Below, piece by piece: positions 1 through 55,362 of a stretch of 55,362 nucleotides of DNA. The notes beneath the pieces are model-generated. The model was not told where the DNA came from. It saw nothing but the letters and a program-made list of their open reading frames with translations, and made no database searches. Location of the stretch: assembly GCA_020536535.1 (NCBI GenBank), contig JAHLWZ010000896.1, forward strand, positions 1-55,362. The letters are read 5' to 3'. Positions within the stretch are counted from its first letter, which is position 1. The number at the start of each line of letters is the position of its first letter. The stretch is from Pelomyxa schiedti. Its lineage: Eukaryota > Protista > Evosea. The position numbers and the translations under genes were made by a program.

Positions 1-3000
1 CCCTCCACCCCCGCCGCCTCGGCCTGTGTCTCCTCCGTACCCCCCACTGTCCCCGCTATTGTAGTCGCCCACGGTACCGGCGGGAGTGGCAGCAGCGGCG
101 GCGGCGGAACCGTGGCGCCCCCTCCCATCCCCACGTCGCAGCCCCCGAGCCTGGCCTCCTTCTACGCCTCGCGGCACCTCAGCATGTCGGCTGCTTCGCC
201 CCACCGGCTCTCCACGTCGATGAGTGGTGGTGTCACTGGGGGCACCAATGTGAATGTGGTGACTCCTCCTACATCCCCGCATTCTTTAGTTCCGCTTTCG
301 CCGCCTCCCTCGTCGTCCTCGCTATCCCCCACTTTTTCGTCCTCTGGTTCTCCCCCTGTAATGCCACAAGGCCCGAATGCTCCGTTCTCCCTTTCGGGAC
401 ATTCACAGAATTCCATTCACCACACATCATCGTCTTCTGCGGAAAGTTGTGTCATACAGGGGACAGCACAGACACCAAGCCAAGCGAATTCCTTCATTGC
501 CAAGGGCCAGGTGCCACCACCAACAGGGGAGTCTATATTGAATATTGAACAACAACAACAAGGAGGAAACTCCATGTCACCTCCTTCAACTTCATCATCG
601 TCAGCATCAATGTCTACTGCAAGTCTCATGAATGAAATAGGGAACCTACCGGCTTTGGGGAGTTCATCTCCCAGTGGTGGCGCACAAGACAGCCCTGTTC
701 TGAATCGCCCTCCATCAGCCAGGATTAGCACAGGGCCACGTTATCCAACAATCAGCAATACTACAAATATTACACTGGACGAGAAGCGGTTGAGTTTTGA
801 TTTGAAAGTTAATGCTAATCACTATTCACCCACCCCTCCTTCATCTCCACCTCCCTCCAACAATGTCTCCTCTCCACACTCTCTGCAACCGTTCAATCCC
901 TTGAATGTCTCCACACCCTCGTTTGGCGGGAGTCCAGTAACATCAAGCATGTCTATGCTTGCCACCAGTGCGGTATACGCTTCATTCGCGTATCCTCCAT
1001 CAACTCTCTCGGCAGTCCCCCCAAGAACTGGTATGGTACCTGCATCCCCGTCTGCCTCCAGTGCGAACACCAAGTTGATGCTCAGAAACAAAGTTCTTTC
1101 TCTCCTCCCCAAAGAAAAGAATACTGATATCATTCAAGAACCTGAAATCGTTACAAAATCACCAAAGCCTCCTTCATTCCGGCATTACTTTTGCTGAATT
1201 GAGTGTTAATGAATTTACAGTTATCCACCCCAATAACTTTAACAATTTACTGACATACCATTTACCCTTTTTTCTCTTTAAGACGATTCCTCCCGAATTG
1301 CAAACCATGACTACATTGACTACTCTTAAGATTTTTCATAACCTCATCGATAGAGCTCCACATTGGCTGCCTGCCTTGAGCGCTGTAACATGTTTAGAGA
1401 TGGGGTAACTTTACCACCAAAGAAGCACCTCATCATCTCAACATTTTTTCATTTTAGAAGGAACTCTCTTCCGAATTTCCCCTCAGAGCTATGTGCATTG
1501 ACTTCCCTGCGTGATTTGGATCTCAATTGGAACAAAATTTCTCAAGTACAGCTGTGCTAAGCTAAAACCATTCATCCCAATTCAGGTTCCTGCAGAACTT
1601 GGAAACTTACAAAAACTAAAATGTCTAAATCTCAGCATAAACAAAATCACCGAGGATACTTGGGCACCCCCTTCAGCTCAACTTCAGGGTGTCGAAATGG
1701 TACACAAAACCAAAGCTCTTGACTGCAATTTACTTACATATTTTATTCCTTGTAAAACCAGCTCGATATTTCCCACAATCTTTTTCAGCATCTCCCACCT
1801 GCTGTAGGTGGATTTTGTTTCTTTTATTTCTCACACGATTTTAGCTAGAGCAATTTACCAAAGTATCCAATTTGAATTTGTCATCATGCAGGTTAGCTGA
1901 AATTCCACCTCAGATCTCGTCAATGCAAAGTTTATCCAAGTATCGTCCCACTTTTCCCTTTGCTTTTTCCATTAAACACGAAATATCCTTAGATTGGATC
2001 TCAAATACAACTCTTTAACCACAATTGCTGCAGAGATTGGTATCTAAAAACCAAAGTAATTCGAATATTTATCCTATTGGGGAAAAAAAAAGGAAGCCTG
2101 AGTAATTTGACAACTCTTCACCTTGGTTTCAACAAGTTGACACAACTTCCGGGTGAAATTGGTCAACTGCACCTCCTCAAGGAACTCACAGTAAATAACA
2201 ATTCCCTGACAAGCTTGCCAAGCACAATTGGGGATTTATCTGAGTAAGCGTTTTTACCACTGTTTTTATTGTTTTTATGCCGGCCGGCCACCTACTGTCC
2301 CTTTAGGCTACGCAAACTTCATCTGTGGCACAATAACCTCAGCAGTTTCCCTGATGAAATGGGAAATTTATCACATTTGTGTGAACTTGATGCAAGTCAC
2401 AATCACCTGAAAAGCATACCATCAACTTTCACTCGCCTTCTGTCTTTGAGGAATGTGACTATAACACACAATAGTCTTCCACTGACTCTGCATTTACCTG
2501 TTGGCATTGTATGTTACCTCCAAGCCAGCAATTCACCTCTCATTTCTGTAAGAATGAACTCATTCTATCATCAAATGAAGTGGAGGGTGACATACCAGCA
2601 TTCTACAGAGAGTACGATACCCCTACCTTCTACCATTTCTGAATTTTGCGTTTAGTCTCAAAGAACTGAGGCAACTCGACTTGATGAACAATAAAGTTTA
2701 TGATTTTCCAAGTCACCTCCGGATCATTTCTGATCTAAGGTGCATTTATTTTAGTGGTCGTCACTCTCAAATACAACTTCAGAAACCTTCACATGGCTGG
2801 GAACTGTTTGGTGTCTCTCCCTGAACACCTGATTGGGTACTCTGCCCTTACATCTCTTAACATTGCAGCCAACAATGTGCGTTATAAAAGCACTTTCACA
2901 GCTTTTTTACCTTTCCGAAAAACAGTTAATGTCTTTGCCTGCAACATCCATCAAAACTTTCAAAGCACTTCAATTTTTGTATTTAGGCCACAACAAGGTA

Positions 3001-5003
3001 ACCTTAACTTGTTTACACCATCAATCAGAAGTCAATTAATTTCCTCTCTTAGTTGACAGAACTACCACACACCCTTTCCGAGCTTACATCTTTAAAAATA
3101 TTGCACCTCTCTGGAAATCCACTGATGGTTTTTCCTCCCATATTGGGTTCATCCCCTGTGTACACTTCCAGTCCATCGGGCACAAGTGCCTCTCCGTCTG
3201 GTTTATCACAACTAAAACAGCTATTTCTTTCTCAGTGTGAAATACCCAAACTACCCAAGGATATTTCCGCACTCAAAGCATTGGAAGTTCTTGATTTATC
3301 CTACAATGAATTAAAAGACGTAAGACTCCATTTAATCACCTCCAATCTGAGAGCAAGCTGGTAGGTCGGTGCATTGGATGGCTTGACATCACTCAAAGAT
3401 TTGAACATTTCCAACAACCCAGGAATAACTGCCTTACCCAAGACTTTTTCTAATCTAATCAACCTCGTTGGTATGATAGAAAAGTTTGAGACGATATGTA
3501 ATCTTAGAGTCCACAGATCTATACTGCTCCTGTTGCTCGCTATGTAGTATCCCTGAAGAACTGGGAACTCTTAGGCGGCTCTCACAGTGTATTATTCAGC
3601 ACAATAACCTTGCATGTGTAAGTAGTTTATGTCTCATTAAGCCTCTTTTTCCTAATACGACTTGTCCAGGTTCCAGATTTTGAAGGTGTGTGGTTTGGAT
3701 CTGGGGACCTTGTTGCACCCCGTTGTGATAATACTATCACCCCGACTATGAGTGTGCAGGTTTTATTTGCAAACCTCTTTCCTTTCCTGGTACTACCGAA
3801 AAACCTCAGATAAACTGGTCATCCATGTGTGGCAGACGGCCAGAGATGCAGGATGCATGCTCTATATTCAGCCATTTGAAGGATGACCCAGTTTGCCACT
3901 TCGCAGCCGTTTTTGATGGCCATTCAGGGTTCGAGACAGCTCGAGTTATACAAAAGATTTCATATTCCACCTTAATCTAACAGGGTAAAAAATAGTATTC
4001 TGCAAGTCGTCTATGTGCACATATAATTGACCACTTATGCTCGCCTACCTCACCCAGTGTGCCATCAGGCACTACAACTGCATCTTCTATCAATAATAGT
4101 GCTGCGGCAAATGGCATTGGCACTAGCGCTGGAGGTTTGTCTGTTCAGGTTTCACCTGTGGACGCTTTGATGAGAAGCGTCGAAAAACTGCAGGCTGAAA
4201 TCAAGGGTGATGCCCTAAAGGATGGAAGCACTGGAATTGCTGCTCTGATTTTGGATATGGATGTATGTTCCTTCAATATTTCATTGTTTTTAACATGAGG
4301 TACAGTTGTACATTCTGAACATCGGTAAGGGTTCCAACTCCTGATTTGCTCAGTTCATATCCCCAACACAGGAGACTCGAGGGCAGTACTATGCCGTAAT
4401 GGGAAGGCAATACCTCTTTCACAGGACCAGAAGCCGGATACTCCCTCTGAACTTCAACGCATTATTAACGCTGGTAGTTACACCTTTCCATGGACCTAGC
4501 AAATGCTCACTCAACATAGATGGCTTTGTGGCCAATGGACGTGTCAATGGTGAACTTGCACTCAGTAGAGCACTTGGAGACTGGCTATTCAGAGTTTTTC
4601 CCTTTCCCTCCTTGCTATTCTAACCTTATTGTAGCCAGCACTTTCTCCTAAACCTCAAATAACTTGCCGGTAGGTTTTTTTTTCCTATTCTCATGTATGT
4701 TAACATGAACAACAACAACAAAAAAGGCGGCTAGATAAGGCGGACGAATTCATAATTCTTGCATGTGATGGCATCTGGGATGTTCTCACTAATCAGCAAG
4801 CTGTAAATGTTGTTAGGTACACATTACCTATTTCTAAAAGGGACCACCACTGACTCGTTAAAAGGAAAAGTAACATTGTTGATAAGAAATACGCCGCAGC
4901 TACCTTACGCGACTACGCGTACTTGATGGGCAGTTCTGACAATCTCTCCACCATCGTTTTACACTTCAACCACCTAGAGAAAACAAAGCTCGGCGGTTCA
5001 TAA
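1..5003 (+). CDS. LRR-repeat + PP2C (PPM) Ser/Thr phosphatase, PHLPP-like; multi-exon, 5'-truncated by the window edge
   Basis: Frame 1 is open from base 1 (Ser/Pro-rich). Spliced LRR exons follow ([53 protein letters not shown]). PP2C motifs are [10 protein letters not shown] (~3900), [50 protein letters not shown] and [10 protein letters not shown]. Stop TAA at 5001-5003. Confidence 0.85.
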
Positions 5004-5166
5004 TACCACTCCCTCTCGCAGTGAGGCCACCATTTTTGGCACGATTTTATCTTTGGTGGTGCCATTACCCTTTGTATCCAAATATACAAAAAAAAAAACG
5101 AAAAAGAAACCCAAAATTAAACAAAATCCTTTATTCTCCGCAAACTACAAAAACCAGTGTCTGTAT

Positions 5167-6142
5167 TTATTCCAGTAAGTGTTCCCTAAGGTCCCTCAGC
5201 ATTTCGTCAGTAAGACCCAGCTCCTTCTTTGCAAAGTCCACCACAGACCCACACTTGGAATCCATGTAAGCCAAGGCACCCTCCATAGCAGGCCTGTAAG
5301 CCAAAGACAGGGCAGTCAGCACGCGGGGCTGCAGCTGGTCCAGCCCCGAAGCCACCAAGAGCGGCCTGATGTGGCCCATGTCCGGCGGCCTGACGCCGTA
5401 GGCCCAGGAGGTCCTCTCGTAGTCGTCCAGGACCTGGTCCCGCGGGACGCCGAGGCACTCGAGGGCGATGGCGGCCGCGAAGCCCGTGCGGTCCTTGCCC
5501 GCCCCGCAGGTGACTACCACGGCCTCTGGGGGCGAGGCGCAGCAGCAGGCCGAGTGCAGGACGCGGAGGAATCCCGCGAGGTGCTGCGTGATGAGGTCGG
5601 GGCCGTGCGAGTAGTTCTCGTACTGGGACTCGACCCAGCCGCGGAGCTGCTCGGGCGACATGGAGTTGAGCGGCAGCAGCGCCGCGCGGATGTGCCCCGC
5701 CATCGCGGCCATGTCCTCGATCGACTGCGTGCTAAAGTCCCACACATGGACCTGCTCGGTGTGGTGGGGCATTATGTGCACAGTTAATGCAATAGTAGAC
5801 GAGGCGAGCTGGCTAATGCGGGCACGGTGCGCTGGGGGTAGATGGATTATGGGAGAGGGGGGAGGTTGCCTGGACGCAAGGGGGAGGGGAGATGGGGAAC
5901 AGGGACCTCTCGTCGGGCCTCCTGAGGTCGCACACGTGCCTCACTCCGCACTGCTCGACGAGCGTGCGCCACCCCGACGCGGTGATCGTCGACATGTCGC
6001 CGGACCGTATCAGCCGGTTCCATCGCACTCGCGACGACGCGGAGCCGCCGCGGGGTATCTGGGAAGACAGGCCCCCTACGTCCTGTAGATTGGACGCCCC
6101 TTCGACCGGCACCCATCGCTGGACGTTGTCCTCTTCGCCCAT
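5167..6142 (-). CDS. Tyrosine/dual-specificity phosphatase of the bacterial/fungal Y_phosphatase3 (TpbA/IphP/LipA-like) type; 2 exons
   Basis: Exon 1 has VEGASNLQDVGG, LIRSGDMS and VCDLRRPDER. Exon 2 has the P-loop TCGAGKDRTGFAAAIALECLGVPRDQVLDDYERT. One intron of about 120 nt lies near 5752-5875. Confidence 0.85.
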
Positions 6143-6196
6143 TTCGGTTTGTTTCGAGATATGGCTTCGCATAAACGTAACAAAAAAAGGTTACGT

Positions 6197-9100
6197 CTAA
6201 GACTGAGACATTTTACATATCCACTCGAAGCCCTCGTAGAGACCGTCTCCTGTCAAGGCGCAAGAGCCCCGCATTTGATACGGGTGCCCAAGTTGGGTGA
6301 GCATTGGAACGGAAAAGTATGCTGCTACATTACTTGGGCTCATGCACCCTGGAAGGTCTTGTTTGTTGGCTGTTTTTTTTTTTTTGTTTGAGTAGTATAG
6401 CCAGATGAATGGATGGGACAAGAAGTACCATAGAAAAGAACAGGAAGACCAGCAAGTTCTGGAGACTGCATTATCTATGTAGGAATGAGTTGCGTGAATA
6501 GGGTTGGCGGAAACAACTGTGTGGAATTCTGTCCTTGCTTCCTCAAATCGCTCCAAGTCGGCGGAGTCCACCACAAATATTATCCCAACTGCACCTTGGT
6601 AGTCTGGGGAAATTAGATCATTTGCCTGTAAAAATTGGTGGCTGTACATAATTGCCAAAGGGGTCTGAATGAGAGGTCTGTGTATGGCATGAGTAAAGTT
6701 GTTCATCTGAACTCACTGCACATACAGCCACTGATATCCTGGTGTTATGATTAATGGGACTATCGCTCATGGAAAACCGGCACACCCAAACAACTAAATG
6801 AAAATTCTTGAATTCCACTGTTTCAACATCTGTTTTTCCGTCATGTGTATCAGAGGAAGCAAGAGCATACTGAACCCAATGGAAGGTATGGTTGAAACAA
6901 TTTCATTAATCTTAAGTCTGTAAAGCATTGTGGTTTTCCCTGAAAAGCGTCAAGGAAGACAATATAAAGTCATTACCTGCTGCATCCAAGCCAAGAACCA
7001 GAATACGACGCGGAGTAGCTGACTTGCTTAACCAACTGTACGTATAAGAAAAGACAGAAGACAGTAGGGAGCGGCGGGATTTAGATTGTCTAACTTCCGA
7101 GTGAACATAGGAAAAGTGTGCGGGTAATTACAGGTCATTCGTGACACAAATTGCACTTGAGGTTGTTCTTGAAGTTTCTTTGAAAAAAGCTGTTCTATAT
7201 ACCTTCTTCCAATTTCCACGAAACCTGCCAGTTAGGGGTTAGAGCGTCACTGGAAGAGGTGGTCAGACGTTGAGGAGTTGACCCCTGTGGTATCCATTAA
7301 AAAAGCAGTAGGTCTTGACCAGTGCCGAGATTCATATAAATTCTTCCAAAGGAGATTACTTGAAGCAAAATAGTTCATTGTGTGGCATGTACAACAAAGA
7401 TTGCATAGATTTTCAGCATCAAGTAGTGATAATACTTTTCTAGAAAAAGTTATTTTGGCATCAATGGGATTTTTAGTACATCAAAACATTTGGGTGTAGA
7501 GTTGTAAACAGTCCTGTGTTCTGGTTATGTTAGCTATTCTTTAGAGAGTACCTGCAGATGTTCCGGGCAAATTGGCTGAAGAGTGATACCGTATAACACA
7601 CAAACTCCCAGACGAACTGCAGGCAAGATTGGCAATTACTTCCTTCCCTTTAAGAGTGGCTATTTCTGTAGGTGTGGATCGATCGAGAGTATCGCCCAGA
7701 CCTGAGAACACTAATTTAGGATAGAGACCTGGTTTTTCATTCGAAGGGAGGCACCTAGTTGCCCATTGTCATTTGAGCCCCAACTGTAAACAGAGTTCGT
7801 TGTTGTGACAGCAAGGGAATGCGAAGAAGTACAACCCGCTGCTATTTGAGCAATACTGTCGATTGTCACAAGGGATGGAGTGTGGCGATTTTCATAGTCT
7901 CCAAGACCGAGCTGGCCTTTACTGTTTTCTCCAAATGAAAACAGCATTCCACGTTCATTTATTACAAGGGAGTGATTATTTCCACATGCAATTTGTCTGA
8001 CTACACTGCCATGAAAAAATGGAACGCTCTCGGGAGAAACCTTCTCTGAGCACTACATAGTCAGAGTTAGGTATAATTGTTGGGACGAAGCCAACATCAT
8101 ACATATTCTCCATTTCCTGTTCAAAGTTACTCGGAAAGAAACCGAGTGAGTTATATACCAAGTTGACCTTGCAGTCCACAGCCCCAAGAGAAAAGTACCC
8201 CCTCAGTAGAAACTGCCAGTGTGTGTTGATACCCGGCAGCCACTTTTTCAATCTTCATTTTGTCCTTGAAGCAACAGAGCCTAGGTACTTCCATGTATGG
8301 CCTGTATGCAGATTAACCAATTGGAAACAGCAGGTTCGATTCAGCTCTAAAGGTGGGAATTACACACTCTGGTGATGGCGAAGTCACCTCTCCAATGCCA
8401 CGCTGGCCATGAGTATTTTTCCCGAGGGAAAAAAGAGTGCCAGCCTCTTCAAGTTGAATCAATAAATGTTCGGCACCAGCAACAATAGCCCCGAAATCCG
8501 CAGGCCCTTTTATTCACTATCAGTCCCATCATGCTTTGTGAATAAAGAGACACACTCTTAATAAAAGATTTTGGCAGCCTGTTGCACCAGCTTGTATTGC
8601 TTGATTTGGAAGGTTCTTCCAAATCCCACACCCAAATGTGGTCATGAGTTCTAGATACTGCCCACACAGTACTTCTTCCACAAGCTAGGCTTTTGTTTCC
8701 CACCCACAATTGAGCAAGAAATCCAAACAATTTATAGTTGTACGGCACCTGTTGGCGCAGTAGGGCCCAAATGGCATTCTCTGGGGAACAGTGGATTCAC
8801 TCAGGCCCCAAACAAAAATTTCTCCACCAGCCAACACTGCAGCGTGCCTGGCGTAAAATTAAATACATAGCCACATAAAAATGGAAATGGTTTTGGTTGT
8901 GCCTTTGTCCGCAAGAAACATGGCTGATTCCACTCTCCCCGATTCCCGACAAGCACGGCACCAATTCCGGTCTCGTGATTGCTCCCGGAGTTGTTCTGTT
9001 CGGGGTAATTGGTCGTCCCCAGTAGTACACCTCAACCGACATCCTGAACCGTTCTGTGCACGTTTTGTTGCAAACATTGGAGGAATGGCTCTCACTCAAA

Positions 9101-9457
9101 TGGTCCCCAGGAGCAGACTAACCTACCAATCCTTGGCACCTATGGCGTTGCCAGGCCAACTAAGGAAACGGCCAGAATGTGGGTTGAACCCCATGAAGTA
9201 ATTGATTTCCCTATTGGGAAATAGCGTCAAACGCCATCAACTGGAGACCCAGGGAACTTGCCCATTCTTTTCCTCGGTTCATAAACAGCGCGCTGACAAA
9301 CCACAAACAGAGTAAAAAAAAAAACAAACCACAGCCACAAAAGAAGTATTCGCCATTCGATCAACAATGCTATCAAAGAAATCAGAACCCTCAAAAACCA
9401 AGCAAAAGAAGCCAAACCGTAGACCGTCGCCGTCTCAGCCGAACTTCGAGCTCCCAT
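6197..9457 (-). CDS. Fusion protein: RCC1 repeats + F-box + C-terminal Arf-family GTPase (multi-exon, hand-spliced)
   Basis: Start MGARSS at 9457. RCC1 repeats: LFSFGENSKGQLGLGD...IAQIAAGCTSSHSLAV, YSWGSNDNGQLGLGDTLDRSTP. F-box: LFTTLHPNVLIKVLSLLDAENLCNLCCTCHTMNYFASSNLLWKNLY (~7330-7510). Arf: ILVLGLDAAGKTT, TIPSIGFNVETVEFKN, WDISGY...RPLWQLYYQGA, IIFVVDSAD, ANKQD, SCALTGDGLYEGFEW. No separate start is seen for the Arf part. Confidence 0.7.
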
Positions 9458-9625
9458 CGGTACGCGCTCTTTCCATTCCATTCCATTCCATTCGTGCTTG
9501 CATTTACTGTTACAGATCCCCGGACCACAGGCTGCCTCTGTGACCTCCGAAATTTCCCTTTCGCTGCATACCTCCCCTTCTCGTTTCTGCTTTAGTCCTT
9601 CAGCGAGGAGTAGGCCCTCGCCAGG

Positions 9626-11160
9626 ATGGAAGAATGGGCCCACGAGCGGCTTCCGAAGCAGATGCACTCTGGATCAAGTAGTTGTTTCCGTGAGGGACCT
9701 AGCTGCTTTTCAACCACGGGCTGACAAGGCTCATGAATGGTTCTTCCCTCCTAAACACAGAGCAACTCTGAACTTGGAGAGTTGTCCCAATCCTCCACAT
9801 TCGCTCAAGGAGGTAACAGCGTGCCAAATTTACACAAGTGTTTATCTAACCGTAAAAACTCAAAAGGTTCTGGAGGGCTTGCAACTCCCTAATGGTGCCT
9901 TTGCTTATACACCACGCCTTGCTGGACTTGTCAGGGCACACAGAGGGCCATTCAGACTGGATCACCCTTCAAGACAACCGCATTTCGAACTACCAGGCTA
10001 CACACCTCCTGTCGAATGCGGGGCGCAGGCCCCTTGCCTCCTTTCTACTTGTGTTGCACTTGATTTGATCCAGCAAAGAATTGATGCATGCCATGAAGAC
10101 CTTAATGACCTAGCAGAGAAGTGCACCCGTTGGATTCATGAGTGGGGAGAAGCAAACAACATAAAAATGTATTTCCCTTTCCTTGCCTGAAGAACGACAA
10201 ATCGTTCAACAGAGACTGCTCCATGATTAAGCAGAGCGTGAACAAATACCAAGAATCTTCAAAGTTGTATGATGGTGATATAGTGTATATTGGCCTGCGG
10301 TGTCATTGTTTGTCTGGGGCTAAAGTTTCTTTTGTCATGGTGGGACTTATTTTTATTCTGCGCCATTGGCTCACTTTTCTTCCATTTTGCAGAGTGCCCC
10401 ACAATGTTGGTACGTAGACTTCATGTTTGGCAACAAAGCTGCCAAAAACGAAAAATTCTTTGAAAAGGTGAAATTGGCTGATGGAGGCTTTATAATTAGT
10501 TCCCGTTCACCCCGCAACAATGTATTTTGGGATATTGATCAGTTGATATCACGTTCAGTTTCGTAACTATTCTTAATCCAGTTTTTTGTAACAGTCCCTC
10601 AGGAATGTGTGAATGCCCCTTATGACTATCCTGAAGTACTCCTCTCCCAAATCACCCTACAAGTGCCCCAGGAGGAACCACTTCGACTGCTGTCACTCTG
10701 CCACCCGCATTGCATTGATCCTTCCGCTTCCGCTTCCTCTTCCTCTTCCTCTTCCTCTTGCTCTTGTGAAGGTGAAACAATACATTATGCCCCCAACGAG
10801 ATCAACAACTTCTTCCAAAGCAACCACTATGTCGAGCTGTCGACGACAAGACCATGCACCAGTCCTGGACTACACCTCACGTCGTCGATAGACAGAACTT
10901 TCTGTCGTTCCACTGGCACCCTTCAGTCAAGGGGTAACAAACCCGGAGATGAGCTCTACCACAGTCTGTACGAAGTTGTGAAACTACTTCGTAAAGAACT
11001 CTCTAGCGGAGAGGCTGGCGTCTATAGTGTCGGACCCGGACCTGTTACGGCACACTCCATACACTGGATGAGTGAAACCGAGAAGGAGGCAAAGTTGGCT
11101 CACCCACAGCTGACTGCCTTCCCCCCTGGAATTGGCACTTTGCTTCTAAACAGGCTGTAG
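9626..11160 (+). CDS. Hypothetical multi-exon protein
   Basis: Consecutive long open exons (9498-10190, ~10210-10300, ~10390-10560, 10609-11160) can be joined by short GT-AG introns. No recognisable domain; start and end uncertain. Confidence 0.5.
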
Positions 11161-11324
11161 ATATTTGTTTTCGTCTGCTGGTTTTTTTCACCCGGGAGGG
11201 CTTTTTCCAGCAGACAAAAACAATAACATAAAACAAACAACACATTTTCATATCTTTTCCTTTTTTTAAAAAAAAAACCAAAAAAAAAAGGTGGAAACTC
11301 ACTTCATTGTCATTCCTCAAAAGT

Positions 11325-12539
11325 TTAGGGGAACTTCTGGGCAACAAACCATTGCCTTGCTGCATTACCCACAGCCTTCTCAATTTGTGGGTTCCAGGTT
11401 AGGTTGCTGGCAGCCAATTCAGTTTTGCTCTCCTTTTGTGAATGGTTAGGCCTATGGGTGGCGTGGAAAGAATGAAACCTTCTTAACATCGTCAACCATC
11501 CATTTGAGGAATTTGCCTGGAAGTGAGAGTGAATGATAATGAAAGTTCATTTTCGTTCATACCTGTGGCACTCTTTGTTGGACCATCAGGACAAACAGTA
11601 CCAATGCCTTGCTGGCACCTTGCTTCAGTTACAAACATATGTGCGAATTCTTCAATTGATGCTGCAACATCAGGAGCAACCTGCGTTTATTGTTATTGTT
11701 GCATTATTGTTTCAAACAATGGTACCTGGGCAGGAGTATGTTTCTTTCCTTTTGGTTGTACCATCGCATGATGCTGCCCCTTTGTTTTGAAGGAAAAAGC
11801 ACCAAATTGCTCAACAGTGAAAACTTTCTGGCAAAAATCAAAATTTCATAAAGAAAAAAGAAGTCAACATCAGCATCCCAGAGGCTGACTGGATACCACA
11901 CAACTCCCTCACCAGTTCCACGAACCCCAAAGGTTGCAAACACCTGTTATGGTATTAGGTGGAAAAACAGAAAAAAGAAAAAGTTACCCAGGGATCTTCG
12001 TGGTCAATTGCTTCAACAAGCTGATTAATCTTTGGGGTTTGTTCCTCCATTTGGGCAGTATTCTTGAGGTCCATGGTAATGGATTCTCCACATTGCTCAC
12101 TGGTGTACCAAGGTAAAATGTGAATGTCAGTAGGGAGTGGTGGCAGAATGGCCGAGATCTGAGGGGGGTCTGTGACTAGAACATTTTTTCCTTCAAGATG
12201 GAGCTATGTGCAAAGTAAGCACATGCAAAAAAAAAGTTTGAAATAGGAACCTCAATTGAGAAAATTGCCCAGATTTTCTTTCCAATAGCAGAGACAGCTA
12301 CACCACTCTGAATTCCAGGACCACACCACTCACCAAACACTGTTATATTTTGTACCAGAGGGAATGCAGCTTTGACGGTACCAAGAGCTGCATTGAAGAA
12401 AGCACTCTTACTATGGAGTATAAACGACTAGAGTAAGAAGTAAAATTCAAGTACCTCAGAATAAAGCGGGCAAACCCAGCCATATCAGATGTCTCAGTCA
12501 GCACCCTTGTTCTTGATTGTGGTGCAATTCCCTCCTCTG

Positions 12540-12576
<37 letters not shown>

Positions 12577-12921
12577 AAGTAAGAACTTAGCTGAACTTGT
12601 TCTTTACACTTAATCACATCACGTATAAAAATTAAAATAATTTCATAAAAATAATTGAATAATAAATCAAACAACCGGAGACACACCGGAAACGTGTACG
12701 GCAGCGTTGGACCCGTGAAGTTTCACCTTTGGCCTGTACACCATCCTCGACAGGGCCGACGCGTCGGCGCCAGGCAATATCGCGACAGCTTCGGCGGCGG
12801 TCCTCTCGTTGGTCACTCGGGCTACGACGGGAGCTAGACCCGTGATCTCGGGCCAGTAAACGACGCCGCTGGCCGCGCTGCCGCTCTCCTCCGCGTTTAC
12901 TTCAACGTCCACTGCTGCCAT
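11325..12921 (-). CDS. ATP-dependent RNA ligase, Rnl2-superfamily (bacterial/phage Rnl-like); intron-containing
   Basis: The spliced product has all nucleotidyltransferase motifs in order: I YRPKVKLHGSNAAV (Lys codon 12721-12723), Ia QSRTRVLTETSDMAGFARF, III TVFGEWCGPGIQSGVAV, IIIa WAIFSI, IV FGVRGTGEGVVW, V FSFKTKGQHH. The C-terminal domain reads SIEEFAHMFVTEARCQQG...KFLKWMVDDVKKESKTELAASNLTW...AVGNAARQWF. Stop TAA at 11325. Confidence 0.85.
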
Positions 12922-13073
12922 GCCTATGCGTTGGATAGGGTTCAGTTGATTTTTTTTATTTCGTTACGAAAGATGTTTCGTGGAACGTTGTGAAAGTTCA
13001 GAACAAGTTGAACCATGCGGTGAGGGTGAGAAGTGAAAGGCGAAATCAAAGGGATACACAACAGGAACAGAAT

Positions 13074-16000
13074 TCAGCCCCACAACGGCCTGCGGAAGGA
13101 ATCGAGTTCCTCCTGTGCTTTGGTGTGGTTGGAATTGGCTGCTAGCCGGTAGAATGCCACCGCAGTCCGTATGTCTCGGCACAGGCCCCCATCCCCTCTG
13201 TGGTGCAGAACCCCCAGTGAGTACATTGAATTTGGACAGCCTCCATCCGCTGCTTGTTGCCAAAGAGACACCGCTTTCTTCATGTCCGGCTCAACACCTT
13301 CTCCATGTTCATAGTGCTCCCCGAGGCTGAACATCGCTCCAGTGCTGCCTGCATCAGCAGCCAATTGCAGGAACTTTAGAGCTTTGACCACATCAACAAC
13401 CCCACCGGTTCCTTCTTCATAGCACAAAGCCAGGTTAAACATGGCCGAGGCGTCGCCCTCCTCTGCACCTCGCTCATAATACATCATTGCGGTGCCAGTG
13501 TCCTCTGGAACGCCCTCGCCATTCTCGTAGCACACGCCGAGGTTGTTCATCGCCGCTGTGTTGCCGCCATTAGCAGCCCTCTGGTAAAGTGATACAGCCT
13601 TGATGCAGTCCTTTTCAATGCCTTCTCCGCTGTTGTAGCACACAGCGAGATTGTACATAGCATCAGCATCACCGGCTTCAGCGGCCCTCTGCCAAAGTGG
13701 GATGGCTTTTGAAGTATCTTGGATGAAACCACCTTCGCCGACATCAAAGAGAACTCCAAGCATGTGGGTTGCCTGTGGGTCACCGCAGTCGGATCCACGG
13801 CGGTACAATTCAGCCGCTTTATGTGCATCTCGTGTAAATTCACTGTTTTCATCGTAATAGTACATCCCAAGGTTGTACATAGCAGCGGAATCACCATCAC
13901 GCGCTGCACTCTCCAGCAGTGAAAGTGCTTTGCTTGCATTTTTATGCACGCCTCCACATCCGTGTGTAAAACATAGGCCCAGTATTGTCATGCACGCAGG
14001 CTTAAAACGGGGAGGTGGTTGTTGTGGAGCTGCTTGTTCGGTACTCATATTGTGACTCGTAATTACACAAGAAGCTCTGTTTACAAGGTAGGTTAGAAGC
14101 GCACTTCCACACTTCCTCAAACAGATTGTCATCCAGAGTGCCACAAAGAACATGCAGGTCCATGATTGAAAACTGTTGTTATTGCTGTTACTCACTTCCT
14201 CCAGTACTGACAGCCTCGTGACAATGATGTCTTCAGCGAGGTCTGTGGATGTGTCGGATCCACACCACCCACCCCTGACAATGTCCCTTTGATCCATGTC
14301 ATCAAGTAGATATTGGGTAGGAGAGTCGGCCATTGGTGTGTACTTCACAATTTGGATGTTAACCACCTTTGCTGCAATTGTGTAAAGAAGGTCATTCCAT
14401 TCTTCAAGGGTGCTCTCCGTCTTCTGCTTGTTTTTATCGTGGAAGGACAGAACACCTCTGCAAAACTTCCTCAAAAGTGAAAATCGAGGTGAGGTTGCCC
14501 GTGAAAAAGTAGGGTACAAGTCTGCCGGAATGTAATGCAAGGCAAACTGTTCGCGATTTTGTGTGACACAGGTAAGACCATAAAGGAACAGCAAACCAGG
14601 AAGGTATTCCTGCTTGTATTTGTCCACCTCTACACTTTAGTAAGGCTTAATAACGATATCACTGAAAAGATAATCACCATCACCACGGTGTTCCCAGTTG
14701 AAATGCAGAGTAGCCTGCAAGACAAGATCAATTGCGGAAGTGATGTTTCCCAGCTCCCACTGTAAAAGCGCTTTCATCATCATCGCGTTTCGGGGGTTCC
14801 ATCCATCTTTTAAGAACTTAGTGAAACATGTTGCGGGATTTGGAAGGGATGTTACATGAACAGGCGGAAATCTTATCGTTCCACATCTGTTCGTACCAGT
14901 TTGTGCTGCAAAATTCCATTAAAAGCTTCATGACAATGGATGGTGAGAATGGTTGCTGCTGTGACATAGTCTGCAGTTTTACTTGCAAAGGTTTTTGCTT
15001 GTGATTGTACTGGCTGGGGCAGATGTGTCTCATCCACAGTGCTAGAAGCAGCAACTCAGGAAGTGTACCTCCGTGTTGCCGGTCGATGGCTCTTAATAAC
15101 TCAACGGAAGTGATTTGGAGAGATGCCCTTCCTGTGAGAACTTCTGCTATTCCTTTTTTTTCGTCTTTCTCCAGTTGAACAGGCGTTATTATGGATGCAG
15201 AGTAGATGTAATGAAGGAGCAATAAAGCTGGTGCAAAGGAAGGTGTGATTTGAAGTGCCTCACGTACGGTGGACACGCACTCCACAGTTGAAATTCCGCT
15301 GTGAAGTTGGTGCATTGCCTTCATTGTCAGTGATCCTATTTGCATTTATGTATTGGAATGTGGATTTTCCTCTTCACCTGAATCCGTGGGCACCACAATG
15401 TGGGAGTAAAATGAAAGAAGTGTAGACGGATTAGGTGGTCCAAGGTGCTCTAAGATCCTGTACGCGCCCAGGAGTTGTATTCTCTTTGCAGGATCAAAAT
15501 GAAGTAATCCACAAATAAGGTTGCAGAACTCTGGTGGGCAATCTGCCGACTTCACAAGGAATGCTGATTCCTCCCTCTGGGTAAGTGGTATAAGTCCATC
15601 AGCGTCGTAAAAGATCTTTGGGTAGCCAGAGAGTGACTGCCTCCCACACATGGCAAGCTCTAACAGGAGACACCCAAGCCCAAAGGATGGTTGCTGATTG
15701 TTTTTTTGGGAGAAAGTTATGATGGATTCATTGAAGATTAAAAACCCACTGTTTCACAACTCGTGAGAAAGGGTTCTAGGTCTGAGGATTCGGCTTCTTG
15801 GAAGTGCTGAGAAATCTCGTTGAGAATGTCGGGAGCTATGTGCCGTTCATTTCCAGCACAGAACTGTGTGACTTCATTCCTCCTGAATAATTTTCTCTTA
15901 GTCGCACACCAAAGGTCCATCAGAATCAACTGTTCCTTGTTCTTTTGATTGCATCAGAAAAAAAGGGAAGGGGAATGTCAGATAGCGCACACGAGACACT

Positions 16001-16500
16001 GCAAAGGTGTCCAGCTGCAAACCAAAGTGAATTACATCATGATTCACGAACAGGTGTACAAGAGCAGCACATATGTCTTTTGAATACTTATGAACAATGC
16101 ACCACGGGAGAGCGGTATTTTGCATAGTGTTCGTCAAGAAGGTTCCCAAGGATTCTGAGTTGTGCTCCAGGACTATCCAAACAAAGCTATTGCGAGCTGG
16201 GTCATGTGACAGCTCCTCTTTCACAGCTGATGGGAGGTGTTCATAAAACTCCTGGGGTATTCTGTCCTCAAATCGGCAGAAATACCTGCAGATGTTTGGG
16301 TGTGGCTCAATTGCAGCTTCCAAAATGCTTTCATTCTCGATCTCCATCAGAAAAAAATAGAAGATGCAAGTCTCTCAACCTCAACACTGTTCCAGAACAA
16401 ACTGGTGCCCTTGTGTCCAATGATACCAGTGAAAGGAAGTCTAAGGACATAGGACTGTTGCCTAAACATCTCAGGGTGTCCGTTCCCAATGCACTTCACC
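13074..16500 (-). pseudogene. Disrupted protein kinase-like + Sel1-repeat gene
   Basis: Kinase-like segments: PHPNICRYF, HFGLQLDTFAV, LILMDLWCA, QPSFGLGCLLLELAMCG, LLHFDPAKR. Multiple Sel1 repeats (AMYNLGMYY, AMNNLGVCYENGEG, etc.) lie at 13100-14000. In-frame TAA stops at 15346-15348 and 14637-14639, plus apparent frameshifts near 14820-14930 and ~16350. The 5' end is uncertain. Confidence 0.7.
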
Positions 16501-17051
16501 TCGAATGAAATCCCTTTTCATTGTATGTTAGTGACGACGAACCGACACTACCGCCAATCGATATTTTTTTTTTCCCCCTCGTGGTTTTTTCTCCCTTTTG
16601 TTTGGGGAACAGGGACAGACAGTTACCTCGGTGATCACATGCAACAGTAGAGACCAGTTTGAAGTTACTTCCCACCACCCGGGCACCTCGTTTGCCACTC
16701 GCTGCTACATCTTCGAAGAACCTAGTACGTTGTCTCTCTGCTTCGCACTCCAACCACACCCCCTGGTGGTGGTCACCAAGTTGGCTCATCAGTAGAAGCA
16801 AAAACTTGCGTTGTTTTCGCTGCTCACACGGTCGTGGGATTCCCACAATCCCACAAGAATTGATACACCAGTACGGAAAGGAATGCGATGTTCAACCAAT
16901 GCTGGAGTTTGCACTGATGGAAGCGCTAGGTCGATCAGATGTTCCCACGGGAGTCCCGTCACCTGACATTCCCATCGGTGTGACCAGGCCAATTGTGCAT
17001 TTTTTTGGGCTCCCCACAGGGCCAACAACAGGAATAATCTACACCGAAAAG

Positions 17052-18230
17052 ATGTTCGAATCGCTGTTCGGCAAGAAGGACAAGGGGGCGGCGCCCGCGT
17101 CGGCGGCCATCGCGTACGAGACCACGTTCTTCACGCTTGTGGCCAACGACAACCGCCGATGGGCCATGATGTCCCGCGTGAAGCCCTCGCCCAAGCCAGC
17201 GACCACCAAGTCCAGTTGGTTCGGGGGAGGCTCGTCGTCGTCGGCATCGAGCGCGGCTCAGGAGGTTGGGGTGGTGCCCGTTTTGACGTGGCCCGAACCG
17301 TCGCTGCCTCTCTACGCTTTTGTGCCGATTGGACAACCACCACCGCCTACACCAACTGCCCCGAAGGGCTGGTATGCATGTATCACTTTGTATTTCCTTT
17401 CCTTTCGTTTCGTTTCGTATCGTATCGTTTAGTATCGTTTCGTTTCGTTCGGTTTCATGCTCTGCTTCCCCTCCTTCTATATTTCATTGGTGTTTACTTG
17501 AGTACTTGACCTATATTCATTGGTGTTGGTTGAGTGCAGTGCAAAGGTTGGGGATTATGCCGCGATATGGGGCAAGAATCCTGCTGGAATTGACTACTAC
17601 TTGCATGTAATGGCGACATCAGCGGCCAATTTTTCCAGTCTGTTTGCACTTGAATGGAAGCCATCAACACAAGCTGCAGCCACACCAGCAGATGTTGCAT
17701 TCAGATTAATTTCTTCGAAACCCACTGGGACACCTCTGTCAATGCTCGATGGTATTTAACGCATACAATTGCTTATGGGTCAATTTCTTGACAGGGATTG
17801 TGCTTGAATCTTGCAAGTTTCCAGGAGCTTTCATTGTGTTTGACTCGGAAGGCTTCCTTAAGATAGCTCCTGCTGCAAGTGTTCCTCCTAGCAGATTCGT
17901 CATTGCAACACATGATTACGTTGCTCCATCCATGCCACCTCCATCCCACGCAACAAAAACCACAGCATCATCAAGCACTTCGAAGACTACTACTAATTGT
18001 ATGGCTCCCATATTTTCCCAACTTTTTGTGCCACTGACTTTGACATTCATGTACCTGTACACACTTGCTTTTGGATTACAGCTTCCACAGATGCTATGAA
18101 TGCCGCAGTTGCTGCTGCACTCACTGATGCAGCCAAGGACCGATACACAAAGAACCCCGAGCTTATTGTTGATGATGCCGCCAAGCTTGCTTCTGTTGCA
18201 TCGTCAGTAGCAAACAACCCCACAACAAGG
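17052..18230 (+). CDS. Hypothetical protein, weak beta-trefoil-like segment
   Basis: GC-rich first exon MFESLFGKKDKG... followed by spliceable exons (17520-17759, ~17775-17995, ~18080-18230). GIVLESCKFPGAFIVF weakly recalls AbfB-type beta-trefoil strands. The 3' end is not resolved. Confidence 0.4.
17400..17450. repeat. (TTTCG/TATCG)n microsatellite in an intron
   Basis: Directly visible pentanucleotide repeat. Confidence 0.9.
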
Positions 18231-18451
18231 TAGGTGTTTGCACGGTCTGCGTGTTGTAGTTTACACCAACAACAGGAAAGCAGCTTCGGGACTGTTTGAT
18301 GCCATTCTAAGTAGTATGTCAAAGTCCTAGTAACCCTATGTACATAAATAAAACAAGCCTCGATTTCTTTTTCTTGAGAGCAATAAAAAAAAGCGAAAAA
18401 GTTTATTGGTAAAGGTGTTGAGTACTTCACGTGGACTTCGTTTTTAGGGAT

Positions 18452-20099
18452 TCATTCAAGCCGACAAGGAGAGCCTTGATGTGTTCCTGGGGTACACATG
18501 CATCACGCAGCATGAGTGCAGTAACTCCCTTTTGAGAGTTGAGTTTTCCCTTAGAGAATGTTTTACGATACCTTTGCAGCGAAGGAGTCGGTAATGTGGG
18601 CGATTTTGAACCACATTAGATCATCTGACAACCCAAGTGTCTGTAGCACTCGATCAATTTCGGCATAGGGATCTGTTTAGGAGTGTAAATTAGTCTATTA
18701 TCATCCGTAAGGCTGATAACAATACAAAGCAACACAAAGGATGAGGGAATACCATCTTGTGGAGTTATATCGTCATGTGTTATCATTTCAGGTTGTGTGG
18801 TTTGTTCGGGTGTTGGTTCTATTGTTGGTTTTATAGATGCAGTTGTCGAAATTGCTGCTGTTTCGTGTGATTGTGTGATATTTGCTTTCGGTGGTTGTTG
18901 GGGTGTTTGGGTCCCTACCTGCGGTGTTGATTGAATGACTGGGGGCAGTGTGATTTGAGTTGTCTTGGGCAGGTTGTGTGTTTCCTCTGCTGGTGTTGGT
19001 TGCTGAGTTGACGTTGAAGTCTCTGTACCACCTGAACACTCCTGTGCCGAAATGAGAAACTAAATACCTTAATATGTAACTCACGGGCTGTTTGGGCTCA
19101 GTGAGAGATGGTGACGTTGCTTTTCCCAGTAAGGCCAACAAAGTCTCACTCTGTTGGCCTAACTCCTGGAGGACACTGGTTACATTGTCTCCTTTCTTGG
19201 TTTCTTTACTAAACTGAGTTAGGGCTAATAACAATGCGCAGTTTCACAAACCGACCTGCAGACGGGCAAAGGATAGCCACAGTTATATGTGTTGAGTGCT
19301 TGCATCATGGCAAGATAGGCTCCTTTTACGACGGGAAATGGGCCACTAATAGTTGCCGTCTGGTCATCTTTCTGTAATCATGTGAGTGGACCTCTGAAGC
19401 TTACTTTCTTGCCTATAAAGACACACATGATACGGAAGTACTATCTTGACACCCTTGTTTTCCACCAGTATTTGATGGTACCGATTAGTGTACTGCGATG
19501 AATAAATAAAGCACTGCCGCTTCCATGGATGGAGAACGAAGTGCAATTCCACTATTCCATTAGCTGGGTGCACTTAAGGAAAAAAAGCAGGGAGAAAGGT
19601 TGATACCAGGTAAATTCATGTTAAGAAGTGCTTCGACCGCGGCTAAAACACGTTCATAATGTCCTCTTATTACTAACCGCCATTCGCTCTCTATGTGAGG
19701 GTAAGGACGATTTTAAAAAAAAAAAAAGGGAAAAAAAAAAGGGAAAAAAAAAAAGGGGAAAAAAAAACCCCAGTGACAGAAAGCGCACTGAGACCAAGAG
19801 TAGTGGGAGTGGGTGGCTTTTATTTACCGCGATAGCGACGAGAAGCTTCGCCGCCTTGTGCTCTAATGGTATCAATGAAGACGTCATGGTGGCTAGATCT
19901 TAGATGAAACTTCTTGGTGTCAATGGCGTGCTTGTCCTCCGCCGTGAGGTTGGCAACCACCTCTATTTCTTCCATAAAGTGAATCTCTTCCTTGTCTGGT
20001 GTTGGCGGTGACGGGAGAACAGGGTAATGATGTCTCGTGGACTTTGGTTTTTGTTTTTTCCTCCTTTGCCGATTTCCTCTTTTCCCCTCCAGCTTTCAT
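18452..20099 (-). CDS. Hypothetical protein with two divergent KH-like segments, a Thr/Pro/Gln linker and a C-terminal SAM-like domain
   Basis: Exons with GT-AG flanks give EWRLVIRGHYERVLAAVEALLN, VELHFVLHPWKRQCF...GVKIVLP...TATISGPFPVVKGAYLAMMQAL, an open T/P/Q-rich exon at ~18770-19045, and IDRVLQTLGLSDDLMWFKIAHITDSFAAKGVTALMLRDACVPQEHI. Stop TGA at 18452. The start and two junctions are unresolved. Confidence 0.45.
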
Positions 20100-20304
20100 C
20101 TCTAACGCAGTTGGATTAGTCCTGGAACTAGCTGTGCTTTCATTCTCTGCCAGGAACTTGCTCAATTCCCCTTACCTGTTTGAACCACATTCTCCAGTTG
20201 CAATGTTCCCTGATTCTCCCAGTCCCAAGGTGATCGATCAATTAACTCCCCGGGATACGTGAAAACTCTTCCATTTTTTTCGTACGCGAGCCGGTCGACG
20301 GGAC

Positions 20305-23300
20305 ATGTCGTCGTCCTCCCTTGGCGCACCTGCTGCCACGTCAGCAGCAACTGCAAACCGAAGCAACGCACCACCGGGACCGTCGTCCTCGGCCCCCACG
20401 ACGCAGCACCCACGGCCGAGGGTGTTCAGCCGCGCCGACGGCTCTTTTCTCCCTCCCATAAGTTCTTCTTCCCCATTGTACGCAACCACGGCCTCTTCGT
20501 CATCCCCCTCCTCTGATTCCTCTCATGCAACGACATCAACATCAACATCAACATCAGCACCTACATCGAATACTACTACCGCACTACCACCTGGATCAGC
20601 TCCCAGTACCGCGGCCACCTCAGCGTCCATTATTGGTGTCAGTTCCTCTGATGGACATGGACCTCACCTTGGACCAAGGAGGACCGTCTCATCGAACGCG
20701 ATACAGGCCTCCAAGCCCACCAGGGCTGCGCCTTTGCCTCCTCGCGGCGACGGCGGTGCTGGCACTGGCTCGGGATCTATTTCTGGCTGCGGCAGCGGGA
20801 CTGGTGGCAGTGCCTATCTTGCATCCGTTTCTGCTTCAAACAAGGTGAATGCTAGCAGTGCCCCGGCTATATCTCGACCTAGGAGTACTCACCCACACTC
20901 GCCTCCTGTATTGTCTAGCTCTCTGGATTTTGGTTCCCTGAGGGTGTTTCCTTCGCACCAAAAACAGCCTGCTGCTACAAGTGCTCAGCAGCAAGCCAGT
21001 TCACTGGAACCTAAAGCTTCTCCTTTAAGTTCTTCTGTGTCCACCACTAGTTTATGTGGAAACGTACCCCCTCTTAAATCGTCTAACACATCTGCTTCTT
21101 CTTTGAAAACTTCAACCACATCGCCAAATCCTATTCCTGCAACTGTTCAAATACCTGATAGTAGCAAGACTACAAGTGTTGTCGTTTCTACTTCTCAATC
21201 AAGCACTCATTCAGAATCACCTGAGAGCTCTACCTGTAGCAATAAAACCGTAGAATCAGGGCCCGAAAGATTAAAACCTTCCAACAAAAGCAACTCCCGT
21301 CCAACTGCCTTAAAAATGAGTGCTGTTGACCATTCAGAAATGCACCATGCTTGGATGAGGATGGGACTGTGCGTAGGTGATGCAGCCTCAGCGATGGAAG
21401 CAGCAACGTCTCCATTTCCTCCTAGCATTTCTGCTTCAGCTGCCACAATGACTTCGAATACTTTACCATCCCCCCCACAGTACTTGTTAGCCAGTATGCC
21501 TAACGACCGAAGACCTACGGTTGGCCCTAACATTTCGGGTCGGCCACAGTTGGCATGGAGCACCATGCGGCCGCCAACCCGTAGTTCAATCTGGGTAATG
21601 AATGGAACGCTCACTGCAATGGCAATTTCAAGTGTGATCAACACAGAGAAGGAATTTGAAATGTACCACAGTACAATTTCTAGAAAGGAAGGAGCCGAGA
21701 TAGAATCTCCTAGACATAAAAGTGCCGATGTTTACAGCTCAGCAGGAAATATTCAAAGTGTGGTTAGCCTTGAAAACCAAGATGAGGCTATACAAAGTGC
21801 AGAAACTCCTGAAAATCATAACAACTCGCCAATTGCAACAGTAACCTTAATGCCTCACACAAGGCGAAAAAAGGTTGTTATTGCAGAGAGTGCCCGCGAA
21901 CTGCAACATCACCTTAACAGTTCTACAGCTACTCTTAACCATAGTATCACTGGAGGGCATCGTCATCACCACCACCACAGCCATTCACATAAGCGTAGTT
22001 CCTCACAGTCCGTGAAGATGACTTTACTGGATCTAACAACAACAGGCCATTCTCCCACATTCTTTTTAAGGTATTAACACTAAATATTACAGAAGGAGCC
22101 TTACAAGCAGCCACCAACCTTTCTGCGTATATTGAAAAGCATGTCACAAATGAATTCCTCTATGTGGCTCCAGAAGTTGTTCCTGACGTTTCTGGTGTTA
22201 AACGGTCAGTGTGTTGTTGTAACCTTTCCCCTCCCCCACCCCACTCCCTCATTGCTGTAGGCAAGCTGCCAGTCTTTCTATACTGATGCGGTTATTTCCA
22301 CCACTACATACAGCCTGCTACGCTTTACTAGATTTAATCACGTTATTCTTCCTTTCACACTGCCATTTCTGGTCACACGTTTACCAGCGATTTCCCTGGT
22401 GTTCTTATTCCAGAACCATTTGCCGATTTTCTTGATACACATATTCCTTGTGCATTCAAACCTGAAGTACTCTTTGCATTCTTAGAGTCTGACGCTATTG
22501 GTATCCTGTCAAATCTTCCAATACATTTTATTTATAGGTTGTCTTCCAGCTTTTTGGAATGTCCTTCTAAATCACATCCGTTTTTGTGTACAACATGGAA
22601 GAGACGTGCCAGCACTGGCATCTGCTTTTTCTGGCAGACTCATACAAGTTGCTCCTCCTTCATGGTCCAATATTCAGGCAAGTATTTTGACTAAAGGCTT
22701 GTCATCACTTCTTTTTTACATTTTATTAGGAGTTTAAGCTATATGCACAGTTAGTTGAATACCTGGATAGACCCCAAGATTCCCTATCTTTTAAAGTCTT
22801 AGAGAGAGTATTTTTTTTTTTCTCTCAGCCAGTTATCACTACTAAATTCCCCATGCCAGGTTTTGGTTGAAGATTGTACCTTCGTTTTAGTGAGAGGGTT
22901 GTGCCGAAACTGTGCTGAAAAAACTGAATTACCTCTGCTGATGCGATCTTTATTAAGAATATGCGCTAGACACAACTTGTGCCTCCCTTTATTCCAGAAG
23001 CTTCTCGCCGAGGATATAGCAGAATCCAAATCACTGTCGTATGTCTCTTCACCGTTTTTCACTCACCTAAAGTCACTGCTCTTCCCTTGACCTCACCCTT
23101 TTTTTACAGGAATGTACTGGAAAACCACTCCTTACCAGCATTGCTGTTCAAACAGCTCATACACAACTTTGCAAAAGATTACCTTGTGCAATCATTAAAA
23201 CCAGCAGTTGCCATTATAGCTCAAAGTGCAGACGCCTTTGTGGTACCTTTTTTGTATTAAACTGGTGGAGATGGAACTTGATTTCTTTTCAGGTAAAATC

Positions 23301-24155
23301 TGCAGGGAAGTCGGAGGCAAAACACCGCCAAACTGAGGAGCAGCAGTTGACAGTGTTGAAGACAATACAAAAGACTTTGGAGCATATTCTCAACTCTTGC
23401 AGCTCATGTCCTATGTGTGCAAATGTTTTTTCAACTTTTAAGCTTGTTCTAAAACAAACAGGATTCTAAGACAAATTTTCCGGCTGTTCCAAGATCTGCT
23501 CGTGGCCAAGTACAAGCTCACAGAGACAGCAAGGCACCAATTCGTTGGTGAAAAACTACTGTTCCATCTCTACTGCCTTCCCCTCCGCGAGGGATTACAA
23601 AATCTTTTTCCACCCCAGATGTCCACTATAGGTTCTAGAATTCCTACCTTTTACTTGATAGCTAACCAGATAAAAAAAGACCAGGTACCTTTGCAAAAAA
23701 TCCTCACTACTATTGCTGAAGTTCTTCCACTCATTGCCAGTGGTGGACATCCATTTAACCCCAATCTTGAATTCCTTACTCCATGGGCTCTGTCCAAAGC
23801 CTCCAGCCTATTCTCCTTCCTCGACTTCTTTGTGGTTCCTATCCCCTCCTACTACGCATATACATATTTCCGGGTTAAATTATAATATTAAAACAGGAAG
23901 TGGACACATCAATAACTAAAACGCCTCCTTGGAGAGGTGACCTACTTCTGGACCTCACAATTGTGAACAACAAATTACTTGCACAATCTGAAATACTCGT
24001 GGAAGAACTCTCCCAAAGGTACATCAGAGCATCATCCAAGGTACAAGTTTCCACATACTACCGAAAAAGAAGATGTATTATGGCAGATTTTTCTCACTCT
24101 TATTTAGCTCACAGACTTCATTGAAGCAACTACACAACTGGACAGTAGTATATGA
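20305..24155 (+). CDS. RasGAP-fold protein with a long low-complexity N-terminus; catalytic residues degenerate
   Basis: A 590-codon Ser/Thr/Pro-rich first exon is followed by exons matching RasGAP helices: LMRSLLRICARHNLCLPLFQKLLAEDI, NVLENHSLPALLFKQLIHNFAKDYLVQSLKPAV, LEHILNSCSSCP, HQFVGEKLLFHLYCLPL, KILTTIAEVLPLIA...FNPNLEFLTPW. Confidence 0.65.
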
Positions 24156-24240
24156 GGCACATAGTGTTGTATTTTTTGCTCGCTTTTTTGCTTGTTGTGC
24201 AAATAGGTTTAAGTGTAATAAAAGAATTCTATTTTTTTGT

Positions 24241-26435
24241 TCAAAACAACAAGTCTAATGCGGAAGGTGTCCCCCCAATTGATGTCTGTCTTGTGTTTGC
24301 AGGACTGGATGTTTGTGCAGAAGGGAAGGGGTTTGTGGATAGACCTGAGAATTGGTTAAATGTGGTGGGTGTTGGTGATGACTGCATAAGGAATGCACCC
24401 TGTTGGTTAATCATTGTATTCTGAGGGGGTGGTTGTGAGCTAGTGAGGAAAGGATTAGATGGTGAGAGGAATGGGTTCGATGCCGGAAGCTGTTGCTGAT
24501 GCTGTAAGAAAGTACCTCCGGGAATGTTTTGTTGTGGTTGTTGTGTTGGAGTCATTGAGAAAGGATTGGAAGAGAGTGAGGAGCTGGGTTGTGGGTTGCT
24601 GGGTGATGAAAGTGATAAAAACATTGAGCTGTTTTGTGGTTGTGCGGTTGGTAGGGATTGGGCAAAGGGGTTCCGCTGAAGTTGAGGTGAGGAGGATGCC
24701 TGAGCAAAGAGATTGGGACCTCCGGGTGAGGTAAAGGGGTTGCTGGTATTGCTAGTTATACTTGGAGGGAAACCTGTGGAAGAAAATGAGGAAGAGGATG
24801 GAGTGCTTGGCGAGAAAAATAGGTTGGACTGTTGTTGCATTTGGATTTGCTGGAGGCGAAGTTGTTCTTGCTGCAGCTGTAGAAGTTGTTGTTGCTGTTG
24901 CTGTTGCTGTTGCAAGACGAGGTTTTGTTCAGAAACTTGAAAATTCTGTGGAGGGAATGGTTGCGAGCGCATTGGGGACTGTTGTAGAGACTGTGGTGAT
25001 GGTTGCGGGGTAAAGTCGTTAAAATCGAGCAAATCCCTTTGCCTGGGTGAAGCTGTGGTACTTGTAGAGGGTGGTTTGATGGTCACATTTCCACTACTAG
25101 TAAGAGGGCGAGTGGTGGAAGAAGAGGGCGGTGGCTGAAATACTACTTGTTCCGCTGAGGAAGGCATTGCAGCCCTGACTTGGGTTCGAGTGTTGTTATC
25201 TTCCCGTTCTTTTGTTTGAATATCTATTGATGCCCCAATGAGACCCAACTGTAACAAAAATTAAGTATTTATACAAGCTTCAAGCGTTGGTATAAGTGAT
25301 TTTTGAGGAACGTCCAATGTCTCTAGATTTTCTATAAACCGAGAACAGCAGTGGTATAACTTATTGAGGTGTTTGGTACAAGTTTCAAATGACTGAAGGA
25401 GCTTCAGTGATTGGCGTGCAGACACTAAATCCATGTTGAAGTAACTTTCAAGGATACTTAACTGTTTGCTTGTAAATACGACATTTGGGTGCTTCTTGGG
25501 CTAGTACCAAACACATGTTGACATATTTGTACAAAGAAACGGAGTCTTTTACAAGTAGCACTAGTGCAGCAACAGTAATTGGATCTATGTTTTCCTCCCA
25601 AGATCGTATCTCGTCAGCACAGTAGCAGCGGACAAGGGCCTCGAGTGAAGAAATGAGAGTATCTGACATAACTTAAGGGCAGGTCACTAACGTGCACACT
25701 ATACCAGATACTTCCAGAAGCCTTGCTTGGGGAAGGTTTTGAAGTTTCGTTGCTTCTTCTTTGTCCCATGCACAATTTCCAACCACTTTAGAAATGATGA
25801 TCTTTGGTAAAAAATTATTAACCGCCGCGATATGACATTAGTTACCTTTGAGTCAATGTATCTAGAGTACAAGGATGCAAAGTAGCATTGCTGTAAATAC
25901 GGTTAAAATTATGATAAAATGCTGACAAAAGAACTCTACTGGACAATCTTCTGAAGTTGGAGGGTCTGGAACAACGGATAATGGTCTTGATCTAAAGAAA
26001 TCCATAACTCTGTATGGACAATCACGCAATACACGGTGGTATAGGACAAGAGTTGAAAGCGTCACTGGCTGCGATAGCGGGAGAGGATTTTAAAAAAAAA
26101 AAGTGCTTCGAGTTAGGTGCTTAATGTTCATTTAATTAGAGAGAAATAATCACCCAAGCAGCAGTGGCCCGTAGCCTATGATCCAGTGCCGAGTGTAATG
26201 GCGCAATTGGGTTATTGTTATTGCAATACAATACGACCTTCCTCACATGTTTCTCCTTGGGTGGTGCCATTTCATGCCTCGTTGCCTTTAATACAGACTA
26301 ACAACACCCACGTTCGTTAGAAGAAACACAAGCAGGACATAACAAATAAATGGCAAAAAAATAAATAAGAACCTTCTCAGGCTCAGCAACAATCAACGAC
26401 TTTGAATCGTGGACCTTGTCTATTACAGACTGCAT
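24241..26435 (-). CDS. ANTH-domain clathrin assembly protein (AP180/CALM-like)
   Basis: N-terminus SVLKATRHEMAPPKEKHVR and VTLSTLVLYHRVLRD. The disordered C-terminus has DLLDFND, six NPF motifs and a terminal LDLLF. Confidence 0.8.
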
Positions 26436-26626
26436 TTCGTATTTGCGAAATGTTATGGCTGTAAATTTTATGGTGTCGATCGGGTGTAGTCCCGAACTGA
26501 ACAACAAAAAGATGAATTACGGTAAAAAAAAGGGTGATTTTTGTTCCCCGTTTTTTTGGTTTCATGTACACAGTTCTGTATAATACATCGTGATGGGAAG
26601 TTGTGGCGTTTGGTGCTTGTGTGAGG

Positions 26627-29600
26627 TTACTCGCCTTCGGCTGGAGGTTCTGGTAGTTCCTTGTCCTTGAGTTTGAGTCCTTTCCTCAGAGCGGTGGCAA
26701 TTCCCTTTTCGGGGGCATCCTTTAGTCCACGTATGAATGTGGCCCAGGCCTCAGTGCACGTGGTGATGGCGTCTGCAATTTCGTTCTTTTCCGGTTGGTC
26801 TTCCTTGGTCTCGTAAGTTCGTCGGTTGAGAAGCCATTCGATGAGTGACACGGAAAAGTCCGGGTAGGCTCGCAACAGGGTGTCAAAGTGCATTGGAACC
26901 TGAGAGGAAAATAAGGAGTGTGATTCTAAAAAGGGTTTCTCGTACTGCGTCGATTTCAGAGCCGATAATAGATTTAATGGCTTCTACAACAGAAAGATGG
27001 GCACTCACAACATTTGGCTTGCAAACTGCATTAGTGATTTAGTAAATAATTTTACAGAGGGGCCAACATCTCTGGAACACAACAGTGATTTTATTGATAT
27101 CCGAGTCAAGTTGATCCGCGCACTTGAGAGGTAACTTATGTGGATGTTTGGAAGAAAATGTTTCTTGAAGGTAACATATGACAAGCTTATCCAGCATTTT
27201 TATTGCAACACGTGTAACATGAGGCCCAAGCATGAAGGGCTTAAGAGGGTTTGGGAAATTTTATTGAAAAAAGGTTCTAACACACTGTGAAATCGTCTAC
27301 AATGTAAGCCTCAAGACATGCAATCACAGGCTCAATCACTTGCCCAGAGTACCATGGTTCTTCATAGAGCTGCTTCAAGGTGTCCTCAACGTCCATGAAC
27401 AATCTGTGCGTCAGGCCGTCCATGCTCACTGAGACAACTGCTTGAAACTCTTTGACCACGGTATTGAAATTTGTTTCTTCGTCCTTCTCGATACTCTCTG
27501 CGTCATCTTCTGTGAGAAGTTCCCCAATCTTTGTTTGCACATCGTCCAAGAGTTCACAGCATTTATCATTATTATTGATAAGAACAATCATATATTCCAA
27601 AGGCATTGTTTTCCAGGCGTCCTCACTGAACAGTTCAAGTTGCATGTCTGCATACTTGGTCTTTCCACATGTTAGTACGTCCCACTCAAATCCCCAAAAT
27701 AACCCACCAACGATTCAAGAATGCCCTTCACCACCAGGAGTACAATGCCACCAGATTTTGTATCCACAGCAATTTGTAGTTGCTGATTTACAATTTCAAA
27801 TACATCAAAAGGGGACAGTGTTATTAGTTGCCCACCTGTAGTGGTTAACTTTTTATGGGACAAAATGAAATCCTCCTACCAGTAGGTTCTTGTGGTGGAT
27901 TTTCTCGATCCTGTTGAATGACATTGCCAAACCATTCAATCATCTTCAACGTCACTCGAGAGACATATTTGTCAACAAGTGGATCCAGGGTGTCAGCTAA
28001 TGGAGGGTCGAGTGCTTCGGACTCTGCTTTGACTCCCAGACGCAGCAATTGGCTTGGGTAAACATTTTGTACCCAGTGATATACTGTCAGGATCAGGTTA
28101 TTAGGTACCTGGCCGTGAGATTTATAACATAGAGATAACCCTTATCAGTGTGTACCTTATCAGGGTCTGAGGATAACTCCGTGAAGCGTTGGCGGAATTG
28201 GTTGGAGTATTCCGTGACAAACAACTCAAAGATGTTATACCTTGGGGGTTATTTGGTAAATTTGAGCCTTTAATTATTATTGGAAATAGCTCACTCTGGG
28301 GGGAAGCAACCAACAAGGTAGTCGAGAACATCTGTTAGTTCATCTACTCTAGTATTGCACATGGATATGGTGTGATTGATATCAGCGGCTAAATCCATAT
28401 CAAAAGTGGCGGAGAAATTTTCCTCAATTGAATTTCGGATGTGGGCTTTGGCTTGCTCGAAATAAGTCTGTATATCAGAATACATAGTACCGAAGTACGA
28501 TCAACGCTCGAATTGTGTGAGGAAAAAGTTTTACCTCATCCTCAGAAGGTTCCTCGAGACCCTGCTGTTTTGCTTCTACTATGGCACTTCTATCACACAG
28601 GAGAACAACCTTCTTCAATGAGAAATTATATCTGAGGTGAGAGCCAACTTTACCTCCAAAGCTCTCACCAAGGCCGTTGGATTGCGTTTTGACAAGGCAA
28701 TTGCATCAGCAATAATTCCAAAGAGTTTTTCATGAAAATCCTCTTTAAGGGGTTGGACATCCTTGAACAACTGTCTCACGGTCTACAGAGAGGATTACAG
28801 TGTTGTCTTTGTTCACCTACACACACATCACCAAGTTCTTCTTGAAGATCATTTGTATTTAGCTCACTCATGGCCTGCTGTTCCAGGTTATCGAGTTTTC
28901 GTAAAAGTAGGTAGGCATCAAAGATATCTTTTCAGTGGGAAACACGTTTAGAACTTAGAGGATGGTTCAAGCCATACTGGTATTATCCTGAAGCAGAACT
29001 TTGATTTCTTCAATCGATTTTTCAATTGAAGAGATTTCAAGCAAATGGCGCTTGGTTGCATGCAAGTTAGTTCTATAAGAAAATGAGTGTTTTTGAGAGC
29101 TGCAACTTGATAGACTCTTGTTGTACCTTACGTAAGACAGCTCTTTGACAGTCCCATAGTCAATATCCGACATCAAGGATTGGACTTGCTCAAAGAGCTT
29201 CCCTACAGTCTCAAATTCCGATTTCATCTTTTGCACCTGCTCAAGAGACTTGTGTATCAGACTGAGAGCAGCTTCTGCTTCATCCAGTTGAGCTTTGACA
29301 ATTGCGCGAACTCTGTGGAAAGTGAAATTGAAATGTGCATGAAAAACCATACCTCAAATCTAAAGACGCTTTCCTATGTATAGCATTGTTTCTCAACCGT
29401 GGAAGTCTGTCCAGACAATCTGGTTGGGTCAATATACTCTTTAATCTGTTTGCAGCCATTTCAGTAGCGTGTTCAGACAATTGATCCGGTGTCATATCCT
29501 CCACTGAATAACAACAGATTATTTGCCGCTCAAAACAGGTTCATTCTTTGCAACAAAAAAAAAAAACATAAAAAACCACAAAACCTTTCAGAAAATGAAC

Positions 29601-29810
29601 GTTTCTTGTTTGAATGAGAGCAGAGAGGGCAGTGCCGGCACTCGAGAAGTTCGACGCGATTGCGGCGATCTCTGACGCCGTGACGGTGTCGTACGACTCT
29701 GTCAACGGCGAGTCCTTGGACGGCGCCGACGACGCCTTGTTCGCTGCGAACTTGGCCACCGCATCCTCGTCCTGCACCAACGCCCAGTCATGTTCCAACA
29801 GAGACGTCAT
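26627..29810 (-). CDS. SEC6: Exocyst complex component Sec6/EXOC3
   Basis: AANRLKSILTQPDCLDRLPRLR...KASLD, AQLDEAEAALSLIHKSLEQVQKMKSEF, NLHATK, YMIVLINNNDKC, KQLYEEPWYSGQVIEPVIACLEAY, and C-terminal FDTLLRAYPDFSVSLIEWLLNRR, all in the order expected for Sec6. Confidence 0.85.
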
Positions 29811-30710
29811 TTTTGACCGGTATGCAAATTTGGGGCTCAAATAACTCCAATTTTCGTGTTTTTCTGACACCACCCAGCAGATTGTATCAATCCGCGAAAT
29901 CTGCAAGGAAAATAATGGCATTAGGGAGGCATTGTCACGTGGGCGTCTGGGCGTTGGAGACATGTCCTGAGGATTTGTGTCTGGTTGAAAGAAAAGTTCT
30001 CACTGAACGAATTGACATCAGACATATCAACAACCTGACGGTGTTGAAGTGGGCAGTGTCTGTCTTTAATTTTGAGCTGACAAACGAGACTTTACTCTCA
30101 CGGCAAAGTTCGAGCCTGATTTCATTCAGTGGGTCATGACTGAGAAGAATATCCCCGTTGCTGCTGAGTTTGTTCATGGACACGTGTGCAAGGCAGTCAC
30201 TTGTGAAGTGGTTGATGGAGTGGGCTGCAGCACAGGTAGCACAATTACCAGCGGGGACAGCAGCACAGCCAGCACGACAAGCAGCAGCACAGCCAGCGCA
30301 ACAAGCAGCAAAAACATTGGCAGAAATGCAGGCAGCAACACAGACAGCACAGCTAGTAGTGGCACAAGCAGTACAGTCAGTGCAAGGGGCAACACACTTT
30401 CAAGGTCAATCAAATTGGCCCAGGCAATTCGAAAGGACTTGAACAACATGAGGCAACAGCATTGTGAAGAAGTGACTGTCTTGGAAACAAAACAACAAAC
30501 AGTCAGAATTGACTGCACTGAAGGCAACATGAGGAAATGCAACAGGAGATGTTCAGGTCTCATGTTTTTCCACTTGCTCCTTCACAAAAACCACTGCAAA
30601 TAACCATGGAATCTGGCCAAAAAAGACCTACCAAACGCACATTTCAAGAAGCACAAGAATTGTTGAAAGAACTACCCACAGGTAATCACCTGTTTTTCCA
30701 GTAATACTCA

Positions 30711-31350
30711 TTGCATCAAGGTGCAACAGCCTTAGAAAAAGCAGTGCTTTTAGTTGAAAAATATGGGGTTTCTCAAGGCATTGCCACTAGTGTAAATAAG
30801 CTGAATCGTCCTCAACTACAGTGTAAACTTCACCCTGTCAAGTCTACTACCACTTCTCCCTGTCAGAAAAGAAAGGATGTCCGACAGAAGAGGAGGCAGG
30901 CAATTTCTAGCAAAATTATTGACTTGGCTACAACTGAGTATATAAACTCCAACCTTAACAGAACTCAAACACCTCCTTAGAGAATTCTGGGTTAATAGTG
31001 GAAAGGATCTATCTGACCAAGCTACCTATATTCAGCAAGAGATGGCTAAAGGGATTTTTGTTATGGCATAATCCAAATCTCCATTTCCACACAACACGGC
31101 TGGCTTATGGAAGAAATTACCTGCACTTCCACATTGCCTTAAAGGTGCTTTTGCTTGGTCAGGAAGCTCCAAAGGTTGGATTAACACTGCCATTTATGTA
31201 GCTTGCATTAAAGATATCTTTATACCTTTTGTGGAAAACATGTGAAAGACTATGCAGAATCCTTTTGCTCCTTCTGTCTCGGTTTGTGATGGTCACAAAA
31301 CACGAGATAACCCAGAAGTACTAGCACTAGCTATCAACACACAATATTCA
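30711..31350 (+). mobile_element. Degenerate pogo/Tigger-like (HTH_psq + DDE_1) transposase relic
   Basis: HTH-like ALEKAVLLVEKYGVSQGIATSVNKLNRPQLQCKL. DDE_1-like SGSSKGWINTAIYVACIKDIFIPFV and SVCDGHKTRDNPEVLALA. Broken by frameshifts and an in-frame TGA at 31243-31245. No terminal inverted repeats identified. Confidence 0.6.
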
Positions 31351-31489
31351 ATTAGTGAAAATCCCTCCCCAGTAGTCAGTTTTGTCTCTGAGAATTCAGT
31401 ATTCGATTCGACTGCCTGCCTTCAACCTCTTCAAATAACCAGGAACCTCCTACAAAACCAACCTGTAACTTACCAACACTTGTTAGCAC

Positions 31490-32040
31490 TCAACAGCAAC
31501 AATTTGCACCCACTTGCACACTACAGGCAGCACCGGCACTTGCAAGCACCTTCCAGCAACTACCAGACCTCGCCAGAACCCATCAATCTATTACCTGCAC
31601 TTCACAGCATGTTCCAGAAACTCCCTGCCCTCTCCCTACTATTCTGGCAATCACTGCAGCCCACCAACGCCCTTGGCTCACCCCTACCACTCAACAATAC
31701 ATTCCAGCAACTACTGAAACTCACCAGCATATTCCAGCAACTTTCAGTACTGACCGACATGTTTATGTAACCACCGGCAATCACCAGTACACCCCAGCAA
31801 CATATCCAACCTTCCAGTAATCACTGGCTCCCCACTACACTCCAGCCACCACCAGCGCTAACTAGTACATTTTAGCAACACTCATCACTACATTCCAGCA
31901 TTACACAGCTCCCGACTACACATTACAGCAACTGGCCAACATTCACCAGCACATTCCAGCAATCCCCAGCTCCCATCTACAGATTACAGCAATCACTGGT
32001 GCTCACCAGCACATTCCGGCAATCACCAGCACTCTTCTGT
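31490..32040. repeat. Degenerate ~30-nt minisatellite (consensus like CACCAGCACATTCCAGCAATCACCAGCACT)
   Basis: Recurring CAGCA(C/T)ATTCCAGCAA-type cores at ~31606, 31696, 31726, 31890, 31947 and 32007. Reads as TSTFQQLPAL-like (+) or CWNVLVS-like (-) 10-aa repeats interrupted by stops. Confidence 0.65.
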
Positions 32041-32706
32041 GCTTACCACCAACCAGTAGGGCACACCTGAACCTACCATCACCCCAGGAAGAACTGCCCC
32101 CAGAACACATCTACACACAACCTTCACTCACAAGTAACCAATTCCACACACACTGATCCTCATACTGCCTCCCGACACCTACCCACACAGTGCTGAGACA
32201 GCGGCACCAATCACCGCCTTTCTTTGGGAAGTATAATTATCAAGATTTCACCGATAAAAAGTGTGATTAATGTGGATGACTAAAAAAGAAAAGAAAAGCA
32301 AAGAAAAAAAGGGAAAGAAAGAAAGAAAAAAAAAAAACACAGCACATGTCGCCGCGGCGCCAAAAGCGACAACACGTAAGTCCACAAGCGAGGGATCTTT
32401 GCCTGAGCGCAACCACTGCGAACGAGGGGGGGACCGGGCTGGCTTTGCACCCCGGTGACTCGTTAGAACAAACAACGAAGACGAGTACCTGCCCATGATG
32501 TGATGACCCCTCGGGAACGGAGGCAGACCGGTCGGCATCGATCACTCGACTTCGTCGGCAGCGAGGCACACCCGTTGTGAGGCGCCCGGTGCGTGTGGGA
32601 GGGAGAGAGAGCGGGGCGGGGAAGGCGAGGCTCAGCGCGCGGGCAAACACGCAAGGGCGCCGGCCGGCAGCAATTATTATTATTATGGGATTGTGTGGTC
32701 GCATTC

Positions 32707-33171
32707 GTGGTTCCCCTTTGTTAATTAATTAATTAATTAATTAATGAGACTTGGTGGAATGCCAAGCAAGAAACTTCCACTTAAATGACCAGGGTCAAAA
32801 AAGAAAAAGACTGATACTGCAATGGTGAAAGCGTGTGGTTCCCCTTTATTAATTCATTAATAAGACTTGGTGGAATGCCAAGCAAGCAATTTCCACTTAA
32901 ATGACCAGGGTCAAAGAAACAGACTGATACTGCAATGGTTATAGTGTGTGGTTCCCCTTTATTAATTGATGAGCTTGGTGGAATGCCAAGTTCCTTAATT
33001 AATTAATAAGACTTGGTGGAATGCCAAGCAAGAAACTTCCACTTAAATGACCAGGGTCAAAGAAAGAGACTGATACTGCAATGGTTATAGCGTGTGGTTC
33101 CCCTTTATTAATTAATTAATAAGACTTGGTGGAATGCCAAGTCTCATTGATTAAATTAAGGAAATTGCTTG
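32707..33171. repeat. Non-coding tandem array of a ~110-bp unit with internal inverted repeats
   Basis: GTGGTTCCCCTTT at 32707, 32835, 32948 and 33094. CTTGGTGGAATGCCAAG at 32750, 32866, 32974, 33012 and 33125. Three copies of TTCCACTTAAATGACCAGGGTCAAA...GACTGATACTGCAATGGT. (TTAA)n tracts of variable length. Confidence 0.95.
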
Positions 33172-33454
33172 AATGATGAAGCAACTACCCATTACCAGGA
33201 ACTTTTGTAATTTCTTGAGGCTCTCTTTCTTCACTCTCCGCAAAAACCAACAGGTCAGTTTACTCAACAAATATTCACTTGCTAAATCCTCTTCAGGTGT
33301 CTTGTACTTCCCACACCTCACCTCACCTCACCTCACCTCACCCCACACCACAGCAAAGCACACCTGGCGCAATAAAAAACCTTGGTGCTTTTTGATGCGA
33401 CTGCTCTATTATTATTTCTTTTTACAGGCATAAAAGTTTCGACTTTGTGGTTTT

Positions 33455-33535
33455 CTGGTTCCAGACATTCAGGCTTCCAAGGGCGTAGATAAATGGCGCC
33501 TTTGAGGATGGAACACTAACTGTCACTGTCCCGTG
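33455..33535 (+). pseudogene. Possible HSP20/alpha-crystallin C-terminal fragment
   Basis: FQTFRLP, then a stop or frameshift, then INGAFEDGTLTVTVP, resembling the HSP20 F.R.F.LP...A.F.DG.L.V.VP signature. The rest of the domain is not found. Confidence 0.3.
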
Positions 33536-34213
33536 TGCGATTCCAGAACCAGAATCCGGGCCTCTGCGGTTCTGGCTACTGCCGACGATGAAGAAGCCTT
33601 GGGTACACAGTTACAGCGGAACTATCCTTTGGGGTTGTGTTGGACGCATCAGAAGCCGCCCGGCTCTGCTTTGCTTTCGCTGGTACTCCTTCTTGTCTGG
33701 TCTCCATTGGTTGCTGTGGTTGTGCTGGGGTAGAAGATGTGCCGCTCTGGCTTGATTCTCCCTCGGTCCCCATTTGCAGGCTCTGCTGCCACTTTGCTGC
33801 TGTCTGTCACTCTCCATGGGAGCTGGCTTCTCAGTACCTTGAACAGACATGGGCTGGGCATGCGGATGACTGCAAGTGTGCAAGTGCAGCTGAATAAGGC
33901 GTGTAGTATCCCCCAGTATGGATCCGATCCCATACACACGACCGTGATGGAAACCACAATATGAAATTAAGTTGCGAAATGTAGCTGTGTTGAAGGATGG
34001 ACTCATCTGACGGTAGTGACTCTCTATTAATTTGGGTAGACCACAATTGAAAGAGTCTTTTGCCTGAAACGGCGTAAGAGTACGTGGTTTCAATTAGACA
34101 AGAGATAATAAAACGGGGGTGTTAGCTTGCCTAAATAACTCTGTAGCCAGGTAAGAAAAAATGTTTGGTTTGTTTTGTGAGGGCTGTTTGGTTCTCTTTG
34201 TCAAAAATGGTGC

Positions 34214-35812
34214 TCAGCACTGCAGGGCGTTTGGAAGCCTGCGGGCTCCTCGTCCCGCACCAGGGGTGGAGTCTGAGGCAGCGTGGGATTCTGGAGGTGG
34301 TATTTCGTCATAGGGGGGCTGCCCAATGAAATCGCCAATGGCCACAAAAGGCTTCCCGAGGAAATCCCACGGCATCATTCCACCAAAGCGCTTGAAGCAG
34401 TTTCCAATTATCACCCTGTTGCGGTATCGGCGTCGAAGCTGGGGCAGAAGCTGTGCCACAAGTTTGTGCTGCGTGAGAGCGAATAGTGAGTTTAGACTGG
34501 CAGAATTGAGTACCACAACCTTGTCTTTCTTCATGTACGGGGTAGCAGGAACACCGAGAGCCTTTGCTGTAGCCTGTTGAACCCTGTCCGCGAATTGTTC
34601 CGCCGACTCGTCGCTTCGGGGGTACTGTTCATAAAAGCAATTAGTTGGAGCAGACGAAAAGAGTATTGGCATACCATTGGAGGGAGGACCTGCATGTGCC
34701 AGATTTGCCAGGGCACCAGGCACAGCCAAATTATGTTATGCCACACTGGGGTGCATAGCGTGTCCATGTGGATTGGAAACGGTCTAGTAACCCTTATGGC
34801 AACGGGGGTAACTGCTTCTCCCAAGGAAAAAAGGAATTTATGATATCTAGATATTTTAGTTCGCCTTGAGAGATAGAGGTTATGCATACCGCATGACACC
34901 TTTCCCATTAGTCACACATCCTTCAGGAAAACAGAGGATGTGAAGCTTGCTTGTTTTCAGTGTGTTTTGAATTTTCTCGTGAAGGGAATGACGATCTGAT
35001 AACAGTTAATTGTACAGTGTTAGTCCTGGTAATTTACCTGTAACATCAATGTAAATTGGATACATTTCGGTTACCATCTGTCGGGTAAAAATAAATCTAC
35101 CAATACAGATTAGACAGAGAAAGAACGGATCGTTGTGGGAGGAATACTTGCTGTAATAAGAAGGACTTATTGCGTGACATGCTCCAAAAGCAGCCCGACA
35201 GGCAACGCTGTCCATCTCAGAAACGTGATTTGAAACAAGAATACGAGCAGAAGGAGTTGCCTTCAAATGTTCACGTCTAAGAGGTGTAAAAAAAAAATAT
35301 ACTTTGCGAACCAGAGAGTACTGCACACCCACGTACGATAGTTATAAGACCAGGTGAACAGTATATTCTAAAGAACAGATTGTTCATATGTAGATAGGCA
35401 CCCAAACGGAAAAAGAACAACTTAAAAAAATTAGAAATTGAACATGGATGCCTGAAGCATACCTCCCAAGATGCAATCCACAATAACTTAAGTACTGTTA
35501 GCACCAGTCCCAAAGGAACATATATCCAAAACAACACGTGCAGCAAGCCAATAGGTCTTTTCATTCTCGTCACTTCAAACAGGCCTCCCAGCGGAAGTGT
35601 GGAGCCCCTTCCAGTCCAATAAGAACCAACAACAAACTCAACACGAAGAAAACGCAGTAAGAAAAAAAAAGTTACGGTTCGTTTTGAGCCGCCACTGATG
35701 TATCAGTCTCAGTAACCGAAGCACGATTAACAGCGTGTAACGTCGCAACACTGTTGTCGCTGGGGTCACCCTGTGGTGCCGGATCTGCCGCTGCCACGTC
35801 GTCCGCGTCCAT
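34214..35812 (-). CDS. Phospholipid/glycerol acyltransferase family (LPCAT/AUP1-like)
   Basis: N-terminal hydrophobic IYVPLGLVLTVLKLLW; motif I ILVSNHVSEMD (HX4D); motif III LCFPEGCVTNGK; FLFSLGEAVTPVAIRV; ESAEQFADRVQQATAKALGV. Confidence 0.8.
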
Positions 35813-36075
35813 GACCAGGAAGAGTTAATGGAAAATTAACCGAAAACCTCCTCACGGAGAGATTCAGTACATTCCACTCGCGCTTTCCTTGCTTGTTCCA
35901 AACCGTGACATTGCATCTGACGTGCATGTAACAAGCCAAAAAACACTGGACAAGTGCTTAAAATGTGTTTGATGCACTAGTTTCATGACTGCTATTACAA
36001 TGAATCCTTTTGACATTTTATTACTACTTTCTTTCATGGTTTTTCCTCACACCAGCTTCGAAATAAACTTCCCTT

Positions 36076-36609
36076 CTAGCTCTGAATATCAGAACGATCA
36101 ACATAGTTACTAGGGAAAACACCACTTTTCCCTTGGAGGGTGCCCCTCCACCAGGCTCCCTACAGTATTGTTGTTAGTGAAAAAGTGTGGATTGGGAATT
36201 GAGGAGAAAGATAAGCCCTCTTACAGAGGAGTCTGTAATTTCAATGACATCCCCTCTGCGAAAAGTCAAATCATCATTTGTGGTTCCATTGTAATCATAG
36301 AGGGCTTTGCACAGCCTGTTCCCAACAACTCTAGGTTGAGTGTCCAACATATTCACATAGTTTGATGGAAACCCCCCAGTCCTTCCTCTTAATTCCCCAG
36401 TCCACCACTGAGACTACAAACATTTATTTGTTTTTTTTTTTTGTTTGTTTGTTTGCTGGTCAAAACCCATCCCAGTTAATTCTGGAAAGGAATCTCACCT
36501 GGGTACTAATAATAGTTATGACATCGCCTGTCACGAACGACAGGTCGCCCGGCGTGCCCGACCCGTCGTAGTCGTACAACGCCCTACATTTGGGTCTCTC
36601 CCTGCTCAT
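36076..36609 (-). CDS. Small adaptor made only of two tandem SH3 domains (3 exons)
   Basis: MSRERPKCRALYDYDGSGTPGDLSFVTGDVITIISTQ|SQWWTGELRGRTGGFPSNYV, then CKALYDYNGTTNDDLTFRRGDVIEITDSS|GAWWRGTLQGKSGVFPSNYVDRSDIQS*. Confidence 0.85.
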
Positions 36610-36823
36610 TTTTGGTCAGATTGCCGCATCTTACACTGCTGCGAAGCAGACCAACTCGGCTTCGTTTCGAAGCGCACGTTGGAGCCACAGAGCTCACATC
36701 CAGCTCCTCAATAGGAAGTACCTCACAGGGCCTAACATTTCCAGTTGTTCACTCCACAAGCCAGACTCTGATATCTGTTGCCGATTTTTTTTTGTTATTC
36801 TCAAAAAACAAAGCAAGATCAAA

Positions 36824-39800
36824 ATGGCGATGACGGTTCACGTAGTGGGGCGGCCCACGCGGTTCACTGTGCCCCTTCGCGAGGGGCTCCCACCCAACAA
36901 CGCCCCACCGACCTCCGCCGTCGCCGCCACCCTCACCTCCTCGACGTCATCACCATCACTGTCACTGTCCTCGTCCTCGTGCCTGTCCACCTCCGCGTGC
37001 GCGTCGTCCTCTGACGACCCACGGAGCAGCAGCGGCGGTGGGGGCGGAGGTGGCTCGCTTTTCAACTCGGCGACGGATGCGACTAGGACGAGCAATGCGG
37101 CGACTACGACGACGACGACGACGGGGAGTTCGTCGAGCTGTTGGAGTGGGGGGGGTGACAAGGGTGGAATGGGAACCGGGGTAGGAGGACTGGTGGTGTG
37201 TTGTCCTCGCTGCTCTTGCTCATTCCCTCTCTCCAAGGCTGATGTCTACTCTGGATGTTGTTATACCACCCTCTTTGTCTTTTTTGCTTGTTTTGTTTTT
37301 TTTTAATTTTTTTTTTTCTTGTGACAACAAAAACCAATTTGAGAAGTTGTCTATGTGCCTGACAGGTTTTTTTTTTTTTTCCCCTTCAGGGGCAAAGAAA
37401 AGCTCGAATGAACTGTCACTATCACAGGAATCTCCTTGTAACAATTCATCCCACAAGTTAATGAATTTAATAAATGTGCACGCCATGTGGCTAACCAGTC
37501 TTCTCCAGCACAGTTGCGGCATTGGCTTGGTAAATTGGATTTGAATCAATATGCAGATCAGCTAGAAGCTGTAGGCTACACTTTTGACATTGTATCCCGC
37601 AAGGGATTCGAGAAAAAGGATTTACAGTATTTACATATCCCACCTGTTGCACAAAATGTTTTACTTGAGGGTGCACGTGTCCTAATGCATGGTCTTTATC
37701 CATTCATTTTATTTGAATCCAACATTCTCCCCAGGAGACACTAACCTTATTGATCTCTCTGACTCTCCTGGTATTTCCTTTTGACTTTTTTCACGCTCCT
37801 CAATTCCACTCCCTTCCAACAGCACCAGCTTATTCTGAGACCAAACTTGTAACTCTGATATTCCATTACTACAATCTCACCATATTTTTTCCCCAGCCTT
37901 TTGGAGAAACAAGTCCTATATTTAGCCAACTACAAAATATTTTGAATATCTCTGAAAAACTCCCAGCCACTGGAATACCCAGCAGTCACTTTAGTGCCTC
38001 AGCAGAGTTTGATAGCCTTCGCAATCTTCTGGGACTCAATATGCTGTGGAGTTTGCCAAATATGACTCCAGAGTTGTACCCCTTTCCTTTTTTCCAACAA
38101 TCAAAACTACACTCACACTGTACTTTCCTTGTACAGAGAAGAAACTCGGTCTACTGCTGAGCCCCAAGTATAGAGCTTTTCTTTCTACAGTTTGTTCACA
38201 CCACTAGGTTTCTTGTTCTCCTACAACACCCTCGCCACCTACAATTCCTCAGTCACCGTCAACACAAACCCTCAATAAATGTGCTTCATCACCACAAATA
38301 CTACCTCTTCTTCCTGCACAACTACCCCCTTTGAGCCTTTCCTCCCCTTCCACCCTTGTTCACAAAGCATCATCAGGAAATTTGGAACACAGAAGGAGCC
38401 GAGAATCATCTCAAAAAAAGAAGGTTGGGCTTTAAACTTATGCATAAATATTAAACTTCTTTGCAGCTATTAAATTTTCTCTCATTGCGTGACAGCCGAA
38501 AACAGCTGTCCAATGACCTCAGTTCTGACCTCACTGTAGCCTTCTGATTTATTTTTTCTCTTTCCTACCTTAATTAACCAACACAGCACACCGAGTCGAG
38601 CAAACAAACAGATCAGGAGGAAAATATACCTGAATGCTACCCCTCACTTCCAGATTCAATATCATCACTCGCCCACTACTTTGAGGAGACTGAATCAGAG
38701 AACTCAGCCTTTTTTTCTTTAACTACCCAAACCACTGCTAGTTCTACTTCACCACCACAACAACTCCCACATAGTGCTTTGGCGAAAGTGCTCAAGACCT
38801 TCATCTGTTCAAAGCCAGTCCAAGGTCTTGGGAATTTGGGTATGTTAAACAAGCTTAATGTTGTAGGCAATTCATTTTAATATTTCCGAAGATGAAACAG
38901 ACATTGCCTTCGCATTGTTAAATTTCTATTTCCCCAATAGCTCGTCGGATCTTCTCGATCTTATGTGTATCTGGTACTAACTGTTTATTCTTACTATAGT
39001 CTAATGTGGTATAGCTTTTACCCAACTAAACCTGACGACATCCCTTGGCCAAAATTTCGGAATTCTACATTAGTACCAATCAGGAAAAGGTTTATACTAC
39101 CACCCACTAATTTGTTAACACTTGTTTCAAGATGTTTATGTTTGCTGAAAACTTGGCTTGAGTTGAATCCAAGTGATTTTGAGAACAACAAAGCACTGGC
39201 TCATAAAGCTTCAGAAGTGGTGAGACTCTTTGCTCAAAGCTTTACTCAAGCCTCAGCACTGATTGACGTTATTGAGAAAGCAGTGAGAATCTTAATTCTT
39301 TTCAAAATTCATCTCATTGATTATGTGCAGGAATCAGGAAACCTCACAAAAGAAATAACCCTTTGTGGGGAGACGCCAACATCAATTATTCCTAAAGAAC
39401 CTCATCCAACTTTTGAAGATTTGAACGCTGAAGAGGTATGAAATCAAAGAAAGTGAACAGTACTTTGTCTTGTACTCACTGGAAATTTTCCAGTTAGCAC
39501 GACAGCTGGCTCTGCACCACTTTAATTTGTGGAAAGATGTGCAATTAGGAGAGTTGTTGGCTAAATCGGACTTATCTGTACGAATAGCTTACATGAACAT
39601 GTCTTATAAAAAGGTTACTTGAAGTGTTCCAACTTAGTGGTCTGAGTTGTACCAGGAATCTCATTGGATTTCACGCACACTACTTTCCTCTGCAGAAGGA
39701 AAGAAAAGGACAGCTATACTAAAAACATTCATTCATATCGCAGAGGCATTTTTCACTTGTTTCATACTTTCTTGTACTAAACAAAACAGTACTCCAAGGA

Positions 39801-40418
39801 ATTCAATGATTTTCAAGCAGTATTCTGTATTGTAAAAACTCTCCTTATCAATTCTTTACAACAGTCACTGGCGCGGAACTGGGAGGTACCCTTCCGTCTC
39901 TCCACAAAAAGTGATGGGGAAGAGGTGTAGTTAAACTAAATCATAACCATTGTTACTGCCAACAGTCTCTCTCGGATAAATCCAGAAAGCGGTTCTCTGC
40001 GCTTCACGTTCTTATCCTCAAAAGAGAAGAATATCAGCTAGCTCTTCAAAGAACACATAAATCCACATTCCCTATTCCTTGTGTACCGTTTATTGGTTTG
40101 TTATTCTCTGCAAATTTTCTTTGCCCAATTTTTTTGTAGATTACTGCTCCAAGGATATAGCCGAAACGTGTAGCCTAGAACCTGACGAGATTATCACTTT
40201 CAACAAACTTCGCTTTGTAGCTCTTTTCCTCCAGTAATTCGTGTCCTTCTACTTCCAAATCTCAACAGTGGCACAGGAATTTCCTCAAACTCCAAGTAAC
40301 AGGCTACAACTTCCACGCTGTACCTGCAATACAAGAATACCTCCGAACAAATGTATTTGAAATTAACATCGACGAAGAAGGAAGTGCCTCAGAACATGAA
40401 CAAACGCAAACAAAGTAA
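36824..40418 (+). CDS. Ras guanine-nucleotide exchange factor (SAM + REM + CDC25 domains)
   Basis: SAM: LRHWLGKLDLNQYADQLEAVGYTF. REM: CLLKTWLELNPSDFENN. CDC25: TFEDLNAEELARQLAL, SHWISRTLLSSAEGKKRTAILKTFIHIAE, FNDFQAVFCIV, FPIP, LLQDI, IITFNKLR. Stop at 40416-40418. Confidence 0.85.
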
Positions 40419-40647
40419 TACACCACAGAGAACCACTCATTCAACTAACAAAAAACAGACCACCAAAAAAACGTGACAGAAGAAAACACCACTCCTGACA
40501 TACAGTTGTATTTTATGATTGCACACCACTACTAAAGAAACATGAGACAACTATCTTTGTTAACTTTCACTTTGCTTTGTACAAACTTTTTTCTGGAGCA
40601 TTTTTATTGTTTTTTTTTACATTTTCTGTACATAGTAGTGCGGAGAA

Positions 40648-42837
40648 TCACACATAATCAAGCCAGGGAATTGGGGTTGTTGGGGCTCCAAATGGCACAG
40701 ACCCTGTTGAAGGGTCAAAGAGGTTCAAGCATTGGAAGCCGGAGTTCGACAGAATTAGCCCAATAAGCCGGAAAACATTGAGGGATGCAAATCGCTGGTC
40801 ATACACTGGAGATTGTGAACCAGTCGAGGAGTCTTGGAAAAAACCACCATCGCATTGGATACAGTTGGGTTCTACCTGCAAGAAACAATTAGGTTGCCAA
40901 TAAATTCTGAAAAGCAAGGAAAAAACCCCATATTTCCGGGAGGGAATATCTGGCTGTCTGGAGTCTGTTACATAGTTCGTCCAGTATTCTTCAATGGCTT
41001 TCAAATTTTGATTTAGGTCTTGGTATCCCACAAAATTGGTAGGATGCATGTACCGTTTAGAACAAGGAAAAGATCAATGAATGATCCGCCGTAATCCAAC
41101 AATTCGGTTATGTAGGTACTGGACACAGAGAGGTCGCTGACGGTGCCTTCTTCACTACTACTGTTACTACTGTTAGTAGACAGAAGAGTCTCCTGCAGGG
41201 TAGAGAACTGTGTGCACGTTAGAAATCTATCAAAAAACAAATGCAATTGAGAGAAAGGTAGGGAGAGTAAAAGTGTGCTACAAACAAGGGAGCATATTTC
41301 ACCAGAAATCTGTTGCAGTTCAGGTGTAGGCAGTCTGGGAAGTAATTGGCACAATTGAGGACTGCAAGCCATTGTTCCGATTCTTATTCTGGCACCCCCA
41401 GTGCTTCTACACCCACAAGGATCTAATGGATCGCTGTTATTGCACCCTTGGATGCATTCTCCTCCATATCTTGTGGGCTTTGTCAACCAATAAATAGGAA
41501 GACTGGGATACCTTGTGGAAAGGGTACCAGACGTACAACTAGAAATTGGTATTGAGGTGTCCGGCGGCACTTGTCCCACATTAGCAAGAGTTGACGAGAG
41601 TCTTTTTTACAACATATATCAACTTTTTTGTTTTATACTTGTTTGTCTCAAACCCGGTTTTTAAGGTGCACACTGTGCCTAGCTTGTTTCCCCGAGAATA
41701 TACCAACAAGTTATCATCATAAACATCATAATTCACTGGAAGGAGCCAGAGTTTCATTTCCGCGGTATTGTTCCCGCCAGCCTTAATTACCATCAGGTAA
41801 TACCCATGTTTGAAGAAGCTTACAGTATTTGGTGGGTTGATGAGAGAGATATTTAATTCAAATCGCGTGCTCGCTGAGAAAGAGCCAGATACAAGAAGGC
41901 AATTGTTTGTTCCATTTCCTTCAGCATCCTTCCACGCCAATAGGTTCTCACCAATGGCTTCTGCCAAGTCATCATATCTGCTCTGTAGACAAAGAAATCA
42001 ATCGTGAGTGCACACAGCAGCCACACAAGAGAATGATGCACTGACAAAACTGAAACTCTGGGCATAATAGGGATCGTTCCCCAGCAAATCCGGAACAGTG
42101 AGAATTTCAAGTGTGTCCAAAAGTGAGGTTGTGGGCCCGACTGGCCTGAAAGTATCCCAGTGCACAGGGATAGTGCTTCCAACATCGAATTGGTCTCCAC
42201 CTTGCATCAACGAACTTTGGAATCAACATATTAAGAAAAACCTTCACCTTATTTCCAATTTTATAACTACTGGGGGAGAAAAAACTGTACATAGAGGCAG
42301 ACGTGAGATCTGTGAGATCTACACCATCGGTGGCGAAACATACAGCAACACCTGAAGGAGATCCAGAGTTACGGTGTGCTGTTAATTACGAAAAGTACCA
42401 TCGACATCGACAAAGTACGGAGTCGTGAATTCCAATGTGACAGTGTTAGGTTGCCCAAAAGTCAACGTCGAAATCGACACCAACCGGCAAACAACGCCAA
42501 AGACATCCATCGGGACCCGATTTTCCGTGCCAACGAACGAAGTTTTCTGATCAAAGGTTTCGGAGAAGAAACGAAGGAGAGGAAACCAACCATACGGTGG
42601 CTTCACTCCTACCTTCACAGGCAACACCTGACACCACAACGACACACAAACCACAAGCAACACCACAACTAACACGACAACCCAAATGAGCGCGCGACAC
42701 ACCACACATGCACCTATGCCTTTCGGCGTGGCAAACCCAACATTTGCAATCAATGGGGCCCGCGTAGTGTCTCCACAACCACGAGCCTCGACCACGACAA
42801 CAACTTGTCGATCGTCCCAATAAAACTGATGAGACAT
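40648..42837 (-). CDS. Hypothetical membrane-anchored or secreted Cys-containing protein (multi-exon)
   Basis: Hydrophobic LIWVVVLVVVLLVVCVSLW near the N-terminus, followed by a chain of open minus-strand exons (42382-42700, ~42000-42210, 41581-41967, 41013-41579, 40648-41049) with Cys clusters. Start codon uncertain. Confidence 0.5.
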
Positions 42838-42974
42838 GGGAAAAACCCCGGGACACGGACCCAACACTACCTGAGGAGATCGCGTAGTGGACACACCGTG
42901 CCGCCATGCATGACTCATGGATCCAACTTGGGAAAACCGCCATTTTTTCTGAGCACCAACACACCAAAGACGCA

Positions 42975-44260
42975 ATGAGCCAAGTGCCGGAGACACAAAC
43001 TACATCGACAACCACCACTTCTACAACAGCGGCAGCCGTAATGCCACGCGGCAGTCCAGCCAAGCCGGCGCCGCCCCCCGGCCGCAACAAGAAGAAAAAA
43101 CACCCGATCCCCGCCGCGGTCTCCGAGATCCACAAGCGGCCGCCCCCCACCCCCACCCCCACCCCCATGCCCACCGCCTCGCCCTCCCCGGCGCCGCCCG
43201 CGCCCCCCGAGACAGCCTCGGCCTCGGCCGCGGCCCCGCCAGCAGCCAAGCGGCGCAGGAGACATCATCGTAAGCCTGAGCTTCAGCCTGCTCTAATTTT
43301 ACCCCCTGGTAGTGTGCTCACTAGTATTACTCTATTGTTATATAGTTTATTGTATTATTATCTATACTGCACACACCACGGACGTATTAGAGAGTGTGAA
43401 TGTAACAATATATAGTACACGTGACTTACATTGTGACTCATTATAGACCCCTTTAAAATTGCCATTCCAATGTGGACTATTGAGCCAAAGGACAGCTTTA
43501 ATTGGCCAAAGGCCTACAAGCGCGAGTATAGCACACAGAAACAAGTCCAAATCTACAGCACACGAGTCCCCATGACTTCAAGGATGTATGCGTTTGCCTC
43601 ACCTGTCTATACTCAATCTGTTTAATCACAATTCCAGGGAACCTGAACAGAACATGGCGTACAATGACAGAATAACAGCTTATAATAAAGAACGGGGAGA
43701 AAACAAGGAGTATGTACCACCATCACATTTTAGGAAAATTCACACTCCTTAAAAGGTTCACTTTATATTGGTTGGAGCACTTTGTTAACAAGAAGCCAAG
43801 ATCACTTGCAAGGAAGGCTGTTGTCATTTGCGGCAACGGTTCGGAGAGCCACCCAGGGACATGCCACTGGCCTGGCTTCTTAGAGGAGACCGTGGCCATC
43901 AATAGAATTCTTATCGCTGTGGCCGACTACTTTCCCGAAGCTCAGTTGTTTCTATTCAGTTGTCCACATGGCGGCTTTGCTGATTCAAATGTGGTTGCTG
44001 GGATGCAAAGTGCCCTGCAGTTCGTAGCTAGCAAGCGCGGAACTCCCGTGTGGCTGGCGGGACACATTGGAGATGTACAAACCACCCAGGAATTAAGCAT
44101 GATCACTTCATTCATCCAGTATGAATCTTCCCCCACTTCATTCCCTTGAAATTACCACTTTTTAATCAGGTACAGTGGAAAAATGATCCCAGCCTTTGAG
44201 CTCCCCAAGAATGCTGCTGGCATGGTCTTGCTGAAGGCCATTCCTGAGTCCCACACCTGA
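42975..44260 (+). CDS. Unannotated family paralogue A: low-complexity/NLS N-terminus + alpha/beta caspase/CHAT-like-fold domain
   Basis: Four exons. PAAKRRRRHHRK basic patch; core AVVICGNGSESHPG...FPEAQLFLFSCPHGG...PVWLAGHIGDV. Homologous to 49697-51282 with matching intron positions. Confidence 0.75.
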
Positions 44261-44408
44261 CCTGACACAGTCGAACACACTTTCCTTCTGTACTGTAGTT
44301 CCCACTGCTGAGTGAATCAAACCACACCCAATCCAACACCAAAATACATAATGCAACCAATAGACACGGTTGTTTGTCTTTTACTTGGTACAAGAGTAGT
44401 TTTTCTCT

Positions 44409-45964
44409 CTAGTTCAACAACAGGCAAAGAATACCAAGAAGGAAGAGTGAGGTGAGGAAGGAAGCAAACCCATAATTGAGTGACGACGATGTGCTGCTGC
44501 CGGTGCCGTGACCACTGTGGCTTGTGCTTTTGGTGGTGCTAGTGCTGGTGCTGGGAAGAGATTCACAGTCGTAGGTCATCAGAATGTCGTTGAGGACGCA
44601 GTCATAGGTGGTGTAGACTGGGGTGTCGTACGCCACAACCTCGAACTGGGTCACGTTGATGCTGGTGAGTGAGTGCGAGTCAACTCCAACCTCGTCCCAC
44701 GTGTGGTCCGTGAGCAAATCGGATTGGGCTGTGAGTGCGATGTTCCCTGCAAATTCAGTCAGAATGCGCCCCATAATTGAGTGGAGGGGCTACCTCCGTC
44801 GGCTAGGAACATCCCGTACTTCTTGAGGGCCTTTGCAATTATCTGTGCGGGAGCTGTCAGGCCACTTATATCGTAGCTCCGTTTCAGCCGTAGTTGAGTC
44901 CCATAAATGGGAGCCGGGGATGCGGCAGTGGGACCTCCGGCGTGTGATGCCGGGTGAACATAGTAGTTATCTCTCATTCTTCTGTGTGGAGTTGTCAGTT
45001 TTTTCCCTGGAATCTCTTGGAATTGAGAGGAGAATACTCAACGAATTTGGGAGAATGAACCGAATTGCGTGGTTAATGGATCCGGCATAAATTTCATCTG
45101 CTGTAAACAGAAGAGTTGATATTGGGAACCCAGCTGCATCTGCACTGGTGCATTGTTCACCTCTTCCACTTGCTGGGTAAACCTATCAAAAGATAAAGAA
45201 GAAAGGGGGAAAAATGTCAGTGAATAGCACAACTATCTTCTTTCTCTCACTTGGTTGGTGTCCCACATCACAAGACATGCGGCATGCATTTTACCATCTG
45301 AATTTCAAGTTACTGGAAACACATCATTAACAATTAACAACCTTCTTCCATAGTGGCTTCCCAGGCCTCGTACAATACACCTGTATCAGTATCGTAGACA
45401 AGTAGATGGCTAGAAGTTTATGTTTGTGTTCAAATATATACCGGCAAGAAACATACCAATCATTGCTCGATGCATCACAGAAATAATCACTCACACCCTC
45501 AATAGCTCCTACAAAAAAAAAAAACATTAATACAATTCTTGTATATCCCACTAGTGGCAACCACAATAAACGCATTTTTTTAGTTTACTCAAAAGGGGTA
45601 GACAGACAACGTATCATTCAATTATGGGAATAGTACCTCCAGACGGCAGGGGGATGTCCGTGGGCTCGTCGCATCCCCAGTCGTGAGTGTCGGTGGCGTA
45701 GTCGACCCTGGGCGAGTCGCAGTCGGCGTAGACCACGTTGATGCTGAAGTCGATCTGCAGGCGGCCCAGGCCGAACCCACCCGCTGCGTTGAGCCACGCC
45801 ATCGTCGCGTCGCTGTCGGACGCCACCTCCGAGTCGCTGACGTCCGTGGTCCACGGCGAGCCCGCGGGGAACGACGGAAGCGTAGTGCAGCGTACAACGT
45901 ACGACGACGTGGTGAGCATAACCACAAGCACCGACAACAACGAGGCGCCACTGGCGTTCTTCAT
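44409..45964 (-). CDS. Secreted, probably GPI-anchored protein resembling uncharacterised bacterial extracellular proteins
   Basis: Signal peptide MKNASGASLLSVLVVMLTTSSYVVRC. Core GRLQIDFSINVVYAD, VYPASGRGEQCTSADAAGFPISTLLFTADEI...NHAIRFILPN, YVHPASHAGGP, YGTQLRLK, ALKKYGMFLADGGNIALTAQSD. Ser/Thr linker and a hydrophobic C-terminal tail. Confidence 0.8.
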
Positions 45965-46211
45965 CCTTTCTTGCTTGCAAGCAACGTCTTTTCGTTTTCA
46001 AAAAAGGATTCTTCGATCCAATATCTTCCACCATCAACATCAGAATACTTCCGGGTGCGATCCGAACCAAGGTCCAAAGATTCTTTACCCACAGTAACTC
46101 CCCCCGTGAGCATAAGATGTTCCCAGTTTTCTAGCTCAATGGCAGAAGAATATTCCAATTTCTCAGTTCATAGTGTCGCCAACGAACAAACCGAAGACAC
46201 GAAAAACAAAG

Positions 46212-48415
46212 ATGAACGACATTCACCCAACAGCGGTAGATCTTACTATACCTCAAGCCGCGATTCCCCCCAACACAACTGATCTTGTTTCTGCCGACAA
46301 GGGGCAAGTGACATCTGTGTGCGATCCCACGGCGACCCCACAACCAGATCTGGATCTGGACGTAACTACAACCACCGCACGTGTAGCTGCAGTTGCTCCT
46401 GGTGATGTTGCTGCGTGCAAGGAACTTCTTGACGTTGGCCGTGATGCACGACAATATGAGTGCGATGTCATTGTGACGGCGAAGGAAACTTGCAGTGCCT
46501 GTGGATATTGCGACGATGAGTCTAGGCAGTTCTCGTCTTACGTCTCGCAGGGGAAGCGAATTAGCACGCAGTTATGCCAAGAAGGAAATTTCCTTCAAGC
46601 GGTTGCGGTTCTGTCAGACACTATATCCAAAGTCAGCAATCTCGATTGCTTGAAGCAACATCAAGTCCACGAGCCGTCTAGAAAGCGATGTTGTTCGATA
46701 CACGGCGACCTCGAGAGAAGGAGGCAGGAGGAGCGGGAAATAGCTGAGCTTTTTGGCTGGAGAGCCTCTTGCTATCTCAGTGCAGGTGACATGGATACTG
46801 CGGCAAGAGATTGTAACGCGGCGCTATCCTACGATCCAACGTGTGTTGTAGCGCACCGTGTCACTGGTTCAATCAATTCCCATTGCGTAGAGCAGGTTCC
46901 CGCGTGTGATATACCACAGGACAAGGTACTTGGTGTGTAGAGAACAAAGACCACTTTAAAATCGCTGATGTCTTCTACAGTCCCCTCGAACCCGTTGCTC
47001 TATTTGCAAAAAATCTGTGGATACCAGCAGTATTCTGGCCCATGTATCAACACACATGCCCAACGATAGCGTATATCCCTTTTTGACTTTCTTATTGATG
47101 GTTGTTTTAATTCAATTCAGTTCTCTGTTTCACAACTTCAAATGTTGGATCCCAGTGTCATCATTTTCGTTGATAGAGAAAATGACTCCCGAGGTTACTG
47201 TATGCTCGCTGCCAGAGCAAAAGACCCTCGTGTTGTGGCTATTATGTTCGGTGATTGTGCTCTTATAAAACATGCAGTTATGCATCCGGCAGAAAATATT
47301 ACAACCAAATTTGTAATGTAAGCCCTTGGCTCTTGTATAGAGCGACATATAATAACTGCACTATAAGAACTCGACCTGGGAAAAATAGCGCCGACTTTGC
47401 AATTGCTGTATTCTTGGGACAGGCAGATATGTGTGTGCCTCAGAGTGTGCCATTTATCATTATCAGTGGGGATGCTCAAGTCTCAGCATTGTCACTGCCA
47501 GGGCGACAAGTTTGTTTGATTTAACAACACAAATATTTCCACCGATCTATGTAATAGGTTATACAGTGGAATCCACACAAGGACTCGGATTTTACTGACT
47601 GTCTTTACAACGTTTGTTCTCCCAGTCAAGACTCAACAACCCTAACTATTTTAAACCTCCAGCAAGGAGTAACACCACTCCCGTTCTACACGGCGCTACA
47701 ACTGTCCGTTAAATGTGTAGCAGGTTCCATGAAGACCACTCCACAGCGGTCTAGACGACCAAAAGGAACGCGCTCTTCTCTACCCACTCCGCTTCCTTCG
47801 GTTCAAACCGATGATCGCGCAATTCTCGCCTTAGCATCTACTCCTCCTGCAAAAACTACAATGCCTCAACACTCTCCGTCAGTAGACCCGTCACTGGGCA
47901 AACCAACTCCTCCCGCTTCTCCAACAGACACCTTGGACCAAAGTACACCGTCATGTGACCTAAAGCAACCGGACCACAACAATTGTGAAACCTCAACGTC
48001 AAACAGTGAAGGACAAGTAGAATCCATTCTACTTACTGCGCGCAGAATGGTACATGAAGCAGACCTGGACTGTGGAAGGAATGTTTCAGATGCCTCCAAG
48101 TTCAGTGAAGCTCTTGCTGCCATCAAAAGACTTCACAGATCCAGAATACACTTGAATGAAGTTCAAAATAAGCATATGGAGAAGATAAAAGAGCTGGCAG
48201 CTGACTGTGAAAAACTTGGAACTCTGCTCACAGAAGCAAATGCAGCCATTGTCACCCTTCGGCAGGAGAAAGAAACTTTGTACTGGTACTACTGTGACTG
48301 GTGCTCCAGGAGCAATTCTCAGGCACCAGAGTTGAACACAACTACAATCACGCCAACACCAAATCAACCTGCAACAACATCCCCTCTCCACGAACAGTCC
48401 CAAAAAAACCCATGA
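46212..48415 (+). CDS. TPR + C2H2 zinc finger + PIN/NYN-like nuclease + coiled-coil protein
   Basis: TPR: AELFGWRASCYLSAGDMDTAARDCNAALSYDP. ZnF: RCSICKKSVDTSSILAHVSTH. PIN/NYN: VIIFVDREN, RPGKNSADFAIAVFLGQAD, PFIIISGD. The spliced frame runs from 47558 into ORF 47729-48415 (coiled coil). Confidence 0.7.
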
Positions 48416-48923
48416 AATTCTTGTAATTACTTGTTGTGTCAAGGGTACGTCTTGTCTTCAGTGTTAAGTCCCAAGGTCGATTCTTCTTCCCAGGCTCAGT
48501 CTCGTTTCTCCCGCCAAAAATTGGGCAGAAAAGCCGCAATCTCTGACTAATCAAAAGAAATAAAAAAAGCAGGTCTTTAAAAATAAAAACAAACAAACAA
48601 GCAACCGGGGGTGCACCCGGCAGGCGAGCGGGGGGCCCTGACGCAACGTTAACGACCTCGGGGGTTGAAACCCACATCATCGTGGGGATCTTCCTGTCTG
48701 GTGATGGTATTGGAGAAGGGAGGACGGCCGTATCGGGCGCCCCGCGGACCGGCACTGTGCACGCCACCACCACCACCCTTCCCCGGACCGACTCCTGCCC
48801 GCCGGCTGTGCTCCCACACAGCCCGCGATGGCGTGGCAGCCCCCGCCTTGCCTTGTGTTTCCTTGGCTCGGGGGGGCCTTGTCCGACTCGGCAAAATCGT
48901 TAGATATATTCTCAGCAGGATTA

Positions 48924-49270
48924 TGGGAAGGAATATACCACCCGGCTATACAGTACTTTCTTCCCTTATTACTTTTTCATTTCCTCTCTGCGTTTGACTT
49001 GACTTGGTGTAAAACGCGGGGGGTCCTCGTGTCTGACCTTGTCAAGTTCTGGGATATGCATTTCCGAATATCATCTAACTAAACAAAGGAGAAGACTATC
49101 TGCAGAAGAAGCCAGTGCAACAACCGACGGCAATTTGTTTTCTATTTCATATCTCACTCCGTTCAAGGCAGACAGGCGCGACATGGGTGAAGGAATATTC
49201 AGCCGGATACAGTTTGACTTGACTTGGTGTAAACGCGGGTCACCTCGTGCCTGACCTTGTCAAGCTCTGG
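48924..49270. repeat. Diverged two-copy direct repeat (~90 bp, 220-bp offset)
   Basis: TTTGACTTGACTTGGTGTAAA(A)CGCGGG...CCTCGTG(T/C)CTGACCTTGTCAAG(T/C)TCTGG at 48993-49052 and 49213-49270. Each is preceded by GAAGGAATAT...CCGG..ATACAG. Copy 1 has a ~39-nt pyrimidine-rich insert. Confidence 0.85.
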
Positions 49271-49696
49271 CAAAGGAGTGACCAAGACTTCGCGGAAACG
49301 CAGGGGTGTGCCACCCCTGTGATTGGCCTGTCTTCCTTTTCTATTTCACAGAAGACGAGCTACTTACATGCAAGTACAAACACGCAGCAAGGTATGATTT
49401 AATCTTCTTCTCCACAAAAACTAAACTTCCACAGTACTGAGACACCTATGAGTTGAGCTCCTTCACATTGGATTTCGGTACAAAACCAATCACTGACGGT
49501 AAGGAGCTCCTCTGCAGTATTTTCAATTCTTCTAACTTATGATAGAAAACTGCCAATTGCTGCTGCGAAAACACCTGATGGAGTTTAAGATTGCAGCCGC
49601 ACCCCACACCTTCTTTGTATCTCCTCTGTGCCTCTCCTCATAGCTCCTTTTCCCTTGGAATGTTCTTTTCGTATTTTGAAAAACAAGTCAAAGTTT

Positions 49697-55362: not shown

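Follow-up and report, generated by a model that had tools for sequence, protein, structure and literature searches.

What kind of RNA ligase does an amoeba encode in a gene that looks at once eukaryotic in its introns and bacterial or phage-like in its motifs, where did the gene come from, and what might it repair? These questions are raised by a locus on contig JAHLWZ010000896.1 of the anaerobic amoeba Pelomyxa schiedti, the 55,362 nucleotides of which form the stretch of DNA that we analysed (the window). A previous reading, made from the letters alone (the sequence-only reading), had placed here an intron-bearing, motif-complete ligase gene, seen as an old domesticated acquisition from bacteria or from a large virus. 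Taken jointly, our results make it very likely that this is an active nuclear gene for a stand-alone ATP-dependent ligase of the Rnl2 type, and that it goes back to an old intron-less acquisition in a branch of the family confined to eukaryotes.

The coding region runs on the minus strand from 12921 (ATG) to 11325, with the TAA stop codon at 11327-11325, i.e., exactly the interval given by the sequence-only reading. Our minus-strand reading of positions 11250-12960 gave nine exons, where about seven had been counted, and eight introns, all of them GT-AG. The introns measure, in order, 150, 44, 47, 44, 41, 45, 46 and 46 nt. Introns 2 to 8 are thus confined to 41-47 nt, and intron 1 is the sole long one. 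About 40 unbroken T are found on the coding strand of intron 1 (12541-12582), immediately ahead of the acceptor site. The predicted product has 377 residues, and its sequence is that of a protein already in GenBank under the name "RNA ligase 2" (NCBI, "RNA ligase 2 [Pelomyxa schiedti]"; hereafter P0101). We retrieved this record, which gives a contig of 55,362 bases, by a profile search with the exons and phage proteins as rows. The neighbouring gene, on the same strand (window 13074-14627), is a long ORF full of SEL1-like repeats as judged by eye (AAMYNLG, CYENGEG), with no evident connection to the ligase.

The claim of an intron-bearing gene with a full set of motifs was borne out: motifs I, Ia, III, IIIa, IV and V and the helical C-terminal domain are all present, spread over the nine minus-strand exons. 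Exon 1 (12687-12921, residues 1-78 plus one nucleotide) encodes N-terminal helices, a conserved WPEI and motif I, K67-LHGSN (12723-12706). Motif Ia, Q85-S-R87 (12519-12511), lies in exon 2 (12455-12536, residues 79-106), and exon 3 (12251-12410, residues 106-159) holds both motif III, FGEWCGPGIQ (12337-12308), and motif IIIa around F156 (12274-12254). Exon 4 (11988-12203, residues 160-231) corresponds to the variable insert of the nucleotidyltransferase domain and has a conserved DPW at its end. Motif IV, G-E243-G-V-V-W (11913-11896), is encoded in exon 5 (11869-11943, residues 232-256), and motif V, F-K270-T-K272-G (11791-11777), in exon 6 (11726-11827, residues 257-290), where it is followed by the linker to the C-terminal domain. 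This domain is then distributed over three exons: exon 7 (11563-11680, residues 291-330), with its first helices and the conserved R311 and Q314; exon 8 (11479-11516, residues 330-342), with the helix FLKWMVDDVKK; and exon 9 (11325-11432, residues 343-377 and the TAA), with the last helices (E343, LTW, ARQWF).

An intron-free contig of 1,239 nt matches all nine exons, which makes it very probable that the gene is transcribed and spliced. This Logan contig (SRR23919876_25783, locus L045, from run SRR23919876) contains an uninterrupted ORF for the exact 377-residue product. It aligns with the window from 12943 to 11241 in nine blocks with 99-100% identity; the block ends coincide with the exon borders, and eight out of eight introns are absent. 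An intron-free copy of a gene with eight introns is most simply a spliced mRNA. The transcribed region defined by this one assembled contig (11241-12943, minus strand) consists of around 22 nt of 5' UTR, the coding region, and around 84 nt of 3' UTR. A lack of expression was one of the outcomes that the sequence-only reading had held against itself; what we found is a spliced transcript contig.

The exons were searched as separate profile rows and, after a match, the database protein P0101 served as the query. Exon 3 alone matched 194 phage records, the best 15 of which were all annotated as RNA ligase or RNA ligase 2, and also 27 loci in IMG/VR, where the full-length ORFs (around 320-345 aa) passed the Pfam RNA_ligase profile. 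Phage and bacterial ligases of around 330 aa were colinear with all nine exons (linked tblastn E-values from 1e-29 to 8e-37), an agreement far beyond chance. Single exons had no match in Pfam even at E 10. The PDB matches of exons 1 and 3 were set aside as chance, those of the thioredoxin type being caused by the WCGP string in exon 3. A six-frame scan of the genome with PF09414 missed the window locus, since six exons each encode a piece of this domain. Hence, a blank in such a scan should not be taken as absence when genes are rich in introns.

The complete protein could be assigned to a family. The Pfam profile RNA_ligase (PF09414) matched residues 66-253 of P0101 with 34.5 bits (cut-off 27), and phrog_548 (PHROG 548, "RNA ligase") matched residues 66-372 with an E-value of 1e-38 (profile positions 37-336 of 341), therefore including the C-terminal part. 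Members of this phrog_548/PF09414 group, annotated "RNA ligase family protein", match P0101 from end to end with 38-46% identity and have the same motifs and C-terminal domain; examples are gp181 of Vibrio phage Cody and cyanobacterial fusions of tRNA_bind with the ligase, e.g., the protein of Stanieria cyanosphaera. On these similarities, the family of P0101 is this group of tailed phages and bacteria. Its prokaryotic and viral members differ from the amoebal gene in being intron-less, and many of the bacterial ones carry a tRNA-binding domain that P0101 lacks. We found no biochemical study of this sub-branch, eukaryotic members included. The strict Rnl2 equivalog of NCBIfam (TIGR02307) gave P0101 17.3 bits for a cut-off of 197. 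P0101 is a distinct sub-branch and not an orthologue of T4 Rnl2, and its substrate preference may differ from that of T4 Rnl2 because this score is so far under the cut-off.

Distant as it is, T4 Rnl2 was the only match in a search of PDB sequences, with an E-value of 1e-3 for P0101 alone and of 1.4e-14 for a profile of 118 family sequences (T4 residues 31-301). In the alignment of these 118 members R87, E133, E243, G244, K270 and K272 are invariant, and K67, H69, G70 and N72 are conserved in at least 90%. The nucleotidyltransferase motifs of P0101 are therefore all intact. The AlphaFold2 model of P0101 is a confident one, with a pLDDT of 93.3 and a pTM of 0.89. Foldseek placed full-length T4 Rnl2 at the top (E 1.3e-11), followed by the nucleotidyltransferase domain of T4 Rnl2, REL1, NgrRnl and, after these, DNA ligases. 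With PF09414, phrog_548, the PDB match and the best folds all in agreement, the membership of the Rnl2 superfamily proposed from the sequence was confirmed, and T4 Rnl2 and REL1 took the first places that the sequence-only reading feared might go to DNA ligases or capping enzymes.

Like T4 Rnl2 (PDB 2HVQ, 2HVR, 1S68), P0101 has a nucleotidyltransferase domain with motifs I to V followed by the signature all-helical C-terminal domain, which matches T4 residues 244-328 in the model. The two proteins have only around 17% identity in the structural alignment. In P0101 the N-terminal part is longer, with motif I at residue 67 instead of 35, as is the insert that separates motif IIIa from motif IV, and the gene is nuclear and has introns. 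REL1 of Trypanosoma brucei (PDB 1XDN), a component of the editosome of kinetoplastid mitochondria, is among the best folds but gave no match at the sequence level, and its C-terminal part is unlike that of P0101. Other ligase types fit less well. The Rnl5 layout consists of an N-terminal signature domain with no C-terminal domain, whereas in P0101 motif I follows a short helical lead-in and the C-terminal domain is present. NgrRnl, which has this opposite layout, aligns through the nucleotidyltransferase domain alone and ranks below Rnl2 and REL1. The Rnl1/Trl1 marker RNA_lig_T4_1 (PF09511) had no match on P0101 at E-values up to 1, and P0101 showed no DNA_ligase_A_M or mRNA_cap_enzyme domain with an OB-fold after motif V. 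The predicted architecture is Rnl2-like, unlike that of Rnl5, Rnl1 or DNA ligases. By homology, K67 would react with ATP to form a ligase-AMP intermediate, the AMP would be handed to a 5'-phosphate end, and a 3'-OH RNA end would then attack to form the phosphodiester bond, the likeliest site being a nick in duplex RNA or in an RNA:DNA hybrid.

We then asked how an enzyme of this family came to be encoded in an amoeba. In a word search with P0101 the first matches were Mastigella eilhardi (59% identity) and Physarum polycephalum (44%), both from EukProt, and four Physarum-like proteins from short JGI contigs (42-47%). These were followed by bacterial and phage proteins near 40%, the best bacterial one at around 46%. 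Named proteins of Dictyostelium, Entamoeba and Acanthamoeba were not among the top matches to P0101, which hints at patchy retention. The family itself is large: an exhaustive HMMER search retrieved 2,708 cluster representatives (E up to 1e-3), and the sub-branch has thousands of members in bacteria and phages.

These relatives bear on the explanation that the gene was transferred recently, or is a contaminant from a bacterial symbiont or a phage. Prokaryotic symbionts in Pelomyxa are mentioned in a passage of PMC13198582 (citing Treitli et al. 2023), and the family is overwhelmingly bacterial and phage. Yet, the eight spliceosomal introns of the gene are missing from the transcript contig, the gene shares its 55-kb contig with other eukaryotic genes, and it has orthologues in Mastigella (59%) and in Physarum (44%), with the best bacterial match at only around 46% identity. 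The introns and the orthologues refute this explanation, which we regard as hardly conceivable.

An old acquisition agrees better with the trees. With T4 Rnl2 as the outgroup, the seven amoebozoan rows came out as a single group lying deep within the other 118 rows. In a set of 91 rows, analysed with a quick PMSF tree, with FastTree and with IQ-TREE (LG+F+G4 with bootstraps), a single clade of 17 tips contained all the known or likely eukaryotic rows except P0288, together with three rows of unknown origin; five of the 17 members are known from short contigs of unknown origin alone. The clade was well supported by every method (SH-aLRT 99 in the quick PMSF tree, 0.992 in FastTree, SH-aLRT 99.1 and UFBoot 98 in IQ-TREE). 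Within it, the IQ-TREE analysis grouped Pelomyxa with Mastigella (99.7/100) and recovered the stand-alone amoebozoan group (93.5/97). The sister of the clade is a group of 42 tips, in which the few rows that carry a name belong to bacteria (Cyanobacteria, Myxococcota, Acidobacteria). The branch includes Archamoebae, Myxogastria and at least two other eukaryotes, and the rest of the family is made of bacteria and tailed phages. We found a eukaryote-only clade nested in a bacterial and tailed-phage family. Such a position is consistent with an old transfer and a later gain of introns. That part of the earlier proposal is supported, while its large-virus source found no support, the labelled viral relatives being Uroviricota. 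We rejected an origin in giant viruses, as we saw no signal of it whatever.

Introns point the same way. P. schiedti encodes a paralogue of the window ligase, P0301 (GenBank KAH3762714.1, 1,025 aa), which is also named "RNA ligase 2 [Pelomyxa schiedti]", and the two genes have none of their eight intron positions in common, as expected if the acquired gene was intron-free and introns came later. The transfer could in principle have gone in the opposite direction: the gene would descend vertically from an ancient eukaryotic one lost in most lineages, and bacteria and phages would have acquired theirs from eukaryotes. In favour of this, the tree is unrooted in principle, and the eukaryotic clade has several deep branches with different fusions. 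Against vertical descent, the T4 Rnl2 outgroup puts the eukaryotic rows deep inside the bacterial and phage diversity, the prokaryotic and viral representatives number thousands for a handful of eukaryotic ones, and the two Pelomyxa paralogues lack common intron positions. We consider this scenario quite improbable. Under the favoured scenario of an old acquisition, the gene most likely entered an amoebozoan or an earlier eukaryotic ancestor without introns, and would have since undergone intron gain, duplication and new fusions.

The role of the ligase must be seen against the rest of the RNA-joining enzymes of P. schiedti. The genome has at least seven PF09414 loci, i.e., at least five in addition to the window gene and its paralogue (contigs C918, C1037, C1180, C451 and C213, loci L001-L005, that on C451 having REL/T4-Rnl2-like motifs). 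There are also two to three Rnl1-type (PF09511) loci, two of them clear (C953 and C796; L042 and L043), and a multi-exon RtcB gene (C222, L039). In richness this repertoire equals that of Naegleria gruberi, a free-living protist reported to have a large set of phage- and bacterial-type RNA ligases, among them NgrRnl, of the Rnl5 family, and five predicted Rnl2-family members (PMC4408790). Pelomyxa, like Naegleria, has an unusually large set of RNA-joining enzymes.

The sequence-only reading had compared the gene with the Rnl of bacterial Pnkp1-Rnl-Hen1 systems. The two ligases belong to one superfamily, and each is stand-alone and ATP-dependent, but that Rnl appeared in no sequence or fold search result, and neither the amoebal gene nor the two bacterial relatives that we inspected, which are stand-alone chromosomal genes, have a Pnkp or Hen1 gene beside them. 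The absence of a visible Pnkp partner holds for the whole 55-kb contig, which contains no PNK3P-type gene; the three PNK3P loci of the genome are on other contigs. Searches for Hen1_L, PNKP_ligase and tRNA_lig_CPD gave zero matches in a setting where the controls were silent too.

Could the ligase act on tRNAs, by repairing those cut by ribotoxins or by joining the ends of permuted tRNA precursors? Many of its bacterial relatives, the cyanobacterial ones especially, have an N-terminal tRNA_bind domain. One bacterial-type protein with tRNA_bind and ligase domains (P0362, from an ENA contig, 794 aa) is also split, close to where its ligase domain begins, by an intein that carries a LAGLIDADG homing endonuclease. 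But P0101 has no tRNA_bind domain, and the genome encodes RtcB, which usually serves as the tRNA ligase of eukaryotes. The ends left by the splicing endonuclease (2',3'-cyclic phosphate and 5'-OH) need healing before an Rnl2-type enzyme can join them, and Rnl2 enzymes favour nicks in duplexes over loops. A ligase directed to tRNAs is thus clearly unlikely, and the tRNA-splicing role raised by the sequence-only reading is unlikely to be an essential one. The window ligase, one of many, would rather be an accessory enzyme of RNA or nick repair, given that the genome also has RtcB.

Relatives in which the same type of ligase is fused to other domains give further indications. The paralogue P0301 is encoded on the minus strand of contig C438 (around 25.9-27.7 kb; locus L008, around 380-1990) and consists of the ligase followed by BRCT, WGR, PARP regulatory and PARP catalytic domains. 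The final helix of the ligase and the beginning of the BRCT domain share one exon. The ligase motif I is present in P0301, as are the H-Y-E catalytic residues of PARP in our reading of the aligned part. A protein of another eukaryote, P0349 (988 aa, a single ORF), has the same ligase-BRCT-WGR-PARP layout with 38% identity to P0301; its contig (6.8 kb) has an adjoining RabGAP/EF-hand gene. Our literature search found no description of a fusion between such a ligase and PARP, and this paralogue is a more novel find than the window gene itself. A different fusion is that of P0253/P0194 (locus L049, 7237-8994), where the ligase is preceded by an N-terminal DENR_N zinc-knuckle module. It is encoded on a 590-kb JGI metagenome contig (GC 54%) that we attribute to another eukaryote because the gene has three introns and its neighbours encode a bromodomain protein, a mitochondrial-type RNA polymerase and VPS13. 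The DENR_N module may indicate a connection with the ribosome or with tRNA.

The fusions pull two ways: tRNA_bind and DENR_N suggest tRNA or translation, and BRCT-WGR-PARP suggests the repair of strand breaks, as these modules resemble sensors of DNA strand breaks. The ligase could accordingly serve mainly in DNA repair, sealing nicks with a 3' ribonucleotide or with a 5'-phosphate next to DNA, and not cellular RNAs. The closest paralogue in the genome, like P0349, indeed joins this ligase type to BRCT-WGR-PARP, and a 5'-PO4 strand made of DNA is accepted in vitro by both Rnl2 and Rnl5 enzymes (PMC4408790). Such a role is nevertheless rather unlikely for the window gene, which has no BRCT, WGR or PARP domain and whose bacterial sister groups and one eukaryotic relative carry fusions (tRNA_bind and DENR_N, respectively) that point to RNA and translation. 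We offer more tentatively than the ligase assignment, as a possibility short of an even chance, that phage-derived Rnl2-type ligases radiated specifically in eukaryotes and were rewired by fusion into a nick-repair toolkit, of which the window gene would be the stand-alone member. If so, the ligation of RNA-ended breaks would be tied to ADP-ribosylation signalling (P0301, P0349) and to the translation apparatus (P0253), in a toolkit hitherto undescribed.

Phage-type ligases are not as unusual in eukaryotes as the sequence-only reading supposed. Rnl2 types have been reported in N. gruberi (PMC4408790), and Rnl2 is among the gene transfers listed for anaerobic ciliates (PMC13198582). In our search of literature texts, the paper on the P. 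schiedti genome did not discuss this ligase, and a co-mention of the species and RNA ligase was found in the ciliate paper only. With its introns, its spliced transcript and its orthologues from two classes of Amoebozoa, the window gene is a well-documented addition to the few RNA ligases of phage or bacterial type that eukaryotes have retained. Together, the amoebal, tRNA_bind-fused and PARP-fused members would make a useful trio for the study of what such ligases repair.
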